NCBI GenBank assembly: GCA_001782825.1
Contig: MFPS01000008.1
Location: 73,012 to 137,011 of the forward strand
Origin: Candidatus Magasanikbacteria bacterium RIFCSPHIGHO2_01_FULL_33_34
GTDB taxonomy: Bacteria > Patescibacteriota > Patescibacteriia > Magasanikbacterales > UBA922
Direction: 5' to 3'
DNA length: 64,000 nt
The notes under the pieces are model-generated. The model made no database searches. It was given only the letters and a program-made list of their open reading frames with translations, and had not been told where the DNA came from. Both the position numbers and the translations under genes were made by a program. Positions 1 to 64,000 of this stretch are shown one piece after another. Each line of letters opens with the position of its first letter. Within the stretch, counting starts at the first letter, position 1.

Positions 1-133
1 CTCCATCAATTGCAGATTGGTTGAGATTATTGTATGAATATAATATTTTGAATGGATCAAATACAAAAAATGAACCTATAACTAAATATATTGGAATAGA
101 GAATAAAAGCAATTTTAAAATAAATTTTTTCAT
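1..133 (-). CDS. 5' end of a gene downstream of the MBOAT gene; signal-anchor N-terminus (MKKFILKLLLFSIPIYLVIGSFF...), likely the DltD/AlgJ-like SGNH partner of the O-acyltransferase. Partial: runs off the window.
   Basis: ATG at 133-131 on minus, 2 nt after the MBOAT stop. Open frame to the window edge. Hydrophobic N-terminus. MBOAT genes are typically followed by a DltD/AlgX-like partner. Confidence 0.35.
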   Translation of the reverse strand, partial: MKKFILKLLLFSIPIYLVIGSFFVFDPFKILYSYNNLNQSAIDG

Positions 134-135
134 AT

Positions 136-1560
136 TTAAAATTTGAAATATATGAAGCTACTTTCAGTCCCTGAATAAAAAAATATTAGTGCCAATAATG
201 CATAATATATACCATAACGAACTATGGCGGGTAGTTTTTCCATTTGGAGAGGATGTTCTTTGTGGCGACCATTCCATTCTATGACAACAAATACAATGAT
301 AAATATTATGCCTATTGTAGAAACAGTTGGTTTTTCAAAAATGCTTGTAGTCCAAAAACCTTGTATATATAGTAGAGCGTCAGTGATGGATTCTGCTCTA
401 AAAAATATCCATGCAAATGATATCATAACAAATGTGGATATTATTTGTAGGAATTTTTTTATAGATATAATAGTGGAGTTATTTGTTATATTATTTTCTT
501 TTTTTATAATTTTATGAAAAATCAATGGGATATAGTATATACCATTGAGTATTCCCCATACTAGGTAAGTGTACCCAGAACCATGCCATAAGCCACTTAA
601 TGCAAAAGTGACTATAATGTTTCTTATATATTTTAGATTTTTGCATCTGTTGCCACCTAGGGGTATAAATATATAATCACGAAACCAGTGAGATAGGGAG
701 ATATGCCATTTATTCCAAAATTCAGCAATGTTTTTGGAGAAGTATGGGTAGTTGAAGTTTTGAATAGAAGGGAAGCCTAAGAGTTTTGATACACCAATTG
801 ATATATTGGAATAACCAGCAAAATCACAATAGATTTGGAAAGTGAAATATAAAATTCCAATAATATGATCACTCCCAATCATATTGGTATGATTGGTAAA
901 TACTATATTAGCTGTTTTGGCTAGGGTATCTGCAATCACAATTTTTTGAAATAATCCCCATAAAATTTGACGCATGCCATCTACTGTCAAATTATAATTG
1001 AATTTTCTTTCTTTATTTATTTGTGTCAGTAAACTGGAGGCTCTTTCAATCGGGCCAGCAATTAATTGTGGAAAAAAACTCACATAAACAAAAAATGATA
1101 ATATATTTGTACTAGCTTTTATTTTTTGTGTGTATACATCAATTATATAGCTTAATGTTTTGAAAGTATAAAAACTAATGCCTAATGGTAGTAATATATA
1201 AAGAGTAGTTATGTGGACATTGAATCCGACAAGACTTAATAAATCACTAAAGCTTTCTATTAAAAAATTGGTATACTTAAATAGTATGAGTGGTGTTAAA
1301 TTTATTATGATAGCTAGAAAAAATAAGCCTTTGCGTAGTAGGGGATTATCAATTTTTTCTAATTTTATACCGACTATGAAATTAATTAGAGAATTAAAGA
1401 TTATAAGTATCAAAAAATACCAATTCCATAAACCATAAAATATATAGCTGGATAATAAGAGAAAAATATTTTGTAAATAATGTCTTTTACCTAAAACAAG
1501 CCAATATATAATAAATACAATTGGAAGAAAGATAGCAAATTCAAGGGAATTGAATAACAT
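136..1560 (-). CDS. Membrane-bound O-acyltransferase (MBOAT; AlgI/DltB-like)
   Basis: 474 aa, multi-TM. N-terminus MLFNSLEFAIFLPIVFIIYW and overall layout typical of the AlgI/DltB MBOAT family. Confidence 0.8.
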   Translation of the reverse strand: MLFNSLEFAIFLPIVFIIYWLVLGKRHYLQNIFLLLSSYIFYGLWNWYFLILIIFNSLINFIVGIKLEKIDNPLLRKGLFFLAIIINLTPLILFKYTNFLIESFSDLLSLVGFNVHITTLYILLPLGISFYTFKTLSYIIDVYTQKIKASTNILSFFVYVSFFPQLIAGPIERASSLLTQINKERKFNYNLTVDGMRQILWGLFQKIVIADTLAKTANIVFTNHTNMIGSDHIIGILYFTFQIYCDFAGYSNISIGVSKLLGFPSIQNFNYPYFSKNIAEFWNKWHISLSHWFRDYIFIPLGGNRCKNLKYIRNIIVTFALSGLWHGSGYTYLVWGILNGIYYIPLIFHKIIKKENNITNNSTIISIKKFLQIISTFVMISFAWIFFRAESITDALLYIQGFWTTSIFEKPTVSTIGIIFIIVFVVIEWNGRHKEHPLQMEKLPAIVRYGIYYALLALIFFYSGTESSFIYFKF

Positions 1561-1671
1561 TAAATATATGAGTAAAGTTTGATAATTATCAAACTTTTAT
1601 TATATTATGATAATATTCTACAATGGTTTAATAATCAAATTGTATCAAATAAAAGTATCTTTGTTAAGGAT

Positions 1672-1705
1672 AAAAAATCCCAGTTTATTTAAACTGGGAT
1701 TTTTT
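1672..1705. terminator. Bidirectional rho-independent terminator between the MBOAT gene and the DEAD-box helicase gene
   Basis: aaaaaa-ATCCCAGTTTA-tt-TAAACTGGGAT-tttttt: an 11-bp perfect stem flanked by an A-tract and a T-tract. Confidence 0.6.
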
Positions 1706-1706
1706 A

Positions 1707-3254
1707 TTATTTACCTCTATATCTTTCACCATTTTGTCTGTATTGAGATGATTGGTTTTTATTTTTTCTATTATTTCTTCTAGTAAAATGTTTTTTAAAG
1801 TTTTGATTATTATCAGAATATTTTTTTTGCTCATCATTTAAGTGATGGTTAGTTTCAGTTTGTCTTTCTGTATAATGTCTTATTTTATTTTGTCCAGCAT
1901 AACGATTTTTCTGTTTTCTTTCATTATATTGATATTTAGAATTTTGATTTGAGTAATTATTTGTTGAATTTCTTTCTGTATTACTGGTATATTCATTATT
2001 TTTGTATGGTTTATTTCTAAAGTTTCTTCCATAGTTTTGTTTATTGTATGGATTTTGTTTTGGTGATCTTTCTCTGTCTGGTTGCATTGATCTTTCTCTT
2101 TCTGGAGGTAAGACAGGTAATGACAATATAGGCAATGATTTGCGGATTAGTCTTTCAATTTTTTTGATGTCCGCTTGTTCTGATGGAGTTACAAATGAAA
2201 TGGCTTTGCCATAGCGTCCGGCACGGCCAGTTCTGCCAATACGATGTACATAATCCTCAGAATTATCTGGAAGATCAAAGTTGATTACTAATTTTATATC
2301 TTTTACATCAATTCCACGAGCAGCAATATCTGTTGCTACCATAATACGAAATTTGCGCTTAGCAAATCCATCAAGAGCAATTTTTCTTTGGGATTGAGAA
2401 CGGTTTGAATGGATTTCTGTGGTTGTGTGGCCCATATTGCGAATATCATTAGCAATACGTTTTGCCCCGTGCTTTGTTCGAGAAAATATCAGGGTTGTAT
2501 CATGTTTGTACTGTTGTAATATTGCATCAAGCAAGCGCATTTTATCATTTTTTCTTACAATAAATATTTCTTGTTCTGTATTTTCAGATGAAGTGCCTTG
2601 TGGTGCTATTTCAATTCTAATTGGTAACTTCATAAATTGTGAAGCTAGAGAAGAAATTGTTTTTGGCATTGTGGCTGAAAATAACATTGTTTGGCGACCT
2701 GGTGGAATTTCACTTAAAATCCTTTTGATTGGTGGTAAAAATCCCATATCCAACATACGATCACCTTCGTCTAATGTAATAACATTTACAAATTTGAGTT
2801 TATATATTCCTTGGTCCATCAAATCAACCAAACGTCCTGGGGTAGCAATCACAATATGAGGGTTGTTTCTGAGAGCTGATACTTGCCTGTGTTGTGAAAC
2901 TCCACCAATAACTACAGCAGTGCGTAATCCTAGGGGCCCAGCAATTTGTTGGAGTGATTCTTCTATTTGCAATGCCAATTCACGGGTTGGAGCCAAAATT
3001 AACCCTTGTCCTTTTTTGTGGGCTATGCGTTGAATCATTGGTATACCAAAAGCCAAGGTTTTACCTGTACCTGTTTGAGCTATACCAATTACATCTTTAC
3101 CTTCTAAAGCACCAGGTATAATTTGGTGTTGGATTGGAGTTGGGATTTCAAATCCTCTTTTTGTAAGTATTTCAAGAATATTTCTTGCTATACCAAGATC
3201 GCTAAAGCGACCTGTATTTTCTTTTTGTTGCATATAATTATTTGTGTGACTCAA
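1707..3254 (-). CDS. DEAD-box ATP-dependent RNA helicase with a roughly 120-aa N/R/K/Y/Q-rich low-complexity C-terminal tail
   Basis: Motifs AQTGTGKTLAF (Walker A), LDEGDRM (DEAD-box variant), SAT and HRIGRTGRAG. The tail is ...NPYNKQNYGRNFRNKPYKNNEYTSNTERNSTNNYSNQ... Confidence 0.9.
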   Translation of the reverse strand: MSHTNNYMQQKENTGRFSDLGIARNILEILTKRGFEIPTPIQHQIIPGALEGKDVIGIAQTGTGKTLAFGIPMIQRIAHKKGQGLILAPTRELALQIEESLQQIAGPLGLRTAVVIGGVSQHRQVSALRNNPHIVIATPGRLVDLMDQGIYKLKFVNVITLDEGDRMLDMGFLPPIKRILSEIPPGRQTMLFSATMPKTISSLASQFMKLPIRIEIAPQGTSSENTEQEIFIVRKNDKMRLLDAILQQYKHDTTLIFSRTKHGAKRIANDIRNMGHTTTEIHSNRSQSQRKIALDGFAKRKFRIMVATDIAARGIDVKDIKLVINFDLPDNSEDYVHRIGRTGRAGRYGKAISFVTPSEQADIKKIERLIRKSLPILSLPVLPPERERSMQPDRERSPKQNPYNKQNYGRNFRNKPYKNNEYTSNTERNSTNNYSNQNSKYQYNERKQKNRYAGQNKIRHYTERQTETNHHLNDEQKKYSDNNQNFKKHFTRRNNRKNKNQSSQYRQNGERYRGK

Positions 3255-3331
3255 TATTCTAGACGGTCACACTATGACACAAAAAGATTCGAGTCGCTCG
3301 GAGTAATCTCACGAGCTTTAATTAATACCTA

Positions 3332-3360
3332 AGTATAGCATAAAAATGTAGCTTTGTCAA
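3332..3360 (-). promoter_or_regulatory. Putative sigma-70 promoter for the helicase gene (minus strand: TTGACA, 17 bp, TATACT)
   Basis: The plus strand reads ..agtata..(17)..tgtcaa.., giving TTGACA-N17-TATACT on the minus strand about 70 nt upstream of the start. Confidence 0.4.
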
Positions 3361-3382
3361 TAGCTGAAGGAAATATAACTTT

Positions 3383-5173
3383 TTAAGCTTTTTTTCTACC
3401 AGCTCTTACTCTATCTGTTTCAGTTAGTGCTTGTTTTCGAAGTCTTACACTTTTTGGAGTAATTTCTAGATATTCATCTTCAGACATGATTTCTAAACCT
3501 CTTTCTAGGGTTAAATCCATTGGTGGAATTAAATGAATAGAATCATCACTACCTGAAGCGCGCATATTTGTGAGTTGTTTTCCTTTGATTGGGTTAACAG
3601 TCATATCCATACCTTTGGCAGTGTTGCCGATTACTTGTCCTTCATAAATATCAACATTTGGTTCTACATACATGACGCCACGATCTTGAAGATTGGCTAG
3701 AGCGTAAGCAAGCACTTTTCCAGTGTGTCCAGATATCATAGAACCGACATTTCTTTTTTCTATTTCTCCGACATAAGGTTCAAATCCAATTACTTCACTA
3801 CACAAAATTCCTTCACCTCTTGTGTCTACTATGAATTCATTGCGATAACCAAGTAATCCTCTGGTAGGTATTTTGTAGATTAATCTCATGTGGTTTTGTT
3901 CAGGATTCATTGCAATCATTTGTCCTTTTCTTTTTGACATTTTTTCAATTACAATTCCAGATGAAGATTCTGGAATATCAATTGTAACCTCTTCAAATGG
4001 TTCGTGTTTTATACCATTAACTTCTTTTATGATAACTTGAGGTTGAGAAACTTGTATCTCAAAATTTTCTCTGCGCATATTTTCAAGCAATACGGCAATA
4101 TGCAATTCGCCTCTACCATATACTTTGAAAAAATCATTAGAAGAAAAATCAATTTTTAATCCTACATTTACTTCTAACTCTTTTTCTAATCTTTTTTTAA
4201 TTTGTTGAGTAGTAACAAATTTTCCTTCACGTCCAGCAAATGGAGAATTATTTACTAAAAAGTTAAGAGAGATTGTTGGTTCATCAATTTTTATAGTTGG
4301 TAATAGTTCTGATTGTTCATCTTTACAAACTGTGTCTCCGATATATATATCAGGTAATCCAGATATCATAACAATATCTCCAGCAAAAGCTTCATTAACT
4401 TCTTTTCTGTTGATACCTTCAAAAGTAAATAGTTTTAGAATAGATCCAGTTAAAGTTCGTCCATCAGACTTTTTAATAAAAACTTTCTCACCAGCTTTTA
4501 TACTACCCTGGTATATTCTGCCAATTCCCATACGACCAAGATAATTATCATAAGCTAGATTAAAAGGTTGAAATAGTAATGGTAGAGTGGTATCTGCTTT
4601 GGCAGCAGGAATTTTTGCTATGATTGTATCTAAAAGTGGGGCAAGATTGGTAGAGGTATCGGTAAGGTTCATTTTTGCGATTCCTTCTTTTGCAATAGTG
4701 TATACAGTTGTGAAGTCTAATTGTTCGTCAGTAGCACCCAAATCCATGAATAATTCAAGGACCTTTTCATGAGCCCAATCAGGTCTGGCAGCTGGCTTGT
4801 CAATTTTATTCAAAACTACAATAGGCTTGAGACCTAGTTCAAGAGATTTTTTTAAAACGAATTTTGTCTGAGGCATTGGGCCTTCTTGGGCATCTACAAT
4901 CAATAAAACAGAATCAATAGAACTAAGTACACGTTCAACTTCTGAACCAAAATCAGCGTGGCCTGGTGTATCCACGATATTAATTTTTGTATCTTTGTAA
5001 AATACAGAAGTATTTTTGGAATAAATCGTAATGCCACGTTCACGTTCAAGATCGTTAGAGTCCATTGTAATAGTTTGGTCAGTCAACATGCCTGTTTCTT
5101 GCATCAGTGCATCTGTTAAGCGAGTTTTACCATGATCTACATGGGCAATAATTGCTAGGTTTCTAATTTGCAT
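3383..5173 (-). CDS. typA: GTP-binding translation factor TypA/BipA
   Basis: 596 aa. N-terminus [24 protein letters not shown] with DTPGHADF and NKIDK GTPase motifs, an EF-G-like domain order and the TypA C-terminus. Confidence 0.9.
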
Positions 5174-5209
5174 AATATATTAAAAATACTCTAAAACGAG
5201 TAAGACATG

Positions 5210-5238
5210 ATTATACTATGAAAATGAAGTTTTGTCAA
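5210..5238 (-). promoter_or_regulatory. Putative sigma-70 promoter for typA (TTGACA, 17 bp, TATAAT on the minus strand)
   Basis: Reverse complement of 5210-5238 is TTGACAaaacttcattttcatagTATAAT. It ends about 35 nt upstream of the typA ATG. Confidence 0.5.
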
Positions 5239-5303
5239 TAGAGTGGTTAGGCAAAAAATGCCTTTGTATGGCCTTTAATAATCGGTATAAATGTTGTAGT
5301 AGT

Positions 5304-6440
5304 CTAATATACAGCTTTGGCAATTTTTGTAACTACACTTTTATCTAGGGGGTTAGGTAATATTTTGTTTGTACTTGGATTTTTAACACAATTGGCCAAA
5401 ACTTTAGCTACACGAATCAATATAGTGTCGGTAAAATTGGTAATATTATTATCAAGCGCACCACGAAATAGTCCAGGGAAGGCGAGAACATTGTTGGTTT
5501 GATTTGGATAATCACTTCTGCCGGTGGCAATGATATATGCGCCAGCTTTTTTGGCAAGTTCCGGCATAATTTCAGGGATAGGGTTTGCCATAGCAAAAAT
5601 TACTGGCTTTGTATTCATATTTTTTATCATAGCTGGTTTTAGTAAGCCTGCTTTACTTACTCCAAAAAAGACATCAGCGCCAACAATAATATCTGATAGT
5701 AATCCAGTTTGTTTTTGTTTGTTAGTTATGTCTGCTAGTTCTTGTTTTTCTTGGTTTAAATCATTTCTACCTTTATATATTGCGCCTTTACTATCACATA
5801 CAATAATATTTTTTATACCGTATTGAATAAATAATTTTGTGGTCGCCACGCCAGCAGCGCCAGCTCCATTAATGACAATTTTTATATTTTCTTTGCTTAT
5901 ATTGATTAATTTCATTGCATTTATGAGAGCTGCGAGTGTTACGACGGCTGTGCCGTGTTGATCATCGTGTAATATTGGAATATCTAATTCAGATTTTAGT
6001 CTAGTTTCAATTTCAAAGCATCTTGGAGCAGATATATCTTCTAGATTTATTCCTCCAAAAACTGGAGCAATATATTTGATTGTTTTGATAATCTCTTCAG
6101 TATCTTGAGTGTCTAGACAAATTGGAAAAGCATCAACTCCAGCAAATTCTTTAAATAATATACATTTTCCTTCCATAACTGGTATAGCAGCTTTTGCTCC
6201 TAGATTGCCCAGTCCTAAAATTGCACTGCCGTCACTTATAACCGCAATGGTATTATTTTTGAGAGTCATTTTTTTTGCTTCTGTTGGATTTTTGAATATA
6301 ATACGACTGATTTCTGCAACCCCAGGAGTGTAGGCTCGTGATAAATCTATAGTAGTTTTGATTTTTATTTTGCTGTTTGTTTCTAATTTTCCTTTATATT
6401 TTTTATGGAGTTTTATTGATTCTTGGTAGATGTCAGACAT
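5304..6440 (-). CDS. NAD(P)-dependent malic enzyme (short MaeB-type, malate dehydrogenase (decarboxylating))
   Basis: 378 aa. Contains YTPGVAEISR, a GAGAAG NAD-binding loop and the AMANPIPE-like motif FAMANPIPEIMPE. Confidence 0.8.
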   Translation of the reverse strand: MSDIYQESIKLHKKYKGKLETNSKIKIKTTIDLSRAYTPGVAEISRIIFKNPTEAKKMTLKNNTIAVISDGSAILGLGNLGAKAAIPVMEGKCILFKEFAGVDAFPICLDTQDTEEIIKTIKYIAPVFGGINLEDISAPRCFEIETRLKSELDIPILHDDQHGTAVVTLAALINAMKLINISKENIKIVINGAGAAGVATTKLFIQYGIKNIIVCDSKGAIYKGRNDLNQEKQELADITNKQKQTGLLSDIIVGADVFFGVSKAGLLKPAMIKNMNTKPVIFAMANPIPEIMPELAKKAGAYIIATGRSDYPNQTNNVLAFPGLFRGALDNNITNFTDTILIRVAKVLANCVKNPSTNKILPNPLDKSVVTKIAKAVY

Positions 6441-6626
6441 AATTATTTTATATTAATTATTTCATTATTTTGTTATAATATAATGACATAATAATGGAAA
6501 AAATACAAAATAGGTTTTTTATAAATTATTGTAGATAATTTTGAATAGGTGGTTGGCTATTGATTTTTATTGTGGATTGTGCTAGCATTGTATTAATTAC
6601 AATTTAAGTAATTATATAATATAAAT

Positions 6627-7313
6627 ATGGGTAATTTTGATAGGGGTAACAGAAGGTCTGGTGGTGGTTCTGGTCGTAGTTTTGGTGGCAAGAGATCATT
6701 TGGTGGACAAAGACCAAGTGGACGTGATGATAGAGGTGGGCGTGATGGTGGTAGGCCAATGATGCACAGAGCTATATGTAGTGAGTGTGGAGATAGTTGT
6801 GAAGTGCCATTTAAACCAACCGGTAGTAAGCCAGTTTTTTGTAGTAATTGTTTTAGCAATCAAGAAGGTGGTCGTGATAGTCGTGGCGGTCGTGATGATC
6901 GTGGTGGACGATCTAGTAGTTTTGGTGGTGGACGGGATAAACACAGAGATCGTGATATAAATAGAGAAATGTTTGATGTTGTTTGTTCTAAGTGTGGTAA
7001 GGATTGTCAGGTACCATTTAGACCAACATCAGATAAGCCACTTTTTTGTAATGATTGTTTTGGAAAAGATAAAGGTAGTGTTGGTCGTGGCTCAAGTGAA
7101 GTCGTAGACCAAATAAAATTGTTAAACAAAAAAATCGATCAGCTTGTAGAAATGTTAAGTGCAAATGGTTCAAATAAAAAGAAAGAAAAATCTGAAGTTA
7201 AAACAGATGTAGAAGTAAAAGAACCAGTCAAAACAGTGGAAAAGAAAGAAGAAAAAAAACCAAAGAAAGAAAAAAAGCCAGCTGAGAAGAAAACAAAAAA
7301 AGTAAAAAAATAA
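6627..7313 (+). CDS. RGG/RG-repeat protein with two tandem C4 zinc-ribbon modules and a Lys/Glu-rich tail; putative nucleic-acid-binding protein
   Basis: Two copies of C-x2-C-x3-C-x-VPF(K/R)PT-x-(S/D)KP-x-FC-x2-CF (CxxC-x17-CxxC spacing). They are separated by GGRD/RGG repeats, and the C-terminus is KKEEKKPKKEKKPAEKKTKK. The DNA shows GGTCGTGAT-type tandem repeats. Confidence 0.6.
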   Translation: MGNFDRGNRRSGGGSGRSFGGKRSFGGQRPSGRDDRGGRDGGRPMMHRAICSECGDSCEVPFKPTGSKPVFCSNCFSNQEGGRDSRGGRDDRGGRSSSFGGGRDKHRDRDINREMFDVVCSKCGKDCQVPFRPTSDKPLFCNDCFGKDKGSVGRGSSEVVDQIKLLNKKIDQLVEMLSANGSNKKKEKSEVKTDVEVKEPVKTVEKKEEKKPKKEKKPAEKKTKKVKK

Positions 7314-7354
7314 AATTTATAAAAAAACAGGCAAATGCCTGTTTTTTTAATTTG

Positions 7355-8806
7355 TTATAATTTGCCTAAGTCAAGTTCTTGGTTGAATTTAATTTCTTTG
7401 ACGAATTCTGGCATATGGCTGATAACAATCAGTGCGCCTTCATAGTCATTAATTGCTTTAGCAATAATTGGGATGTGACGGAAATTTATGTGATTGGTCG
7501 GTTCATCCATTACTAAGAGTCCCGGTCTCATTAAGACTAATCGCGCAAATGACAGCAATCCTTTTTGTCCCTCTGACAAGTTTGATACTTTTACACCCAT
7601 TAAATCTCCTTTTATTAAAAATCCAGCAGCTACAGCTCTCATTTCTTGCATATCTATACCATTGGCTAATATACTTGATAGAGATTCAATCACTGTTTGA
7701 TCATAATCAAGAGTTGTAAAATCTTGACTATAATAACCAACAACAGTATCTTTCAAAATTACCGCACCTTCACTTGTATTGTTTGTAAGAGAACGTAGTA
7801 GTGTACTTTTACCTATACCATTTGGACCAGAAATCAGTAATCTGTCTTTTTGGCGCAAAATTATATTTACATCTTTGGCAACTGGTTCATGATTTTTAAT
7901 TACTTTGACTGATTTTATAGTAACTATATCTCCAACTATACCTTGAGTTGGTATAGAAAATTCTCTAATTGTTTTGTCTTCACGCCTTACATCAACTTTA
8001 TTCTCTTCAAGTTCACTTATTTCTTCTCGTAGTTTACTAGCTAATCTTCTCATTTTACCACCTTTGTTTGAAAAAAAGTTAACTTTATCTTTATTATCTT
8101 GAATCTCTTTTTCCAATTGTGCATTTTTCTTTATTTCTCTATCAATTCTTTTTTGTATTTCTTCTACTACTGAATAGTAGTCACCAACATAAGTTTCTAT
8201 TTTTTTTGTAAAAACATCTAGGTATACAACTCCTTCTGTAAAACAATTTAAAAAGTCTGCATCATGGGAAATGACTATTACAGTTTTGTTGTACATAACT
8301 AAAAATGTAATGAGGTGATCAATACCTTCTTTATCTAAATTGTTGGTTGGTTCGTCCAAAAGTAAAATATCAGGGTTTTGTATGAGAGCATAAGCCAATA
8401 AAATTCTAGCTTGTTGACCACCAGACAAGTCGCCAATTTTTCTATCAGTAGGAATAGTTAAGTTAACAGCATCCATTACTTTGCTAATTTGACTTTTGAT
8501 ATTGCCAGGTACTGCAACAAAAGCTTTACCAAAGTATTCTTCTACAGTTAAATCAAAATCTTTTTTGTCAATCATTTGAGCAGCGGTACCAATGGTTGCA
8601 TTATCTGTAATATGGACTTTGCCTTTGGTCGGGTTTAATTCACCTTTTATTAATTTGAAAATTGTACTTTTACCAGCGCCATTTTGTCCCATCAAAGTTA
8701 TTTTGGCGTCTTTGCGTACACTAAAAGAGACCTCGTCTAATACGGGTTTTCTATCTTCATATTCAAATGTGACATCATCAAATCGTAAAATTACATTTTC
8801 TGCCAT
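7355..8806 (-). CDS. ABC-F family ATPase (two ABC cassettes, no TMD; translation-factor/ribosome-protection type)
   Basis: Two Walker A motifs (GQNGAGKST; GPNGIGKST), two signature motifs (LSGGQQARILLA; LSEGQKGLLSFARL) and a charged coiled-coil linker. No membrane domain. Confidence 0.85.
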   Translation of the reverse strand: MAENVILRFDDVTFEYEDRKPVLDEVSFSVRKDAKITLMGQNGAGKSTIFKLIKGELNPTKGKVHITDNATIGTAAQMIDKKDFDLTVEEYFGKAFVAVPGNIKSQISKVMDAVNLTIPTDRKIGDLSGGQQARILLAYALIQNPDILLLDEPTNNLDKEGIDHLITFLVMYNKTVIVISHDADFLNCFTEGVVYLDVFTKKIETYVGDYYSVVEEIQKRIDREIKKNAQLEKEIQDNKDKVNFFSNKGGKMRRLASKLREEISELEENKVDVRREDKTIREFSIPTQGIVGDIVTIKSVKVIKNHEPVAKDVNIILRQKDRLLISGPNGIGKSTLLRSLTNNTSEGAVILKDTVVGYYSQDFTTLDYDQTVIESLSSILANGIDMQEMRAVAAGFLIKGDLMGVKVSNLSEGQKGLLSFARLVLMRPGLLVMDEPTNHINFRHIPIIAKAINDYEGALIVISHMPEFVKEIKFNQELDLGKL

Positions 8807-8984
8807 ATTTATATATAGTTTTTTCGTTTAATAAAAATTTATTTAGTAGATAATATCATCTCATATTTTTATGATTTTGTCAATGTTATGTGAATAAAAT
8901 TGATGTAGGATACTTGAAATTTTTATTGTTTTGAGGTATATTTCTTAGGTTACTAAAATACAAAAAGGAAGGAAGGTCTTTTAT

Positions 8985-9129
8985 ATGGACACCATTGTAC
9001 TGATTGTACTGATCTTGTTTTTGGTTAGTTCTTTGGTATATTTGGTTTTTTCAATTGAAAATGACGTTAAAAAAATAGAATTGGAGGTTGGAAAAAAACA
9101 TCGTAAATTGAGTAGTGTCGAGAATGACT
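8985..9129 (+). CDS. Small single-TM peptide (48 aa), member 1 of a four-copy sORF cluster
   Basis: MDTIVLIVLILFLVSSLVYLVFSIENDVKKIELEVGKKHRKLSSVEND. AAGGAAGG Shine-Dalgarno 9 nt upstream. Not in the ORF track (shorter than 60 aa). Confidence 0.35.
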
Positions 9130-9291
9130 AAAGCTTTATCCTTTTAATGTAAGTAATGTGAAGGTCACCAATTGATATTGGTGGCCTGCTGTATTTTAGA
9201 AGCCTTTTTGTATACTTGCCATTTTTTAAATTTAGTGTTATGTTTTAGTAGTTTTACTTGAGGTATTTTTACATATTGAGGAGGGTGATGT

Positions 9292-9408
9292 ATGCCACAA
9301 GCATTTTGGGCTATTTTATTGGGTGTGTTTATTATCGTTTATTGGGGTATTTTGATATATATATGTGAACGTGATAAAGGAGATACTCAAATTAAGTTTG
9401 ATTATTGA
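9292..9408 (+). CDS. Small single-TM peptide (38 aa), paralogue of the 9922 sORF
   Basis: MPQAFWAILLGVFIIVYWGILIYICERDKGDTQIKFDY. GAGGAGGG Shine-Dalgarno 7 nt upstream. Shares the V-F-x-I/V-x-W-G-I-x-x-Y-x-x-E-R-D/N-K pattern with sORF3. Confidence 0.4.
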   Translation: MPQAFWAILLGVFIIVYWGILIYICERDKGDTQIKFDY

Positions 9409-9446
9409 GAAATTGTGTTCTTTGACAATGACGAAAGGCGTGGAAA

Positions 9447-9899
9447 ATGAGTGATCTTGAAAGTTTGCAAAGTAGGTTGGCTGTTTTGGAAGCTTGGTTG
9501 CCTGATTTGAGTCCTGAACAGTTGATAGAGCTTGAATCAGTGAGAGAATCAATTCAAAAACTTCTTAAACTTACTTTAAATATAACTCCAGAAATAGCAG
9601 AAGCTATTAGAAAGTTCGAGAATCCAACTCCTGAAGAAATGGAAGAAAATAGGCGAGATGAAGCAAAATTTAGAAGAATATATCTACAAAATCTTGGAGT
9701 ATCAAGAGACTTTGATGATAGTGTATCTACAAAACAACCATTTGAATGTCCAGTTTGTGGTCATACAGAGTACAAAGCAATTTTACGAGGTAATGGTATT
9801 CTTGGTCCTGGTGGTATGATTATCATCACAGGGTATGAGTGTCTTGGTTGTTCAGTAAAATTTGATGATATAAGCAAGTTTTCCAAGAAAAAGAAATAG
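9447..9899 (+). CDS. Hypothetical protein with a C-terminal zinc ribbon (CPVCGH...CLGC)
   Basis: 150 aa. Helical N-terminal half, then FECPVCGHTEYKAILRGNGILGPGGMIIITGYECLGCSVKF. Embedded in the sORF cluster. Confidence 0.5.
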   Translation: MSDLESLQSRLAVLEAWLPDLSPEQLIELESVRESIQKLLKLTLNITPEIAEAIRKFENPTPEEMEENRRDEAKFRRIYLQNLGVSRDFDDSVSTKQPFECPVCGHTEYKAILRGNGILGPGGMIIITGYECLGCSVKFDDISKFSKKKK

Positions 9900-9921
9900 T
9901 TCTTCAAGGAGGAGGGATTGT

Positions 9922-10017
9922 ATGTTGAAAACTGTTTGTTGCGTTATTGCCATGGTGGTAATAGGAGTTTTTTGGGGTATTGGTGTTTACAAGCGTGAAC
10001 GTAATAAAACAAGGTAA
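9922..10017 (+). CDS. Small single-TM peptide (31 aa), paralogue of the 9292 sORF
   Basis: MLKTVCCVIAMVVIGVFWGIGVYKRERNKTR. Strong Shine-Dalgarno AAGGAGGAGGG 6 nt upstream. Confidence 0.4.
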   Translation: MLKTVCCVIAMVVIGVFWGIGVYKRERNKTR

Positions 10018-10028
10018 TTCAAACTAAT

Positions 10029-10175
10029 ATGGACATCACAAAGGTTTTGTTAGTAATATTTGCTATTGTGATGTTTGTTGGAGTAATTCTACACTTGATT
10101 AATTTCTGTAATCGTGAAAAATATATCAAAAAAATCCGTGATGATATGAAGAAGGCTGGTGAAAAGAAAGAATAA
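10029..10175 (+). CDS. Small single-TM peptide (48 aa) with a C-x-RE-K juxtamembrane motif and a basic tail
   Basis: MDITKVLLVIFAIVMFVGVILHLINFCNREKYIKKIRDDMKKAGEKKE. The ATG is 11 nt after the stop of sORF3. Confidence 0.35.
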   Translation: MDITKVLLVIFAIVMFVGVILHLINFCNREKYIKKIRDDMKKAGEKKE

Positions 10176-10430
10176 ATTTGATTGATTTGTTTTGCCTGTT
10201 CAGTTTTTGTAAAGTTCAACAAAATTATTGCCCAAGATGAGGGTTGTCAAGTGAAACAACAAGGCCATCAGCTAATGCTGGTGGCTTCTGTATTTGTGGT
10301 GTATTGCTAAGGACATATATGACAAAAACACCAAGAGTATAAAGATTATATTTAGGTTCTATAAATTGAAATGGTTGAATATCAAAAAATAATTTTTATT
10401 GTAAAACTATTGTAGCTATAGTTATTTTTG

Positions 10431-10986
10431 TGGCTCGGCGAGTGGGATTCGAACCCACGACCAATTGGTTACACGTAATCCCTAGTTTTCACTAGCGCGT
10501 GGACTATATCATCACCCTCGCCAATATCCCAAAAGGAAATTTTGAGAAAACCTGCCCATATATGACAGGACGTTAGGGTGCGAAGCGCTTCCTATCCCTG
10601 TTAATTTTGAATTAACTAGGACAGTACTCCCGTACAAAGGCCATTCACTCTTTTAGAAAGAATTCAGGCAGGGATAGTCTCTGAACCTTCACAATATATA
10701 TTTATCACGTTTATCATCTTCTAACCTTTCAATAAAGGAATTATTAGCATGGTAAGTCGTGCAGAATAAATAAATTATTGTGCTTGGCTGCAGGTTACCA
10801 TAATCTTATTATAGATGTTAGGGTCCCTGTTTTTTACAATGTACACTGTAAAAATTTTCATCTTGCGATGAAACAATTCACTTCGTTTTCACCTCGATGT
10901 TTCTATCAAGGGCTGCAAATACAATTTTGATAAATCAAAATTGGCACTAGTCACAGCCAACTGCTCTACCACTGAGCTACCGCCGA
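10431..10986 (-). tRNA. tRNA-Asn(GUU) gene interrupted in the anticodon loop by a group I intron. Exon 1 is about 10953-10986 and exon 2 is 10431-10471; CCA is encoded.
   Basis: On the minus strand exon 1 reads UCGGCGGUAGCUCAGUGGUAGAGCAGUUGGCUGU. Exon 2 reads UAACCAAUUGGUCGUGGGUUCGAAUCCCACUCGCCGAGCCA. Joined, they give a canonical cloverleaf: acceptor UCGGCGG/UCGCCGA, D-arm GCUC/GAGC, anticodon stem GUUGG/CCAAU with loop CUGUUAA, T-arm GUGGG-UUCGAAU-CCCAC, and G73. U1-A72 plus G73 plus loop CUGUUAA matches tRNA-Asn. The junction is uncertain by about 2 nt; a Thr(UGU) reading is the alternative. Confidence 0.75.
10472..10952 (-). other. Group I self-splicing intron (about 481 nt, no ORF) within the tRNA-Asn anticodon loop
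   Basis: The minus-strand intron contains the conserved R element GGUUCAGAGACUAUC and S element GAUGAUAUAGUCCAC, which form the P7 core. A candidate P1 pairs the exon end GGCUGU with intron GCAGCC, placing U-G at the 5' splice site. The intron ends in G before the 3' exon. Confidence 0.75.
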
Positions 10987-11067
10987 ATATTAAATTTTAC
11001 TCTGATTGTGATTTTCATAATCAGAGGCAATTTAACATTTTTATTATTGTATATTTTTTATGGCCAT

Positions 11068-11096
11068 ATTTTAACAAGATTATGTGATATTGTCAA
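11068..11096 (-). promoter_or_regulatory. Putative promoter for the tRNA-Asn gene (TTGACA, 17 bp, TAAAAT on the minus strand)
   Basis: Reverse complement is TTGACAatatcacataatcttgtTAAAAT. It ends about 75 nt upstream of the tRNA 5' end. Confidence 0.35.
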
Positions 11097-11151
11097 TTGT
11101 TTATAAATAGTCCTTTATAAAGGACTATTTATAATTATATGTCGTATTTGT

Positions 11152-12885
11152 TTATAGATTAAGATCATTTAGGTCGTTTTCAATACTAAAGAAATAAAGT
11201 ATATCTCCTTTTTTGTCTAGCATGGGTGTAATACTTAATAGGGTAGAGTATTCAATTCCATTTTTATTTTTATTTTTAATTTTTCCTACAAAAGGTTTTT
11301 TGTCAGTTTTTATGGTTTTCCATAGTTTTGTGTAGAATTCTGGTGTCATAATACCACCCCATAATTGTGAAGTGCCTACTTTTTTATTTATTATTTCATT
11401 TTTGCTGTAGCCAGTCATACGCTCAACTGAATTATTGGCATATAATATTGTACCCTCTGGGTCAGTTATTACTACAGCTTCCCTAGTTACTTCTATAGCA
11501 TTTTTGAATTTTTCAAGATCCGATGTGCGTTCGTAAATTTTTTGTTCCATTGTTTCTTTGTATCGTTTGAGGACAGCAGACATACTATTGAATTCATTTG
11601 CCAAATCTCCAAATTCATCTTTTCTGTTGCCTAAACTTAGTTTATAATCTAGATTGCCTTTTTTAATTCTTTCAGCCCCTTGTATTATTTTTTCTACTGG
11701 ATTCAAAACTACTTGTTGTAAGAAAAACATCATCAAGACTACAAAGAAGATTAAAATCAATATAATCAAGGAAAGTGTTTTGAAAAATAGTATGTTTACT
11801 TTGTCTATTATTTCAGCTTGTTCTACCCTCAATATTTGTGTCCAAAATGTATCTTTATCATTTGCATATGTAAAATCTTTTGCGTCTTCAGAGCTTTGTT
11901 CACGAATACCCATGTATATTTTTTTTACATTAGCACTATAAGGGTTTATCCTATGAAAAATTAAATATGACTTATCTTCTTCATTATAGATTTGACCAGA
12001 ATCTAGTTCTTGGATGATTGGTTTTATTTGAGGGTAATCATTGAATATTGTTACATCATTTTGAGTCATAAATCCCCATTCTTTGTCTTTGTCTATATTT
12101 TGTAGGTAATATCCAAAGCTATTTACTAAGTAGATATTTTTTAATGATGAATCTTCACTTGTCATTGCCATATTCCTAATATTCATATTAGGATGGTTTG
12201 TATTGGAACCCTTGAAAGTAAAATCAGAAAATAAATCAAGAATTAATATGCCTTTTAATTGATCTTGTTCATTATATATAGGTGTTGAGTATTCTATGAT
12301 TTGGTGTTTGTTGTGGGTTAGTTTATTATCCTTTGATGTATCCATTTCTGACATATCTTCTGTAGTATTTTCAATAGTATCAGCATGTTCATCTTCAGTA
12401 ATTGATACAAATAATTCTCTTTTGTTTAGTTTCATTGTTTCATTAAAAAAATGGAATTGTTTTACATTTTCTAATTTGTTTGGTGGTCTAGATATTATTT
12501 TATTCTCTTCATCCCAATTGACTACAATTAACTCTTGTCCATTTTCATCAATTAATTCAATTTTACTAAATATCATGTTGTTCATGAGGAATGTTTTAAA
12601 TTCATCTGAAATTTTTTTATGGGCAGATATTTTTTCAAGTTGATCATCAGTATTTGTATATTGTTTTATACTAGATAGTCCACTTAAAAAATTTATTGAA
12701 GATTCGGACATAACAAGAAAATGTTCTGTAGAATTTTTTCTTAGGACTATTTCTTGTTGTCGTTCAGATATTTGTTGATTTTTTAAGATATTGGATAAAT
12801 CTTTATAAAAAACAACTGCTAATATAGTGCTTAGCATGATTGCTCCTAAAATAAAATTTAAAAATATCTTGGTATTTAGTCTCAT
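11152..12885 (-). CDS. Membrane sensor protein: N-terminal TM, extracytoplasmic sensing domain, second TM, HAMP and a single PAS domain. No histidine-kinase or other output domain.
   Basis: 577 aa. TM helices at about 7-25 and 355-380. HAMP-like segment NPVEKIIQGAERIKKGNLDYKLSLGNRKDEFGDLANEFNSM. PAS segment VITDPEGTILYANNSVERMTGYSKNEIINKKVG...WGG. The protein ends right after the PAS domain. Confidence 0.7.
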   Translation of the reverse strand: MRLNTKIFLNFILGAIMLSTILAVVFYKDLSNILKNQQISERQQEIVLRKNSTEHFLVMSESSINFLSGLSSIKQYTNTDDQLEKISAHKKISDEFKTFLMNNMIFSKIELIDENGQELIVVNWDEENKIISRPPNKLENVKQFHFFNETMKLNKRELFVSITEDEHADTIENTTEDMSEMDTSKDNKLTHNKHQIIEYSTPIYNEQDQLKGILILDLFSDFTFKGSNTNHPNMNIRNMAMTSEDSSLKNIYLVNSFGYYLQNIDKDKEWGFMTQNDVTIFNDYPQIKPIIQELDSGQIYNEEDKSYLIFHRINPYSANVKKIYMGIREQSSEDAKDFTYANDKDTFWTQILRVEQAEIIDKVNILFFKTLSLIILILIFFVVLMMFFLQQVVLNPVEKIIQGAERIKKGNLDYKLSLGNRKDEFGDLANEFNSMSAVLKRYKETMEQKIYERTSDLEKFKNAIEVTREAVVITDPEGTILYANNSVERMTGYSKNEIINKKVGTSQLWGGIMTPEFYTKLWKTIKTDKKPFVGKIKNKNKNGIEYSTLLSITPMLDKKGDILYFFSIENDLNDLNL

Positions 12886-12965
12886 ATAAATTATATTATA
12901 GCATATTGTTTATTTGTAAACAATCAAAAATAAGATTAAATTAGAGTAGTTTTAATGGTTAAAAG

Positions 12966-13004
12966 TAAAAAAAGACCAGCTAATAAATTAGCCAGTCTTT
13001 TTTT
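12966..13004. terminator. Bidirectional terminator downstream of cspA
   Basis: aaaaaaa-GACCAGCTAAT-aa-ATTAGCCAGTC-ttttttt. Confidence 0.5.
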
Positions 13005-13019
13005 AATTTGTCTATTTGA

Positions 13020-13220
13020 TTAGACGCGTCTTACGTTTACCGCATTTAGGCCTTTTGGACCTTCTTCTACGTCAAACTCTAGTGTATCACCTTCGCGTAA
13101 ATCGTTGTATTCAACGTCAACAAGGTTGTTAGTGTGGAAAAATAAATCTTTTTCCTCACCTTCGCGAGAAATGAAGCCAAACCCCTTATCAGTAAGTCTA
13201 GCAATTGTTCCTTTTTGCAT
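13020..13220 (-). CDS. cspA: Cold-shock protein (CspA family, S1-like cold-shock domain)
   Basis: 66 aa. MQKGTIARLTDKGFGFISREGEEKDLFFHTNNL with RNP1-like KGFGFI and RNP2-like LFFH motifs. Confidence 0.9.
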   Translation of the reverse strand: MQKGTIARLTDKGFGFISREGEEKDLFFHTNNLVDVEYNDLREGDTLEFDVEEGPKGLNAVNVRRV

Positions 13221-13301
13221 GTAGTAACAATAAATGAATTAAATTTCAAATAAAGATTAAAAGAAAAATGTTCATTTCTCTATACCTCTTTTGATGGCAA
13301 T

Positions 13302-13330
13302 AGTATATCATATATTGATAGTTTTGTCAA
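13302..13330 (-). promoter_or_regulatory. Putative cspA promoter (TTGACA, 17 bp, TATACT) with a roughly 75-nt 5' UTR
   Basis: Reverse complement is TTGACAaaactatcaatatatgaTATACT. A long leader is typical for csp genes. Confidence 0.45.
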
Positions 13331-13423
13331 TAGCTAGCTATATTGGTAGTAATAATTTGTTATTTTACTTGATATGGCTGTGTTCTCATTATATAATAGT
13401 TCAGTTAATCCATAATTGATAAT

Positions 13424-13909
13424 ATGCAACTCCCAAAACGTAAACCTGGAAAATATACTCAATTGGCGACTGATCATGTGATGACTCAAGAGAAACTTGA
13501 TGAACTTAAGCTTGAATTAGATAAATTAAATAAAAAGCGTCCACAGGCTGCCAAAGAAGTTAGTCGTTTGGCAGAACTGGGGGACTTTTCTGAGAATGTT
13601 GAATATCAATTGGCAAAAGGACGTCTGAGAGGGATAAATAATGCTATTTTGAAATTAGAGTACAGGATAAATCATGCAAATATTATAGCCGGTGGTAATA
13701 GTAATATTGTACAGTTGGGGAGTGAGGTCACTATAAAAAATAGCAAAGGTAAAAGTACCTATACAATTTTAGGTGCTTCAGAAACTGATCCAAGTAGAGG
13801 AATTATATCTCATCAATCACCATTGGGCTCGGCTCTTTTGGGACATCGGGTTGGTGAGGTAGTTGAAGTTGATAAAATAGGGGAGTGTGAGATTTTAAAA
13901 ATTGGATAA
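13424..13909 (+). CDS. greA: Transcription elongation factor GreA (start probably at the internal Met, about 13481)
   Basis: Coiled-coil N-terminal domain (QEKLDELKLELDKLNKKRPQAAKEVSRLAELGDFSENVEYQLAKGRL) followed by an FKBP-like C-terminal domain. GreA is about 158 aa. Confidence 0.85.
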   Translation: MQLPKRKPGKYTQLATDHVMTQEKLDELKLELDKLNKKRPQAAKEVSRLAELGDFSENVEYQLAKGRLRGINNAILKLEYRINHANIIAGGNSNIVQLGSEVTIKNSKGKSTYTILGASETDPSRGIISHQSPLGSALLGHRVGEVVEVDKIGECEILKIG

Positions 13910-13934
13910 GCTAGGTTTTTGTAAACAAAATTAT

Positions 13935-14126
13935 TTATTTGGATGGTTTGGTATTTCTGTTCCCCATACTTCTTTGTCGTTCTGCGCCTTCTTGGCTATT
14001 TTTTTTGGCATGGAAACCGGTTTTGCCTTGAAATTTGGATTGTGGGTATGTGATACCAGAGGTTGCGGGCGTTTTACCAGCTTTTTTTTCTGCTTCTCGC
14101 ATTTTTTTCAATACTTTGTTTAACAT
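13935..14126 (-). CDS. Hypothetical small basic protein (63 aa)
   Basis: Lys/Arg-rich ORF with no recognisable motif and no Shine-Dalgarno sequence. It competes with an overlapping plus-strand ORF (13902-14123) that looks less protein-like. Weak call. Confidence 0.25.
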   Translation of the reverse strand: MLNKVLKKMREAEKKAGKTPATSGITYPQSKFQGKTGFHAKKNSQEGAERQRSMGNRNTKPSK

Positions 14127-14199
14127 ATTTTTAAATTAATTATTTTTATTTGAAGATATTATATCAAATAATTTGAATTATTAAAATCAAATTTAATTG

Positions 14200-14270
14200 C
14201 TCGGGGACTTGGATTTGAACCAAGATAAACAGATCCAGAATCTGTTGTCCTACCATTAGACGATCCCCGA
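14200..14270 (-). tRNA. tRNA-Gln(CUG)
   Basis: The minus strand reads UCGGGGAUCGUCUAAUGGUAGGACAACAGAUUCUGGAUCUGUUUAUCUUGGUUCAAAUCCAAGUCCCCGAG. Anticodon stem ACAGA/UCUGU with loop UUCUGGA, T-loop UUCAAAU and a 7-bp acceptor stem. CCA is not encoded. Confidence 0.85.
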
Positions 14271-14273
14271 ATA

Positions 14274-15254
14274 TTATTGTACGATTTCTTCACCTAGTTG
14301 GAGGTTTTCGACGAAGCTTGATGGTACTGTAAATATGTCAAACCATTTCCAACCATGGTTTATAAAAACAGTTTCATTTAGTATGTGTCTGCGTATGCCA
14401 TTGTGAAACAAATATACCATTGGGCTTTCAGGAGATTTGATTAGTGTGCCTAATAATATTTTTTCTGTAGTTTTTGCAATAGGCGAGTACCCCATACTTA
14501 TTTCCTTTCCATCTTCATAACCATCATTGTCGCTGTCTTTTGACCAAGGGAGAGTTTTTTGTTGTATTTCTTCTATTTTTGTTAATCCATCAGCATCTGC
14601 ATCAATGTGTGCAGAATTAGATATGCTCGGGTTGGTAAAAATAGTTAATTTATCGCCATTCATAGTTTTTTGATCAGGCAAAAAATCATGAATGGCGTTC
14701 ATAATAGTATCATAAGAATAACGAAAGTCAAGGCCATAACGAGTCCCAGGTTCTTGGGTGATGAATTCTTTGGTAGAATCATCATAGCCAGATATAACTA
14801 GAGTATGATAATCTGGTCCGCCATTTTTGAAGAAAGGATTGTATAGGTATCTGCCGTGTACAGGCAAGATAATCGGTCTATCATTGTCTATTTCATATTT
14901 GAGTTCTTCAAGAGTTGGATTTGCTTTAATATGAGCCTCCCATGGTAGAAAGTTGTTTATAAGTGTTAATATAGTTTTAGCATTTTCGTCCAAACTTTCT
15001 CCTATAAATTTGTTTTTTATGTTTATTATTTTTAATATTTCTGTTTTGGCGCTTTCAGTAGTAAAAGTATTTTTGGCATAAAAAAAATCAACCATTGCGA
15101 TTGTAGTTTCTTCACAGGCATCTTGCCACGGCTGACTCCAATTTTGTTCTGGAGCTTGGATGGTGAAGGGTACACTCAATGATTTTGAAAAAACCGGTAG
15201 GGATATTGACAGGCTTAAAATAATTGAAGCAAAAAAAATATATATCTTTTTCAT
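14274..15254 (-). CDS. Secreted protein with a C39-like (BtrH-like) papain-fold peptidase domain and a C-terminal region carrying thrombospondin-type-3-like calcium-binding repeats (DADADG, DSDNDGYEDG)
   Basis: Signal peptide MKKIYIFFASIILSLSISLPVFS. Motif Q-x5-Q-x3-C (QNWSQPWQDAC), then His in YHTLVISGYDD. Assignment is from motif recall only. Confidence 0.5.
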   Translation of the reverse strand: MKKIYIFFASIILSLSISLPVFSKSLSVPFTIQAPEQNWSQPWQDACEETTIAMVDFFYAKNTFTTESAKTEILKIINIKNKFIGESLDENAKTILTLINNFLPWEAHIKANPTLEELKYEIDNDRPIILPVHGRYLYNPFFKNGGPDYHTLVISGYDDSTKEFITQEPGTRYGLDFRYSYDTIMNAIHDFLPDQKTMNGDKLTIFTNPSISNSAHIDADADGLTKIEEIQQKTLPWSKDSDNDGYEDGKEISMGYSPIAKTTEKILLGTLIKSPESPMVYLFHNGIRRHILNETVFINHGWKWFDIFTVPSSFVENLQLGEEIVQ

Positions 15255-15265
15255 TATTTTTAATT

Positions 15266-16831
15266 TTAAATTTCTCCGCCAAAAGCGGCTGTTAAGTCTC
15301 TTATTTCTGTGTCTATTTTTGGATTTGGTTCATCAACTTGATTTACAATTACATCAATTAGTATCTTTGTATTATATACGTTTAGCAGGATTTCTTCAAT
15401 ATTTTTCTTGCATTCTGCAGACATTAATTTGTCTTTGTGTATAGCAAAAGCAACTGAAATAATGATCGTGTTGCCGTCTATTTTTTCTAGGGTGGCTGTT
15501 TTTAAAATGAAAGATAGGGAAGTGGATTTTTTTTCAATTTTGGACATAAAGTCATTCCATTTTTCTTTGGTATCATCTAATGAAATTGAACTTTCTTTGT
15601 TTAGTAGTTCTTTGACTTTTTCTTTAATGCTTTTTTTGTCCTCTTTTATATCTTTGGTTTCATCTTTAGAATTATTTTCTTCAGTTTTGGTGTTATCGTC
15701 ATTATTTTCACCATTATTCTCATTGTTTTTGGTGTGGGCTGTATCAGTTGTAGACCATTCAACGATAACTAACTCTAGTGGAAGTTGAGTAATAGTGTGC
15801 ATTTTGATTTCTGATCTTCTTTTTATAAACAAATCAATTAGTTTGATAATATCAGATGATTCAATTGCTTTATTTAATTTTAATAATTTTTTTTCAGCCT
15901 CTTTATTTAGGTCTAAATTAGCTATAGTCAATTTGGTTTGATTTTTTGAAATAAGCATTATGCGAAGAATTTCAATTACATCATAAGCTAGCTGGCTCAT
16001 ATCTATGCCTTCATCTGTCATTTTGTTGATTGATTCGAGAGCTTTTTGAGTTTCATGGTTTATAATTGATTCTATCAATGTAATTATTTCATCAATATTT
16101 GAAGTTGGTAAAACAATTGAAGCAATATCAGATGTGATATGTTTTTCATTGGTGGACATGATTTGGTCTAATAGACTGACAGAGTCCCTTACAGATCCAT
16201 CACTTTTGTTTATAATTCTTTCAATTACATCTTTATCAATCTTGATATTTTCTTTTTTTGCAATATCTTCTAGATTTTTTTTCATAGCGTCATATGACAC
16301 TTTTTTGAAATTAAATCTTTGACAGCGTGAAATAATAGTAATAGGCAGTTTGTGGTATTCGGTAGTGGCAAGAATAAAAATTACGTATTGAGGGGGCTCT
16401 TCTAAGATTTTAAGGAGGGCATTGAAGGCAGGGGTCGATAGCATGTGGGCTTCATCAATGATAAATACCTTATATTTGGATTTTGTTGGCCTAAATTGAG
16501 CATTTTCTATAATATTTTCTCGAACATTGTCTACGCCTGTGTGGCTGGCCGCGTCAATCTCTATTACATCAATAGAAGACGTTTTGCTGATTTCATTACA
16601 TATTTCACAATTGTTGCATGGTTCAGTATTATCTTTCTCTCTTTTTTCACAATTGATTGCTTTGGCAAGTAATCTTGCAGCCGTTGTTTTGCCAATGCCT
16701 CTGGAACCTGAAAATAGATAGGCGTGGGCTATTCTATTACTTTTTATTTGATTGGTTATGGTTTGTACAATATGTTCTTGTCCGATTAATTCGGCAAATT
16801 TTTGTGGTCTGTGTCTGTGGTATAAAGCCAT
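15266..16831 (-). CDS. dnaX: DNA polymerase III subunit gamma/tau (start taken at MALYHRHRP; the listed ORF extends 17 codons further upstream to 16882)
   Basis: MALYHRHRPQKFAELIGQEHI...AYLFSGSRGIGKTTAARLLAKAINCE...C-x2-C zinc module...IIDEAHMLS...LKILEEPP. Acidic K/E/D-rich C-terminal region. Confidence 0.85.
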   Translation of the reverse strand: MALYHRHRPQKFAELIGQEHIVQTITNQIKSNRIAHAYLFSGSRGIGKTTAARLLAKAINCEKREKDNTEPCNNCEICNEISKTSSIDVIEIDAASHTGVDNVRENIIENAQFRPTKSKYKVFIIDEAHMLSTPAFNALLKILEEPPQYVIFILATTEYHKLPITIISRCQRFNFKKVSYDAMKKNLEDIAKKENIKIDKDVIERIINKSDGSVRDSVSLLDQIMSTNEKHITSDIASIVLPTSNIDEIITLIESIINHETQKALESINKMTDEGIDMSQLAYDVIEILRIMLISKNQTKLTIANLDLNKEAEKKLLKLNKAIESSDIIKLIDLFIKRRSEIKMHTITQLPLELVIVEWSTTDTAHTKNNENNGENNDDNTKTEENNSKDETKDIKEDKKSIKEKVKELLNKESSISLDDTKEKWNDFMSKIEKKSTSLSFILKTATLEKIDGNTIIISVAFAIHKDKLMSAECKKNIEEILLNVYNTKILIDVIVNQVDEPNPKIDTEIRDLTAAFGGEI

Positions 16832-16999
16832 AGTTTTATTTAAATGTGAGATTAGTATAGAATAATTTGGATAAATATTCAAATTAGTTTTTATAGATTT
16901 ATATATTGTGTTGTTGGTTTTTGTGTTTCCCCTTGTGCTTCTAGGGAGGTTGTGCTATACTGTGGATAAGTTTAATAAGTAATTTTTAAGCATACAATT

Positions 17000-17260
17000 A
17001 TGCCAAGAAAAGCAAACCCAGCTTTGATGAAACCTTTAAATGTTTCAGAAGAGTTAGAAGCCGTTATCGGCAAAGGACCATTACCACGTGGACAAGTTAT
17101 GAAGAAGTTGTGGGAATATATCAAAAAAAATAATCTACAGAATCCACAGAAAAAAAGAAACATCGTAGCGGATGATAAGCTTTTAGTGGTATTTGGTGGA
17201 AAAAAGGAAGTAGATATGTTTGAAATGGCTAAATTAGTATCAGCACATTTAACAAACTAA
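17000..17260 (+). CDS. SWIB/MDM2-domain protein
   Basis: 86 aa. KPLNVSEELEAVIGKGPLPRGQVMKKLWEYIKKNNLQNP...IVADDKLLVVFGG matches the SWIB domain consensus. Confidence 0.75.
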   Translation: MPRKANPALMKPLNVSEELEAVIGKGPLPRGQVMKKLWEYIKKNNLQNPQKKRNIVADDKLLVVFGGKKEVDMFEMAKLVSAHLTN

Positions 17261-17293
17261 TAGTGTAGGTAAAGTTAAATAAATAATAAAATT

Positions 17294-17326
17294 AAAAAAC
17301 CTAGTCATTTTGACTAGGTTTTTTAA
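17294..17326. terminator. Bidirectional terminator (after the SWIB gene on plus and the 260-aa gene on minus)
   Basis: aaaaaAACCTAGTCA-ttt-TGACTAGGTTtttt. Confidence 0.6.
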
Positions 17327-17328
17327 TT

Positions 17329-18111
17329 TTAGATATTTTTTCTTATTATATTATCTACTGCTGCCCAAGAATTTGGTATATCCTTAGCTACAATAAAAAT
17401 GACTTCGTCTCCTGGTTTGCCTTTGTAGAATGTAACAGAAGCAGTGAGTATCATATATTTGTTATTATTTTCAGTTACACACCATTGTTCATTGTTTGGG
17501 TCTTTTGTTAGTATACCGATTTTTCTGATTCTTTCGATTGGTTTGACTTGTTTGTATATGAATTTTCCATTTTCTAAAATTGTAAGTTTCAGTTCATCTC
17601 CCTCTACAAGTTTTGATTTGCTGGCATAATTTGGTGGTATAGAGTATTCTTTGTTGTTTTTGTCAATCATTTTTATTCCATCAAAAATACCATTGATAAT
17701 TCTATCATCACTTTGGATTATTTTTTGATTAGGTGGATTAATCTCTTTGGTTGTTTTTATGTTTAAAATTATTTCATTGCCTTCAATTATTCTAATAATT
17801 GCATCAAGTTGGTCTTTGATTGAATATATTTTTGATTTTAATTTTTCAAGATCAATTGGGATATTTTCTGTGTTTGATTGTGTTTGAGTGCTTTTTTCTG
17901 AAGGTTTTTCATCAGCAACTATTTTATCAATAATTATTTCATTTTTATTTTCTTTTTGATCATAATTTTCTTCTATTTCATTATAATCCTCTAAATCAAG
18001 CTGATTATCTATTTTGTCATCTGATGTGGTCGAGTGGTTGATGGGGGAAAGGGTTTGAGTTGGAAATATTTCGTCGGCTTTGTTGTTTATTAGATCTGTT
18101 ATTGAATCCAT
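17329..18111 (-). CDS. Hypothetical protein: acidic low-complexity N-terminal half and a beta-rich C-terminal domain. Last gene of the three-gene operon with the T4SS-type ATPase.
   Basis: 260 aa. No TM and no recognised motif. Directly downstream, 38 nt, of the ATPase gene on the same strand. Confidence 0.5.
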   Translation of the reverse strand: MDSITDLINNKADEIFPTQTLSPINHSTTSDDKIDNQLDLEDYNEIEENYDQKENKNEIIIDKIVADEKPSEKSTQTQSNTENIPIDLEKLKSKIYSIKDQLDAIIRIIEGNEIILNIKTTKEINPPNQKIIQSDDRIINGIFDGIKMIDKNNKEYSIPPNYASKSKLVEGDELKLTILENGKFIYKQVKPIERIRKIGILTKDPNNEQWCVTENNNKYMILTASVTFYKGKPGDEVIFIVAKDIPNSWAAVDNIIRKNI

Positions 18112-18149
18112 ATGTTTTATGTTAGATGTTTATTTTTGATGTGAGTTTG

Positions 18150-20720
18150 TTATAGTGATGGTTCTGTTGGTATTGGTTTTGCTTTGCTTGACGCATCGCC
18201 TATTTGCGTTCTGAGTAATAATTCTGTTTCTACTATTGTCTTGTCTCTGCCATATTTAAGGCGAGATAATTCTTTTATGGCACTAGCGAGTTCTTTGTTG
18301 CCTTTTTGTGGAGGATATACCATCATGTTGAATGGTCGGCTGGCAGTATTATCAATCAGTAACTTGGTATAACAAGTGTACTGTGGAACATTAATAAGGT
18401 CAAATGCTCCAAAAGTAGGGGTAAATTCTTTGGATAATAAATCTGCATCTTCTGGTCCAATTCTAAAGGAACATATAGTTCCAGCATTACCAAGGACTGC
18501 TTCTCTAATTTCACTTTTGCCTTTGCTATCTATCAATTGACCCATATATTGATGAGCAATGATCAGGTCTAATTTGTATTTACGAGCTTCAGATAGAATG
18601 GTTGAAATAGAATCAGTAATAAAATTTTGAAATTCATCAATATATAAGTAAAAATCTTTTCGTTCATCTTCAGGTATATCTGAACGACTGAGAGCGGCCA
18701 TTTGTAGTTTGGCTACAATTATCAGGCCAAGAAGTTTGGCATTTACTTCACCGGTGGTACCTTTGGCTAAGTTTACTAACAAAATCTTTTCATTGTCCAT
18801 TATGTTACGAAAATTAAACCCAGATTTTTGTTGTCCCATGATATTACGCATCATTTCATTCTCAACAAATCTACCAACTTTGGATATAAGGTATCCGAGC
18901 ATCTCTGATTTGTGGAAGTCTGATGTTTTGGCCATTTCTTTTTCCCAAAAAGCTTTTACAACTGGATCTTTGAGTTTTTTGAGGTATGTCTTTACATAGG
19001 TGTCATCTGTAAACATACGGGGTATATCTATGACTGTGCCTGTATCATTGATATCAGCCATCAATGTGAGCATCACATTGCGCATTTGGTGTTCAAACAT
19101 AGGCCCGATCATTTCTGGTGGAAAAAGTTTATAAAAAATCGAAATCATTTCTTGGACAGCAAAATCTTTTTGATCTTCGGTTTTTGCTTCAAGCATATTG
19201 AGACCGATTGGTCGTTCGGTGTCTGATGGATTAAAAATTATCACATCATCAACTCGATTTTTTGGTATATGTTCTAGTATGTCTTCAACTAGGTCTCCAT
19301 GAGGATCAATAACACAGACACCTTTATTATTTTTTATATCTTGAATAGCCAAATTTTTTATATATACAGATTTGCCAGAGCCTGATTTACCAATAATGTA
19401 TAGGTGTCTTCTGCGATCAGCTTCTTTCATATATATTGGCACATCTATGCCACGATATTGAGAATGACCTAATAGTAATCCTTCTTTTGCTATATTTGAT
19501 GGTGGTGGGGCTTTGCGGGAGTCAAGCCATTTTATGTTTGGTGCTTCAGTTGATCGAAGCGGTAAATGCCAAAGACCAGCCATTTCTTCTGTGTTCATTA
19601 TGGATTTATTTTTGTCAATAAATGATCTGTAAATAAAATCTCGGATTATAGTTGATTGAGTACGTGGAATACTTGCTTCAAAACTATTGCCATATCTATA
19701 TAAATTGTATTGGCTAAAAGAATTTACAAGATTATGGATATTTTCTCTGGCTATATTTTCATCATCAGCAACACTCAAAATACGAATATTTACATCAACA
19801 CCACCTTTGGCTAATTTATCTTCAATACCTTTTATCATTTCTTCTTCTTTTTGTGATAGTTGGTATTTATTTTCAGTTAATGTATCTTTTTTTTCTTTTT
19901 TTCCAAAAACATTTTCTCCAACAGCTCTTAAAAATTTTCCAAACCAATTAGTATGGACAACAGATTCAAATTTTTTGCCTTTTCGTACTTCTCGCACTAT
20001 TTCTATTCCTTTTCTTCGCCATTTTTTGGGGGCTGATCTTATTACAAATTGGATAGCAGCTGAACTGTTTTTTTCATATATTTTGGCTAAACTATTGAGG
20101 ACACTAGCCAATGGGTCTGAGTCCATATTTTTGTAAGTTTTTAAAGGAAAGACACCAATTTGTTTGGTGGTGAGATATGCACCAACGATTTTACTAGATT
20201 CACTAAAAATATTATAATCCTCAATCATTTCTATCTCTGCATATGGATATTGAGCTTGGATTTGTTGTTCAATCATTGTTTTCATTTTTGTTGGTGAATC
20301 AATATAAAAATATATTAAATTATTTTGAACAACTATTTCGAAGGAAAAATGATCTGTACGACCAAGAAGCCAATTTTTAAAGCCAGATTGAGCTTTAAGT
20401 CCGGCAATAGAGGAGAAAAATGTTTCTGTAATAGCGATTTCTTCTTTCACTTGATCCAATCTGTCATCTTGGCTTATCTGACCACCTTGTCCTTCTGATT
20501 TTCTTTCTTTTGGGACTAATATTTTGATTAAAGTTCTGTTAAAGGCTTTATTTGTTTTGTATTTATTTTTTAAGATTGCTCTTATTAAAAAAAGCCCGCC
20601 AACTAAGATAAGAGCTGTAATAATAATTAAAAGTAACCAGAAAAAAATAGGATTATTGAATGCCCCAAGTGAACGAGGATCTGTAGTAGGGGTTACAGTA
20701 AATTGAAATAATCCTATCAT
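18150..20720 (-). CDS. Membrane-anchored T4SS-type ATPase (VirB4/TraC or VirD4/TraG-like; HerA/FtsK superfamily P-loop NTPase)
   Basis: 856 aa. One N-terminal TM (IFFWLLLIIITALILVGGLFLIRAIL), a roughly 380-aa N-terminal domain, Walker A YIIGKSGSGKSVY at about residue 445, Walker B FYLYIDEFQNF at about 690, and LIIAHQ. The layout is VirB4-like. I could not assign the family more precisely. Confidence 0.65.
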   Translation of the reverse strand: MIGLFQFTVTPTTDPRSLGAFNNPIFFWLLLIIITALILVGGLFLIRAILKNKYKTNKAFNRTLIKILVPKERKSEGQGGQISQDDRLDQVKEEIAITETFFSSIAGLKAQSGFKNWLLGRTDHFSFEIVVQNNLIYFYIDSPTKMKTMIEQQIQAQYPYAEIEMIEDYNIFSESSKIVGAYLTTKQIGVFPLKTYKNMDSDPLASVLNSLAKIYEKNSSAAIQFVIRSAPKKWRRKGIEIVREVRKGKKFESVVHTNWFGKFLRAVGENVFGKKEKKDTLTENKYQLSQKEEEMIKGIEDKLAKGGVDVNIRILSVADDENIARENIHNLVNSFSQYNLYRYGNSFEASIPRTQSTIIRDFIYRSFIDKNKSIMNTEEMAGLWHLPLRSTEAPNIKWLDSRKAPPPSNIAKEGLLLGHSQYRGIDVPIYMKEADRRRHLYIIGKSGSGKSVYIKNLAIQDIKNNKGVCVIDPHGDLVEDILEHIPKNRVDDVIIFNPSDTERPIGLNMLEAKTEDQKDFAVQEMISIFYKLFPPEMIGPMFEHQMRNVMLTLMADINDTGTVIDIPRMFTDDTYVKTYLKKLKDPVVKAFWEKEMAKTSDFHKSEMLGYLISKVGRFVENEMMRNIMGQQKSGFNFRNIMDNEKILLVNLAKGTTGEVNAKLLGLIIVAKLQMAALSRSDIPEDERKDFYLYIDEFQNFITDSISTILSEARKYKLDLIIAHQYMGQLIDSKGKSEIREAVLGNAGTICSFRIGPEDADLLSKEFTPTFGAFDLINVPQYTCYTKLLIDNTASRPFNMMVYPPQKGNKELASAIKELSRLKYGRDKTIVETELLLRTQIGDASSKAKPIPTEPSL

Positions 20721-20748
20721 AAAATTAGAAAAGATTTATAATTTTTTA

Positions 20749-21315
20749 TTATAAACCATCGTTTATTTTTTTTAGTGAAATAATTTTGTCGGCTTTAATT
20801 TTTGCCTCTTGCTCTAAAAAGAAACGATTTACACCAGGTAATAGTCTGAGCCATTCAAGTAATAGTTGAAAGATTTTTTTTATTTTTATTTTACTTGATT
20901 TTAGTAATTTACGGATTTCAATAGCAGTTCTTTCACCATGTATTTTAAATTCTTGTTTTTGAATGGGTGTCATTTCTTTGAATGCGTCAGCCAAGCCTTC
21001 TTCCATTATTTTTTCGACTTTGATTGTTATTTCATCGCGTACCTCTGGGACTTGAGTTGGTTTTCTTTTGGTATGCTTTAGATTGTCTTTTAAATTTTTT
21101 ATGGCATCATCCAAAAATTTGCTGTCTTCTTTGACAGATATTTCTTGTGGAGTTTGTTCTGTTTCTCTTAATTGTTCTGTAGACTGTATTTCTGGTGTAA
21201 TTTCAGGTATTTGAGTTTCCATTTCTGGTGGATTATTGTGGGCAGGGGAAACATCTTTTGGAGAAATTCCAGGCGGTTTTGTATTTGTTGAAGGCATATA
21301 TACATTGAAATACAA
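20749..21315 (-). CDS. Hypothetical protein with a Pro/Glu/Thr-rich N-terminus; first gene of the three-gene operon
   Basis: 188 aa. PPGISPKDVSPAHNNPPEMETQIPEITPEIQ... followed by an amphipathic C-terminus. No known motif. Confidence 0.45.
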   Translation of the reverse strand: MYFNVYMPSTNTKPPGISPKDVSPAHNNPPEMETQIPEITPEIQSTEQLRETEQTPQEISVKEDSKFLDDAIKNLKDNLKHTKRKPTQVPEVRDEITIKVEKIMEEGLADAFKEMTPIQKQEFKIHGERTAIEIRKLLKSSKIKIKKIFQLLLEWLRLLPGVNRFFLEQEAKIKADKIISLKKINDGL

Positions 21316-21530
21316 AAGTTAAACAACTTTTGTGTATTTTACGCAAATTCATTATACCAAAAAAAACAAAAAAATACTATAAAATTGTTAATTACGATAT
21401 AAATTTGTTTTTTAAATTTAAAAACGTTTGTAACTTTCAAAATATAGTTTATTGGTTTTGTATTAATTACTTGCTTTTTCAACATTATTTACTCCAATTA
21501 GATTAGCAGATAGATAAGTTTTCATATTAT

Positions 21531-22895
21531 TTATATCTGAGATATTTTTTGTCCATCTGCTGTATCATCCACATCAATTCCTATATTTTTTAATTCTTCT
21601 CTCAATTTGTCACTTTCACTCCAGTTTTTTTCATTTCTAGCTTTTTGTCTTTCATCAAGTATGGTTTGTATTTCATCTGTTATTTCAATTTTAGTATCAG
21701 GTTCATGCAAATCTAGGGCAAAAATTTTGTCAAACATTATTATTGTGTCTAAATTTACTTTATTTTCTTTGATAGCACTCCACAATATAGCTAATGCTTC
21801 AGGAATATTGAGATCATTGTTGATTGCCTTTAGAAACTCTATTTCGATAATTGGGTCAGTTAGGGCATTTGGGCCAATGTTTCTGATTTGTTTTCGTAAG
21901 TTTTTTAAGCCAAGTTGGGCAGAATTGATGGCGTCCCATGAAAAATTTGTTTGTTTTCTGTAGTGGCTTTGCAGTATAAAATATCTATAGCTGAGAGGAT
22001 CAATTTCTTTGTCTTTGAGTGTTTGGAGAGTAATAAAATTTCCACTTGATTTGGCCATTTTTTCATTACCCATGATCAAAAATTCATTGTGAAACCAATA
22101 TTTTACCCATGGTTTTAAACCAGTGACACTTTCAGCTTGGGCAATTTCATTGGTGTGATGGACTGGAATATGGTCTATACCGCCTGCGTGGATATCAAAT
22201 TGATCTCCCAAGTATTTCATACTCATAGCAGAACATTCTATGTGCCAACCAGGGAAACCTTTTTTACCAAATGCTTCCCATTCCATTTGTCTTTTTTCTT
22301 GTTCATTACTAAATTTCCACAAGGCAAAATCATGTGGATTTTTCTTTTCGCCGATGTCTACTCTTTTACCAGCTTCTAATTCTTGTTTTTGTAGATTGGC
22401 AAGTTTTCCATAATCTTTTATTTTGGTTGTGTCAAAATATATTCCGTCGGTAGTTTCATAGGTATATCCACCATCAATCAGATCTTGGACTTGTTTGATT
22501 TGTTCGGGTATATGTTCAGTAGCTTTACACCAGATATTTGGTTCAAGAATATTTAGATCTTGTAGATTATTTTTGAATGCATTTGTATAAAAATCAGCAA
22601 TTTGGATAGCAGTTTTACCTTCTCTTTGAGCGCCTTTTTCCATTTTATCTTCGCCTGTGTCAGCATCATCAGTCAAATGTCCTACATCAGTTATATTCAT
22701 TACATGTTTTATTTTATATCCATTATATTTGAGTACTCTGCGCAAAATATCTTGAGAAATATAGGCTCTTAGATTGCCAATATGAGCATAATTATACACA
22801 GTCGGACCACAAGCATAAAAACCTATGGTTGTATTCATGGGTTCAAAGTTTTCTGTATTGTGAGTAAGTGTATTATAAATTTTTAATTTTGGCAT
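21531..22895 (-). CDS. cysS: Cysteinyl-tRNA synthetase
   Basis: 454 aa. HIGH motif (NYAHIGNLRAY), KMSKS motif (KMAKSSGN), CGPTVY, and Zn-binding Cys/His. Confidence 0.9.
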   Translation of the reverse strand: MPKLKIYNTLTHNTENFEPMNTTIGFYACGPTVYNYAHIGNLRAYISQDILRRVLKYNGYKIKHVMNITDVGHLTDDADTGEDKMEKGAQREGKTAIQIADFYTNAFKNNLQDLNILEPNIWCKATEHIPEQIKQVQDLIDGGYTYETTDGIYFDTTKIKDYGKLANLQKQELEAGKRVDIGEKKNPHDFALWKFSNEQEKRQMEWEAFGKKGFPGWHIECSAMSMKYLGDQFDIHAGGIDHIPVHHTNEIAQAESVTGLKPWVKYWFHNEFLIMGNEKMAKSSGNFITLQTLKDKEIDPLSYRYFILQSHYRKQTNFSWDAINSAQLGLKNLRKQIRNIGPNALTDPIIEIEFLKAINNDLNIPEALAILWSAIKENKVNLDTIIMFDKIFALDLHEPDTKIEITDEIQTILDERQKARNEKNWSESDKLREELKNIGIDVDDTADGQKISQI

Positions 22896-23046
22896 ACCTA
22901 GAGTCTAGATTATTCTTAATAATCATAATATTACCTTATATATATATTATTATCAAATAAGTTGTGATAGAGTATTTATGTGGACATCTCTATAAAATAT
23001 ATTTTAGTTATGTTATAATATATTTACATAAAATAATTGATTAACT

Positions 23047-24195
23047 ATGTTATCAAGAAAATCATCTAATGCTTCGCTGGGGGTAGATATTGGTGCAGGA
23101 GGTATTAAGCTAGTTGAACTTCAAAAACAAAAAGGGAGGCCACGTTTGTGGACATATGCAATTGTCGATCAAGAGATTGATATACATATAAAAAGAATGG
23201 CAGACAAGAGTCCTCAAGATTTACTTGATGAAAAACAAGGGGATCTTTCTATGATGATGAAAGGAAAACATCAAAAAAATAATCAATTAATTATTGAAAA
23301 AGACCCTAGAATTGATGAATATGCTAAGTTATTGCGTTATGCAGTAGACAAGGCCAAGATTACTGCCAAAAAAGTAACTGCGAGTTTACCTGTCTCGCAT
23401 ATTTTTCATGCAATTGTAAATTTGCCATTGGTTAATGAAAAAGAACTAGCTTTTCATGTAGAAGCAAAAGTTAAAAAGATGTTACCGCAACCGATTGAAG
23501 AAATGCAAGTTGTGCATCAGGTTATTCCTCAAGAGAATAAAGATTCAAAAAGTATCAAAACTTTGGTAACTGCAGCGCCAAAACAAATTGTAAAATTTTA
23601 TACAGATATATTCCAAAAAGCTGGTTTGCAGTTGACAGAATTAGAAACAGAAGCATTTGCATTGGAGCGTTCACTTGTGGGAATTGACAAGGCAACTGTA
23701 ATGGTGGTGGATATTGGTGCAGAGAGAACAAATTTTTTTATAATGGATCAAGGATTTCCCATTACACACAGAAGTGTGCAGATTGGTGGGGATGTGCTAG
23801 GGGCAATTTTACAACAAAATCTTGGCTTGGATGATGAAGAAGTATCGGCTATTAAAACCGATGTATCAAAATTGTCTTTTGATAGACTCCCAGAAGGAAT
23901 GTTTACTAGATTGGTGGAGCCAATAATAAAAGAGATTCAATATAGTTTTGAATTATTTTTACATCAAACTGGAAATGAAAATAAAAAACCGGAAAAAATT
24001 ATATTGACTGGAGGTGCTGCTACCTTTCCGTTATTTGTAGAAGCAATTAGCCGAGAATTTTCTATGAAAGTTTTTGTAGGTGATCCTTGGGCTCGGGTTG
24101 TTTATCAACAAGGTTTAAAAGGTATACTTGATCAATTGGGCCCAAGAATGGCAGTAAGTATTGGTTTGGCATTACGTGGAATTGTAGAAAAATAA
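23047..24195 (+). CDS. pilM: Type IV pilus assembly protein PilM (actin-like ATPase fold)
   Basis: 382 aa. GVDIGAGGIKLVEL N-terminal motif and a second ASKHA motif VVDIGAERTNFFI. Precedes the pilin and pilD genes. Confidence 0.8.
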   Translation: MLSRKSSNASLGVDIGAGGIKLVELQKQKGRPRLWTYAIVDQEIDIHIKRMADKSPQDLLDEKQGDLSMMMKGKHQKNNQLIIEKDPRIDEYAKLLRYAVDKAKITAKKVTASLPVSHIFHAIVNLPLVNEKELAFHVEAKVKKMLPQPIEEMQVVHQVIPQENKDSKSIKTLVTAAPKQIVKFYTDIFQKAGLQLTELETEAFALERSLVGIDKATVMVVDIGAERTNFFIMDQGFPITHRSVQIGGDVLGAILQQNLGLDDEEVSAIKTDVSKLSFDRLPEGMFTRLVEPIIKEIQYSFELFLHQTGNENKKPEKIILTGGAATFPLFVEAISREFSMKVFVGDPWARVVYQQGLKGILDQLGPRMAVSIGLALRGIVEK

Positions 24196-24277
24196 ATTTT
24201 TAAAAACTATTATCCACATTTTCATTAACATATAATTAAATATACTGTATACTAGTAAGTAGATTAATAAAATTTTT

Positions 24278-24655
24278 ATGTCAGAAAAACAAAAAGTGAT
24301 ATTATTGGTTGAAGATGATTCTTTTTTATCTAATATTTATAAGACTAAATTTGAAATGGAAGGTTATCAGGTTATAGTAGCTATGGATGGTGAGGTAGGA
24401 CTTAATTATGCCAAAACAAAAAATCCAGATTTGATTTTACTTGATATTCTTTTGCCCAAAATGGATGGTTTTTCAGTTCTCAAAGAAATAAAGGCTGACG
24501 AAAAATCAAAAAATATTCCAGTAATACTTTTGACAAATTTGGGACAAAAGGATGATGTAAGTAAAGGACTTGAACTAGGAGCAGTGGATTATTTAATCAA
24601 AGCTCACTTCAAACCATCAGAAACAGTTGGTAAGGTTAGGAAAATTATCGGTTAA
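24278..24655 (+). CDS. Stand-alone response-regulator receiver domain (CheY-like)
   Basis: 125 aa. VLLVEDD, phospho-acceptor Asp in LILLDILLP, and T/K in PVILLTNLGQKDD. No output domain. Confidence 0.8.
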   Translation: MSEKQKVILLVEDDSFLSNIYKTKFEMEGYQVIVAMDGEVGLNYAKTKNPDLILLDILLPKMDGFSVLKEIKADEKSKNIPVILLTNLGQKDDVSKGLELGAVDYLIKAHFKPSETVGKVRKIIG

Positions 24656-24699
24656 CAAGATTAATTTATGTTATTTTTACATAGAAGGGAGGTGAGACC

Positions 24700-25164
24700 A
24701 TGAATAAAAAAGGATTTACTTTGATCGAATTGCTTGTTGTAATTGCAATCATTGGCCTACTATCCACTTTGGCTGTGGTAGCATTGAGTTCGGCTCGTGA
24801 AAAAGCAAGAGATTCAAAGCGTTTATCTGATTTGAAACAAATTCAAACAGCTTTAGAATTATACTATACAGATAATAGTGAGTATCCAGCTACTGCCGTA
24901 GGTGGGACATTCACTCTTGGAGACGGTGCTACAGCTGATTGTCTTGACGGTGGTGGTATTACAGGAGCTTGTGCTACTGCACCTACATATATGGGATTAG
25001 TACCTTCAGATCCGCAGACTGGTACAACTGACTATGTATATCAAGATAATAGTGGTGACACATCTGCATATGATATTCGCGCAACTTTAGAAGGTACAGT
25101 TGGCGCACTTGATGATTGTATTCAAATGACTCCATCTGGAATATTGAATATAGCTTGTCCATAA
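24700..25164 (+). CDS. Type IV pilin / pseudopilin (prepilin with N-terminal methylation motif)
   Basis: MNKKGFTLIELLVVIAIIGLLSTLAVVAL: class III signal G|FTLIEL. C-terminal Cys pair. Confidence 0.8.
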   Translation: MNKKGFTLIELLVVIAIIGLLSTLAVVALSSAREKARDSKRLSDLKQIQTALELYYTDNSEYPATAVGGTFTLGDGATADCLDGGGITGACATAPTYMGLVPSDPQTGTTDYVYQDNSGDTSAYDIRATLEGTVGALDDCIQMTPSGILNIACP

Positions 25165-25186
25165 TACGTTTTCGTATACGTAAACT

Positions 25187-25217
25187 TAAAAAATCCCCAA
25201 ATAAAGGGGATTTTTTA
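25187..25217 (+). terminator. Rho-independent terminator after the pilin gene
   Basis: aaaaATCCCCaaataaaGGGGATtttttt. Confidence 0.6.
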
Positions 25218-25334
25218 ATGTACTTTATATATTTAGTATTTTTTTGGGCATGTGATATAATTATAAAATAAAATACACATTATGATATAAAATTAGTAAA
25301 TTATATTGTGTAAATTATGTATTAATATAAACCT

Positions 25335-28137
<2,803 letters not shown>

Positions 28138-28141
28138 AAAA

Positions 28142-28428
28142 AGTGAGGGCGCCATGCAAGCTGTACAAGCCAAGCTGGGGGCCCTCGTGGTGAGTGTCGC
28201 TTTTTCTAAGCATCGTGGCAGTATATATAATAAATCTGCTTAGAAATGGACTGGTGGATTCGCACTTTACTCCTTATGCCGTGGCAATAAGGTTGTCTAG
28301 CTACCTTTTGAGCCTTTGTGACTTGGCCAAACTTTGGTTGCCCTTCTTTGTCTCTGGGATGAGACTAGAGGTTTTCCGGTTCGCCAACCGACGTAGTAAA
28401 GATTCATCCACCCTCACTTTTTTGAGGC
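28142..28428. other. GC-rich (about 50% versus about 30% background) roughly 290-bp element bounded by a perfect 8-bp inverted repeat (AGTGAGGG...CCCTCACT) followed by a T-tract; candidate structured ncRNA or MITE-like insertion between ligA and gatC
   Basis: Compositional island. Terminal inverted repeat 28142-28149 and 28421-28428. Internal hairpin GAGGGCGCC...GGGGCCCTC. The ORFs on it (28194-28469 plus, 27952-28173 minus) look non-coding. No match to tmRNA, RNase P, SRP or T-box consensus that I can recall. Confidence 0.3.
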
Positions 28429-28524
28429 TACACTATTTTTTGTATTTTGTCAAGTTTGCTTGCGGATAATGTACTAATAATGTAAAATAATAGTAATTAA
28501 ACTTGTAAGAGTTATTTTTAAAAT

Positions 28525-28824
28525 ATGTCTAAACTAACTGTAGAAGAAATTGAGATGGTAGCTGATTTAGCGCGTTTGGAATTGAGTGATAGCGAAAAGG
28601 AAATGTATTCAAAACAATTGTCTGTTATTTTTGATTATGTGGATATGCTTGATGAAGTTAATACAGTAGATATTGTAGAAACATGCCAAGTAACAGGGCT
28701 TGAGGATGTTTTTCGAGATGATGTGGTTGAGGTTTCAGATTCAGAGGTAGTAAAAAAATTAATTGCGCAATTTCCAGACAAAGTTGATAATTTATTAAAA
28801 GTAAAACAGGTTTTTGATAATTAG
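28525..28824 (+). CDS. gatC: Glutamyl/aspartyl-tRNA amidotransferase subunit C
   Basis: 99 aa. MSKLTVEEIEMVADLARLELSDSEKEMYSKQLSVIFDYVDML. Immediately upstream of gatA. Confidence 0.8.
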   Translation: MSKLTVEEIEMVADLARLELSDSEKEMYSKQLSVIFDYVDMLDEVNTVDIVETCQVTGLEDVFRDDVVEVSDSEVVKKLIAQFPDKVDNLLKVKQVFDN

Positions 28825-28862
28825 TTAGTAGGTATGGGTACTCAAATGTATATAAATTAATT

Positions 28863-30296
28863 ATGTTATTAAATGAATTGACAATTACTCAAGCAAGAGA
28901 GGGTTTGGACAAAAAAAAGTTTTCTGCAATGGATATTACTAAAGCTTGTTTGCATAGAATAAAAGAACGCAATGAAAAGATTAATGCTTTTATAACTGTA
29001 TTTGAAGAAACTGCTTTACATGAAGCGCAAATTGCTGATGATATGATTGCTAGAGGAGAAATTTATGATTTGACTGGCATACCATTTAGTGTAAAAGATG
29101 CAATTTGTACCAAAGATAGTCGTTCAACTGGAGCGGGTAAAATTTTGGATGATTATGTTCCGCCATATGACGCAACTGTAATAAAAAAAATAAGGAAACA
29201 GGGAGCAATTCTTTTGGGGAAAACTAATTGTGATGCATTTGGCCATGGAGCTAGTAATGAAAATTCAATGTATGGTCCAGTTAGAAATCCACATGATTTA
29301 GAAAGAGTGTCAGGTGGTTCTTCTGGTGGATCAGCTGCGTCTGTGGCTGATAATATGTGTGTTTTTTCTATTGCAGAAGATACTGGTGGTTCAATTAGAC
29401 AGCCAGCGAGTTTTTGTGGGGTAGTGGGTTTGCGACCAAGTTATGGGAGGAATTCTCGTTATGGGATAATGCCAATGGCTAGCTCTTTGGATACAGTTGG
29501 TCCTATTACCAAGACTGTGGCGGATTTGGCAGTTGTACAGAGAATTATTGCCGGACACGATATCAAGGATTCTACAACTGTAACAAATAATGTTCCAGAA
29601 TATTCACAATTGTTACACAAATCAATTGAAGGATTAAAAATAGGAGTTCCAAAAGAATATTTTGAAATTGATGGCATGGATAGTGAAATTAAAACTATTA
29701 TTAAAAATAAAATAAAAAATATAGAAAGTTTGGGTTGCGAGATTGTCAGTGTTAGTTTGCCACATACAAAGTATGCAATTCCAGTTTATTATTTAATTGT
29801 ACCAAGTGAAGACAGTTCAAATTTAGGTAGACTTGATGGGATTAGGTATGGGGTCCAAGCTGAAGCTCAAAATTTGCATGATATATATACAAAATCTAGA
29901 GCACAAGGATTTCCAGAAGAAGTGAAACGTAGAATTATGATTGGAACTTATGCATTGTCCTCTGGGTATTATGATGCTTATTATCGCAAAGCCCAAAAGG
30001 TGAGAACTTTGATTTGTCAGGATTTTGAAAGAGTATTTGAACAAGTTGATTTGTTGGTAACACCGACAAATCCATCTCCAGCTTTTAAGCTAGGAGAAAA
30101 AAAAGATGATGTACTGTCTATGTATTTAGCGGATGTATTTGTAAGTCCATCAGCTATTGCTGGAGTGCCTAGCATGTCTATTCCAGTTGAAAAAACAAAA
30201 AAAGGATTACCAGTGGGTCTACATATAATTGGACCAAGATTATTTGAAGGTAGGGTTATGCAATTGGGTTATGCAATTGAAAAATTTAATAATTAG
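28863..30296 (+). CDS. gatA: Glutamyl/aspartyl-tRNA amidotransferase subunit A (amidase signature family)
   Basis: 477 aa. Amidase signature GGSSGGSAASVA and the Ser-cisSer-Lys triad context. Confidence 0.9.
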   Translation: MLLNELTITQAREGLDKKKFSAMDITKACLHRIKERNEKINAFITVFEETALHEAQIADDMIARGEIYDLTGIPFSVKDAICTKDSRSTGAGKILDDYVPPYDATVIKKIRKQGAILLGKTNCDAFGHGASNENSMYGPVRNPHDLERVSGGSSGGSAASVADNMCVFSIAEDTGGSIRQPASFCGVVGLRPSYGRNSRYGIMPMASSLDTVGPITKTVADLAVVQRIIAGHDIKDSTTVTNNVPEYSQLLHKSIEGLKIGVPKEYFEIDGMDSEIKTIIKNKIKNIESLGCEIVSVSLPHTKYAIPVYYLIVPSEDSSNLGRLDGIRYGVQAEAQNLHDIYTKSRAQGFPEEVKRRIMIGTYALSSGYYDAYYRKAQKVRTLICQDFERVFEQVDLLVTPTNPSPAFKLGEKKDDVLSMYLADVFVSPSAIAGVPSMSIPVEKTKKGLPVGLHIIGPRLFEGRVMQLGYAIEKFNN

Positions 30297-30304
30297 ATAT
30301 TTTT

Positions 30305-31642
30305 ATGAAAAAGGAGAAAATAGTTAAAAATAATAGTATTAGAGATGTAGGTGTTGTTGGTGAAGTTTATACTGATTATAGGGATACTTGGAGAGTTTTT
30401 AAAATAATGGCAGAATTGGTTGAAGGTTATAATTTTTTATCTTTACTTAAAAATGATGTGACAGTATTTGGGTCAGCGAGATTTAGTAATGAAAATAAAT
30501 ATTACAAAGAAGCTGAAAAGATAGGTTATTTGTTAGCAAAAAATAATTTTACTGTTATAACAGGTGGTGGCCCAGGTATAATGGAGGCAGCCAACAAAGG
30601 GGCATATGATGCTGGTGGTGAATCAGTCGGTCTCAATATACAATTACCTTTTGAACAACGTATAAATCCATATGTAAAGAAATCAACCGCTTTTCATTAT
30701 TTTTTTACGCGTAAGGTGATGTTGGTTTCTCCATCCTATGCTTTTATTATGTTTCCTGGTGGTTTTGGTACAATGGATGAATTTTTTGAAGTGGTTGACT
30801 TGATGGATCAAGGTGTAATGACTAAGGTGCCGGTTGTATTGGTAGGAAAAAGTTTTTGGCAACCATTAATTGATTTTTTGAAGACTAGTTGTTGTAGTGT
30901 CGGTTCAATCTCTCCAGACAAAATTGATGAATGGCATATAGTTGATACAGCCGAGGAAGCATTTGAATTAGTTAAAGATGTTGAAGGAGAATTGAATGTT
31001 TGTGATTTGTCACCAAACAATTTTTATTGTGAAGGAAATATAGACTGGAAGATATTTCGGGTAATGGCTGAGCTGGTTGAGGGTTTTGAATTTGTGACTG
31101 GTTTGACTAATGCTGTAACTATTTTAGGCACAAAAAGTATAGGAATTGATAGTCCTTATTATAATGATGCTTATACTTTGGGTCAAAAGCTCGCTAATAA
31201 AAAATATTCAGTTGTAACTGGTGGAAAATTTGGCACAGCAGAAGCGGCCAATAAGGGTGCATTTGAGGCTGGGGGATTTTCTTATGGTATAGGAGTAAGA
31301 ATAGGTAATAGAATTGAAGTTAATCATTATTTAAATAAATCTATTCTGTTTGATTTTCCATTTATAAGAAAATTAATAGTTACAGCGCCGACCAAGGCTT
31401 TAATATTTTTTCCAGGTGGTTTGGGCAGTATGCATCATTTATTTGAGGTAATGACATTAATGCAAACAAAAAAAATACCAAAAATACCAGTCATATTGTA
31501 TGATAATAATTTTTGGAGTCCATTGTATAATTTTATAAAAACTCAACTTGTTGAAGTAAATAAGACTATTGAATTAGTAGATTCAGAATTATTTAAAGTG
31601 GTAGATAGTGTTGATGAAATAATAGAAGAAATTAGTGAGTGA
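30305..31642 (+). CDS. Tandem fusion of two LOG-family (Rossmann-fold nucleotide-binding / cytokinin riboside 5'-monophosphate phosphoribohydrolase-like, TIGR00730) domains
   Basis: 445 aa. The first half has VFGSARF...TGGGPGIMEAANKGA...MFPGGFGTMDEFFEV. The second half repeats the pattern (GGKFGTAEAANKGA...FFPGGLGSMHHLFEV). It occupies the position where gatB is usually found. Confidence 0.75.
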   Translation: MKKEKIVKNNSIRDVGVVGEVYTDYRDTWRVFKIMAELVEGYNFLSLLKNDVTVFGSARFSNENKYYKEAEKIGYLLAKNNFTVITGGGPGIMEAANKGAYDAGGESVGLNIQLPFEQRINPYVKKSTAFHYFFTRKVMLVSPSYAFIMFPGGFGTMDEFFEVVDLMDQGVMTKVPVVLVGKSFWQPLIDFLKTSCCSVGSISPDKIDEWHIVDTAEEAFELVKDVEGELNVCDLSPNNFYCEGNIDWKIFRVMAELVEGFEFVTGLTNAVTILGTKSIGIDSPYYNDAYTLGQKLANKKYSVVTGGKFGTAEAANKGAFEAGGFSYGIGVRIGNRIEVNHYLNKSILFDFPFIRKLIVTAPTKALIFFPGGLGSMHHLFEVMTLMQTKKIPKIPVILYDNNFWSPLYNFIKTQLVEVNKTIELVDSELFKVVDSVDEIIEEISE

Positions 31643-32405
31643 TATGTTTAAGAATTTTTATTCGGTATTTTATGTGGGACCAATTCCTATTCAAGTTTGG
31701 GGATTTTTTGTTGCTTTGGGGATGATGTTGAGTTTTGTTATTATTTTGAAAAGAAGTAAAAAGTTTGGCTTGAATGCTGAAAAGAATCTAGATATTGGTG
31801 TATGGATTGTAGTTGCTGGACTTGTTTTTGCGCGATTATTTCATATATTTTTTTATGAATTTTCTTATTTTTTGGAAAATCCACTTGATATAATAAAAAT
31901 ATGGCAGGGTGGTATGTCATCTTTTGGTGGATTGTTTGGGGCAATATTTGCAATTTATATATTGTTAAAAAGAAAAAAAATATTGAAAAAAGATTTGATG
32001 TTATTGGGGGATTTATTTGCTTATTCTGCTTTGTATGGGTGGATGCTTGGTCGGGTCGGTTGTGTAATGATTCATGATCATCTGGGTAGAGTTACCAAGA
32101 GCATGTTTAGCGTGTTGACTATTGATGGGTTTAGATATGAGATGGCTTTTCTAGAAATTATTGGACTTATTCCTTTGGCAATTATTTTCTTTGTAACAAA
32201 GAAAAAGAAAATGTTTCAAGGTTATTATATTATTACACTTTTTATTTATTATGGAATACTTCGTTTTATTTTAGATTTTTTTAGGGCAACTGATATTGTA
32301 CATGCAGATGCAAGATACTTAGGATTGACTCCTGGGCAATATTTTGGTATTGTGCTCACAATTGTTGGCTTATATATATTAAGGAAGGTTCGCATAGTGG
32401 CCTAG
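31635..32405 (+). CDS. lgt: Prolipoprotein diacylglyceryl transferase
   Basis: 256 aa. IWQGGMSSFGGLFG resembles the Lgt motif VWDGGMSFHGGLIG, and LGRVGCVMIHDHLGRV is a variant of the Lgt signature. The 3' end overlaps the tRNA-Ser gene by about 23 nt. Confidence 0.75.
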   Translation: MSDMFKNFYSVFYVGPIPIQVWGFFVALGMMLSFVIILKRSKKFGLNAEKNLDIGVWIVVAGLVFARLFHIFFYEFSYFLENPLDIIKIWQGGMSSFGGLFGAIFAIYILLKRKKILKKDLMLLGDLFAYSALYGWMLGRVGCVMIHDHLGRVTKSMFSVLTIDGFRYEMAFLEIIGLIPLAIIFFVTKKKKMFQGYYIITLFIYYGILRFILDFFRATDIVHADARYLGLTPGQYFGIVLTIVGLYILRKVRIVA

Positions 32406-32467
32406 TGCGCACGCTTGGAAAGCGTGTATACCGCAAGGTATCGAGGGTTCAAATCCCTCACCTTCCG
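32383..32467 (+). tRNA. tRNA-Ser(GGA) (class II, long variable arm)
   Basis: GGAAGGUUCGCAUAGUGGCCUAGUGCGCACGCUUGGAAAGCGUGUAUACCGCAAGGUAUCGAGGGUUCAAAUCCCUCACCUUCCG. Anticodon stem CACGC/GCGUG with loop UUGGAAA, and a 5-bp variable stem AUACC/GGUAU. Followed by a hairpin at 32478-32502. Confidence 0.85.
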
Positions 32468-32544
32468 CTGAGTAAAACCTAGATAAAATGTTTTATCTAG
32501 GTTTATACTACAAATAATAGGTTGAATATAAAAAGGAGATAAAA

Positions 32545-33063
32545 ATGTGTGAAAAAAATTGCGTAGAACAAGCCAAAACATGGCTTAAATATGCGAGAGC
32601 TGGCTCTTTCATGTGTGATTCATATATTGAGTATATTCGTAAGGAAGTTTGTAATGGTGAAATCTCACTTATTGATATTGGTACTAGTGAGGAAGAACTC
32701 AAAGAACTATTGGTTAGTAGTTATAAAAAAAATGTTATTGCTTGGCTTGAGAATTTACGTAGGGGTAATAGTCAATATTCTTCTATAATTAGTTATGTAC
32801 GCAATACAGTTAGTAAAATAGGGCTTTCACTTGCTGATATTGGTACTAGTGAGGAGGAGTTTGTTAGGCTTAAAAGAAAAGGTCAAATTATTATGGCTAA
32901 TTATTGGCTTGAACAGTTACCTAACACTATCAAATATTCTCATTGTATTGCGTTAGTTGGGTATATATGTGATGAAATTATTGAAGGCGATCTTTCATTT
33001 GTTGAAGTGGGTACTAGTGTAAAGGAACTTGTTTCTTTTATCTTAGTTAAGGCTCAAAATTAA
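32545..33063 (+). CDS. Hypothetical protein made of three roughly 55-aa tandem repeats, each ending in (I/V)(D/E)(I/V)GTSEEE(L/F)
   Basis: 172 aa. Repeats: ...LIDIGTSEEELKELL / ...LADIGTSEEEFVRLK / ...FVEVGTSVKELVSFI. Each carries a W-L-x-x-L ... Y-x-x-I-x-Y-(I/V)-R prefix. No known family. Confidence 0.5.
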   Translation: MCEKNCVEQAKTWLKYARAGSFMCDSYIEYIRKEVCNGEISLIDIGTSEEELKELLVSSYKKNVIAWLENLRRGNSQYSSIISYVRNTVSKIGLSLADIGTSEEEFVRLKRKGQIIMANYWLEQLPNTIKYSHCIALVGYICDEIIEGDLSFVEVGTSVKELVSFILVKAQN

Positions 33064-33169
33064 TGTTCAAACATTTTGGCATAGGCGTGTACTATCATGG
33101 TATGACGCCTTTTCTTTTTTTCAAAAAGATTCTATAATTGTTTTAGTTATATTAAAAATTTTTATTGAT

Positions 33170-33799
33170 ATGGTAGAAAATAATAAAAAAATTAGTGGTT
33201 TGGCTATTGGAGTATTGATTGTCTCAAATTCTTTGCCAATTTTTGGTGTATTATTTTTGGAATGGAATCTTTTTTCAATTTTATTTTTGTATTGGCTTGA
33301 GAATATTGTGGTTGGGATGTATGCAATGTTAAGAATATGGCGAGCTGAATTACCGCCAAAAGCTCCAATAAAGGTAACTAAAATCACTGGTGAGACTTAT
33401 ATTTATAAAGTTTCGGCATATTTATCTTTTTTTTTAGTCCATTATGGTATGTTTACCTTTGTTCACGGGATATTTATATATATGATGTTTATGCCTTTTT
33501 TTGAATCATTGGATTGGGTTTTAATAGCATTTTTGGGATTGTTTGTCAGTCATGGTATCTCACATTTTAAAAATTTTGTTGGAAATCAAGAATATTTGAG
33601 CACTTCTCCTGACAAAGAAATGTTGGCACCGTATAAGAGAGTTGTGGTTATGCATTTGACTATTATAGCCGGTGGTTTTTTTGTAACAGAAGTTGGATCA
33701 CCAATTTATGCAATAGTTATTTTGGTTATATTAAAGATTTTTATTGACTTGAGTTCACATTTGTCTGAACACAAAAAATATGCAAAGAGTAGAAAATAA
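33170..33799 (+). CDS. Hypothetical integral membrane protein (about 5 TM)
   Basis: 209 aa, hydrophobic. No recognised motif. Confidence 0.5.
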   Translation: MVENNKKISGLAIGVLIVSNSLPIFGVLFLEWNLFSILFLYWLENIVVGMYAMLRIWRAELPPKAPIKVTKITGETYIYKVSAYLSFFLVHYGMFTFVHGIFIYMMFMPFFESLDWVLIAFLGLFVSHGISHFKNFVGNQEYLSTSPDKEMLAPYKRVVVMHLTIIAGGFFVTEVGSPIYAIVILVILKIFIDLSSHLSEHKKYAKSRK

Positions 33800-34073
33800 A
33801 AAGTTTAAAGATATAGTATTGGAGATAGTTGCAAAAATACCACGGGGTAGTGTTTTGACATACAAAGAAGTGGCGGAAATGGCTGGTAGCCAAAGAGCTT
33901 CTCGAGCAGTGGGTAATATAATAAAGAAAAATTATAATCCAAGTATACCTTGTCATCGGGTTGTAAAATCAGATGGTAATGTAGGTGAGTATAATCGAGG
34001 ACAAGAAAATAAAATAAAAATTTTAAAAAAAGAGGGGGTTATTATTAAAAATAAAAAAATATATAATAAATAG
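33780..34073 (+). CDS. ogt: Methylated-DNA-protein-cysteine methyltransferase, single-domain form (MGMT/Ogt C-terminal domain only)
   Basis: 97 aa. Active-site motif IPCHRVV, HTH (LTYKEVAEMAG) and NIIKKNYNPS. Lacks the usual N-terminal domain. Confidence 0.75.
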   Translation: MQRVENKKFKDIVLEIVAKIPRGSVLTYKEVAEMAGSQRASRAVGNIIKKNYNPSIPCHRVVKSDGNVGEYNRGQENKIKILKKEGVIIKNKKIYNK

Positions 34074-34082
34074 TTTGTATAG

Positions 34083-34114
34083 ATGTATCCCTGCTGATGG
34101 CGGGGATACATCTA
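34083..34114. terminator. Perfect 11-bp-stem palindrome (AGATGTATCCC-N10-GGGATACATCT) between convergent genes; bidirectional terminator or binding site
   Basis: Exact inverted repeat seen directly. Sits after the ogt stop on plus and the 73-aa ORF stop on minus. Confidence 0.4.
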
Positions 34115-34129
34115 GTTGTTGGTGGCAAA

Positions 34130-34351
34130 TTATCTTGGCCTTTTTTTTGGTTGGCATTCTCGCCAGCCATTGATAGCCGTGAAAATGGATGTATGCACAC
34201 TCCATGCTATTAATTCAAGCAGTTCTTCTTTTTGGATTATTAAATCTATTTCTTCGTTTGTTAGTTTTAATCCTTTTGAATTTAAAGCTTCAAGAACTTT
34301 TTTTGACAGAGTTTCATGGATTAATTTTTTTTTCCACCACCACATTGTCAT
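34130..34351 (-). CDS. Small hypothetical protein (73 aa), last gene of the semiSWEET / HExxH-membrane-protein operon
   Basis: MTMWWWKKKLIHETLSKKVLEALNSKGLKLTNEEIDLIIQKEELLELIA... Strong Shine-Dalgarno (AGGGGGGG) 8 nt upstream on the minus strand. Confidence 0.4.
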   Translation of the reverse strand: MTMWWWKKKLIHETLSKKVLEALNSKGLKLTNEEIDLIIQKEELLELIAWSVHTSIFTAINGWRECQPKKRPR

Positions 34352-34404
34352 GTGTAGCCCCCCTATTTATTCTATACTAGAATACATTTTTAAATAAGTC
34401 AATA

Positions 34405-35214
34405 TTAACGCTTACTAATAAGTTTTTTAGGTAATTTTAATAAAATATAAGCAAATAATAGGTGAATAGTAGATATAATGATGGAATAAAGAAAAATTGC
34501 CGTTAAAAAATTCATATAATTTTTGATTTTTAGAATAGTATTGGTAGGATTTAAATTAAATAAGATTCCAAAAATATTGATAAGTAATAATATAAAAATT
34601 ATATACAAAAAACCACTCCACATACCTTTTCTATCTACTTTGCTTGGTGCAAGGTGAGAGGCGATACAAAATGATAAATATAAAAAAAGCCAATAATTCC
34701 AGCTTTTTAGAGCTGAAATTGATAAAAAAGAATTTTTTATGCCAATAGATATTTTTGTAATTAAATTTGTTATATTGTCAGTGCTTGATAAAATAGAAAT
34801 TAATTCTTTTCCATGGGGTAAAAAAAAGTAAGCTAATAAAATTAATACGATTGAGCCAAAAATCATTGGTGCTACACCTATAAAAAAATTGCCTATGCGT
34901 TGATACAAGCTAGTTTTCTTGAAACTATGGTCAACACTCCCAAGTTCACCAGTTTCTTGATTTGGGTCAAATAGTTTGAATTTTATAATTTTGTGCCTAA
35001 AAAGTTTTGCAAAAAAATAATGACCAAATTCGTGAAATGGTGTACCAACCCAGGCTGTCCAAAGAATACCTTTCCATCCGATAGTTTGTTGATAAATTTT
35101 GTGAGTTTTTTCTTGGAGTTTTGATAGGATAAAACCTAGGATAAAAAAAATGCCAAATAATCCAAATATCTGTAAAAAAGTTAATTTGAAAACTGCTATA
35201 AAAAAATCGTACAT
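34405..35214 (-). CDS. Integral membrane protein with an HExxH motif (putative zinc metalloprotease)
   Basis: 269 aa, about 6 TM. GTPFHEFGHYFFAKLF sits just after TM2. Assignment to the M50 family or to the DUF3267-like putative zincin family (recalled name) is tentative. Confidence 0.5.
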   Translation of the reverse strand: MYDFFIAVFKLTFLQIFGLFGIFFILGFILSKLQEKTHKIYQQTIGWKGILWTAWVGTPFHEFGHYFFAKLFRHKIIKFKLFDPNQETGELGSVDHSFKKTSLYQRIGNFFIGVAPMIFGSIVLILLAYFFLPHGKELISILSSTDNITNLITKISIGIKNSFLSISALKSWNYWLFLYLSFCIASHLAPSKVDRKGMWSGFLYIIFILLLINIFGILFNLNPTNTILKIKNYMNFLTAIFLYSIIISTIHLLFAYILLKLPKKLISKR

Positions 35215-35232
35215 AATATTTTGGATAGAAAA

Positions 35233-35574
35233 CTAGCCATATAATAGTCTACCAATAGCAATTGCCGTATTTATAAAAAATAAAGAAACATAAAGTGCTA
35301 TTATGGGTTTTTCTTTGTGCGCAATACCATAAAATATCCAAATTGTATTTGTAATTGCAAGGCCTGTATAAGTAATTAATGATATGCCAGCAGCATTTTG
35401 TGTAGTCCATATTTTCCAAATTTGTGGCAAAATAAGTAGTGGCGTGATAATACAGATAACATAAATAAGATAGTCTAAAAATCGTTTGGCTGGTTCTGGG
35501 TGTGGTATGGGTTCCAATTTTCTTTTGTTAGACCTTTTTCTGTTATGAAAATGACGGATTATTGAGTTAGGCAT
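35233..35574 (-). CDS. SemiSWEET / PQ-loop (MtN3-like) 3-TM transporter with a roughly 30-aa basic N-terminal extension
   Basis: 113 aa. PQ motif in TM1 (PLLILPQIWKIWTTQN) and three TM helices. Size is typical of bacterial SemiSWEETs. Confidence 0.6.
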   Translation of the reverse strand: MPNSIIRHFHNRKRSNKRKLEPIPHPEPAKRFLDYLIYVICIITPLLILPQIWKIWTTQNAAGISLITYTGLAITNTIWIFYGIAHKEKPIIALYVSLFFINTAIAIGRLLYG

Positions 35575-35656
35575 AATTTATTATATTAGAAGTGTGTGTA
35601 TTATAGCATAAATAAAAAGAACCTTCATTAAATTTGAAGATTCTTTTTATTTAAAT

Positions 35657-35980
35657 TTATTTTTGTACAGCTTTTTTTACTTTAGTTGTTGCTTTTTTTA
35701 TGGTTGTTGGAATTACATTCGCATATTTAGCTATTTTGAGTTTTCCATCAAAACGAATTCGTTTTTTTTGGGTAAATTTTACTATTCCTGCGATTGTGGC
35801 AAAAAGTGTATCGTCTTTGCCTTTTTTTACATTTTTGCCAGGATGAATTTTGGTTCCTCTTTGGCGAACTATAACTGCGCCTGCGTTTATTGTCTGGCCA
35901 TCGCCTACTTTAACGCCTAGGTACTGTGGATTAGAATCTCTGCCGAGACGGGTAGATCCGCCTGCTTTTTTATGAGCCAT
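35657..35980 (-). CDS. rpmA: 50S ribosomal protein L27 with a Lys-rich C-terminal extension
   Basis: [51 protein letters not shown] is the canonical L27 core. Total 107 aa. Confidence 0.9.
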
Positions 35981-36088
35981 ATTTGGTTCACACTATAAAA
36001 CCCAGATTATAAATCTGGAACCGCCTCCCGAATGATCGCTCATTGAGCGTCGGGATCGTTAACCATGCCGTTTAATATTATGTGCATC

Positions 36089-36139
36089 ATTGTATCAGCT
36101 TATTTTGTGGTTGTCAAGAGGGGGATTTGTATGTATAAT
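36089..36139. promoter_or_regulatory. Divergent promoter pair sharing one palindromic -35 (TTGTCAA/TTGACAA at 36111-36117). The minus side drives rpmA (-10 TACAAT) and the plus side drives the 36152 gene (-10 TATAAT).
   Basis: Plus: TTGTCA-N17-TATAAT (36111-36139). Minus: TTGACA-N17-TACAAT (36117 down to 36089). The rpmA 5' UTR of about 100 nt contains the hairpins CCCGA...UCGGG and CCAGAUUUAUAAUCUGG. Confidence 0.4.
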
Positions 36140-36151
36140 TAAGTTAAAAAT

Positions 36152-36514
36152 ATGGGAAAGCATACTTATCCAATAAAATTATATTTTAAATATCGTCTTA
36201 ATTTGGTGATGTTTATTTTGGCTTTTTTGATAAATTTATCAAATTGGATTTGGGTAGTATTGAAAATAAGGCCACAAAAGGATTTGATTTTTTTGCATTA
36301 TAATATTTTATTTGGAGTTGATTATATTGGTGAGTGGTGGCGAGTGTATTTTGTGGCTATGACTGGATTGGTTATATTTATTATTAATTTTTTGTTAGGT
36401 TGGCTTTTGTTTAATAAGGACAAGTTTGTATCCATATTAATGAATATTGTAAATATAGTTGCGCAGATTTTTCTTTTGATAGCTACTGCTATATTAGTAT
36501 TTTTGAATGTTTAG
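36152..36514 (+). CDS. Small hypothetical membrane protein (3 TM) upstream of ftsW
   Basis: 120 aa, hydrophobic. The start is very close to the predicted transcription start site, so the transcript may be near-leaderless. Confidence 0.45.
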   Translation: MGKHTYPIKLYFKYRLNLVMFILAFLINLSNWIWVVLKIRPQKDLIFLHYNILFGVDYIGEWWRVYFVAMTGLVIFIINFLLGWLLFNKDKFVSILMNIVNIVAQIFLLIATAILVFLNV

Positions 36515-36520
36515 TCTTTT

Positions 36521-37630
36521 ATGAATAAAGCAAATGAACACAAAGCTGATTATGTTTTGCTTATTTATTTTATAATTTTACTTGCTTTTGGTTTGTTGAT
36601 GCTGACTTCAGCTAGTGCGCCACTTGGTTATAATAAGTTTGGTGATAAATATTTTTTTATAAAGCGACAATTATTGGTAGGTGTTTTGCCAGGTGTATTC
36701 CTTTTTCTGTATTTTTCCAAATTTTATTATAAAAAATTAGCAAAATATGCTGGTCTTATCTTTATTGTAACTTTACTATTATCATTTTTAGTATTTATTC
36801 CTGGTATTGGATCCTCATTGAATACCGGCGCAAAAAGTTGGATAGTGATATTTGGCTATTCTATGCAACCAGCAGAATTTTTAAAGCTTGGTATGATTAT
36901 TTTTTTGGCATATCAGATAAGTCGTATAAAAGATGATTTGACAGATTTTAAAAAAGGTTTTTTACCTACATTAGGTCTTGGACTTATACCGCTTGCATTA
37001 GTGGTTTTACAACCAGATATTGGCACAGCTTCGGTTTTGTTTGCTATATTATTTGGAATTCTTTTTTTGGGTGAGGCTAAACTTCAGCATATGGCATTGT
37101 TGGCTGGAGCAGGTATTGGTGGTTTTGTCTTGATGATTATTGTTGCGCCGTATCGGGCTGCTCGTTTTATGACTTTTTTACATCCAGAGTTGGATCAGCT
37201 TGGAGTGGGTTATCATATAAACCAAGCATTTTTAGCGATTGGCAGTGGTGGTTGGCTTGGTAGGGGACTTTGGGGTTCAGTGCGTAAATATGAATTTTTG
37301 CCAGAGGTAAATGCTGATAGTATTTTTGCTATTATGGCAGAAGAGATTGGGTTTTTGTTTACAGTTGCATTTATTGTATTGATAATGTTAATCTGTTTTA
37401 GAGGGTTACGAATTGCTAAAAATGCTCCAGATGTATTTAGTAAGTTACTTGTTTCTGGAATAATTATTTGGTTTGTTTCTCAATCATTTTTTAATATAGC
37501 GGCTATGGTGGGTTTGATGCCTTTGACGGGTTTACCTTTACCATTTGTAAGTCATGGTGGCACAGCTCTTTTGATTGCAATGGTATCAGTTGGTATATTA
37601 ATAAATGTGAGTAAATATACATTAGAGTAA
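36521..37630 (+). CDS. ftsW: SEDS-family peptidoglycan glycosyltransferase FtsW/RodA
   Basis: 369 aa, about 10 TM. QPDIGTA, LPLPFVSHGGTALL, and the LPEVNADSIFA-type motif. Confidence 0.85.
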   Translation: MNKANEHKADYVLLIYFIILLAFGLLMLTSASAPLGYNKFGDKYFFIKRQLLVGVLPGVFLFLYFSKFYYKKLAKYAGLIFIVTLLLSFLVFIPGIGSSLNTGAKSWIVIFGYSMQPAEFLKLGMIIFLAYQISRIKDDLTDFKKGFLPTLGLGLIPLALVVLQPDIGTASVLFAILFGILFLGEAKLQHMALLAGAGIGGFVLMIIVAPYRAARFMTFLHPELDQLGVGYHINQAFLAIGSGGWLGRGLWGSVRKYEFLPEVNADSIFAIMAEEIGFLFTVAFIVLIMLICFRGLRIAKNAPDVFSKLLVSGIIIWFVSQSFFNIAAMVGLMPLTGLPLPFVSHGGTALLIAMVSVGILINVSKYTLE

Positions 37631-37635
37631 TAAAT

Positions 37636-38733
37636 ATGGTAGAAAAAAATAAAAAATTAAAAGTAGTTTTTTCTGGTGGTGGTACGCTTGGTTCGGTAAC
37701 GCCTCTTATTTCAGTATATGATGCCATAAAAGAAAAATATCCCAATACAGAGTTCTTTTGGGTTGGTACTAAAAATGGTCCTGAAAAAGTGTTGATTGAA
37801 GATAAAGGTATTAGATTTTTGGTATTTTTTTCTGGAAAATTGCGTAGATATGTATCTTTATATAATATTATTGATTTATTTAAAATTATTATAGGTTTTT
37901 TTGAATCTTTAATTTTTTTAAAAAAAGAAAAACCAGATTTATGTATTTCTGCTGGTGGTTTTGTGTCTGTTCCTTTGCATTGGGCCACTAGATTTATAAA
38001 AATACCAACATGGATACATCAGCAAGATGTTCGAGTAGGCTTGTCAAATAAGTTGATGTCATCTTTTGCGACGGTTATAACAACCGCACTTGAGCAAAAT
38101 TCCAATTATTTTCCAATTGAAAAGACAGTTTATTTGGGTAATCCGGTGAGGCAAGATATTTTGGATGTGGACAAACAAAAAGCAATTGAGTTGTTTGGTA
38201 TCAGTAGAAAAAAACCAATAGTTTTGGTTACTGGTGGTGGAACAGGTTCTGAAAATGTAAATAGATTGGTGGCAGATTCTGTTGAATACTTGAAAGACAC
38301 TTGTGATATAATCCACCTCTCAGGAAAAGATAGATCTCATGAATTATTGAATAAAATTGCTCTTGATAATGATCATTATAAAACTTTTTCTTTTCTTCAA
38401 GATGAAATGAAGCATGCTTATGCGGTTGCTGATTTGGTAATATCTAGAGGTGGTTTTGGTACATTAACTGAATTATCAATTTTGAAAAAACCAGCTATAA
38501 TTATACCAATTCCAGGACATCAAGAAGAAAATGTAGCATTTCTTGCAAAAAGTGGCGCAGTTATTTTGGTGGATCAAAGTACTTGCACAGGTCAGAAATT
38601 GGCTAGCATTGTTAAGGATATTCTTGGTGACAAGGAAAGTATGCAAAATATGAGTGAAAAGTTATCAAAATTAATTCGAGTATCCAAAAAACAGGATATT
38701 TTGAATATTTTTGAAAAAATAATAATTAAGTAA
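37636..38733 (+). CDS. murG: UDP-GlcNAc:MurNAc-pentapeptide-undecaprenol GlcNAc transferase
   Basis: 365 aa. FSGGGTLGSVTP, GGFVS, TGGGTGSENVN and ISRGGFGTLTEL, a GT28 two-domain fold. Confidence 0.9.
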   Translation: MVEKNKKLKVVFSGGGTLGSVTPLISVYDAIKEKYPNTEFFWVGTKNGPEKVLIEDKGIRFLVFFSGKLRRYVSLYNIIDLFKIIIGFFESLIFLKKEKPDLCISAGGFVSVPLHWATRFIKIPTWIHQQDVRVGLSNKLMSSFATVITTALEQNSNYFPIEKTVYLGNPVRQDILDVDKQKAIELFGISRKKPIVLVTGGGTGSENVNRLVADSVEYLKDTCDIIHLSGKDRSHELLNKIALDNDHYKTFSFLQDEMKHAYAVADLVISRGGFGTLTELSILKKPAIIIPIPGHQEENVAFLAKSGAVILVDQSTCTGQKLASIVKDILGDKESMQNMSEKLSKLIRVSKKQDILNIFEKIIIK

Positions 38734-38802
38734 TATTTATACACAATTATTTATTTTTTTATATAATGTTATAATAAACAAGAGCTGTATATAAAAAATC
38801 TT

Positions 38803-39402
38803 ATGAATAATACAAACAAAGGTTTTAGCACTTTAGCTACAATTGGCATGGTTGTTTTGGTGTTGATTATAGTTGGTTCTTTTTATTATGCTTCAAATAG
38901 TACTAATTTGGTAGATAAAGAATCTATTTCATTAAATGAAAATAAGGAAAATGTAGTAGTCAATGATGAGGATAATACTATAATTGATATTGATAGTGAA
39001 ATGACAGAAGATAAAATATCAGATTTGTTTTATTCAGGAAAAGTTTTAGCTGGTAATAGTTCTAAATTGATTGATTTTAATAAAAGTGATTATGAGAAAG
39101 CAATTGCTTCAGATAAAGTGGTTATATTATATTTTTATGCTAGTTGGTGTCCAATTTGTCAGGCTGAATTTCCAAAAATGCAACAGGCATTTGATAGCTT
39201 GAGTACTGACAAGGTCGTAGGGTTTCGTGTGAATTATAATGATAGTGATACTGATGATTATGAAAAGAATTTGGCTAGACAGTTTGGAGTACCTTATCAG
39301 CATACAAAAATATTTATAAAAAATGGTGAGAGAGTTTTGAAGTCGCCAGAATCATGGAATAAAGATAAATATATAGAGGAAATAAATAAATTTATTAATT
39401 AA
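38803..39402 (+). CDS. Membrane-anchored thioredoxin-fold protein (TlpA-like thiol:disulfide oxidoreductase)
   Basis: 199 aa. N-terminal TM. W-C-P-I-C active site (YASWCPICQAEFP). Confidence 0.7.
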   Translation: MNNTNKGFSTLATIGMVVLVLIIVGSFYYASNSTNLVDKESISLNENKENVVVNDEDNTIIDIDSEMTEDKISDLFYSGKVLAGNSSKLIDFNKSDYEKAIASDKVVILYFYASWCPICQAEFPKMQQAFDSLSTDKVVGFRVNYNDSDTDDYEKNLARQFGVPYQHTKIFIKNGERVLKSPESWNKDKYIEEINKFIN

Positions 39403-39405
39403 TAT

Positions 39406-40113
39406 ATGGAGATAAACTTTTTTATTGCGTTTGTCGCTGGTGTTGTGTCATTTTTGGCACCATGTGTATTGCCTTTGATTCCTGGATTTTTGGCATATTT
39501 GGCGGGAAGTACAGTTGGTGAAGACACTCAAAAACAAAGAGTACAGATATTTGTAAATAGCATTTTTTTTGTTCTTGGTTTTTCATTTGTATTTGCATTG
39601 CTTGGGGTACTTTTGAATAGTTTGCTTGAAGCAGTGGCCTATGATGCTCAGATATGGTTGGCACGGATTGGTGGGGCTGTGATTATATTTTTTGGACTGT
39701 ATCTTACTGGTCTTATTAAAATTGATTTTCTTGAGCGTGAACACAAATTACAAGTAAAGAAAAAATTTAATTCACGATATTTAACTTCATTTGTTTTTGG
39801 GTCGGCATTTGCCGTGGGTTGGACGCCTTGTGTGGGGGCAGTACTGGGTAGTATTTTAGGATTAGCTACTAGTGCACCTGGTTCAGCTTTTGGATTATTG
39901 TTATCTTATGCAGTCGGTTTAGGAATACCATTTCTTTTGGTTGGATTGTTTACCGCTCAGGCGACAGGTTTAATCAATAAATATATAAAGTGGGTGAAGT
40001 ATATTAATATTGTATTTGGTCTGATTTTAGTTGGATTGGGAATATTGATCTTCACTATGCAATTGAGTCGTGTGGCAAATTTTGAATTTTTAAATAATAT
40101 ATTATTAAAATGA
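39406..40113 (+). CDS. ccdA: Cytochrome c-type biogenesis / thiol-disulfide electron transporter CcdA (DsbD transmembrane domain family)
   Basis: 235 aa, 6 TM. Cys in LAPCVLPLIPGF (TM1) and WTPCVGAVLG (TM4). Confidence 0.8.
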   Translation: MEINFFIAFVAGVVSFLAPCVLPLIPGFLAYLAGSTVGEDTQKQRVQIFVNSIFFVLGFSFVFALLGVLLNSLLEAVAYDAQIWLARIGGAVIIFFGLYLTGLIKIDFLEREHKLQVKKKFNSRYLTSFVFGSAFAVGWTPCVGAVLGSILGLATSAPGSAFGLLLSYAVGLGIPFLLVGLFTAQATGLINKYIKWVKYINIVFGLILVGLGILIFTMQLSRVANFEFLNNILLK

Positions 40114-41240
40114 ATAAGCAAATAAGGCTTGCGCTATTATTTATAGTTTTAGTAGCAATTGCATTGACAATTTATCTAATTGAGAGGAAAAAACCTGAAC
40201 AATTTACTATTGGTGAAATCAAAAAAATTTCTTTGCCAATTGATTATGAAAAAAAACAAGATAAAGCAGGTAAATATAAATCGGCTGTAGAATTTGTTCG
40301 TCCATCAGGATTTATTAATACTGATGAGTTTGCGCTTGAAGATTTGATTGGTAAGAAAGTAATTTTGATAGATTTTTGGACATATAGTTGTATAAATTGT
40401 CAAAGGACTTTGCCATATTTGAATGCTTGGCATCAAAAATATCAAGATATGGGACTGGAAATTGTGGGTGTGCATACACCGGAGTTTGATTTTGAAAAAG
40501 ATAGAAATAATGTAGTAACTGCCGCTGAAAAATATGGGGTAAAACATAAAATTGTTCAAGACAATGAATATGGCACATGGCGTGCCTATAACAATCGTTA
40601 TTGGCCAGCAAAATATTTGATTGATATAGATGGATATATTGTATTTGAGCATTTTGGTGAGGGGATGTATGAAGAAACTGAAGCCAAGATCGTTGAGTTG
40701 TTGAATGAAAGGAAAGAAAGGTTAGGAGAAGACATGGTTGCTTTTAATAAGACTGAAATTCAGAATGAAAAAAATAAAAAAGGTGGGCAAGTATATACTC
40801 CAGAAACATATTTAGGTTATTCTAGATTAAAAGCGATTGCAAATTTACCATCGACTCTTTGTCTTGGTAAGGAATGTGAATATACAAAATTAGATTCATT
40901 ATTTATTAATACTTTTGCATTGGATGGCAAATGGGGAATATGGCCAGAATATATTGAGCTTGCAGAAGGTGTGGGATCAATAATATTGAGATTTTCGGCT
41001 GATACAGTAAATTTGGTGGCTGGTAGTGGTGACAGTGGGGTCGTAAAAGCAGAAATTTATTTGGATGGAACACTGGTGTCAGATAGTATGGCTGGTATTG
41101 CAGTTGATAATGGAGTCGTCAATTTTGGAGAATATGATTTGTATAATTTGATTGATTTGAGAGGGGATTATGGAGAGCATACTTTGGAGATCAAAGTATT
41201 AGAACCGGGATTTGAAGCTTATGCTTTTACTTTTGGTTAA
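40110..41240 (+). CDS. Membrane-anchored thioredoxin-fold protein (redoxin/ResA-like, C-I-N-C) fused to a roughly 180-aa C-terminal beta-rich domain
   Basis: 376 aa. N-terminal TM, WTYSCINCQRTLPYL, the redoxin motif GVHTPEFDFEKD, and a C-terminal domain of unknown function. Confidence 0.7.
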   Translation: MNKQIRLALLFIVLVAIALTIYLIERKKPEQFTIGEIKKISLPIDYEKKQDKAGKYKSAVEFVRPSGFINTDEFALEDLIGKKVILIDFWTYSCINCQRTLPYLNAWHQKYQDMGLEIVGVHTPEFDFEKDRNNVVTAAEKYGVKHKIVQDNEYGTWRAYNNRYWPAKYLIDIDGYIVFEHFGEGMYEETEAKIVELLNERKERLGEDMVAFNKTEIQNEKNKKGGQVYTPETYLGYSRLKAIANLPSTLCLGKECEYTKLDSLFINTFALDGKWGIWPEYIELAEGVGSIILRFSADTVNLVAGSGDSGVVKAEIYLDGTLVSDSMAGIAVDNGVVNFGEYDLYNLIDLRGDYGEHTLEIKVLEPGFEAYAFTFG

Positions 41241-41266
41241 TAAATAAAAAGATTAATAATTGATTA

Positions 41267-41295
41267 TTGACAGAGGAATAATACTTTGGTATATT
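41267..41295 (+). promoter_or_regulatory. Putative promoter TTGACA, 17 bp, TATATT (with TGn) for the 41322 gene
   Basis: TTGACAgaggaataatactttggTATATT, followed by Shine-Dalgarno AAGGAGG 8 nt before the ATG. Confidence 0.45.
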
Positions 41296-41321
41296 TTGTT
41301 TAGTCTACCAAGGAGGTTCAC

Positions 41322-41636
41322 ATGTTGCCAAATAAGTCAATTGATAATGTCAAATTGCATAAAGATGTTGTAAGGGGTATGGTCAAAGCTATTCTATTTT
41401 TCTTGGATAATGAAAAAGCAAGCTTAGGAGAAATTCAAGATGCTGCTTATCAAGGCATAATGGATGAAGCAAAAACTTTTGTAGAGGAATTTGTAAAAGA
41501 TGGTCTGGGTCAGATGGCAGAAAGACTACAAATTCCAGTAAAAAATGGTGATTATTCCATACTTTGGATATGTACCAATGCTCTTTTGTATCACTATGGA
41601 TATGATAAGGTAGAACCAGTTGATGTAGAATTATGA
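41322..41636 (+). CDS. Hypothetical protein (104 aa)
   Basis: Good Shine-Dalgarno and promoter, followed by a tandem-hairpin terminator. No recognised motif. Confidence 0.45.
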   Translation: MLPNKSIDNVKLHKDVVRGMVKAILFFLDNEKASLGEIQDAAYQGIMDEAKTFVEEFVKDGLGQMAERLQIPVKNGDYSILWICTNALLYHYGYDKVEPVDVEL

Positions 41637-41649
41637 GTTGAATTTATTT

Positions 41650-41705
41650 GTGCCATACTATATTGTATGGCACAGACCTGCGGAATATTTCGCGGGTTTT
41701 GTTTT
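41650..41705 (+). terminator. Tandem hairpins (GTGCCATAC-N6-GTATGGCAC, then CCTGCG-N8-CGCGGG-TTTTGTTTT)
   Basis: A 9-bp perfect stem followed by a GC hairpin and a T-tract, seen directly. Confidence 0.6.
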
Positions 41706-41796
41706 ATATTTGTATATTATCAAATTATATAATAGTGATTATTTGATAACTTTTTATATATTTGATAAGATAATTTTACAATATTAATTATAAAAT

Positions 41797-42738
41797 ATGT
41801 CTGAGAAAAATGAATTTATACATTTGCCTGATACTCAAGTAACTATTGATTCTGCAGTATCATTAGAAGAAAAATTATCCAAAAGACAAGAAGGAAGGAT
41901 AAGATATAAACAATATTTTGATGGATTATTAAATAGGGTATTAATAAATATAGAAGATGGAAGTTTAGTAGAAGAATATTATGAAGATTTGGAAGTTATA
42001 AGAGATTTTGGTGAAAAAAATAGGAAATCATATATAGAACAAGGAGCAGAATTTGTAGTGGATATTTATAGTAAGAATATTGATACAATAATATTTATAG
42101 ATAGAAGTGCTAGACCATTAGCTGGTTTTTTTAGAGAAATTTGGAGAAGAATTTATCCAGATAAAAAAATACCAGAAATGAAATTTATTCTTATAAACAT
42201 ACTTCATGGTATATCCACTGATCCTGATAAGATTAGAGAAACTTTTAATAATTTTAAGGGAGATTTTAATGGTAAAAAAGTTCTTATAGTAGACGAGATT
42301 GTTGAATCTGGTGAGACTATTCAATATACGTCTGATGCAATGAGTGATGCTTTCCCTGGTATAGATGAAATTTTTTTAGGTGCAATGTATGATAGTAGTA
42401 GTTTTGATGATAAAAAAGACAATCATAGTGTTAATTTATTAGATATTGCACCACCAAAAGGTTCTGGTGAATACAAAAATAGCGATAAATTAGGGGCTGT
42501 ATTATTTGGAAAAACAAAAGAAATTACAGAGCCAAAAGATGCAGTTTTAGGTGGGGTAGATAGGAGTATTCCAGCTTCTGAAACATTTAAAAGTCGTTTA
42601 TTGCAGGTCGGTAAATGGGAAACATTGGAAGACAATTCAATTAATAGAATGAATGAAAAAATTGAGAATGAAACAGATGATAAAAAAAGAGACAGATTAG
42701 AAAAAATTCGTGAAGCTTATATAAAGTTACAGGAATAA
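41797..42738 (+). CDS. Phosphoribosyltransferase (PRT type I) domain protein with atypical N- and C-terminal extensions
   Basis: 313 aa. PRPP-binding loop KKVLIVDEIVESGETIQYT. No match to a specific PRT family by eye. Confidence 0.55.
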   Translation: MSEKNEFIHLPDTQVTIDSAVSLEEKLSKRQEGRIRYKQYFDGLLNRVLINIEDGSLVEEYYEDLEVIRDFGEKNRKSYIEQGAEFVVDIYSKNIDTIIFIDRSARPLAGFFREIWRRIYPDKKIPEMKFILINILHGISTDPDKIRETFNNFKGDFNGKKVLIVDEIVESGETIQYTSDAMSDAFPGIDEIFLGAMYDSSSFDDKKDNHSVNLLDIAPPKGSGEYKNSDKLGAVLFGKTKEITEPKDAVLGGVDRSIPASETFKSRLLQVGKWETLEDNSINRMNEKIENETDDKKRDRLEKIREAYIKLQE

Positions 42739-42978
42739 ATTAAATAAAAACATAGTTAGTAAAACTATGTTTTTTATTTGGTGAGCCGTTTGGGTTTTCG
42801 TTGGAATATTATAGAGAATATGGTCCAGAAATGTAATAAGGTTTTTAAAAGCTTTGTTTTTAATTTGTGAACATACTGTCAAAATTATGGAATATTACTA
42901 AGAGTAGAAGTAGAGAGGTGGAATAGTATTATTAAGTTATTGTAATTTTACTGTTATTACTGTCATTTATACAAGAAA

Positions 42979-43007
42979 TTGACATTACCAAAAAATGGCT
43001 GTATAAT
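42979..43007 (+). promoter_or_regulatory. Putative promoter TTGACA, 17 bp, TATAAT for the 43011/43035 gene
   Basis: TTGACAttaccaaaaaatggctgTATAAT. The -10 ends 3 nt before the annotated ATG, so the true start is probably Met9 (43035) or the mRNA is leaderless. Confidence 0.45.
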
Positions 43008-43010
43008 ATT

Positions 43011-43313
43011 ATGTACATAAGAAATACAAATTGTATGAGTGAAAAAATCTTAGAGAAAATTTTAAATAAATTAAATAAGTTAGAAAGTACTGTAGATACT
43101 ATTGCAATTGAAGTTGTTGATATGAAAGAACAATTGAAAAATACTACAACTAAAGAAGATTTAACACAAGTAAAGAGTAATATTCTTGGAGAATTAGATA
43201 GTTTTGTTAAATTACATGAAACATTAGATCAAGAATCTGCTGCATTGAAAAATAGCCATTCTCGTTTGGAAGAAAGAGTAACTGTGGTAGAAAAAAAGTT
43301 ACAAACAGCTTAA
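43011..43313 (+). CDS. Hypothetical coiled-coil protein (100 aa; start possibly at 43035)
   Basis: Heptad-rich, charged, no motif. Followed by a strong terminator. Confidence 0.45.
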   Translation: MYIRNTNCMSEKILEKILNKLNKLESTVDTIAIEVVDMKEQLKNTTTKEDLTQVKSNILGELDSFVKLHETLDQESAALKNSHSRLEERVTVVEKKLQTA

Positions 43314-43329
43314 TAAAGAAATAAAATTA

Positions 43330-43363
43330 AAAAACCACTTGTTTCAAAATAAGTGGTTTTTTT
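43330..43363. terminator. Bidirectional terminator (CCACTT-N10-AAGTGG plus T7)
   Basis: aaaaaCCACTTgtttcaaaatAAGTGGttttttt. It also follows the 3' end of the minus-strand tRNA-Lys. Confidence 0.6.
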
Positions 43364-43366
43364 GTG

Positions 43367-43439
43367 TGACTCGGCTGGGGATTGAACCCAGGACCGTCAG
43401 CTTAAAAGGCTGCTGCTCTACCGGCTGAGCTACCGAGTC
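43367..43439 (-). tRNA. tRNA-Lys(UUU)
   Basis: The minus strand reads GACUCGGUAGCUCAGCCGGUAGAGCAGCAGCCUUUUAAGCUGACGGUCCUGGGUUCAAUCCCCAGCCGAGUCA. Anticodon loop CUUUUAA, T-arm CUGGG-UUCAAUC-CCCAG. Confidence 0.85.
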
Positions 43440-43606
43440 ATTTTAGGGTAAAAATTGTATAAAATATAGTTCAATTTTTTACTTTATGTATTGAAGTAAA
43501 TTTTGAATTATACTTTATAATTAACAGTCAATATGATATACTATTTTTAAAGATTAGTCAATAGAAAGTGGATAATATCCGCTTTGTTAGCATAATTTAA
43601 TAACTT

Positions 43607-46282
43607 ATGTTGTATCATAGTAAGAGTGTAGCAGATGTGTTAAAAGAAATGCAAAGTGGTAATGGTGGTTTAGATGATGAAGCGGTTAAGAAAAAATTAA
43701 ATAAGTTTGGTTCAAATAGTTTACCAAAGTCTAGTGATAATGCGAATAGGTTCAAAATATTATTGGAACAATTTAAGAGTCCGCTTATTTTTATATTGAT
43801 AATAGCAGGCTCTATTTCTGGTTTTTTACAGGAATATATTGATATGGCTGTTATTTTTATAACAGTTGGTATCAATACAATAATTGGTTTTATACAAGAA
43901 GACAAAGCCAATCAAGCACTTAAAAAACTTCGTTCAATGATAGAGTATAGCGCAGTCGTTTTGCGTGGTGGTAAACCAATGCAGGTGAAGAGCGATGATA
44001 TAGTCCCTGGGGATATTCTTATTCTTGAAGCTGGTGATAAAATTCAGGCAGATGGTAGAATCATGACTTCAATTGATTTTGAGACCAATGAAGCATCTCT
44101 TACAGGTGAGTCTGAACCAAATAAAAAGAGTAATAGAATTTTGAAAGAAGATATTACTGTAGCTGACAGAAGTAATATGGTATACAAAGGTACAGTTGTT
44201 CTTAGTGGACGGGCAAAAGTGGTAGTTACAGCAACTGGAAAAAATACAGAAATTGGTAAAATTGCTTCTTTGGTAAAAGAAACAAAAGAAGAAAGAACTC
44301 CACTACAAATTCAGTTGGCTAAGTTGGGGCATCAATTGGCAGTTTTGGTTTTGATTTTGTCAGTTATGATATTTATTTTAGGTGCATTTTTTGGTAATGG
44401 TGAGAGTTTGTTTCATATTTTTGAAGTAACAGTGGCCGTGGCAGTGGCAGCTATACCAGAAGGGCTTGTAATAACGATGACAGTAATATTGGCAGTTGGT
44501 ATGCGTTTTATACTCAAACAAAGAGCATTAGTAAGGAAATTGGTGGCTGCAGAAACTTTGGGTTCGGTTTCGGTTATATGTACAGATAAAACTGGTACAA
44601 TTACAGAAGGAAAGATGAGATTGACCAATTTGATTACTAGCAAAGATGATCTGGATTTTGAAGAGTTAAAAACTTTAAATTTGACCAAAGATGAAAAACA
44701 TAAGGAAGCTTTATTTGCTTTGCGTATTGGTGTTTTGGCAAATGATGGAATTTTGGAAAATAGTCATGAAGAGGAAGAAAAATGGAAGATGGTTGGAGAT
44801 ACAACCGATTTGGCATTTTTGCATATGGGAGCGGTAGTAGGTTTGCACAAGGATAATTTAGACGAAACAACTGAAAGAATTGATGAAGTCCCTTTTTCTA
44901 GTGAAAGAAAATATATTGCTACCATGCATCACATTGACAATCAATATGTAGTTTATACAAAAGGGGCGCCAGAAGTTTTATTAAAGAGATGTAAATATTA
45001 TGAGGACGATGGAAAGACAAAGACAATGACCAAAGCTAAAAAAGATTTTTTTCAAGAGAAGATAGATGATTTGACTGATAATGGCTTGCGCGTATTGGCT
45101 ATTGCTTATAAAAGGATTGGAGATGAAAAAATAAAATTGAATGATAAAGAAATAGATGATTTAAATTTTGTAGCGGTAATTGGGTTGTCTGATCCGATTA
45201 GGCCAGATGTAAAAGAAACTATAGCCTTATCGCACAAGGCAAAAATTAAAACAGTAATGATAACTGGCGATCATATAAAGACTGCTCAATTTATTGCTAA
45301 ACAAATTGGTTTGTCTGATAAAAAAGAACAAATTTTTGATGGACAACATTTAGAAAGTATAACCGATGAAGAGTTGGTTGCAGAAGTGAAACATATATCA
45401 ATATTTGCCAGAGTTGATCCTGTACACAAAATTAGGATTGTTCGCGCTTTGCAAGCAAATGGAGAGGTGGTGGCGATGACAGGTGATGGTGTTAATGATG
45501 CCCCAGCTCTCAAAGCAGCAGATATTGGGATTGCGCTTGGTTCTGGTACTGATGTTGCCAAAGAAATTGCTGATGTAGTTTTATTAGATGATGCTTATAG
45601 TACAATTGTAAAAGCTGTGGAAGAAGGTCGTGGAATTTATCAAAATGTAAAAAAAGTTATTTTGTATTTGTTGGCAAGTAGTTTTGCCGAAGTTGGTTTA
45701 GTTGGTTTAAGTTTATTATTTAGATTGCCATTGGCAGTTTTGCCGGCACAGATTTTGTGGGTAAATGTTTTGGAGGATTCTTTTCCAAATATGGCTTTGG
45801 CTTTTGATAAGGGAGATAAAGAAAATATGCAAGAAGGACCAAGAGACCGTAATGAGCCAATACTTGATTCAGAGATGAAGATTATGATCGCGATTGTCAG
45901 TATAATTTCTAATTTGGTATTATTTGGATTATATGTATATTTGTTGCAGGCAATAGATGATTTTGTTTATGTACGTACGATGATGTTTGTCGGGCTTGGT
46001 ATTGCTTCTCTTATATATATTTATTCAATACGAAGTATGCGACATATGGTTTGGCAGAAAAATCCATTTAGCAATAATTACTTAAATTTAGCTTTATTTG
46101 TTGGTTGGGTGATGTTGGTAGGAGCAGTGCATTGGGGGCCTTTGCAAGTCTTGTTGCGTACAGTTGATTTGAGCTTTACTGCTTGGGGAGTTATGTTTAT
46201 GTTTGGACTATTGAATATGGCTGTAATTGAAATTGTAAAGTTTATTTTCTTGGTAAGAAAAAATAAATTAAAATTAATCTAA
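43607..46282 (+). CDS. P-type cation-transporting ATPase (P2-type, Ca2+/Mg2+ family)
   Basis: 891 aa. Phosphorylation site ICTDKTGTITEGKM, TGES, MITGDH, and GDGVNDAPALKAADIGIA, with 10 TM. Confidence 0.9.
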   Translation: MLYHSKSVADVLKEMQSGNGGLDDEAVKKKLNKFGSNSLPKSSDNANRFKILLEQFKSPLIFILIIAGSISGFLQEYIDMAVIFITVGINTIIGFIQEDKANQALKKLRSMIEYSAVVLRGGKPMQVKSDDIVPGDILILEAGDKIQADGRIMTSIDFETNEASLTGESEPNKKSNRILKEDITVADRSNMVYKGTVVLSGRAKVVVTATGKNTEIGKIASLVKETKEERTPLQIQLAKLGHQLAVLVLILSVMIFILGAFFGNGESLFHIFEVTVAVAVAAIPEGLVITMTVILAVGMRFILKQRALVRKLVAAETLGSVSVICTDKTGTITEGKMRLTNLITSKDDLDFEELKTLNLTKDEKHKEALFALRIGVLANDGILENSHEEEEKWKMVGDTTDLAFLHMGAVVGLHKDNLDETTERIDEVPFSSERKYIATMHHIDNQYVVYTKGAPEVLLKRCKYYEDDGKTKTMTKAKKDFFQEKIDDLTDNGLRVLAIAYKRIGDEKIKLNDKEIDDLNFVAVIGLSDPIRPDVKETIALSHKAKIKTVMITGDHIKTAQFIAKQIGLSDKKEQIFDGQHLESITDEELVAEVKHISIFARVDPVHKIRIVRALQANGEVVAMTGDGVNDAPALKAADIGIALGSGTDVAKEIADVVLLDDAYSTIVKAVEEGRGIYQNVKKVILYLLASSFAEVGLVGLSLLFRLPLAVLPAQILWVNVLEDSFPNMALAFDKGDKENMQEGPRDRNEPILDSEMKIMIAIVSIISNLVLFGLYVYLLQAIDDFVYVRTMMFVGLGIASLIYIYSIRSMRHMVWQKNPFSNNYLNLALFVGWVMLVGAVHWGPLQVLLRTVDLSFTAWGVMFMFGLLNMAVIEIVKFIFLVRKNKLKLI

Positions 46283-46287
46283 AATAT

Positions 46288-46863
46288 ATGAGTATGAATA
46301 AAGTTTTTATGGGGAAAATAAGAAAAGAGTTACATTCTTATCAATTAAAAAGAAGAGAGATAATTCGTGAATCAGGCGATGCTCTCCATTATGCTAAGCG
46401 AGCAATTTTTTCTATGCATCGTGATGATATGAATGAGGCTGAAACAAAAATAAAAGAAGCTGAAGCAATATTTAAAAAATTAAATATAAAGTTTAAAACT
46501 GATAAGAAGATTCTGTATGAAGGTTCGTATAAAGCGGCGGTAGAGGAATATGTTGAAGCTTCTATTTTTTATCAATTTATTACAACTGGAAAAATTAGTA
46601 ATATAAAGAGTTTTGCAATTGATTCGGATATTTATTTGGCTGGTCTTTGTGATGTGCCAGGAGAGCTTTATCGCTATGCTATCAAGTCTGCTACTGAGAG
46701 GAATGACGAGATGGTAAAGAAGTGTTCCAAAATGGCATCAGATATAATCGGTGAATTGATTGAGTTTGATTTGACTAGTTATTTGCGTACTAAATTTGAT
46801 CAAGCAAAACAAGCCAATCAAAAATTGGAACATGTTGTTTATGAAGTGTCGCTTATAAAGTAA
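46288..46863 (+). CDS. Translin-family protein (bacterial translin-like nucleic-acid-binding protein)
   Basis: 191 aa, all-helical. Pattern ...YKAAVEEYVEASIFYQFITTGKI...DIYLAGLCDVPGELYRYAI... matches the translin domain consensus as I recall it. Confidence 0.6.
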   Translation: MSMNKVFMGKIRKELHSYQLKRREIIRESGDALHYAKRAIFSMHRDDMNEAETKIKEAEAIFKKLNIKFKTDKKILYEGSYKAAVEEYVEASIFYQFITTGKISNIKSFAIDSDIYLAGLCDVPGELYRYAIKSATERNDEMVKKCSKMASDIIGELIEFDLTSYLRTKFDQAKQANQKLEHVVYEVSLIK

Positions 46864-46892
46864 GATATAAGTTCTATATTTTCAATCATGAC

Positions 46893-46997
46893 AGTATTAG
46901 TTTAAATTATTTATTTTTACTCATTCTCGCCTCGGCTCCGAGGGTGATGTCTGTGGAAACATCAAATCCGTAAAAACAAATAATTTAAACTAATACT
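46893..46997. repeat. Structured intergenic repeat, copy A: 28-bp AT-rich inverted arms enclosing a GC-rich core with two hairpins (CCTCGG-CT-CCGAGG and GATGT-N9-ACATC)
   Basis: Arms AGTATTAGTTTAAATTATTTATTTTTAC and GTAAAAACAAATAATTTAAACTAATACT pair at 27 of 28 positions. The core ATTCTCGCCTCGGCTCCGAGGGTGATGTCTGTGGAAACATCAAATCCG is shared with copy B. Confidence 0.6.
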
Positions 46998-47035
46998 TAA
47001 TTATAAATAACATTTCCAATTTTATAAAAAAGTTT

Positions 47036-48343
47036 ATGAATATAAAAGGAAAAGCTAAAAAAATTATACCAAAGAGCCTATTAAATTTGCGTCATTTGTT
47101 TTATGCATGGCTGGGTTCGGTTATTTATAGATGGCCGTCAAATAAAATTTATGTGATTGGGGTAACTGGAACTAGTGGTAAATCAACTACAGTATATTTG
47201 TTGCGTCAGCTTTTGGAGAGTGTGGGATACAAAGTAGGCGCATTGTCTACTATAGAATTTTGTGTAGCCGGAAAATGTAAATTGAATGATAAAAAAATGA
47301 CAATGCTAGGAAAAATGGCTATTCAAAAATATTTGAGGAAAATGGTTGATAATGATTGTAAAATTGCCATTATAGAGACTACCTCTGAGGGGCGTATACA
47401 ACATCGTCATCGTTTTATAAATTATGACACGATTGCGCTTACCAATCTTTATCCAGAGCATATTGAATCACATGGTAGTTTTGACAACTACAAAAAAGCT
47501 AAACTTGATATTTTTGAGTATGTTTCTAAATGTAAAAAGAAAAATATAAGTCTAGTGGAAAATGATAATAAATTTGAAAAAATTTCTATCCTCAATGCTG
47601 AAATTGAACATAAAAAGGAATTTTTGAAATTTGATTTTGATAAAAAAATGACTTTTGGTCACGGTGGTGAATTTGTTCCAGTGAATATAAATATTGGAAA
47701 AGATGGTTTGAGTTTTGCTATTGGTGAACACAAATTTAAAGCACCATTATTTGGTGAATATAATGTTATGAATATTTCGGCTGTGGTTACAATTGCTAGA
47801 AGCTTAGGTATAGATTGGAATATTATTACAAAAGCAGTTTCCAATTTTAGAGGAGTACCAGGTAGAATAGAATTTATTTCTGAGGCAGAAAAAGAGCATA
47901 ATTTTCAAGTAATAGTTGATTATGCCTTTGAGCCAGTAGCTATGGCAGAATTGTACAAAGTTGTAAAAATTTTACAACCAAAAAGAATTATTCATGTATT
48001 TGGCTCTACTGGCGGTGGTAGGGATACAGATAGACGAGAGAAGCTGGGGGATTTTATTGGAAAAAATGCTGACATTTGTATTGTGACAGATGAAGATCCA
48101 TATGATGATAATCCACAGGATATAATAAACGAGGTGGCAGAAGCAGTAGAAAAAACTGGCAAAAAAGAGAATGAAACTTATTTTAAAATAATTGATAGAG
48201 GTGAAGCAATAGATAAAGCAATAAAATTGGCACAAGCAGGGGATTTGGTATTGGTGACTGGTAAAGGTTCTGAGCAAGCTATGGTTGTCAAAGGGAAATT
48301 AGTGCCTTGGGATGATAGGGAGGCTGTTCGAAATGTTTTATGA
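47036..48343 (+). CDS. Mur ligase family protein (MurE-like central and C-terminal domains; short N-terminus lacking a typical UDP-MurNAc-binding domain)
   Basis: 435 aa. GVTGTSGKSTT, a Mg-binding region (TNLYPEHIESHGSFDNYKKAKLDIF), GVPGRIEF, and FGSTGGGRDTDRRE. Confidence 0.75.
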   Translation: MNIKGKAKKIIPKSLLNLRHLFYAWLGSVIYRWPSNKIYVIGVTGTSGKSTTVYLLRQLLESVGYKVGALSTIEFCVAGKCKLNDKKMTMLGKMAIQKYLRKMVDNDCKIAIIETTSEGRIQHRHRFINYDTIALTNLYPEHIESHGSFDNYKKAKLDIFEYVSKCKKKNISLVENDNKFEKISILNAEIEHKKEFLKFDFDKKMTFGHGGEFVPVNINIGKDGLSFAIGEHKFKAPLFGEYNVMNISAVVTIARSLGIDWNIITKAVSNFRGVPGRIEFISEAEKEHNFQVIVDYAFEPVAMAELYKVVKILQPKRIIHVFGSTGGGRDTDRREKLGDFIGKNADICIVTDEDPYDDNPQDIINEVAEAVEKTGKKENETYFKIIDRGEAIDKAIKLAQAGDLVLVTGKGSEQAMVVKGKLVPWDDREAVRNVL

Positions 48344-48389
48344 TATTAGATTAAGATATAATAGTATTGTTTATGCTTTAATCTATGAT

Positions 48390-48509
48390 TGTATTAGTTT
48401 TAATTATTTGTTTTTACTCCCTGCCTGCCGGCAGGCAGGATTCTCGCTTTGGCTCCGAGGTGATTGCCTGTTGTGGCAATCAAATCCGTAAAAAATATAA
48501 TTATTAGAT
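48390..48509. repeat. Structured intergenic repeat, copy B: related to copy A, with an extra 20-bp perfect palindrome (CCTGCCTGCC|GGCAGGCAGG) and a degenerate right arm
   Basis: Core ATTCTCGCTTTGGCTCCGAGGTGATTGCCTGTTGTGGCAATCAAATCCG. The second hairpin is GATTGCC-N6-GGCAATC, a compensatory change relative to copy A. Confidence 0.6.
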
Positions 48510-48548
48510 TTTTATAAGATTATAAACAATTTTAGTAAATTTATAAAT

Positions 48549-49196
48549 ATGTCTATTAAATTGGAACAATCAGAAGAAATAATTCATATTGCAAAAAAAC
48601 ACATGATTGTTTATATGGCGTATTGGTTATTAGCTTTTTTCTTTATAGTTGCGCCATTCTTTTTTATGTTTTGGCTTTTTGGTCAAGGTATTTGGGGTCA
48701 AATTGCTTTTTTTGGTGCATTATTTATTGGCTTGGTTATATTGATAAGGACAATTTTTTTGTGGAATAAAAATTCTGCTATTATAACTACGCATAGAGTG
48801 GTAGATATAGAACAAAGAGGTTTTTTTGATAAAACTGTAACAGAGATACCTTACAGTGAACTTGATTTTGTAGCAGGTAAAATTAAGGGTATAGGTGGCA
48901 CAATACTCCGCTATGGTACTGTCATTATAAATAATCAAGCAGGAACCATGAGTATTGTTTTAGAAAAAGTTAAACATCCGGTTAGATTGCAAGAAAAAAT
49001 AAATAAATATAAAAAAAGTTTTAATGCAGTTTATTCTGACAAAGGTGTGTGCTTAAATTGTAATTCAAAAAGAAATAGTATATTTGAAATAATTGATAAA
49101 AAAATTAAAAAAAGTGAGTTAGAAGAATTAATAAAAATAAAAAGAGCTATTGATATAAAAATTAGCAAATTACTTGAAAATAATAATGACATTTGA
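48549..49196 (+). CDS. Hypothetical membrane protein (2 TM hairpin, possibly bacterial-PH-like) with a C-terminal C-x2-C
   Basis: 215 aa. The TM hairpin is followed by a soluble domain. CLNCNS near the C-terminus. Confidence 0.45.
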   Translation: MSIKLEQSEEIIHIAKKHMIVYMAYWLLAFFFIVAPFFFMFWLFGQGIWGQIAFFGALFIGLVILIRTIFLWNKNSAIITTHRVVDIEQRGFFDKTVTEIPYSELDFVAGKIKGIGGTILRYGTVIINNQAGTMSIVLEKVKHPVRLQEKINKYKKSFNAVYSDKGVCLNCNSKRNSIFEIIDKKIKKSELEELIKIKRAIDIKISKLLENNNDI

Positions 49197-49282
49197 GAAT
49201 AAAATTGGTATAATAAGTTTATTACATAGCAATGTGACTAGCGCTGTTTTGTATATGTATATAGTTTGATAGTTATATTTGT

Positions 49283-49705
49283 ATGAGCAAAGATGCAACA
49301 AAAAATCCAATTGCCAGATTTATTGGTTCACCACTATTTTTGATAATCGGAATCCCAATTGCTATATTGCTTGTTTTTACTTTTGTAAGATCATATTATA
49401 ACAATTACAAAATAAATCAGGAAATAGCCTCTTTACAACAAGAGATAGAATCATTAGAATATAAAAAGCTGGAATCAATGAATATATTGAATTATGTTAT
49501 GAGTGATGACTTTGTTGAAGAAAAAGCTAGAATAGAATTGAATATGAAACGAGAAGGTGAAAAAGTGGTTGTATTTGATAATGGAAACAAGTATAATGAA
49601 GATCGTGAATATACAATAAAGGATACTGGACAAAATATTTCAAATCCGTTAAAATGGTGGTATTATTTTACTAATAAATCATTGCCAAATAATAGGCAAA
49701 ATTAA
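49283..49705 (+). CDS. FtsB/DivIC-like cell-division protein (single TM plus coiled coil)
   Basis: 140 aa. N-terminal TM, then QEIASLQQEIESLEYKKLESM..FVEEKARIELNMK, typical of septum formation initiator proteins. Confidence 0.55.
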   Translation: MSKDATKNPIARFIGSPLFLIIGIPIAILLVFTFVRSYYNNYKINQEIASLQQEIESLEYKKLESMNILNYVMSDDFVEEKARIELNMKREGEKVVVFDNGNKYNEDREYTIKDTGQNISNPLKWWYYFTNKSLPNNRQN

Positions 49706-49725
49706 TGACTTAATGTATAAAATAT

Positions 49726-50805
49726 ATGGAAGAACAAAAAGAAGAAGCTTTGTCAAAAACAAATAAAAATGAACAAGTTAAATGGAAATTTTTCCTTATG
49801 GGTATTGCAGTAATTGTGGTATTAATAGGAATTTTTGGGGTGGTCTATACAGTTATAGCAGTTAGAAATCTTTCTACTTCACCAACTGTACTCAAAGTTG
49901 CAGAAGTTTTGAATTTGCCAGTTTTGCGTGTAAATGGATCAGCTATTCCATATGTTACTTATATGGATGATTTGTCAACATTAAATGAATTCTATAGTAA
50001 GGCTCCAGAAGGTGCAGTGCCACCATCAGGTGAAGCTGTATCTGATCAAGTTTTGAGTAGATTGATTGTAAATTCATTGATAAAAGATATTGCTAGAGAA
50101 AATCAATTGACTGTAACAGAAGAAGACATTCAAAAGTTGAAAGATGAAATTTTTGCTCAGTATGCCTCTGAAGCTGAGGTAGAAGTTGAATTGCAAGAAC
50201 AATATGGTTGGGATATGGCAACTTATATTGAAAAAATTATTAAACCATTGGTGACCGAACAAAAAGTTTCAGAAGCTTTTGAAGCCGGTGAAATCAATGT
50301 TGGCGACGAAGTTTATCAATTGACTGATGAAGTGAGAGCAAGTCATATATTATTTAGGACAGATGAAGAAGGTGTAGATTTGGACGATGTTAAGAAAAAT
50401 GCGGAAGAAGTATTAGCGAGAGCTAAGAGTGGGGAAGATTTTGCATCTTTGGCGACTGAATTTGGATCGGACGCAACCAAAGAGGTTGGTGGTGATCTTG
50501 GTTGGTTTGGACAAGGTATGATGGTACCAGAATTTGAAGGTCCAGCTTTTTCAACACCAGTTGGTCAAGTCAACGATCAGCTTGTAGAGACACAATTTGG
50601 TTATCATATAATCAAGGTTACAGACAAGAGAAGTGTGAGAAACTTTGGTGAGTATCTAGATAATAGAATTAATGATGCAAAAATTGAGATTCTCATTGAC
50701 AAAGTTCATGATCCATTAGAAGAATACAGAAGACTACAGGCTTTGAATAATACAACTCAAGAGAATTCAGCTCAAGATGTAATAGTTGAGGAAGTGGTTG
50801 AATAA
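49726..50805 (+). CDS. Membrane-anchored parvulin-type peptidyl-prolyl isomerase (PrsA/SurA-like)
   Basis: 359 aa. N-terminal TM. Parvulin core ASHILF...GGDLGWFGQGMMVPEFEGPAFS...GYHIIKV. Confidence 0.8.
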   Translation: MEEQKEEALSKTNKNEQVKWKFFLMGIAVIVVLIGIFGVVYTVIAVRNLSTSPTVLKVAEVLNLPVLRVNGSAIPYVTYMDDLSTLNEFYSKAPEGAVPPSGEAVSDQVLSRLIVNSLIKDIARENQLTVTEEDIQKLKDEIFAQYASEAEVEVELQEQYGWDMATYIEKIIKPLVTEQKVSEAFEAGEINVGDEVYQLTDEVRASHILFRTDEEGVDLDDVKKNAEEVLARAKSGEDFASLATEFGSDATKEVGGDLGWFGQGMMVPEFEGPAFSTPVGQVNDQLVETQFGYHIIKVTDKRSVRNFGEYLDNRINDAKIEILIDKVHDPLEEYRRLQALNNTTQENSAQDVIVEEVVE

Positions 50806-50835
50806 ATTAGTTTATATAATTTATAATTAATCTTT

Positions 50836-51063
50836 ATGCCTGAAGTAGATAGTAATATAAAGCAAGAAGTAGTTTTGGATAATGTAATTATTGAAGAAAT
50901 TAAAAAAAGAGAAGAAGAGGAAAAAAGAAGAAAAGGAGAAATACAACCAACTGTACCAGCTGATGATCCACGTGATATACCGCCATCTGAAAGAAAAAAA
51001 GATGATGATAAAAAGCCAAACGATGATGATAAAGATAGGGGTGTTTGGGAGACTGATATATAG
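50836..51063 (+). CDS. Hypothetical small Lys/Glu/Asp-rich protein (75 aa)
   Basis: Purine-rich, low-complexity ORF. An alternative frame (50891-51073) is also open, so coding status is uncertain. Confidence 0.3.
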   Translation: MPEVDSNIKQEVVLDNVIIEEIKKREEEEKRRKGEIQPTVPADDPRDIPPSERKKDDDKKPNDDDKDRGVWETDI

Positions 51064-51120
51064 TAGTAATTAAAATTATTTACAAATAAACACAATCCTA
51101 TAAAAGGATTGTGTTTATTT

Positions 51121-51193
51121 GCCCTCTTAGCTCAGTTGGCAGAGCAACACATTCGTAACGTGTAGGTCACCAGTTCGATTCTGGTAGAGGGCT
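51121..51193 (+). tRNA. tRNA-Thr(CGU)
   Basis: GCCCUCUUAGCUCAGUUGGCAGAGCAACACAUUCGUAACGUGUAGGUCACCAGUUCGAUUCUGGUAGAGGGCU. Anticodon loop UUCGUAA. Confidence 0.85.
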
Positions 51194-51265
51194 CAACTAT
51201 ACAAAAATAATATTTTTTGTTTTCAAATAATATGTTATAATATATAACATATTATATATTCAATT

Positions 51266-51946
51266 ATGATTAATCTTGAGGGAGTTTCAAAAAGATACAA
51301 CAAACAAAGCATAGCACTGGATGATATCCATTTGAATGTTGAACCTGGTGAGTTTGTTTCTGTTGTGGGACAGAGTGGTTCTGGAAAAACAACTTTGGTG
51401 AAGCTTATTATTGCAGAAGAACGGGCTAGTAGTGGAAAAGTGGCGGTAGGCGATTGGGATATTACTCGTATACCTGATAGGCATATACCATTACTTCGTC
51501 GTCAAATTGGCGTTATTTTTCAGGATTTCAAATTACTCAACAAAAAAACCATTTACGAAAATGTAGCTTTTGCTTTGCAAGTCTCTGGAGAATCAGGTTC
51601 ACGTATTCGTACTGTTATTCCGCGTTTATTGGAGATTGTTGGTTTACCACATAAAATTCATGCTTATCCTCATGAGTTGTCTGGTGGAGAACAACAGAGA
51701 GTAGCTATTGCTCGCGCGCTTGTGCATAGACCAAAGATATTGGTGGCAGATGAACCAACTGGAAATCTGGATACCATTAATACACAAGATATAATGGAAA
51801 TTTTAAAAAAAATAAATGAATTTGGAACTACAGTCGTATTAGTAACTCACAATCGTGAAATTGTAAACCAACTTCGCAAAAGAGTGGTTACTTTGGATCA
51901 CGGCAAATTAGTTTCAGATGAACAAATAGGAAAATATAGATTATAA
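51266..51946 (+). CDS. ftsE: Cell-division ABC transporter ATP-binding protein FtsE
   Basis: 226 aa. GQSGSGKTT, LSGGEQQRVAIARAL, and ILVADEPTGNLD. Confidence 0.9.
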   Translation: MINLEGVSKRYNKQSIALDDIHLNVEPGEFVSVVGQSGSGKTTLVKLIIAEERASSGKVAVGDWDITRIPDRHIPLLRRQIGVIFQDFKLLNKKTIYENVAFALQVSGESGSRIRTVIPRLLEIVGLPHKIHAYPHELSGGEQQRVAIARALVHRPKILVADEPTGNLDTINTQDIMEILKKINEFGTTVVLVTHNREIVNQLRKRVVTLDHGKLVSDEQIGKYRL

Positions 51947-51955
51947 TATTTTATT

Positions 51956-52864
51956 ATGAGATCATTTTTTAGAGCCATAAAATTCGCGTTTCAAGATATT
52001 TTTCGCAATATTAGTCTTTCTTTAATGACAGTACTTATTTTGGTTTTGATGTTGTTATCTGTCAATACTTTGATTATTATCAAATTTTTTACTTCACAAG
52101 CTACACAATCAGTCAAAGATCAAATTGATGTCAGTATTTTCTTTGCGCATACTGCATCAGACGAAGAAATTGATGAAGTACAGAGTTATATAAAATCATT
52201 TCCTGAAGTTAGTAATGTTGAATATTTTAGCAAAGATCAAGTATTGGAAGATTTCAAAGCAAAATATTCTGACAATGAAAATATTATAGCTTCTATTGAA
52301 GAATTGGATGAAAATCCACTTGGACCAACTATGATTGTCAAAACTAGAAATCCAGGTGATTATAATAAACTTATTACTGCACTTAGTGTACCTGAATACC
52401 AAGATATTGTGGTTGCAAAAACTTTTGTAGATACTGAATTGGCGATTGAGAGAATAGACAATATCACCACTCAAGTTGAAAGGTTTAGTGTCATATTGAC
52501 TGGATTGTTTGGTGTAATTGCATTTTTGATTATTTTCAATACCATCAGGGTAGCTATATACACCCAAAGAATTGAAATTACTATCAAAAAATTGGTTGGG
52601 GCTACAAATTGGTTTATCCGTAGTCCATATATCATAGAATCATTTATTTTTACGGTGTTTAGTGTGGGTATTACATATTTCTTGATGAAATTTGCGGCTG
52701 GCCTTATAGATCCGTATGTAGCCGTGGTTTTCAAGAAAGAATGGCTATTGACAGATTACCTAACTTCCAATATAATTGTCCTCGTAGGTAGCCAATTTTT
52801 AGCAGTTTTGTTGTTAACAATTTTCTCTAGTTTTCTCGCAATGAGAAGACATTTGAAAGCCTAA
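51956..52864 (+). CDS. ftsX: Cell-division ABC transporter permease FtsX
   Basis: 302 aa. N-terminal TM, a periplasmic domain, then 3 C-terminal TM. Directly follows ftsE. Confidence 0.85.
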   Translation: MRSFFRAIKFAFQDIFRNISLSLMTVLILVLMLLSVNTLIIIKFFTSQATQSVKDQIDVSIFFAHTASDEEIDEVQSYIKSFPEVSNVEYFSKDQVLEDFKAKYSDNENIIASIEELDENPLGPTMIVKTRNPGDYNKLITALSVPEYQDIVVAKTFVDTELAIERIDNITTQVERFSVILTGLFGVIAFLIIFNTIRVAIYTQRIEITIKKLVGATNWFIRSPYIIESFIFTVFSVGITYFLMKFAAGLIDPYVAVVFKKEWLLTDYLTSNIIVLVGSQFLAVLLLTIFSSFLAMRRHLKA

Positions 52865-52867
52865 AAT

Positions 52868-52950
52868 AGCAGAATAGGCAGAGTAAGCGGATTAAGCAAG
52901 GTAAGTATTTACTTATTTTGTCTATTCTGCTTACTCTGCTTAATTTGCCA
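52868..52950. repeat. Phased 9-10-bp repeats (AGCAGAATAG|GCAGAGTAAG|CGGATTAAG|CAAGGTAAG) followed by their inverted copies (TCTATTCTG|CTTACTCTG|CTTAAT), forming a long imperfect hairpin downstream of ftsX
   Basis: Seen directly. The 12-mer GGCAGAGTAAGC recurs at 63469-63480, and related units occur at 63728-63770. Confidence 0.45.
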
Positions 52951-52964
52951 CACAGTCGGGGATC

Positions 52965-53035
52965 GTCTAACGGTAGGACTCTAGGTTTTGGTCCTAGGTA
53001 TCCAGGTTCGAATCCTGGTCCCCGAGCAACAAAAA
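52965..53035 (+). tRNA. tRNA-Gln(UUG)
   Basis: UCGGGGAUCGUCUAACGGUAGGACUCUAGGUUUUGGUCCUAGGUAUCCAGGUUCGAAUCCUGGUCCCCGAG. Anticodon loop UUUUGGU. The acceptor and D-arm are identical to the Gln(CUG) gene at 14200-14270. Confidence 0.85.
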
Positions 53036-53039
53036 AGAT

Positions 53040-53066
53040 CCATATGGATCTTTTTTGAGTTATTAA
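53040..53066 (+). terminator. Terminator after tRNA-Gln (AGATCCATATGGATCT palindrome plus T6)
   Basis: aaaaaAGATCCATATGGATCTtttttt. Confidence 0.6.
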
Positions 53067-53119
53067 ATAGTGTATATAATTAAATTTTTTTTAAAAAAAT
53101 GTTATAATATATTTATAAT

Positions 53120-53377
53120 TTGAAATTTATGACAAAAAAGATTGCTAATGGTGTAGTACACAAAGTTCCAATTGATTTGCGAAAAGCATTGGTTTCTGAT
53201 ATTGATTTGCTTGAAAAATGGAATGATTTGACGCAATTGGCGCGTAATGAGTGGATATGCTGGACTATATCGGTCAAAAAAATAGAAACCAGAGTTAAAC
53301 ATATTGATAGACTTTGTTTTGAAGTAAATAAAGGTAAGCGTAGACCATGTTGTTGGCCTGGTTGTAATCATCGTTAA
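53120..53377 (+). CDS. Small protein resembling the YdeI/OmpD-associated (OmdA) family
   Basis: 85 aa. PIDLRKALVSDIDLLEKWNDLTQLARNEWICWTISVKKIETRVKHIDR fits the P-x-DL-x-AL ... L-x4-R-x-E-(Y/W)-x-x-W-(I/T) ... K-x-x-E-T-R pattern of that family as I recall it. Confidence 0.45.
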   Translation: MKFMTKKIANGVVHKVPIDLRKALVSDIDLLEKWNDLTQLARNEWICWTISVKKIETRVKHIDRLCFEVNKGKRRPCCWPGCNHR

Positions 53378-53590
53378 AATATTTTATATTATAGTATATT
53401 TGATAATTCATACAAAAATACAATGAAAATTATAAAAGACAATTGAAATGTTGATTATAATCATGGTGGTTATGAATTTATTATACTTAATAAGTTGATT
53501 GTCCACAATTAAAAGAGTACCATTTTTGGTATTTTTTATTAGTATTTAATATTTTTGGCAAAATATAGCCAAATTTATATATATTTCATC

Positions 53591-53619
53591 TTGACAAAAA
53601 CGCAAATTTGTGCTATTAT
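53591..53619 (+). promoter_or_regulatory. Putative promoter TTGACA, 17 bp, TATTAT (TGn-extended) for the RND efflux operon
   Basis: TTGACAaaaacgcaaatttgtgcTATTAT, ending 29 nt before the MFP start codon. Confidence 0.5.
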
Positions 53620-53648
53620 GCGAGATCATAAAGTATTAACTAATATAT

Positions 53649-55397
53649 ATGTTTTTTAGAAGAAAATCGTTTTATATCAAGTATAAAAAAGTTTTAATTG
53701 TAGTGGGTATAATATTGGTTGTAGTGGTAGTTGGTTTCCGTAATTTTAGTCAAAAAAATGATAAAAAATCAGTAGAAGAAACTAATCAGTCAGTTAGTTT
53801 GATTTCTTTGCAAGAATATAAGCAAAATAGTGCTGTAGTAAAAGGTACTGGAGAAGTGGAAGCAGTTGATCAAGTTGAATTGAAAAGTGAAGTTTCAGCT
53901 ACAGTCAGTAGTGTGCTTGTCTCTATTGGGGACAAAGTAGTTGCTGGTCAGCCACTTGTTTATTTTAAAAATGGTGAGTTAGCTTCTCAATACGAACAAG
54001 CAAAAGCTGATTTAGAAAGAGCAAAAGTTAGCAAAGAGCAACTTGAATTTCAATACCAAATGGCGATGTCGTCTCAGTCTAGGACTGAATCAAATGCTTT
54101 GAGTGCAATTACATCTGCGCAGGCTGCTTATGATTTGGCTGAAAATAATTTACAATTAAATTCAACAGAAAGTTCAAGTAAGATAGTAAAAAAATCATAT
54201 GATACTGTTGTACCAATAATAAAAACATTTTATAGTACTTTGCGCACTTCATTGTTGGATGCTGATTCAATATTAGGTATAAAAGTTGTTTCGGCTAATG
54301 ATAAATACAAAAATAAAATTTCACTCAATGATGTTGGTGCTTTGAATATTGCTGATTCACAATTCAAAAGAGCTTCTGTAAAAATAGATGATATATATGA
54401 TTTGATTACAAATCTTTCTATAGATTCAAATCAAGTAGAAATTGATAATGCTATTATGGGAATAAATGATGCTCTGGGTAGTATAGATATTCTTTGGGAT
54501 AATTTAGATGTAGTTTTGAGCAACTCTACAGGATCAGATATATTTGATTCATTGAAAGTAGTGGTAGATGCAGGTAACAATGATGTAGTGAATGTTTCAA
54601 CTGGGCTGGTAAATGTAAGACAAACTCTTGATAATGCAAAATCAAGTTTAACTGGGGTTGAAATTACATATAATAAAGCAATTGAAGATTTGAAAGAAAC
54701 AAAAATACGTGCTGAAGCTGATGTAAATTCATCTCTTGCACAATTGAATCAAGCAGAGACAGCTATTCGTATGCAAGATACTGCTATTGCACGAGCTCAG
54801 GCTGTTGTAAATGGTATTGGTTCATCTCTTTTAAAAACAACGATTAAAAGTCCTATTTCAGGAACGGTTGCTGTGCTTCCAGCTAAAGCAGGAGAATTAA
54901 TAACACCAGGGAGTTTGGTTGCGTCTATTGTGAATGTTAGTGGATTACAGATTAGGTCTTTTGTGGATAGCAGTGATGTTAGCAAAGTTTCAGTAAATGC
55001 GCCGGTTGTTATAGCTGGTAATATTAAAGGCGTGGTTACAAATGTTGCTCCTAGTATTGATCCTAAAACAAGAAAAGTAGAAGTATTGGTTGCTGTTTCT
55101 GAGCCAGAGCTATCAAAATTTGTAGTTGGTCAATATGTTGATATTGACATAGAAGAAATTACAAAAGAAGAAGATAATAATATAATTAGATTGCCATTGA
55201 AGAGTATTGATGTGACAGACAATGGTGCTTTTGTGTTTGGATTGAATAATGAAAATATAGTTGAAAAACATGAAGTAGTACTTAGTCGTGTGATAGGCAC
55301 TGATGTTGAAGTGATTTCTGGATTGGAAAATATTGAGACGATTATAAAATCTGTTCGTGGTATAAAAGAAGGGGATAAAGTGGATATAATAAAATAA
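53649..55397 (+). CDS. Efflux transporter periplasmic adaptor (membrane fusion protein, HlyD/AcrA family), unusually long with an extended coiled-coil hairpin
   Basis: 582 aa. N-terminal TM, a biotinyl/lipoyl-like half (VKGTGEVEAVDQVELKSEVSATVSSVLVSIGDKVVAGQPLV), long helical repeats, and beta-barrel and MP domains at the C-terminus. Confidence 0.75.
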   Translation: MFFRRKSFYIKYKKVLIVVGIILVVVVVGFRNFSQKNDKKSVEETNQSVSLISLQEYKQNSAVVKGTGEVEAVDQVELKSEVSATVSSVLVSIGDKVVAGQPLVYFKNGELASQYEQAKADLERAKVSKEQLEFQYQMAMSSQSRTESNALSAITSAQAAYDLAENNLQLNSTESSSKIVKKSYDTVVPIIKTFYSTLRTSLLDADSILGIKVVSANDKYKNKISLNDVGALNIADSQFKRASVKIDDIYDLITNLSIDSNQVEIDNAIMGINDALGSIDILWDNLDVVLSNSTGSDIFDSLKVVVDAGNNDVVNVSTGLVNVRQTLDNAKSSLTGVEITYNKAIEDLKETKIRAEADVNSSLAQLNQAETAIRMQDTAIARAQAVVNGIGSSLLKTTIKSPISGTVAVLPAKAGELITPGSLVASIVNVSGLQIRSFVDSSDVSKVSVNAPVVIAGNIKGVVTNVAPSIDPKTRKVEVLVAVSEPELSKFVVGQYVDIDIEEITKEEDNNIIRLPLKSIDVTDNGAFVFGLNNENIVEKHEVVLSRVIGTDVEVISGLENIETIIKSVRGIKEGDKVDIIK

Positions 55398-55399
55398 TT

Positions 55400-58300
55400 A
55401 TGCCAAAAGACAAAACATTTTGGTCATTTTTCATTGACAATGCAAAATTTACTATTCTGATTATAATTGCCTTGGTTGGTTTTGGTATTATTTCTGCTGT
55501 TGAACTTCCTAAAGAATCTGATCCAGAAGTGAATATTCCAATTGTAGTTATTTCTGTAGGTTTTCCTGGTGCTGGAGTAGAGGAGGTTGAAGAATTGATT
55601 ACAAATAAAATAGAAAATAAACTTTCTGGTTTGACAGATGTAGATGTGATGAGATCAACCTCAATAGCAGGGAATTCAAGTACAGTAATTGAGTTTGATC
55701 CAAAAGCCGATGCTGATAAATTGATTGATGAAATCAAAGAAAAGGTTGATCAGTTGAAACCAAATTTGCCAGATGATGCGACTGATCCATATATCGCCCA
55801 AGCAAGTACATCCAATCAACCTTTTTTGATATTGTCTTTGGGTGGGCCATATGAAACTGCGCAATTAAAAGCTTATGCGGTAGAGTTAGAAAATAAGATT
55901 GAGAAGATTAATGGAGTAAGTGATGTGACAGTAACTGGAGGAAAAGATAGAGAAATTCAAGTGATTGTAGATAAAGCCAAATTAAATACATTTGGATTAC
56001 CATTGTCTAATATAACTTATGCAATTAGTTCAGCTAATAATGATATACCAATTGGTTCAATTCAAACCGCAGGTGAAGAATATCGTTTGAGATTTGCTGG
56101 ACGATTGAGTAATGCAGAAGAAATTTCAACTGTGCCGGTTGGTGTGGTTGGAGGTGTTCCGGTTTTGGTGCGTGATATTGCTGAAGTTCGTGATACATTT
56201 TCTAATCCATCTAGTTATTCATATTTGAGTAAAGCTGGTGGAAAGGCTAATCCGGCAGTTACATTGAGTATTTTAAAAACTCAAGGTGGTGATATAACAA
56301 AAATTTCTGATGAAATTATTGTTGTGGCAAATAAAATAGTAAAAGAAAATTTTCCAGAAAATATCACAGTTGAGCCAATTCAAGATACAGCTGAATATAT
56401 TCGCGAAGATCTTGGTAATCTCACAAAAAATGGAATTGCGACAGTTGTCATAGTTACCTTATTATTAATACTTTTTATTGGTTGGAAAGAAGCGTTGATG
56501 GCTGGTTTTTCTATTCCATTGGCATTTTTGATGACTTTTATTGGTTTGTTGATATTTGGTTTTACAATCAATTTTATTACATTATTTTCATTAATTTTGG
56601 CATTGGGTATTTTGGTGGATAGTACAATTGTGATTAATCAAGGACTAAATAAGCATAGACGACTTGGAAAAACTTCTAGACAATCAGCCATAGATACGAT
56701 AAAAGAATTTCAATACCCACTTATATCAGGGACTTTGACAACAGTGTTTGCATTTATACCAATGCTTTTGACTGGTGGAATTATGGGTGAATATATAAAA
56801 ACAATCCCAGTAACAGTTTCACTTGTACTGGTATCTTCTTTATTTATTGCGCTTGCTATTGTACCGACTCTTAGTGTTATTTTTTTCAAAAAGAATGATA
56901 TAGTAAATGGTCAGGTTGAATTCAGTGTGTCAAAATTTGAAAAATATTTTCAAACTTTGCGTTTATGGTATGCAAAGCAATTAAAAAATATATTAGAAAA
57001 TAAATTAACTAGAAAAAAAATAAAAAGAATATTAATAGTAGCAATTATTTTTGCGTATGCTTTACCAATAACAGGTTTGTTGAAAGTTGAGATGTTTCCA
57101 GCTAGCGATATTGATTTTTTTACAATTAATTTAGAGAAGCCTTTTGGAACTCCGCTTGAAGAAACTAGAGATTCTTTGATATTGCTTGCAGAAGATTTAT
57201 ATGATGATAATAGAATTGATAATTTTATTATTGGTGTGGGCTCAACTATGAGTTATGATATGGCTGGTGGATCAAATGGTTCACATTTGGGATATGTTTT
57301 AATAAATTTAAAAAAAGAAAATAAAGAAAAAAGTTATAAAGTGGTTGATGGCTATGCAGATTATTTCAAGAATTTTTCTGAAGGTAAAGTGAGTGTATCA
57401 CAACCAAGTTCTGGACCACCTGGATCTGCACCAGTGGAAATAAAAATTATTGGTGAAGATATGTATGAGCTTGATCGTATTGCGCATGATTTTGAAAATC
57501 TTCTTGGTAGTATTGATGGAACAAGAAATATAGGTAATTCTGTAATTCAGACAAATGGTCAGTTCGTGGTAGAAGTTGATAGAATACGCGCGCAACAATA
57601 TGGTGTAAATGCAACTCAACTGGCTTTGGAGCTTCGTAATGCGATTAATGGAACACAGGCAACAGAGATTAGTCAAGCAGGTGAGGATGTAGATGTCATT
57701 GTAAAATATGATTTGAGTCATGGTGGAGAAATGAATACAACTATCACAGATATTTCTACTATTGAAGCTTTGAGTATTGCAACACCTACTGGGGACATAC
57801 CAGTAAGTAGCTTGGCAAAATTTAGCTTAGAAAACAGTAGGGCAAGTATTGCTCATGAAAATGGTGAGAGAATTGTAAAAGTATCTAGTCAATTAGAGAC
57901 TAATATTAGTCCATTAGATGTAATCTCTAAAGTTAAGTTATTGATGGAAGATAAAATTGATATACCGGATGAATATTATATTTCATTTGGTGGTGAAAAT
58001 GAGGATGTACAGGAATCATTTTCAGATATGTTGCGTGCTATGATTTTATCTATAATTTTGATTGCTGGACTTATGGTTTTGCAATTCAAGTCATTCCGCC
58101 AATCGCTTTTGATTGTAGTTACTATTCCATTTTCTCTAGTGGGTGTTTTTCCTGGACTTCTTTTGATGGGTCAATCTATTAGTTTTCCAGGTGTGATCGG
58201 GATTGTTGCATTAGTCGGGATTGTGGTGAATAATGCAATTATTTTGATAGATAGAATTAATAATAATGTATACGAAGGTATGGATATTGATTCAGCAATT

Positions 58301-58513
58301 ATTGATGCTGGTGTTTCTAGAATTGATCCTATTATACTTACAACTATTACTACGGTATTTGGAATTTTGCCATTGGCCATAAGTCAACCTATATGGGCTT
58401 CTCTTGGTTATGCAATTATTTATGGATTGTTGTTTTCAACTGTAATCACATTGGTCGTAATACCGATGATTTATGCTAGAATGTATAGAGTATCCAAACA
58501 AAATAACGAGTAA
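55400..58513 (+). CDS. RND-family efflux transporter permease (AcrB/AcrD-like)
   Basis: 1037 aa, 12 TM with two large periplasmic loops. Conserved TM4 and TM10 charged residues in context (ALGILVDSTIVI, GIVVNNAIILID). Confidence 0.9.
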   Translation: MPKDKTFWSFFIDNAKFTILIIIALVGFGIISAVELPKESDPEVNIPIVVISVGFPGAGVEEVEELITNKIENKLSGLTDVDVMRSTSIAGNSSTVIEFDPKADADKLIDEIKEKVDQLKPNLPDDATDPYIAQASTSNQPFLILSLGGPYETAQLKAYAVELENKIEKINGVSDVTVTGGKDREIQVIVDKAKLNTFGLPLSNITYAISSANNDIPIGSIQTAGEEYRLRFAGRLSNAEEISTVPVGVVGGVPVLVRDIAEVRDTFSNPSSYSYLSKAGGKANPAVTLSILKTQGGDITKISDEIIVVANKIVKENFPENITVEPIQDTAEYIREDLGNLTKNGIATVVIVTLLLILFIGWKEALMAGFSIPLAFLMTFIGLLIFGFTINFITLFSLILALGILVDSTIVINQGLNKHRRLGKTSRQSAIDTIKEFQYPLISGTLTTVFAFIPMLLTGGIMGEYIKTIPVTVSLVLVSSLFIALAIVPTLSVIFFKKNDIVNGQVEFSVSKFEKYFQTLRLWYAKQLKNILENKLTRKKIKRILIVAIIFAYALPITGLLKVEMFPASDIDFFTINLEKPFGTPLEETRDSLILLAEDLYDDNRIDNFIIGVGSTMSYDMAGGSNGSHLGYVLINLKKENKEKSYKVVDGYADYFKNFSEGKVSVSQPSSGPPGSAPVEIKIIGEDMYELDRIAHDFENLLGSIDGTRNIGNSVIQTNGQFVVEVDRIRAQQYGVNATQLALELRNAINGTQATEISQAGEDVDVIVKYDLSHGGEMNTTITDISTIEALSIATPTGDIPVSSLAKFSLENSRASIAHENGERIVKVSSQLETNISPLDVISKVKLLMEDKIDIPDEYYISFGGENEDVQESFSDMLRAMILSIILIAGLMVLQFKSFRQSLLIVVTIPFSLVGVFPGLLLMGQSISFPGVIGIVALVGIVVNNAIILIDRINNNVYEGMDIDSAIIDAGVSRIDPIILTTITTVFGILPLAISQPIWASLGYAIIYGLLFSTVITLVVIPMIYARMYRVSKQNNE

Positions 58514-58598
58514 AAACTCGTTTTTTTGTTAGATTTTATATAAAAAACCTAACTATAAATTAGTTTACTTATTGACTTGATGGAATTTTTCTTGTATA

Positions 58599-58910
58599 TT
58601 GTATTTTACAAAATATTCAATGGAGGAAAAGGCAATGAAAAACGGTAAATGGACACTTTTTCGTGTACATTATTCTGCTTGTAAATCTGTGGTTAAATCT
58701 GATACGTATGAGTTTTCTAGCTTGGTTGAACTTGGTATCTTCCTTGGTCATTCTTTTGCTAGGGATCTAGTAAGAGGTGTAGTGAGTGCATTTGTTGGAC
58801 TGAAGGTAGATATTGATGGAGTAATTTATGTCGCTGATATTAGTGAACATGGTGGTGTGATTAATAAAAAGCCAATAACTGAACATAAAAAGTTACCTCA
58901 TACTTATTGA
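58599..58910 (+). CDS. Hypothetical protein (103 aa)
   Basis: Has a Shine-Dalgarno-like GGAGGAAAAGG sequence and a downstream terminator. No motif. Confidence 0.4.
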   Translation: MYFTKYSMEEKAMKNGKWTLFRVHYSACKSVVKSDTYEFSSLVELGIFLGHSFARDLVRGVVSAFVGLKVDIDGVIYVADISEHGGVINKKPITEHKKLPHTY

Positions 58911-58992
58911 GATAGCAAACCTAGCCCTCCGGTGGATTGAGTAATACCCTGACATTTTTTTGTGATAGTCGCACCGAATTGTCGGGGACTAT

Positions 58993-59024
58993 AAAAAACA
59001 ACCCAATTATGGGTTGTTTTTTTA
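58993..59024. terminator. Bidirectional terminator (AACAACCCA-atta-TGGGTTGTT flanked by an A-tract and a T-tract)
   Basis: Serves the 58599 gene on plus and the HMA-cupredoxin gene on minus, whose stop is at 59027. Confidence 0.6.
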
Positions 59025-59026
59025 TT

Positions 59027-60364
59027 TTATTCAATTATAAATTGGCCACGAACCATTCCCATCCCGCAGCTAAATCCATAAGTTCCTGGAGATGGGGGAG
59101 TAAATTCAATGGTATTTAATCCATAATTTATTTTTTTTCTTATATTAAATGATGGTGAAATAATTTCGCTTGTACAACCGGTAATTTCTACTCCATTTAT
59201 TTCCCATTGTACTGGAATACCAGCTTTGAGTTTGAAGACATTTGGTGTAAATCCAGAGTAATCAACTGTCATTTGTATGACTTGAATATTATTTTTTGTC
59301 TCAGTAGTTCCAATATCTTTTTTATCAAAAAATCCTGTATTTATTCCCGCTAATGCTAATCCGCTTGATAAAGTATATAAAGAAAAGAAAATAACTAAAA
59401 AACCAATGGTTTTGGTAAGAACAATATTTTTTTTATTTTTAAACTTGGTGGTGGCCATACCAAGTCCAAGTAAAATAGGCATGGTGCCAAGTCCAAATAA
59501 AAGCATAGTTATACCACCGATCCAAAAACTTCCAGAAGAAACTGCGAATAATTGCATACTTTGCGTAAAACCACAAGGAAGGAAAAAAGTAAAGGCGCCT
59601 AAAATAATTGGAGCAAGCGCATGTTCTGATGTTTTTAATTTGTTCCATGTTTTTATGCTGTTTTTTGGTAAATTTATACCAAGGTTTGATATGGAAGGGA
59701 CAAAACCCAAAATATTCAAACCAAGCCAACCTAAAACAATGGCAATTATAATTGTAAAAACAGACATAAATGAGGTGGATAGTGTGAACCAACTACCAAT
59801 ATATCCGAGTAGTCCGCCAAGAAGGAAAAATGAACTAAGACGACCAGCATGGAATAATAAATGAGGTTTTAAATTTCTATTGAAAAAAGTTCCTTGCGCT
59901 TCATATTTGGCTGCAAAAGACATTACTACCGCTCCAACTACCGCTAGGCAAGTAGACATGGACGCAACTATTCCAATTAAAAATGCAACACTGTAGGTAA
60001 TATTGCTAGCATCAAAATTAAGTAGATCAATTACTCCAATCCAGCGTAAATAAATATATACTATATATATACTAAATAAAATTATTAATGAATAAAGCCA
60101 TTGGGTTGTTGTAGCTTTTTTGGAGTTGATTGATTTGGAAATAGGGGATAGTTCAGCGCCATAACCTAGGCTTCTTATTTTTTTAAGAATTTCATCAATT
60201 TCCAAGTCTGCATCTGAAACCAATTCAGCTATTTGTTTTTTTTTACAAACAGTTACTTTTTCTATTTTTTCTATCTCGTTTAATTCATTGGTGATCATCA
60301 CTTCACAAGATGTACAAGTGAGACCACTTAAATATATTTTGATATTTTTTTGATTATTTTTCAT
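59027..60364 (-). CDS. Copper-handling membrane protein: N-terminal heavy-metal-associated (HMA) domain, a CcdA/DsbD-like 6-8 TM core with conserved TM cysteines, and a C-terminal cupredoxin-like domain
   Basis: 445 aa. GLTCTSCE HMA motif. TM Cys in MSTCLAVVGA and FFLPCGFTQS. The C-terminal beta domain contains GTYGFSCGMGMVRG. Co-operonic with csoR. Confidence 0.6.
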   Translation of the reverse strand: MKNNQKNIKIYLSGLTCTSCEVMITNELNEIEKIEKVTVCKKKQIAELVSDADLEIDEILKKIRSLGYGAELSPISKSINSKKATTTQWLYSLIILFSIYIVYIYLRWIGVIDLLNFDASNITYSVAFLIGIVASMSTCLAVVGAVVMSFAAKYEAQGTFFNRNLKPHLLFHAGRLSSFFLLGGLLGYIGSWFTLSTSFMSVFTIIIAIVLGWLGLNILGFVPSISNLGINLPKNSIKTWNKLKTSEHALAPIILGAFTFFLPCGFTQSMQLFAVSSGSFWIGGITMLLFGLGTMPILLGLGMATTKFKNKKNIVLTKTIGFLVIFFSLYTLSSGLALAGINTGFFDKKDIGTTETKNNIQVIQMTVDYSGFTPNVFKLKAGIPVQWEINGVEITGCTSEIISPSFNIRKKINYGLNTIEFTPPSPGTYGFSCGMGMVRGQFIIE

Positions 60365-60367
60365 AAG

Positions 60368-60637
60368 TTATTTATTAAATTTGGTCACTTTTAAAATCTC
60401 TTTTATTTTTTCTTCTTGCTTCTTTTTATTTTTAGAAATCATCGCTGATTTGAAACATGTTTTTAAGTGTTGTTCCATTATTTTTTGGTTGGCAGATTTG
60501 AGTAGGCCTATTACTGCTAGGTTTTGTTGCATAATATCTATACAATATTTTCCATCTTCTTTCATTTTTATAATTTTATTCAGTAAACTTTGTGCTTTCT
60601 TGAAATTCACTATAGGGCTTTTCTTTTTTTCAGACAT
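60368..60637 (-). CDS. csoR: Copper-sensing transcriptional repressor CsoR (CsoR/RcnR family)
   Basis: 89 aa. C-H-C ligand set: YCIDIMQQ ... EQHLKTC (Cys-x24-His-x3-Cys). Confidence 0.75.
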   Translation of the reverse strand: MSEKKKSPIVNFKKAQSLLNKIIKMKEDGKYCIDIMQQNLAVIGLLKSANQKIMEQHLKTCFKSAMISKNKKKQEEKIKEILKVTKFNK

Positions 60638-60659
60638 ATGTTATTATTATAATTGATTA

Positions 60660-60680
60660 ATACCTATACCATAGGTATTG
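60660..60680. promoter_or_regulatory. Candidate CsoR operator: pseudo-palindrome ATACCTAT-ACC-ATAGGTAT immediately upstream of csoR, overlapping a minus-strand TATAAT
   Basis: Inverted repeat seen directly. CsoR-family operators are typically TACC-N-GGTA-type palindromes near the -10 and -35 elements. Confidence 0.45.
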
Positions 60681-60753
60681 GAATATTATATCATTGCATT
60701 GTTTATTTTACAATATATATATTATTGTGGACAAAGATATATTAATTTATATG

Positions 60754-61173
60754 AATAAAAAAATTATAGCTACTTTGTTGATTTTGATTGTATTTACAAT
60801 TCATAGTTTGTTGGTTAAAACTATGATGAATATGGAATCCAATCATGATTGTCCTTTATCAATTTTGATGACTGGAGAATGTTTGGCAGATTCTACTCCA
60901 ATTGAAGTATTGTCTTTTCATGATCATTTAATTTTTACTGTTCAAACAGGTAATATTGTATTTTTAATAATATTTTTGATTATAGTAGCTTGGTTTTATA
61001 GTAAGAATGACTTTTTAAAATACTTGTTTAAGTCTAAAGTTTTTTATATACATAAATGGCAGTTTATATATTTTTTATATTATCAAAAAATTAGGGATTG
61101 GTCTTCTTATTTTTTTAGAATTCCTAAATTATCAAGTATCGGGCGTTTAAACTTATTGTATAAGTTTATTTAA
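60754..61173 (+). CDS. Hypothetical membrane protein (the listed ORF starts at 60694; a likelier start is MNKKIIATLL at 60754)
   Basis: Signal/TM at the N-terminus, then a DCPLS...GEC motif and a second TM. Divergent from csoR. Confidence 0.4.
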   Translation, partial: NKKIIATLLILIVFTIHSLLVKTMMNMESNHDCPLSILMTGECLADSTPIEVLSFHDHLIFTVQTGNIVFLIIFLIIVAWFYSKNDFLKYLFKSKVFYIHKWQFIYFLYYQKIRDWSSYFFRIPKLSSIGRLNLLYKFI

Positions 61174-61217
61174 AGTTAGTTCTTAAACGCCCACTATCTT
61201 TTAAATAGTGGGTTTTT
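61141..61217 (+). terminator. Compound terminator: a 10-bp-stem hairpin GGGCGTTTAA...TTAAACGCCC overlapping CCCACTAT...ATAGTGGG plus T5
   Basis: Seen directly after the 60754-61173 ORF. Confidence 0.5.
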
Positions 61218-61236
61218 AATTATATAAGTATAAAAT

Positions 61237-61719
61237 ATGAAAAATAAAAAATTAATTTATGGATTTGTTGCAATAGTTATTCTGGTTGGTGGTTTGGTAA
61301 TAAAATCAAATATAAAATCTAATGTAGATTTGACAGATTCTGATCAATTAAAAGATAAATTGGTATTGTATCGATCACCTAATTGTGGTTGCTGTGTTAA
61401 TTATGCAGCTTATTTAAAAAAAGAAGGTTATGAAGTTGAAATCATATCAACTGATGATATGAACACTGTGAAGGAGGAAAAAAGAGTTCCTTTTAACATG
61501 TCTAGTTGTCATACTGTAGTAATGGGAGATTATGTAATTGAAGGTCATATTCCTGTAGAAGGTATAAAAAAATTAGCTAGTGAGAGACCAAATATTGTTG
61601 GTATAACTCTTCCGGATATGCCACAAGGTTCACCAGGAATGCCAGGAAGAAAAGTTGGTTTGTTTGATATTTATTCTATAGAAAATGATGGTAATACTTC
61701 ATTATTTACTCAACTTTAA
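61237..61719 (+). CDS. DUF411-family (CopG-like) periplasmic metal-binding protein
   Basis: 160 aa. N-terminal TM/signal. SPNCGCCVNY and DMPQGSPGMPG are hallmark DUF411 motifs. Confidence 0.7.
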   Translation: MKNKKLIYGFVAIVILVGGLVIKSNIKSNVDLTDSDQLKDKLVLYRSPNCGCCVNYAAYLKKEGYEVEIISTDDMNTVKEEKRVPFNMSSCHTVVMGDYVIEGHIPVEGIKKLASERPNIVGITLPDMPQGSPGMPGRKVGLFDIYSIENDGNTSLFTQL

Positions 61720-61720
61720 T

Positions 61721-62242
61721 ATGAAAAATAAATTTATTATAGCCGGATTATTTTTATTTTTTCCTGCAACTGCAAAAGCTCACTGTCCTTTATGTACTGC
61801 AGGAGCAGGGTTTTTGGCTATTTGGGCAACATATCTTGGGGTTAGTAGTTATATAATAGGGATAATGATAGGGGCCTTTGCAATGGCTTTGGCTTTTTGG
61901 GTTCCCAGGATTATCAAGAAAAAGTATATGCCTTATCAAGATATATTTTTGATGATAATTATATTTTTTTCAACCATAATTCCAATTATGCCTTTTATTC
62001 AAGATTATACATCGTTTAATATATATTGGTTTGGTGAATATGGCGGAGTTTTCAATAAAACTTATATGGTAAGTAGATTTTTGATAGGGAGTTTTATTGG
62101 GGCTTTTGTTATGTTTGTTTCTCCATATATAAGCAAAAAAATTATTAAAATAAGAAGTGGTAAATTAGTTCCTTATCAAGGAATATTGATTACTTTTTTT
62201 ATTTTATTAACAACCTCATTATTATTCCAATATTCTATATGA
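61721..62242 (+). CDS. Hypothetical membrane protein with C-P-L-C immediately after the signal peptide (start taken at MKNKFIIAG)
   Basis: Roughly 173 aa with 4 predicted TM. ...ATAKAHCPLCTAGAGF... No family recognised. Confidence 0.45.
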   Translation: MKNKFIIAGLFLFFPATAKAHCPLCTAGAGFLAIWATYLGVSSYIIGIMIGAFAMALAFWVPRIIKKKYMPYQDIFLMIIIFFSTIIPIMPFIQDYTSFNIYWFGEYGGVFNKTYMVSRFLIGSFIGAFVMFVSPYISKKIIKIRSGKLVPYQGILITFFILLTTSLLFQYSI

Positions 62243-62679
62243 ATGATATAACTCTAACTTTTTTAATTATAGTTTTACTGTTTGTATTTCTATTATTTTT
62301 AAAAAAGTTTGTAAAAATAGACTATTGTGTAATATGCGCTAGTATAAGTTTAACGTGGATATCACTTTTGTTTTTGTATTGGTATGGAATGTATTCAAAT
62401 TTGACTATGCTTGCGGTTTTGATGGGGCAGAGTGCAGTTGGTTTTTACTATTTTGTTCAAAAACATATAAAAGAAAATTTACTTTTATTCCGTTTGCCTT
62501 TTTTACTCACAGAAACATGGATAATATTGTTTTTATTGGGTGGAGTAACTGTTTTTGACAAATCATTTTTACTAATTGTATTATCTTGGTTTGCAATTAT
62601 TATTTTATATATTTATAGAAATAATAAAAAAATGAATATAATTGTAAAAAAAATAATAGCTTGTTGTAAAAATTGGTAA
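62239..62679 (+). CDS. Hypothetical 4-TM membrane protein with a C-V-I-C motif in TM1 and a C-terminal CC
   Basis: 146 aa. KIDYCVICASISL ... IIACCKNW. Possibly a thiol-redox membrane protein; tentative. Confidence 0.45.
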   Translation: MNDITLTFLIIVLLFVFLLFLKKFVKIDYCVICASISLTWISLLFLYWYGMYSNLTMLAVLMGQSAVGFYYFVQKHIKENLLLFRLPFLLTETWIILFLLGGVTVFDKSFLLIVLSWFAIIILYIYRNNKKMNIIVKKIIACCKNW

Positions 62680-62692
62680 TTAAGTAAATTAT

Positions 62693-63445
62693 ATGAATAA
62701 ATTAGAATCAAATATTCAAACGAAAAAATCGTCAACAAAAATAGATATACAATTATCTATACAAAAAATAGCTATAGTATTGGTGGGTATATTGTTTGTT
62801 ACCAATCAGGCGCTTGCCATTAATATTGGTAAACAATTTATTCATGAAGATATGAGAAACATAGTGGGGCTTACAGGTAATTTTGCAAAAGATATTGCTC
62901 ATCTTGTAACTCCTTCGTCTATGCCATTTTATGGGGTTGAGCTTGGTCTTGATATGTCGAGTTTAAATGCTATAAATGTGTCAATTGCAAAATTAGGAAA
63001 AATGGCACCAATGCAAGGAAGTAATCCTATACAATTAAACAGTGAAGAAATGAAAAGATATATTGAAATTGGCACTGAACCGTATGTTACTTGTGAATTT
63101 TGTTGTGGTGTAAAAACATTAGTGCGTGAAGATGGTAGTCCAACTTGTGGCTGTGCTCATTCTATTGCAATGCGTGGAACAGCGGCATATTTAATAAAAA
63201 ATTATCCTGAGATGACCAATGCCGAAATTGCTTATGAGTTGATGCGACAGAAAGGAATGTATTTCCCCGGACAGATGCAAGAGAGAATGGCTAGTTCACT
63301 CTCAGGTGATTTAGCTGAAGCCAAACCGGATATCAAATATCTAATCATGAATTTAACAGAGGAAGAATTGAAAGATTTACAGAAAAAAGCCAAAAATTCA
63401 GGATTTAAACCGGAAGCAAACTCTGAAATGATAGGTGGATGCTAG
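62693..63445 (+). CDS. Hypothetical secreted/anchored Cys- and Met-rich protein ending in MIGGC
   Basis: 250 aa. N-terminal TM. Met-rich segments (KMAPMQG; MYFPGQMQERM). Cys cluster CEFCCGV...PTCGCAHS. C-terminal GGC. Confidence 0.5.
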   Translation: MNKLESNIQTKKSSTKIDIQLSIQKIAIVLVGILFVTNQALAINIGKQFIHEDMRNIVGLTGNFAKDIAHLVTPSSMPFYGVELGLDMSSLNAINVSIAKLGKMAPMQGSNPIQLNSEEMKRYIEIGTEPYVTCEFCCGVKTLVREDGSPTCGCAHSIAMRGTAAYLIKNYPEMTNAEIAYELMRQKGMYFPGQMQERMASSLSGDLAEAKPDIKYLIMNLTEEELKDLQKKAKNSGFKPEANSEMIGGC

Positions 63446-63446
63446 G

Positions 63447-63500
63447 TGGAGAAGAATAAGCAAATAAGGCAGAGTAAGCAAACTAAGTATTTAATTAATA
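63447..63500. repeat. Phased ...TAAG repeat tract (GAAGAATAAG|CAAATAAG|GCAGAGTAAG|CAAACTAAG) related to the tract at 52868
   Basis: Shares the exact 12-mer GGCAGAGTAAGC with 52878-52889. Confidence 0.35.
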
Positions 63501-63538
63501 AGTCTAGATTCAATATTCTAGATTCTAAATTTTAAATT

Positions 63539-63727
63539 ATGTTATCACAAAAAACATTAACAGCATTGTTGGTAATAGCAGTGTTTGCGCTTTCATACCA
63601 AACTGTAACATTGGGTATGATGAGCAAAAAATTGGAAACAGCCAAAATTGGTATTGGCGCATCGCCAACCGCGATTAATCTTACCGATGATGGAGGCACA
63701 GCGCCTGCAATGGTAGGAGGGTGCTAA
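63539..63727 (+). CDS. Small hypothetical exported protein (62 aa) ending in MVGGC
   Basis: N-terminal TM/signal, Gly/Ala-rich, and the same C-terminal (I/V)GGC as the upstream 250-aa protein. Confidence 0.4.
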   Translation: MLSQKTLTALLVIAVFALSYQTVTLGMMSKKLETAKIGIGASPTAINLTDDGGTAPAMVGGC

Positions 63728-63800
63728 ATAAGCAAATTAAGCAGAATAAGTAATAAGCAGAGTAAGACATTAAAAAATACTTAATACTTTATACTAAATA
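63728..63800. repeat. Third phased repeat tract (ATAAG|CAAATTAAG|CAGAATAAG|TAATAAG|CAGAGTAAG ... TACTTAATACTTTATACTAAATATTTAATACTAATA)
   Basis: Decameric periodicity seen directly. Follows the stop of the 62-aa gene. Confidence 0.3.
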
Positions 63801-63818
63801 TTTAATACTAATAAATAT

Positions 63819-64000
63819 ATGATAGAAGAAAAAAAAGATTGTTGTGCTGAGCATGACATAAAAAAAGAATCTGATGGCTGTAAGGATAAGACAATGAAAG
63901 AGGCACATAATGCCGGCAGGAGCCCAAACCAAATACTTATTACGGTTTTGGCTGTTGTGGTTGCGATAAATATTTTAACAATGGGATTTTTTACTTATTC
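63819..64000 (+). CDS. 5' end of a hypothetical protein with an N-terminal D-C-C-A-E-H metal-binding-like motif followed by a TM helix (partial, runs off the window)
   Basis: MIEEKKDCCAEHDIKKESDGCKDKTMKEAHNAGRSPNQILITVLAVVVAINILTMGFF... Confidence 0.35.
   Translation, partial: MIEEKKDCCAEHDIKKESDGCKDKTMKEAHNAGRSPNQILITVLAVVVAINILTMGFFTY

Follow-up and report, generated by a model that had tools for sequence, protein, structure and literature searches.

A zinc-ribbon protein gene clustered with four predicted membrane micro-protein genes in an uncultured groundwater bacterium

Hardly any work has addressed the small membrane proteins of candidate-phyla-radiation bacteria, whose tiny genomes abound in orphan genes. 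In the type V GhoS/GhoT module, a small soluble protein is encoded upstream of a small membrane peptide in one operon; GhoT has two transmembrane (TM) helices, and GhoS is an RNase whose fold differs from that of the zinc-ribbon protein (ZR) described here. The mRNAs of hok-type genes undergo a 5′-3′ fold-back. Small C4 zinc-ribbon proteins, including FmdB (TIGR02605), the TFIIS/Rpb9 type and uncharacterised phage ribbons, have a beta-ribbon that bears two CxxC knuckles. The type I toxins (Hok/Gef, Fst/Ldr, TisB, Ibs, ShoB, and TxpA/BsrG) have fewer than 70 aa, one TM helix and a polar or charged tail, are often unannotated, and show local duplication (PMC2887945). The criteria given for such toxins by Fozo et al. 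2010 (PMC2887945) are a length below 70 aa, a TM region, a polar, charged or aromatic C-terminus, isolation, with spacing to the neighbours of 400 and 250 nt, an antisense or overlapping small RNA as antitoxin, tandem duplication in which the similarity reaches past the ORF, and toxicity when over-expressed. KdpF, AcrZ, CydX, MgtS, and MgrB are single-TM proteins of 30-50 aa, each encoded with a specific partner or acting on one, and are dispensable in some lineages (PMC12648545).

The cluster analysed here comes from an uncultured groundwater bacterium and encodes a zinc-binding protein, ZR, and four tiny predicted membrane proteins, s1 to s4. The window is the whole stretch of DNA that was analysed (64 kb). 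The features, with Shine-Dalgarno sequences given as SD, are as follows.

8807..10430, no strand: lineage-specific segment of 1.6 kb, bounded by the abcF start (8806) and the tRNA-Asn 3′ end (10431)
8914..8942, + strand: P1, sigma-70-like promoter predicted for s1, TTGAAA-17-TATATT, consensus match 10/12
8985..9131, + strand: s1, predicted 48-aa single-TM micro-protein, monocistronic, ATG start, SD AAGGAAGGAAGG, hydrophobicity 3.12, JGI-called
9162..9197, + strand: T1, predicted intrinsic terminator closing the s1 unit, 11-bp stem, 4-nt loop, T-run
9216..9244, + strand: P2, promoter-like site of the s2-ZR-s3-s4 operon, TTGCCA-17-TATGTT with TG, consensus match 9/12
9292..9408, + strand: s2, predicted 38-aa single-TM micro-protein, s3 paralogue, SD GAGGAGGGTGAT, 42-nt repeat
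9447..9899, + strand: ZR, 150 aa, N-terminal helical domain and C-terminal C4 zinc ribbon, CPxC...CxxC
9922..10017, + strand: s3, predicted 31-aa single-TM micro-protein, s2 paralogue, SD AAGGAGGAGGG, 22 nt past the ZR stop
10029..10175, + strand: s4, predicted 48-aa single-TM micro-protein, member of a ZR-linked family, with orthologues directly after ZR orthologues
10262..10297, + strand: T2, predicted intrinsic terminator closing the s2-ZR-s3-s4 operon, 11-bp stem, 4-nt loop, T-run
10431..10986, - strand: tRNA-Asn(GUU) gene, 481-nt intron (10472-10952), convergent with the cluster

We predict that two promoter-to-terminator units make up the cluster, s1 alone and the s2-ZR-s3-s4 operon. The P1 region is similar to the P2 region (repeat D2, 71%), and T1 and T2 are 72% similar with paired changes in the stem (repeat D6). 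An Rfam scan of the region gave only noise.

The initial annotation reported four ATG ORFs around the 150-aa ORF. We recovered them on the + strand at exactly the coordinates claimed, with lengths of 48, 38, 31, and 48 aa (s1 to s4). In each, a charged tail comes after one strongly hydrophobic stretch (best 17-residue Kyte-Doolittle mean 2.58-3.12), and the juxtamembrane strings YICERDK, YKRERNK, and FCNREKY are present as described. The claim of an SD in three of the four also holds, with 6-7-nt matches in s2 and s3 in addition to the s1 sequence; s4, which starts 11 nt past the s3 stop, has none. The ORFs were said to be missing from the ORF track. They are absent there, but this reflects an annotation threshold only, and the JGI calls on the same contig (L002) include all four. 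The s1-s4 peptides are all in public protein collections already.

Hydrophobic ATG ORFs of 31-60 aa number 14 on the two strands of the window, and four of the 14 fall in this 1.2 kb (Poisson P~1e-5). Among the hydrophobic small ORFs of the window, only s1, s2, and s3 have an SD of at least 4 nt; these SDs are strong and correctly spaced in a genome in which 3/45 long ORFs have one. The micro-ORFs are also closely packed from promoter to terminator. From the sequence we judge that the four are not chance ORFs and look like real membrane micro-protein genes. The enrichment, the SDs, and the packing argue against a reading in which only ZR and s4 are functional, and s1, s2, and s3 are ORFs of very recent origin or without function, in a T-rich, G-rich spacer that was rearranged recently. 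We consider that reading doubtful. The + strand of the segment is indeed rich in T and G, a composition that favours Val, Leu, Phe, and Gly codons, so hydrophobic codons arise easily. The three ORFs are also orphans: no homologue was found outside one near-clonal population, and pairwise, profile, and syntenic-locus searches detected no relative of s1. The nine contigs of this population are 99.9-100% identical and differ at three SNPs, which all lie in micro-ORFs. These are s1 L20F, s2 W18C (in its most conserved motif), and s4 M40V, and the changes in s1 and s2 add to the case for non-functional ORFs. Because all three SNPs are non-synonymous, the population shows no sign of purifying selection.

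The comparison of synonymous with non-synonymous changes suggested in the initial annotation had too few changes to work with in the population (three SNPs in nine contigs) and was saturated between orthologues (Nei-Gojobori). The search of relatives that it suggested was run with tblastn and HMMs on 80 Patescibacteria loci syntenic at abcF, and homologues of the cluster genes turned up in 0/80. A word-index search of 5.8 billion proteins returned, apart from the micro-ORFs themselves, only near-identical copies of ZR. This search is insensitive, because it also missed the orthologue of s4 in locus L105. Scans of all the peptides and ZR with Pfam, NCBIfam, PHROGs, and PADLOC gave nothing above threshold.

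The four ORFs had been described as paralogues that form a locally amplified family. When shuffling preserves the N-terminus, TM, and tail segments, relatedness can be demonstrated for s2 and s3 only, and local amplification applies to this pair and not to s1 and s4. The reported alignment of the s2 and s3 TM helices is borne out, with V12, I14, V16, W18, G19, I20, Y23, E26, R27, and K29 in common (Smith-Waterman z=6.6; segment-shuffle p=0.002). In register, 51/93 bases are identical (p=0.0002), and a 42-nt repeat (9337-9378 and 9967-10008, 74% identical) begins at codon 16 in each ORF. The similarity of s2 to s4 is marginal (p=0.02, uncorrected), and profile and pairwise tests linking s1-s3 to the s4 family were not significant. 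The s2 and s3 units align over the RBS and ORF and flank ZR within the operon; they do not form independent repeated loci. In our interpretation, they represent one RBS-plus-ORF unit that was duplicated and now lies on both sides of ZR. Second codon positions are the most conserved between them (21/29, versus 14/29 and 15/29), which is a further point against s1-s3 being non-functional. The identical residues use identical codons in 9 of 11 cases; the similarity could therefore stem from duplication alone and not from selection, as the non-functional reading would have it.

The proposed resemblance to type I toxins finds little support, although size, TM region, and C-terminus agree with the description of Fozo et al. 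2010 (PMC2887945) in all four micro-ORFs. The spacing does not: s1 is separated from abcF by 179 nt and from s2 by 161 nt, against 400 and 250 nt, and s2, s3, and s4 are 11-38 nt from their neighbours in one operon. Three of the four are operonic with a protein gene, s4 is vertically conserved with ZR, and sequence matches to toxins are lacking. Models for Hok, Fst, Ldr, TisB, Ibs, KdpF, and AcrZ did not match the micro-proteins (only noise in Pfam at E<=10, nothing in NCBIfam). Pfam includes models named Hok_Gef, Fst, Ldr, TisB, and Ibs. The local duplication seen in type I toxins may have a counterpart here in s2 and s3.

The most plausible case for a small hydrophobic toxin repressed by an antisense RNA is s1, which forms a stand-alone promoter-ORF-terminator unit. 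A pairing of the s1 5′ UTR and SD with the 3′ UTR is predicted (arms 8947-8962 and 9190-9205), reminiscent of the hok-type fold-back, but without the terminator hairpin the fold z falls to -1.76 and 13/200 shuffles are equally good. The s2 SD is predicted to be unstructured. Minus-strand promoter-like sites at consensus level occur at 9222-9193, downstream of s1, and at 9428-9401. Such matches are common in DNA this AT-rich (17 found versus 8.6 +/- 3.5 expected), and no antisense promoter stands out. A minus-strand terminator was not found, and the degree of structure in the antisense strand is unremarkable (z=-1.25). On this evidence, we consider type I toxin-antitoxin loci highly improbable here.

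ZR represents a real protein family. A domain of ~55 aa, FxCPxCG..NGIxGPGG..YxCxGCSVxFxDPxKF, is common to 122 representatives. The AlphaFold model of ZR (pLDDT 83.5) has four long helices and one short helix followed by a beta-ribbon. No Pfam, PHROG, NCBIfam, PADLOC, or PDB family passed threshold for ZR, and a sequence profile search of the PDB found nothing. Fold searches with the model returned generic zinc ribbons only, the best being an uncharacterised Caudovirales protein (E=9e-4) and TFIIS-like ribbons. ZR shares the two CxxC knuckles on a beta-ribbon with the small C4 zinc-ribbon proteins, but its NGIxGPGG loop and FxDPxKF tail set it apart as a separate family that is absent from Pfam and PHROGs. 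It scores 25.9 bits for FmdB, below the cut-off of 31.3, and is not a member.

The suggestion of a regulatory or partner micro-protein suits s4, which is a conserved, translationally coupled neighbour of ZR in four other lineages. Orthologues of s4 lie downstream of ZR orthologues in loci L105 (46 aa), L113 (49 aa), and L114/L115 (47 aa), and L104 has a shortened orthologue that starts with MKDI 15 nt past the ZR stop. In L105, L113, and L114, the spacer from the ZR stop is 8 nt, and an SD-like sequence overlaps the stop each time. Against these three, s4 gives Smith-Waterman scores of 79, 61, and 63 (z=8.4, 5.4, and 5.3 versus segment shuffles). All of these loci adjoin tRNA-Asn(GUU). We define a ZR-linked micro-protein family by a length of 46-49 aa, a single TM helix, significant similarity, a position 8-15 nt downstream of a ZR-clade gene, and a tRNA-Asn(GUU) neighbour. 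We place s4 in this family; s1, s2, and s3 lack the similarity. The window differs from the family loci elsewhere in that s3 lies between ZR and s4 and the tRNA is on the other side.

Synonymous sites are largely saturated between the orthologues (pS 0.59 for s4 and 0.80 for ZR), and the s4 pN/pS of 0.77 is itself saturated, leaving dN/dS uninformative. The s4 similarity is highly significant despite this saturation, and the reading frame has therefore been kept across a long divergence. Loci with and without s4 differ by a clean indel, which lies between the ZR stop and a conserved terminator. Among the eight lineages that form the base of the comparison, s4 accompanies ZR forms with the N-terminal domain in 5/6 and the 67-aa forms without it in 0/2. 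The pair is not obligatory, since three lineages retain ZR by itself. A programmed frameshift fusing ZR and s4 was considered because the relative frame of s4 is the same in three lineages; it was rejected, as each s4 has its own ATG after an SD-like sequence and a slippery heptamer is not evident.

The explanation that we prefer, and to which we give about an even chance, is that the cluster comprises ZR and a translationally coupled membrane micro-protein partner, s4, together with lineage-specific extra micro-proteins. Its core is a conserved pair, ZR then an s4-family gene, which several divergent lineages of uncultured bacteria have beside tRNA-Asn(GUU). In this Magasanikbacteria-like genome, the pair lies in a 1.6-kb segment absent from relatives and would have gained three micro-protein genes, s1, s2, and s3, with s1 bringing its own promoter and terminator. 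We infer that the micro-proteins insert in the membrane so that a very short N-terminal end is outside and the charged tail faces the cytoplasm. With its tail, s4 may bind the helical domain at the N-terminus of ZR and thereby tether or regulate ZR, probably a nucleic-acid- or protein-binding ribbon, at the membrane. The other three may act as lineage-specific extra partners or modulators. Counting against this explanation are the missing homologues of s1, s2, and s3 beyond the one population, the three non-synonymous SNPs, the lineages with ZR but no s4, and the generic fold matches of ZR. Like KdpF, AcrZ, CydX, MgtS, and MgrB, s4 would be a short single-TM protein with a specific partner that some lineages do without. 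What differs is the partner, a small soluble zinc-ribbon protein and not a transporter, oxidase, or kinase; no sequence kinship or Pfam match to those proteins was found, and the operon contains no membrane-complex gene.

The order of ZR and s4 is also that of GhoS and GhoT, with no match in sequence or fold. It could indicate a toxin-antitoxin-like module, of type II order or GhoS/GhoT-like type V, in which the micro-proteins (at least s4) are membrane-damaging toxins and ZR is the antitoxin or regulator. We regard such a module as possible but unlikely. The antitoxin-first order and tight coupling are what it predicts, as are the retention of ZR where s4 is lost and the variable, lineage-specific local cluster; among the lineages compared, none had s4 on its own with ZR missing upstream. 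Phage-like contigs commonly carry the wider ZR domain family, which also occurs fused to phrog_6721 and phrog_11375, again in keeping with a module of this kind. However, the chromosomal position is kept across deep divergence, which is unusual for toxin-antitoxin cassettes: the tRNA-Asn and class II aaRS neighbours reappear in lineages with ZR ribbons of 35-68% identity, and this argues for vertical inheritance and against a mobile toxin cassette. Toxin-antitoxin models in PADLOC, Pfam, and NCBIfam gave no match (the PADLOC component models of known anti-phage defence systems were searched at E<=1 with ZR, the micro-proteins, and the orthologues). In addition, s1 has an SD and a promoter-like site with no adjacent ZR, and an autoregulatory operator is not evident.

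The broader proposal that ZR and an s4-type micro-protein make up a so far undescribed two-component system, passed on vertically in Patescibacteria-like bacteria and in physical linkage with tRNA-Asn(GUU), is one we put forward as speculative and rather unlikely. In such a system, the micro-protein would control ZR as a nucleic-acid binder, or ZR would neutralise a membrane-active peptide, and the system would be expanding here by micro-protein gene duplication.

The segment sits at the 3′ end of the tRNA gene and is missing from relatives. In related Magasanikbacteria without the whole 1.6 kb, tRNA-Asn directly abuts abcF, 60-110 nt upstream (L032 and L016), and other relatives have unrelated 4-5 kb inserts at this site. 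These positions, with an SD usage unlike that of host genes, might suggest the remnant of a phage or integrative element at tRNA-Asn, with the micro-proteins of phage type (holin-like or superinfection exclusion). The ZR domain family in viral contigs points the same way, and in one of them (L091) small TM ORFs lie ~1 kb from the ZR domain. We think this origin very unlikely. Beyond its absence in relatives, the segment shows neither hallmark of an integrative element: it contains no integrase ORF, and no repeat derived from the tRNA 3′ end was found at the left edge (8700-9300). Its GC content is that of the surroundings. The ZR-s4 loci closest to this one are chromosomal and lie between tRNA-Asn and an aaRS, and the micro-proteins have no PHROG match. 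Scans of viral contigs found no s4 relatives, and the conserved ZR-s4 junction sequence gave a single viral match, a chance one inside a large gene (591 aa). An ORF fragment beside tRNA-Asn in L105 was considered as an integrase and set aside, having no Pfam match. A duplicated tRNA-Asn promoter region flanking the cluster was also dropped, as the alignment is weak and the DNA AT-rich.

The locus is a concrete, testable case of a micro-protein reading frame kept across synonymous-saturated lineages and coupled to one soluble zinc-ribbon partner, which in one genome appears surrounded by additional, freshly duplicated micro-protein genes. Its practical impact is modest pending a function. The s4 orthologues were revealed by synteny, and the word-index homology search recovered none of them; since such searches miss peptides of this kind, orphan micro-ORFs are best checked via conserved neighbours. 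The exons of the neighbouring tRNA-Asn gene rejoin to a canonical tRNA-Asn that matches the intron-less L032 gene.

We predict that the core of this locus is a conserved, translationally coupled pair, formed by ZR (a protein with an N-terminal helical domain and a C-terminal zinc ribbon) and s4, one of four micro-ORFs around it. The four ATG ORFs listed in the initial annotation are all present on the + strand:

8914-8942: P1, promoter-like site of unit 1
8985-9131, + strand: s1, 48 aa, ATG start, hydrophobic stretch and charged tail
9162-9197, + strand: T1, terminator of unit 1
9216-9244: P2, promoter-like site of unit 2
9292-9408, + strand: s2, 38 aa, ATG start, hydrophobic stretch and charged tail
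9447-9899, + strand: ZR, 150-aa ORF amid the four micro-ORFs
9922-10017, + strand: s3, 31 aa, ATG start, hydrophobic stretch and charged tail
10029-10175, + strand: s4, 48 aa, ATG start, hydrophobic stretch and charged tail
10262-10297, + strand: T2, terminator of unit 2
10431-10986, - strand: tRNA-Asn(GUU), exons 10986-10953 and 10471-10431, split by a 481-nt intron (10472-10952)

As the initial annotation had it, three micro-ORFs have Shine-Dalgarno (SD) sequences, with matches of 6-7 nt in s2 and s3 and 5 nt in s1; s4 has none, and its ATG lies 11 nt past the s3 stop. The cluster SDs stand out because an SD of ≥4 nt precedes just 3/45 long ORFs (≥150 aa) of the window and a 6-nt match precedes 1.1% of all ATGs; 4/5 cluster genes (8985-10029) have one. 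This contrast with the host genes may reflect foreign origin or a special need for efficient initiation. Counting both strands, the whole 64 kb contains 14 ATG ORFs of 31-60 aa that are hydrophobic; four are in the cluster (P~1e-5), and among the 14 only s1, s2, and s3 have an SD. The micro-ORF cluster is real and non-random. Its reported absence from the ORF track is a length threshold only, because the JGI gene caller called all four ORFs on the same contig and all four peptides are present in public collections, as singleton clusters.

A family of four paralogs is an over-reading. We compared the peptides using shuffles that preserve the N-terminus, TM, and tail segments, because global shuffles inflate TM-peptide similarity. 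Of all pairs, s2-s3 alone remains significant (Smith-Waterman 48, p=0.002); s2-s4 is borderline (p=0.02, six comparisons), s1 shows no significant similarity to s2, s3, or s4, and none of s1, s2, and s3 matches the s4-family profile (p=0.14-0.26). The s2 and s3 genes also share a 42-nt DNA repeat (74% identical, beginning at codon 16 of each), 51/93 identical bases in register (p=0.0002), similar RBS-spacer-ATG sequences, and best conservation at second codon positions (21/29, versus 14/29 and 15/29 at the others). From these features and the shuffle result, we conclude that s2 and s3 arose by duplication of one translational unit.

A consensus scan for promoters and terminators predicts two promoter-to-terminator units, one running from P1 through s1 to T1 and the other from P2 through s2, ZR, s3, and s4 to T2. 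The T1 and T2 hairpins are 72% similar, and their stem changes are paired; the P1 and P2 regions are 71% alike. Three terminator-like sites were found versus 0.8 expected, all on the + strand. In the predicted s1 mRNA, 8947-8962 (the 5′ end and part of the SD) is complementary at 14/16 nt to 9190-9205, just past the s1 stop codon and around the terminator tail, and the SD is sequestered in the minimum-energy fold. This predicted pairing of the 5′ UTR/SD with the 3′ UTR (z=-3.56) is a lead for reading s1 as a type I toxin, but it falls to z=-1.76, weak statistical support, when the terminator hairpin is removed. Three of the four ORFs share an operon with ZR, the spacing falls outside the criteria of Fozo et al. 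2010, no toxin family match was found, and the cluster scan found no minus-strand terminator. The type I toxin reading is thus weak. The peptides had been likened to type I toxins or regulatory micro-proteins; the toxin analogy is the weaker half, and what stands is a conserved, ZR-coupled micro-protein, s4.

ZR belongs to a genuine protein family. Searched exhaustively with HMMER, it has 122 representatives at E≤1e-3 (P0002-P0123), all matching through the C-terminal ~55 residues (FxCPxCG..NGIxGPGG..YxCxGCSVxFxDPxKF; residues ~94-150, window 9726-9896). The domain has no family match in Pfam, PHROGs, NCBIfam, PADLOC, or PDB, and a match to FmdB is sub-threshold; it defines an unnamed zinc-ribbon family. 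The AlphaFold model (pLDDT 83.5) has four long helices and one short one, then a beta-ribbon, and the fold search returned generic zinc ribbons, with an uncharacterised Caudovirales protein as top match. Many distant members are found within phage-like gene arrays; fusions to phage-family domains (phrog_6721 or phrog_11375) occur in two. One viral contig with a distant ZR homologue (L091, IMG/VR contig 3300035698_011322) encodes two SD-led single-TM micro-ORFs of 41 and 39 aa at 5224-5508, ~1 kb downstream of the homologue. One has the tail CVTSRRGDEYVDDKTI; neither has significant similarity to s1-s4.

The closest ZR relatives form a clade with PFEC...EFSNK, and inspection of their genomic neighbourhoods shows an orthologous chromosomal locus. 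In it, tRNA-Asn(GUU) lies on the opposite strand; a divergent promoter region comes next, followed by ZR and a conserved terminator, and mostly by a class II aminoacyl-tRNA synthetase gene. In the relatives L105, L113, and L114/L115, a 46-49-aa ORF starts 8 nt beyond the ZR stop, and an SD-like sequence overlaps the ZR stop codon (TAGGAGGG in L105, TAGGAGAG in L113, and the weaker TAGGAAAA in L114). In L104, ATGAAGGATATC (MKDI...) starts 15 nt past the ZR stop, and the contig ends right after. Gene finders had skipped several of these ORFs. The L105, L113, and L114 peptides align to s4 along their entire length (s4 MDITKVLLVIFAIVMFVGVILHLINFCNREKYIKKIRDDMKKAGEKKE / L105 MKDVILTIFAVAMLVATAGHIIQVFRRERRLRDFHRQMAEAGRKKK), with Smith-Waterman scores of 79, 61, and 63 (z=8.4, 5.4, and 5.3 in segment-preserving shuffles). 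Synonymous sites between these loci are largely saturated (pS 0.59-0.82), and the retention of frame, length, and motifs despite this indicates protein-level constraint on s4. Presence or absence of s4 is a clean indel, because in L106-L112 the terminator directly follows ZR and s4 is missing. An s4-type gene accompanies ZR with the N-terminal helical domain in 5/6 lineages and the 67-aa ribbon-only form in 0/2. A toxin-antitoxin-like pair, with ZR as antitoxin to the membrane micro-protein, fits the gene order and the persistence of ZR alone, which s4 does not show; against it, chromosomal synteny is conserved and no toxin-antitoxin or defence family match was found.

Across eight lineages (L104-L116 and window 9447-10986), the clade lies ~100-550 nt from tRNA-Asn(GUU). 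ZR is divergent from the tRNA 5′ end in 7/8; the window is the exception, with ZR convergent, beyond the tRNA 3′ end, and the tRNA on the opposite side of the cluster.

The tails of s3 and s4 each have a net charge of +4; s1 is at net 0 and s2 at net -1. Because the N-termini of s3 and s4 are also very short, the positive-inside rule predicts an N-out/C-in topology for both; s1 and s2 are less clear. The s4 tail may contact the N-terminal domain of ZR, and this contact would tether or regulate ZR at the membrane. s1, s2, and s3 are additions particular to the window's lineage. Overall, the locus appears to encode a so far undescribed pair, a zinc-ribbon protein and a conserved membrane micro-protein, which one CPR genome has elaborated locally. 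As a small-protein case from an unexplored phylum it is clean and testable, with a function that we infer.

The contigs matching the window are from a single near-clonal groundwater population, including GCA_001784315.1 MFQM01000024.1 and Rifle aquifer metagenomes, and nine are 99.9-100% identical across the cluster region. The flanking ABC-F protein (abcF) has ≤84% identity to its counterparts in MAGs of Candidatus Magasanikbacteria (Patescibacteria/CPR). In the 1.6-kb segment 8807-10430, the nine contigs differ at only three SNPs (9044, 9345, and 10146), all non-synonymous and inside micro-ORFs (s1 L20F, s2 W18C, s4 M40V); ZR and the spacers have none. These SNPs, and the orphan status of s1, s2, and s3, favor a rival reading of those three as young or non-functional, against which stand their strong SDs, packing, and enrichment.

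A search of related genomes for the peptides, proposed in the initial annotation, was negative at 80 loci with an abcF orthologue: none has a homologue of ZR or any micro-ORF. The 1.6 kb at 8807-10430 is an insertion relative to L032/L016-type relatives, because their tRNA-Asn(GUU) is 60 nt (in the intron-less L032) or 110 nt (in L016, with intron) upstream of abcF. Other relatives have unrelated 4-5 kb inserts at this junction. A phage or integrative remnant is not supported by the boundaries or by composition (GC ~30%, no local anomaly); neither an integrase nor an att-like tRNA repeat was found in 8807-10430, the closest ZR relatives are in chromosomal context, and no viral contig scanned has an s4 relative. 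The ZR-s4 junction sequence had a single viral match, a chance one within a large gene.

The tRNA-Asn/abcF junction is a variable spot in Magasanikbacteria, holding 60-110 nt, 1.6 kb (window), or 4-5 kb of unrelated cargo (L019 1273-6000, L028 1814-6000, L039 1441-6000). Cargo includes other small membrane proteins (52-54 aa, MKIIKIILFIL...; GlsB/YeaQ-like, 82 aa). The tRNA intron lies between anticodon positions 35 and 36 and resembles group I introns in having U at -1 and ending in G; it has no Rfam group I match at E≤1, and the split gene escapes both ARAGORN and the Rfam tRNA model. The intron contains an HNH-like ORF in L016 (tRNA 5256-5891; 109 aa) and L039 (833-1441; 116 aa), and is absent in L032 (5863-5937) and L028. 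Directly upstream of the tRNA gene, a 577-aa protein (11152-12885, - strand) combines a histidine-kinase-type sensor domain with HAMP and PAS; it terminates at PAS and lacks HisKA/HATPase. Adjoining abcF, a 228-aa protein (6627-7313, + strand) has two zf_Tbcl_2 treble-clef zinc fingers and is kept in many related loci (41-50% identity).

Follow-up and report, generated by a model that had tools for sequence, protein, structure and literature searches.

The classical group I introns of bacterial tRNA genes belong to subgroup IC3 and interrupt tRNA-Leu(UAA) at 34/35, tRNA-fMet at 33/34, tRNA-Arg(CCU) at 36/37, and tRNA-Ile(CAU). A survey of interrupted bacterial tRNAs (Williams 2020, bioRxiv 10.1101/2020.01.27.920355) extends the list from four classical cases to 21, including an 'Asn.4Ug' type that, according to Nakagawa et al. 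(PMC13011429), is sometimes miscalled 'Thr.2Ug' by the program tFind. The latter study (bioRxiv 2025; mSystems 2026) covered 95 complete Patescibacteria genomes, detected 22 group I introns in their tRNA genes, with insertion into tRNA-Asn(GUU) between positions 35 and 36 as the commonest class (15/22), and reported that both ARAGORN and tFind often labelled these genes as Thr(UGU) with an intron at 33/34. Subgroup IA was assigned to almost all of the Patescibacteria tRNA introns, and to 25 of the 28 introns at position 35/36; none of the Patescibacteria tRNA introns was placed in IC. Homing endonucleases were found in introns longer than 500 bp, those in tRNA-Asn being of the HNH family. Genomes in which one anticodon had both a split and an intact gene were rare. 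For the tRNA-Asn intron of GCA_016700035.1, self-splicing was demonstrated in vitro precisely at 35/36; the spliced product was sequenced, and an omega G-to-C change served as negative control.

The locus described here is a further example of this published, experimentally validated, and very widespread Patescibacteria class. It lies within a 64-kb stretch of DNA analysed as a whole (hereafter the window; ~31% G+C), to which all coordinates refer, on the minus strand unless otherwise noted. The tRNA gene occurs in two halves (10986-10953 and 10471-10431) that join to make 75 nt. The 5' exon (10953-10986, TCGGCGGTAGCTCAGTGGTAGAGCAGTTGGCTGT) supplies tRNA-Asn positions 1-35, that is the acceptor 5' strand, the D arm, the 5' strand of the anticodon stem, and C32 U33 G34 U35; the 3' exon (10431-10471, TAACCAATTGGTCGTGGGTTCGAATCCCACTCGCCGAGCCA) supplies positions 36-76, comprising U36 A37 A38, the 3' strand of the anticodon stem, the variable loop, the T arm, the acceptor 3' strand, G73, and an encoded CCA. 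The intervening 481-nt group I intron (10472-10952) has no open reading frame and ends in omega-G at 10472 (e515, where e positions are counted from the tRNA 5' end, e1 being 10986, so that the window position equals 10987 - e). The original prediction had described the two halves, the CUGUUAA anticodon loop, the encoded CCA, the length of the spacer, its terminal G, and the lack of an open reading frame, and all of these statements about the sequence hold.

Run in intron mode, ARAGORN assembles both halves into a perfect cloverleaf with CCA; run without that mode, it reports no tRNA at the locus. The check that the original prediction had suggested, a covariance-model search with RF00028 (Intron_gpI), gives with laxer Rfam filters a 54.2-bit match at 10899-10480, where the gathering score is 50, and E-values of 6.2e-13 in a local search and 5.6e-11 over the whole window. 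By contrast, a gathering-threshold run with default filters over the whole window missed the intron and listed only five ordinary tRNAs, and since this 64-kb run passed over an intron that scores above the gathering threshold, default-filter Rfam scans will under-report such introns. The split tRNA gene and its intron are confirmed as a real observation, far above chance. Its value lies mainly in annotation, since ARAGORN and Rfam under default settings overlook such a locus and it is otherwise liable to be mislabelled as tRNA-Thr(UGU), so that the genome would seem to be without a tRNA-Asn. The 64-kb window covers a part of the genome, and the split gene may be the only tRNA-Asn of the cell.

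Neighbouring genes are bacterial and of a CPR-like kind, and encode an ABC-F ATPase, a HAMP-PAS sensor, a cold-shock protein, GreA, a C39-like peptidase, DnaX, a SWIB protein, and a DUF87/TrwB ATPase. An identical GreA protein is present on at least 24 contigs from Rifle aquifer groundwater metagenomes, and on 8 of these independent contigs the 661-nt locus is 100% identical; natural variants of the locus sought by way of the identical GreA protein were all 100% identical copies, and so yielded no covariation. A 20-mer from the intron core (GAAGGTTCAGAGACTATCCC) scanned over 185,579 species genomes matched at least 120 loci, and 104 of the 120 listed are tRNA-Asn genes split as CTGT|...G|TAA in which the stems of the acceptor and the anticodon are both intact. 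The titles of the listed loci name mostly Patescibacteria groups, but also many 'uncultured Gammaproteobacteria', 'bacterium', and other taxa, while the nearest loci among the matches listed come from Magasanik-, Falkow-, and Paceibacteria MAGs (Patescibacteria/CPR). On the evidence of its gene content, the source of the samples, and the nearest loci listed, the host is very probably a member of the Patescibacteria (CPR).

Many MAGs titled 'uncultured Gammaproteobacteria' (TPA_asm) carry the Patescibacteria type of split tRNA-Asn (L022, L028, L034, L037, L043, L047, L049, L052, and others), and their taxon labels look unreliable. Another listed relative, L067 (CAYMID010000009.1), has on one contig both an intron-less tRNA-Asn(GUU) (7072-7145, minus strand) and a split tRNA-Asn (3631-4047, minus strand). 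The window gene has a 5' exon 100% identical to that of L067 and an anticodon arm identical to the one in the validated tRNA-Asn of GCA_016700035.1.

For comparative analysis of structure, the 481-nt intron locus was aligned with 66 ORF-less relatives (n=67). Pairing of the acceptor, D, and T stems is complete (100%) across the 67 sequences, and U516 A517 A518 at the start of the 3' exon are invariant. With P7 treated as a pseudoknot, the named intron structure pairs 92.7% of alignment cells, versus 36-50% in controls with displaced 3' partners. Compensatory two-sided changes occur at 39 pairs, and in 500 shuffles the values observed were never attained; the covarying helices are P2, P3, P6, P8, and P9, while P4, P7, and P7.1 are always paired.

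P1 (10911-10958; e29-34/e71-76) is formed between the exon sequence GGCUGU (10958-10953) and an internal guide GCAGCC (10916-10911), which places a U.G wobble at the 5' splice site, directly after CUGU. The original prediction had proposed this pairing. The U.G pair and the three adjoining pairs of P1 are found in 67/67 sequences. The P1 loop, L1, is 36 nt long and includes a hairpin at 10942-10923. An intron CCAAU within this loop (10940-10944) can also pair with exon GUUGG (10957-10961), mimicking an anticodon stem; this pairing is used in a weak 19.6-bit match to the Rfam tRNA model and is not kept in relatives. P2 (10893-10910; e77-82/e89-94; CUUGAU-AGAAAC-AUCGAG) shows compensatory changes at all 6 pairs over the 67 sequences. 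P3 joins GAAGUG (10879-10884; e103-108) to CGCUUC (10582-10587; e400-405), in a pseudoknot with P7, with 99% of cells paired and two-sided changes at 3/6 pairs.

The P4-P5 domain (10789-10875) was modelled by constrained folding. In it, UG (10875-10874) and CAGG (10829-10826) pair with CCUGCA (10794-10789) to make P4 (e112-113 and 158-161 with 193-198), which is paired in 100% of sequences and has one covarying pair (UA/AU/GC); P5/P5a occupies 10824-10797 (e163-190). P6 (10690-10782; e205-211/e291-297; CACAAUA/UAUUGUG) has compensatory changes at 6/7 pairs and, in the fold, would carry an A/U-rich extension of ~80 nt. The R and S elements recognised in the original prediction are both present, R at 10687-10673 (GGTTCAGAGACTATC) and S at ~10512-10498 (GATGATATAGTCCAC), and hold the two strands of P7, GACUAU (10674-10679; e308-313) and AUAGUC (10502-10507; e480-485). 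P7 is paired in 67/67 sequences and the CCC/GGG pairs of P7.1 (10673-10629; e314-316/e356-358) are invariant in 67/67, although the invariance of the 5' strands is partly by construction, as these fall inside the search pattern and their 3' partners outside it. P7.1 encloses an insert of ~39 nt and is followed by the P7.2 hairpin (10624-10592; e363-395). P8 (10513-10580; e407-411/e470-474; CACCC/GGGUG) encloses two hairpins, with 96% of cells paired and 4 covarying pairs. P9 (10481-10496; e491-506), a hairpin with a GAAA loop, shows compensatory changes at all 6 pairs, and is followed by the tail AUUACGUG ending in omega-G.

Both P7.1 and P7.2 lie between the 5' strand of P7 and the 3' strand of P3, here and across the relatives. 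Two helices in this position are reportedly a hallmark of subgroup IA. We infer from P7.1 and P7.2 that the intron is of the subgroup-IA type, in agreement with the assignments of Nakagawa et al.

The original prediction had preferred a tRNA-Asn(GUU) interrupted at 35/36 and had regarded the junction as ambiguous, with Thr(UGU) as the other reading. The ambiguity is real in this copy to the extent that a tRNA-Thr(UGU) gene with the same intron two bases upstream at 33/34 (...CU | UGUAA...) also satisfies the minimal U/G rule, in that the preceding exon base is U and the would-be omega is also G (ACG|UG). This is the very label that ARAGORN assigns when run in intron mode, with the intron starting after U33. 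Such calls are nevertheless a documented annotation artefact and not an open question, and the evidence from P1 and from the homologues is against a threonine gene. In P1 U33 pairs with A, and the partner of the wobble G is U35 in 67/67 sequences. The terminal nucleotide of the intron is G in 104/104 homologues listed under the Asn reading, versus 85/104 under the Thr reading, in which the remaining 19 have A or C; these include the closest exon relatives among the matches listed (L024, L027, L084, and L121, ending ACUG).

The body of the tRNA is likewise of the Asn type. U1-A72 and G73 occur in 104/104 homologues listed, in the intron-less tRNA-Asn of L067, and in E. coli tRNA-Asn, unlike the tRNA-Thr(CGU) of the window, which has G1-C72 and U73. 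Thr is set apart from Asn and Gln by these features, which do not distinguish Asn from Gln, as the tRNA-Gln genes of the window share them both; Asn is told from Gln by the GUU anticodon, which stands in the loop CUGUUAA after splicing, the acceptor-end features alone being common to the two. The tRNA-Gln genes are found at 14199-14270 (minus strand) and 52956-53027 (plus strand), with anticodons CUG and UUG. The spliced tRNA is identical to the validated tRNA-Asn at 61 of 72 positions. Its identity to E. coli tRNAs (Asn 50/74, Thr 49/75) is non-discriminating, and for this reason we relied instead upon identity positions, the P1 register, the omega-G counts, and the validated homologue. The spliced product of the homologue has been sequenced and joins at 35/36, and the Thr(UGU) call is a recurrent tool error (Nakagawa et al., PMC13011429). 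We therefore regard a threonine gene as exceedingly improbable: given the P1 register, the mapped junction of the homologue, the counts of omega-G and of U1-A72 and G73, and the G1-C72 pair of the window tRNA-Thr, Asn(GUU) at 35/36 is the right reading and Thr(UGU) at 33/34 the wrong one, as the original prediction had preferred.

The sequence itself, its Rfam match, helices upheld by covariation, and homology with an intron whose splicing is proven lead us to conclude with high confidence that this is a tRNA-Asn(GUU) gene, very probably of a groundwater member of the Patescibacteria, split at 35/36 by an ORF-less, 481-nt group I intron, probably of the subgroup-IA type, that is predicted to undergo standard self-splicing. 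A putative sigma-70-like promoter (11068-11096; TTGACA-17-TAAAAT with an upstream TG; 11/12 consensus matches), identified by consensus match, precedes the tRNA by ~80 nt, and judged by this match transcription probably starts there. The precursor transcribed from this near-consensus site would fold into the P3-P7 pseudoknot core and the P4-P6 domain, and pairing of the exon end GGCUGU with the guide GCAGCC would present U35 in the U.G wobble. Exogenous guanosine would then attack after U35, following which the terminal G (10472) would enter the G-binding site and the freed 3'-OH of U35 would attack before U36. This would join CUGU to UAA in the anticodon loop CUGUUAA and release a 75-nt tRNA with its encoded CCA. 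The predicted junction is ...GGCUGU + UAACCAAU, versus ...GGCU + UGUAACC under the Thr reading. Catalysis by the 481-nt copy is proposed by analogy with the homologue in GCA_016700035.1, for which guanosine-dependent self-splicing was shown in vitro.

At 481 nt the intron is longer than every ORF-less relative among the matches listed (212-437 nt), and the extra length is due to structured, A/U-rich expansions in L1, P4, P6, P7.1, P7.2, and P8. The most conspicuous is a two-hairpin insertion in the 5' strand of P4 (10831-10873), between the invariant UG and CAGG, the first hairpin having a GCAA loop. Insertions at the same site are present in 11 of the 67 aligned sequences, that is in the 481-nt intron and in 10 of its 66 relatives (L016, L024, L027, L047, L067, L084, L086, L109, L118, and L121). 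They always consist of two adjacent hairpins of unrelated sequence, flanked by the invariant UG and CNGG. As the two-hairpin fold recurs each time despite the unrelated sequence, it looks to be a real optional module, probably a peripheral domain that individual introns of this kind may have or lack. The ~39-nt insert in P7.1 occurs in no aligned relative. Within the P8 insert is a terminator-like hairpin (10551-10569; CCTGTC...GGCAGG, then TTTTCTC), which could be due to chance or could serve attenuation of pre-tRNA transcription.

It may be asked whether these expansions represent degeneration, such that a decaying, splicing-dead intron is lodged in a tRNA-Asn pseudogene while an intact, intron-less tRNA-Asn is encoded elsewhere. 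The unusual length relative to the ORF-less relatives listed would fit this explanation, as would the P7.1 insert peculiar to this copy, the internal terminator-like hairpin, and the precedent of L067, in which split and intact tRNA-Asn genes coexist. However, the core helices P1-P9 of the 481-nt intron are fully base-paired, a single closing position in P9 being the exception, and all positions invariant across the relatives are retained. The inserts are placed in loops, or else at sites where relatives also have structured inserts, both halves of the tRNA make a perfect cloverleaf with CCA, and split and intact copies with the same anticodon are rarely found together (PMC13011429). A pseudogene is therefore very unlikely, and in the expansions themselves we saw no sign, as far as can be judged from sequence, that the basic function of the self-splicing tRNA-Asn intron is altered. 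It is tempting to speculate that the P4 two-hairpin module and the other expansions make up a peripheral domain not yet described for IA introns, stabilising the ribozyme or tuning tRNA-Asn maturation in A/T-rich reduced genomes, with the terminator-like hairpin in P8 perhaps a further control point; we consider this idea a long shot.

Intron lengths among the matches listed are bimodal (212-437 nt and 543-723 nt), and the 481-nt intron falls between the two modes. In 35 of the 36 long introns (543-723 nt; L013-L129) the P1 loop contains an open reading frame of ~70-123 aa, the 3' end of which overlaps the 3' strand of P1. Two of these frames were tested against Pfam, and one matched HNH (PF01844) while the other had no match. 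The 481-nt intron, for its part, has no ATG-initiated frame of 30 aa or more (the longest being 28 aa), and a tblastn search of it with the relatives' open reading frames for an endonuclease remnant found none, the best hit (E 0.017) being on the wrong strand. It is accordingly not an intron of the mobile, homing-endonuclease type. Three relatives shorter than 450 nt (L033, L041, and L047; alignment columns ~45-215) retain in the P1 loop the 5' part of an HNH frame (…TATGCYGATCGTGC…), which suggests decay of the endonuclease as a possible source of intermediate lengths. The P4 insertion and the bimodality of length, which goes with presence or absence of the HNH gene, may interest those who work on the structure of group I introns.

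Set beside the classical IC3 introns, the intron has in common with them self-splicing of a group I type in the anticodon loop, a U.G pair formed by the last base of the exon, an omega-G, and the absence of an open reading frame that is the rule among them. The host tRNA and the position within it differ, and P7.1 and P7.2 are absent from IC3. Membership of IC3 was considered and is ruled out by the two helices between the P7 5' strand and the P3 3' strand, here and across the relatives. The HNH-bearing tRNA-Asn introns of Patescibacteria (543-723 nt) have a homologous ribozyme core and the same insertion site, but where theirs carry an open reading frame in the P1 loop, the 481-nt intron has a 36-nt L1 with no detectable remnant of one.

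With the Patescibacteria tRNA-Asn 35/36 class itself, the agreement extends to the host tRNA, the site, P1 (…CUGU / GCAGC), the …UG|UAA 3' junction, the P7.1/P7.2 arrangement, and even the Thr(UGU) miscall by ARAGORN. An Asn host with insertion at 35/36, which the original prediction had thought an unusual location, is thus a published class (Asn.4Ug; 15/22 Patescibacteria introns) with at least 104 homologous split genes. The published Paceibacteria tRNA-Asn introns match block by block (GUGAAUUG, GCAGCCAAG, GAAGGUUCAGAGACUAUCCC, GGGAGUA, GAAGCGC, GAUGAUAUAGUCCAC, ACGUG|UAA), and the 481-nt intron aligns over its full extent with the tRNA-Asn introns of the paper and with those among the matches listed, sharing long invariant blocks with GCA_016699245.1 and GCA_016700035.1. 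In Tables S3 and S4 of PMC13011429 the validated gene of GCA_016700035.1 reads ...CAGTTGGCTGT|taaaggcagcc...caggtg|TAACCAATTGG..., and the window gene has the identical anticodon arm and P1. The exact 481-nt intron does not appear in the examined part of that supplement. It is about twice the typical ORF-less length of the class (205-312 nt for the ORF-less tRNA-Asn introns given complete in Table S3; 212-437 nt among the matches listed), with extra hairpins in L1, P4, P6, P7.1, P7.2, and P8. The locus raises no new question; its contribution is to add to a known class a large, ORF-less, and heavily expanded member, far more expanded than the validated 234-nt intron of GCA_016700035.1.

Follow-up and report, generated by a model that had tools for sequence, protein, structure and literature searches.

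Paired palindromic repeats beside a murE-type gene in a Magasanikbacteria operon: a possible lineage-specific insertion

In a cell-wall and division operon of an uncultivated Magasanikbacteria lineage, two copies (A and B) of a hairpin-forming element flank a Mur ligase gene. What is this element, and does it make a mobile cassette of the gene that it surrounds? The original prediction considered a REP/MITE-like repeat, a 3′-UTR stabiliser or terminator, a small RNA (sRNA), and a recombination site. Analysis of the window, that is, the whole 64-kb stretch of DNA, and of related loci suggests that the element is an ordinary insertion repeat, small and palindromic, rather than a gene-cassette boundary; of the roles that had been offered, a REP/MITE-like repeat fits best.

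Architecture and folding of the two copies

The two copies (Table 1) measure 105 bp (A) and 126 bp (B) and have in common a left arm and a GC-rich core which are found nowhere else in the window. The core, ATTCTCGC-NNN-GGCTCCGAGG, occurs exactly twice in the 64 kb with up to three mismatches allowed (shuffled sequences give an expectation of 0.00), and the 27-nt arm occurs three times, as the left arm of A, as its right arm in reverse complement, and as the left arm of B (0.00 expected). The repeat pair is thus borne out at the positions where it had been proposed, with 0 expected by chance. The closing stem of copy A is paired at 27 of 28 positions on the + strand, in agreement with the original prediction, and no other inverted repeat of the window is as long. 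The A/T-rich inverted arms of about 28 bp, which had been attributed to both copies, are therefore real in A but not in B, whose right arm barely exceeds chance: against shuffles, the comparison of A with B scores z 9.2 for the left arm, z 11.1 for the core, and z 1.9 for the right arm.

Table 1. Features of the two intergenic regions, in window positions
Feature	Position	Strand	Remarks
Translin-to-murE intergenic region, 172 nt	46864–47035	+	Homologous junctions of relatives 9 and 5 nt
Copy A, complete element	46893–46997	+	28-bp A/T-rich closing stem enclosing two-hairpin core; covariance model R1, 125 bits
Copy A left arm, GTATTAGTTTAAATTATTTATTTTTAC	46894–46920	+	
Copy A hairpin 1, CCUCG-GCUC-CGAGG	46930–46943	+	Strong, −7.5 kcal/mol including flanking bases
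Copy A hairpin 2, GAUGU-CUGUGGAA-ACAUC	46946–46963	+	Weak, −2.5 kcal/mol
Copy A right arm	46970–46996	+	Reverse complement of left arm with one difference (A-C on +, G-U on −)
murE-type Mur ligase, 435 aa	47036–48343	+	Core gene between the copies, outside the element
murE-to-hyp215/216 intergenic region, 205 nt	48344–48548	+	Homologous junction 1 nt in L068, 6 nt in L180
Copy B	48390–48515	+	Left arm, extra palindrome, core, decayed right arm; model R1, 132 bits
Copy B left arm	48391–48417	+	25/27 identical to A left arm; 96% complementary to A right arm
Perfect GC-rich palindrome, 20 bp, CCTGCCTGCCGGCAGGCAGG	48420–48439	+	Copy B only, exactly between arm and core
Copy B hairpin 1, CUUUG-GCUC-CGAGG	48447–48460	+	Two G-U pairs, −3.6 kcal/mol; broken on − strand
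Copy B hairpin 2, GAUUGCC-UGUUGU-GGCAAUC	48462–48481	+	Strong, −9.9 kcal/mol
Copy B degenerate right arm	48488–48515	+	Conserved: inner GTAAAAA only

Identity between the copies is uneven. The junction strands ATTCTCGC and ATCAAATCCGTAAAAA are the same in A and B at 24 of 24 positions (8/8 and 16/16), whereas the stems, the loops, and the right arm differ. The additional 20-bp palindrome that had been noticed in copy B is indeed there and is unique; it was either inserted into B or deleted from A. The right arm of A and the left arm of B form 27-bp inverted repeats around murE. Copy A contains no ORF of at least 20 aa, and copy B only short chance ORFs. Beyond the arms, a weak similarity of A and B continues through the full length of the two intergenic regions (z 3.0 upstream, z 2.2 downstream); in the flanks it is marginal and concerns A/T-rich sequence next to a stop or a start codon.

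Both intergenic regions open with a conserved −10-like box, TAAGATATAA. On the + strand, −10-like boxes lie at homologous positions at the 5′ edge (TATAAG and TATAAT), and on the − strand TTTATA-17-TATAAT is found at 47028–47000 and 48547–48519. Promoter-like matches in the region number 18, versus 18.6 expected from shuffles. The terminator scan calls no intrinsic terminator in either element.

The RNA fold of copy A reaches −36.8 kcal/mol (z −7.2) on the + strand and −42.8 kcal/mol (z −8.2) on the − strand, and that of copy B −42.1 kcal/mol (z −4.35) on the + strand. The predicted fold of B closes with a different, shifted 16-bp A-U stem, in which 48380–48395 pairs with 48494–48510. If the DNA is transcribed, the predicted double-stranded stem would consist of 20 + 7 bp with one mismatch in A and of the shifted ~16 bp in B. 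The hairpin 2 difference (GAUGU/ACAUC in A versus GAUUGCC/GGCAAUC in B) is as had been described and amounts to one true compensatory pair (U-A versus C-G) and one paired indel. Hairpin 1 differs by two one-sided C-to-U changes from A to B, and these leave G-U pairs in B, so that the wobble pairing that had been claimed is present. The further step from such covariation to selection on structure is not supported, since the comparison comprises two sequences (n = 2), simulated neutral divergence of equal size leaves at least five pairs in 22–28% of trials for each hairpin, and the strand signals conflict: hairpin 1 of B pairs on the + strand only, whereas the arm mismatch of A is A-C on the + strand and G-U on the − strand. 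The element as a structured RNA is not proven. In A as in B, a strong hairpin is accompanied by a weak one (Table 1), and this pattern, together with the conflicting strand signals, fits independent, neutral decay. Elsewhere in the same window, a long hairpin at 52869–52948 is clearly specific to the sense strand.

Gene order and junctions in related loci

The host operon consists of the genes for a P-type ATPase, translin, murE, hyp215/216, ftsB/DivIC, and ppiC, and both copies precede cell-envelope genes. The Mur ligase is called UDP-N-acetylmuramyl-tripeptide synthetase by those sources that name it, and it has homologues of 57–76% identity in Magasanikbacteria and in related CPR assemblies. 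The order ATPase-translin-murE-hyp215/216-ftsB-ppiC is kept in six other Magasanikbacteria loci, always without the element. The operon is tightly packed in the two closest relatives found, both with identical gene order: in L068 (76% MurE identity) the translin-murE junction is 9 nt and the murE-hyp215/216 junction 1 nt, and in L069 (73% MurE identity) the translin-murE junction is 5 nt. The present lineage carries extra DNA of ~155–200 bases at the two neighbouring junctions, homologous between them. The elements are thus the variable part of the locus, because the closest loci have 5–9 nt and 1 nt at these junctions. The idea that murE is bracketed like a cassette, and might be variably present between the copies, is contradicted by the same comparison: murE and translin occupy the same place in all six relatives, and murE here is a fixed core gene and no cassette, which corrects a tempting misreading of its position. 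Since even the nearest relative stands far off (76% MurE identity), the choice between insertion in this lineage and loss in the others is settled by parsimony only.

At least 10 assemblies of the same population carry A and B in identical form, which indicates no recent activity; these contigs (L058–L067) are all at least 99.98% identical and are consequently uninformative on polymorphism. Other relatives carry inserts at these junctions that are unrelated to the element, namely a ~140-nt hairpin built of repeats, tandem repeats, an Avd-like gene, and a canonical terminator; the junctions therefore tolerate and collect insertions. The other cell-wall genes of the window, ftsW and murG, have junctions of 5–6 nt from which the element is absent.

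Searches for further copies and comparison with known families

A third copy was not found in ~83 kb of the genome (~7% of ~1.17 Mb), comprising the 64-kb window and ~19 kb of additional flanking sequence. An nhmmer profile of both intergenic regions likewise gave none in the window, the loci of the six relatives, and the ~19 kb of flanking genome. The covariance-model search that the original prediction had proposed (model R1) returned A and B only in the window, its other matches being A/T-rich terminator hairpins of at most 24 bits; a 22.5-bit match at 999–1109 folds no better than shuffles. No further match to the arms (GTATTAGTTT...) that could mark an IS with matching ends was seen in the window. 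In a large genome collection, the pattern TTCTCGCNNNGGCTCCGAGG gave 57 matches, all of them 20–25-nt chance matches in unrelated, mostly GC-rich genomes, and did not return the organism itself; by our own estimate, a pattern with 17 specified bases should meet ~69 chance matches in 596 Gb when two strands are counted. A metagenome collection scanned with ATTCTCGC..TGAT..ATCAAATCCG yielded 37 matches, all unrelated and devoid of the arms and hairpins of the element. These results did not include the copies of the window itself, so the metagenome scan is silent on other copies in this genome, and neither collection seems to include the host organism. Among viral contigs, two of three scans were empty, and a 16-mer gave 70 chance matches. 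Six-frame peptides of both cores, which would have revealed further copies annotated as spurious ORFs, matched nothing among 5.8 billion predicted proteins at E up to 10. No homologue of the element was found in the other genomes, metagenomes, and viral contigs searched.

Rfam at gathering thresholds detected five tRNAs only in the whole window, and a search of both intergenic regions at a permissive E-value gave, at best, generic long-hairpin miRNA models (31 and 26 bits versus gathering thresholds of 100 and 80). The repeated, hairpin-forming intergenic element that had been announced is supported; it is non-coding and of no described family. A hammerhead-like three-way junction, considered by eye, was rejected since it agrees neither with the lengths of the junctions nor with the CUGAUGA/GAAA motifs, and a tRNA-like origin of ATCAAATCC was supported by neither ARAGORN nor Rfam.

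The element resembles prokaryotic MITEs in being non-coding and small (105 and 126 bp, within a range of about 50–500 bp), in the terminal inverted repeats of copy A (copy B has an intact left and a degenerate right arm), and in the empty orthologous sites of L068 and L069, distant as these are (73–76% MurE identity). It departs from them in that no more than two copies were found in the ~83 kb searched, with no parent IS in the window, and in that the core is more conserved than one arm. It also lacks a target-site duplication: direct repeats beside copy A do not exceed 2 nt for any boundary placed within 4 nt of the inverted-repeat ends, and copy B has chance-level 4-mers only. No transposase or integrase is encoded among the ORFs of the window.

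Correia elements (CREE or nemis) of Neisseria occur in 100–250 dispersed copies, and their target sequence is duplicated. They measure 104–108 or 153–157 bp, have inverted repeats of ~26 bp, and are RNase III substrates when transcribed (PMC2649163; PMC10969869). The element shares with them the size class, terminal inverted repeats of about that length around a conserved core, and a non-coding, intergenic location often 5′ of genes. A near-perfect stem of at least ~20 bp, as in CREE-like RNase III substrates, is present in copy A, and the predicted stem of B has ~16 bp. Unlike CREE, it occurs as two adjacent copies in a CPR host, with no target-site duplication and no sequence similarity to CREE, and is a putative RNase III substrate. 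The ERIC/IRU and REP/BIME repeats of enterobacteria are multi-copy and conserved across genera, both influence mRNA stability from transcribed intergenic regions of operons, and REPs depend on a RAYT transposase. The element is like these families in being an imperfect palindrome in the intergenic regions of an operon, but displays no sequence similarity to them, with two copies in the ~83 kb searched and no transposase in the window. ERIC/IRU lie in transcribed intergenic regions of operons, where they affect mRNA stability (PMC10969869). With integron attC sites the element has in common an imperfect palindrome of ~60–140 bp located 3′ of a gene and in its orientation, whereas the core motifs GTTRRRY and RYYYAAC have zero matches in either intergenic region, as the original prediction had already remarked, and the genes beside the element belong to the core and keep their synteny. 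The intrinsic terminators of the same genome (for example, 17287–17331 and 1663–1714) are also hairpins 3′ of a gene, but they are short stems between A- and T-tracts; the element has a branched interior of 39–68 nt and no T-run.

Origin and possible role of the element

The two copies are tentatively regarded, with somewhat less than even confidence, as paralogous copies of a small palindromic insertion, non-coding and confined to this lineage, at two adjacent intercistronic junctions. The architecture is MITE/Correia-like, with ~27-bp A/T-rich terminal inverted repeats and a GC-rich core of two to three hairpins. After a first insertion, the second copy would have arisen through a local hop, at short range, or through ectopic copying, and both copies would now be inactive and decaying, B by loss of the right arm and weakening of hairpin 1, A by weakening of hairpin 2 and lack of the 20-bp palindrome. 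The element is probably co-transcribed, since it lies inside a string of co-oriented genes without a canonical terminator. Its transcript would fold into a stem of ~28 bp, long enough for an RNase III substrate, and stable GC hairpins. The present function of the element, if any, would most likely be an incidental influence on how intercistronic mRNA is processed or how stable it is, as in Correia and ERIC repeats. Against an insertion stand the count of two copies, only 1.4 kb apart, in the ~83 kb searched, the missing target-site duplication at copy A, the lack of a transposase or integrase in the window and of homologues in the other genomes, metagenomes, and viral contigs searched, and the uneven identity (24/24 in the junction strands), which would also be expected of a constrained RNA. 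If this reading is true, the locus shows on a small scale how palindromic repeats colonise the intercistronic spacers, the few tolerated spots of a streamlined CPR genome; a literature search for MITE-like repeats in CPR bacteria found almost nothing.

The most credible rival, although unlikely, is a selected cis-acting RNA structure needed at both sites, either as an intercistronic processing or stability element or as a 5′ leader for murE and for hyp215/216-ftsB-ppiC, its stem being cut by RNase III or its core sensing a signal. The invariant junction strands beside differing stems that still pair would be accounted for, as would the compensatory pair and the paired indel of hairpin 2, the G-U changes of hairpin 1 that pair on the sense strand only, and the closing stem that B retains in a different register. 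The cell-envelope genes that follow both copies and the −10-like box that starts both intergenic regions point the same way, and the sense-specific hairpin elsewhere in the window implies that RNA-level hairpins at gene ends exist in this genome. However, the element is absent from the six related loci, where the genes abut directly or have unrelated inserts, and from the short ftsW and murG junctions; two sequences are compared, each hairpin survives in 22–28% of neutral simulations, the arm mismatch of A favours the antisense strand, and Rfam is negative.

It is more doubtful that the copies arose by a local, non-transpositional duplication, in which a module made of a structured 3′ end and the start region of the next gene arose once and then reached the adjacent junction through ectopic recombination, gene conversion, or replication slippage, with no part for a mobile element. 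Two copies only, from a recent local duplication, had been named as the outcome that would refute the original prediction, and the searches, which gave no third copy, are compatible with it. The limitation to two adjacent copies, the weak similarity across whole intergenic regions, the absence of both a target-site duplication and a transposase, and an uneven identity which could reflect conversion tracts are in its favour. On the other side, the flank similarity is marginal in A/T-rich sequence beside stop and start codons, and the terminal inverted repeats of copy A are typical of transposable repeats. Moreover, we know of no simple mechanism that would place a 150–200-nt block precisely into a 1–9-nt spacer 1.4 kb away without duplicating the intervening gene, here murE.

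A CPR-lineage intercistronic RNA module of the cell-wall and division operon is improbable. In such a module RNase III would cut the 28-bp stem and uncouple translin, murE, and ftsB-ppiC, freeing a GC-rich RNA of ~50–70 nt with two or three hairpins, whose invariant junction strands (AUUCUCGC, AUCAAAUCCG) would bind a protein, a ligand, or a target RNA. If true, envelope synthesis in this bacterium of reduced genome would have a hitherto undescribed regulatory RNA. About as improbable is an independent sRNA gene in each copy, on either strand and with its own promoter, the GC-rich core being the functional sRNA: the folds are very stable and −10-like boxes lie at homologous positions on both strands, but promoter-like matches stay at the shuffle level, no terminator is present, relatives lack the element, and neither strand is consistently favoured. 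Recombination sites, attC-like or similar, that would make murE a mobile cassette are close to refuted, because the imperfect palindromes 3′ of two co-oriented genes and the inverted repeats around murE are set against missing attC motifs, no integrase in 64 kb, and a core peptidoglycan gene that stays in place, together with translin, in six relatives lacking the element.

The comparison across the seven Magasanikbacteria loci is the more useful result. Almost every lineage has a different lineage-specific insert, which marks the two junctions as hot spots for gaining structured DNA or RNA.

The repeat in the window

At copies A and B, the hairpin-forming element on either side of murE, the sequence matches its earlier description. 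With up to 3 mismatches allowed, the 64-kb window holds exactly two matches to the core ATTCTCGC-NNN-GGCTCCGAGG (0.00 in shuffles), and there are three instances of the 27-nt arm GTATTAGTTTWAATTATTTRTTTTTAC (A-left, B-left and, on the opposite strand, A-right; expected 0.00). The alignment of copy A with copy B has a mean column identity of 81%, and the two whole intergenic regions are 78% identical. Against shuffles, the similarity is unambiguous in the left arm (z 9.2) and the core (z 11.1) and marginal in the upstream (z 3.0) and downstream (z 2.2) flanks.

In the fold of copy A (-36.8 kcal/mol, z -7.2), two hairpins are enclosed by a 20+7-bp stem that has a single mismatch; this stem is the longest inverted repeat of the window. 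The inverted arms described originally are retained for copy A but not for copy B, whose right arm is near chance level (z 1.9 vs shuffles) and whose fold (-42.1 kcal/mol, z -4.35) is predicted to be closed by a different stem. The perfect palindrome ascribed to copy B is indeed present, unique in the window and located exactly between arm and core. No ORF of at least 20 aa is found in copy A.

Both intergenic regions open with an identical 10-mer holding a -10-like TATAAG or TATAAT box and lacking a persuasive -35. The inserted unit may have brought it along as a promoter, or it may have arisen by chance in A/T-rich DNA. In both copies, a second CUCG could pair with CGAG of the hairpin 1 3' strand and replace the CCUCG/CUUUG strand, a possible alternative pairing.

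Coordinates of the features discussed
Sequence	Position	Feature
window	46288-46863	translin-family gene (PF01997)
window	46861-46871; 48352-48362	shared 10-mer TAAGATATAA
window	46893-46997	copy A
window	46923-46943; 48440-48460	strand just 5' of hairpin 1 with second CUCG (AUUCUCGC)
window	48380-48395 with 48494-48510	predicted shifted A-U closing stem, copy B
window	48390-48515	copy B
window	48420-48439	20-bp perfect palindrome, copy B
window	52869-52948	38-bp hairpin between ftsX stop codon (52864) and tRNA-Gln (52956)
window	8807-9446; 9900-11151; 12886-13423; 61174-61684	stretches (510-1250 nt) without ORF of at least 70 aa or Rfam match
L069; L178	4801-5157; 5457-5813	Avd-like gene (PF05635 23S_rRNA_IVP / PF22296 bAvd)
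L178	3828-3972	hairpin at translin-to-murE junction
L070; L178; L179; L180	6408-6548; 5814-5861; 5333-5427; 3888-4000	short degenerate tandem repeats

The window and ~19 kb more of the same genome, taken from both window ends, hold two copies and no third. The 57 matches of a genome-collection scan were due to chance, and the 37 of a metagenome scan were unrelated sequences. Because the window's own copies were missing from the results of both large scans, the source organism appears to lie outside those collections, and the negatives cover other organisms only. Viral contigs contained no copy, and six-frame peptides of both cores had no match among 5.8 billion predicted proteins. In ten contigs of the same population, at least 99.98% identical, the elements are invariant.

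The murE junctions in related loci

The Mur ligase between the copies is a murE-type core gene, named UDP-N-acetylmuramyl-tripeptide synthetase in the sources that give a name. Homologues in Magasanikbacteria and in related assemblies of CPR share 57-76% identity with it, and none was found in the interval from 76% to 100%. Six related loci share the order ATPase-translin-murE-(Avd)-hyp216-DivIC-PpiC, where hyp216 encodes a hypothetical protein; in none of them was the element picked up by sequence profile or by a covariance model built from copies A and B. It follows that murE is fixed and that the variation lies in what is inserted at the junctions, so the idea of murE as a bracketed cassette is abandoned. 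By parsimony, the window's two elements would be lineage-specific insertions of ~155-200 nt into spacers that span just a few bases in the closest two relatives found. The junction 3' of murE seems to be a hot spot for insertions.

Spacers around murE in six related Magasanikbacteria loci
Locus	MurE identity	Translin to murE	murE to next gene
L068	76%	9 nt	1 nt
L069	73%	5 nt	23 nt (Avd-like)
L180	67%	113 nt, canonical terminator and short repeats	6 nt
L178	66%	186 nt, unrelated ~140-nt hairpin	25 nt (Avd-like)
L179	68%	~490 nt, including 90-aa ORF	95 nt
L070	67%	two reverse-strand genes	141 nt, tandem repeats

The L178 hairpin is made of ATTCGAAA-like repeats (-42.5 kcal/mol, z -6.0), and the tandem repeats filling homologous junctions have the units AATTCACCT..., TCTTACATCTTA..., CTTAAGTCTTA... 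and CTAAATTCTATATT... The Avd-like gene directly follows murE in L069 and L178 and, in L178, is followed by hyp216, with no adjoining reverse transcriptase. The translin family is best known from eukaryotes. Its gene lies 1-62 nt downstream of a P-type ATPase gene in 6 of the 7 Magasanikbacteria loci compared (an ATPase gene is missing from L070); all seven have it upstream of murE, and in five it is the direct neighbour.

Hairpin changes between the copies

Covariation between the copies, originally taken to indicate selected structure, is a weak sign of it, because neutral change preserves pairing in roughly a quarter of trials and the strand signals conflict. With the amount of change set to that observed between the copies, hairpin 1 kept at least 5 pairs in 22% of simulated trials, and hairpin 2 did so in 24-28%. 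In hairpin 1, the copies are set apart by two C-to-U changes, giving G-U pairs in B. In hairpin 2, with stems aligned base to base, a single pair is truly compensatory (U-A in A, C-G in B); B also has an extra U-A, the one paired indel, and a one-sided change that makes its stem longer. The stabilities are reciprocal, hairpin 1 reaching -7.5 kcal/mol in A and -3.6 in B, and hairpin 2 -2.5 and -9.9. A B-like hairpin 2 decayed to A-like stability in 28% of trials, the opposite occurring in 0.06%. Taken together, these rates and the reciprocal stabilities fit independent decay of both copies from an ancestor whose two hairpins were strong.

Copy B hairpin 1 pairs on the + strand only, because its changes are A-C on the - strand; the sole arm mismatch of copy A is A-C on + and G-U on -. 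Overall, the - strand gives the more stable fold for copy A (-42.8 vs -36.8 kcal/mol on +) and the + strand for copy B (-42.1 vs -36.9 on -). The copies agree at 24 of 24 positions in the junction strands, ATTCTCGC and ATCAAATCCGTAAAAA; stems, loops and right arm differ. These strands are the one feature that does look constrained. Their invariance and the retention of the hairpins speak for a selected cis-acting RNA element, a reading that has some appeal and is rather unlikely.

Origin, possible role and setting

The two inserts are homologous, missing from relatives, non-coding and outside known RNA families, and copy A has terminal inverted repeats. As the likeliest of the readings, the element is tentatively regarded as a small non-coding palindromic insertion of MITE/Correia-like architecture. 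Correia/CREE, ERIC and REP-type intergenic palindromes are closest in architecture and likely behaviour, but the element is unrelated to them in sequence and is not a demonstrated member of any. Neither a target-site duplication nor a parent IS was found in the window, which, along with no more than two copies in the ~83 kb of this genome covered, weighs against calling it a MITE in the strict sense. That an intergenic module was duplicated without transposition is unlikely. As a palindromic insertion, the element would represent a known kind of small intergenic repeat, here in a CPR genome.

Such an insertion would have been mobile, reaching two adjacent intercistronic junctions via a local hop or ectopic copying, and both copies would now be decaying. 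It would be co-transcribed with the operon, and the 28-bp dsRNA stem predicted in the transcript may be cleavable by RNase III. Correia and ERIC elements offer a precedent for an effect on the stability of flanking cistrons (PMC2649163; PMC10969869), and by analogy RNase III cutting would modulate the stability of those next to the element. A putative RNase III-released regulatory RNA module serving envelope genes is improbable. Independent sRNA genes are about as improbable; promoter-like hexamers around the elements are no commoner than in shuffles, and neither element has an intrinsic terminator match. Sites resembling attC are effectively refuted, as the core motifs are absent, the window has no integrase and synteny is conserved.

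The source population, Candidatus Magasanikbacteria (CPR) of the Rifle aquifer, has a GC content of ~31%. Locally, a run of genes all on the + strand encodes, in order, a P-type ATPase, the translin-family protein, Mur ligase, a 215-aa protein without Pfam match, DivIC/FtsB, PpiC, an ABC ATPase and FtsX, with copy A lying before and copy B after the Mur ligase gene. The remaining genes are housekeeping, including GreA, a DNA polymerase III clamp-loader subunit, CysRS, type IV pilus genes, LigA, GatCA, Lgt, L27, FtsW, MurG, an RND pump and metal-resistance genes; transposase and reverse transcriptase are likewise absent from the 64-kb window. The window has many intergenic regions of 100-290 nt, so the length of the element-bearing spacers alone is not unusual; the ftsW-murG junctions measure 5-6 nt and lack the element.

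Among the unusually long stretches without larger ORFs, one annotation calls several 31-48-aa ORFs within 9900-11151 and 8807-9446. The hairpin after ftsX has arms of degenerate 9-nt repeats (GCAGAATAG GCAGAGTAA GCGGATTAA ...). Its fold reaches -45.8 kcal/mol (z -11.3) on the + strand and, because many pairs are G-U, is weaker on the - strand (-31.8, z -6.2); the hairpin therefore probably acts as a structure of the RNA, on the ftsX sense strand.
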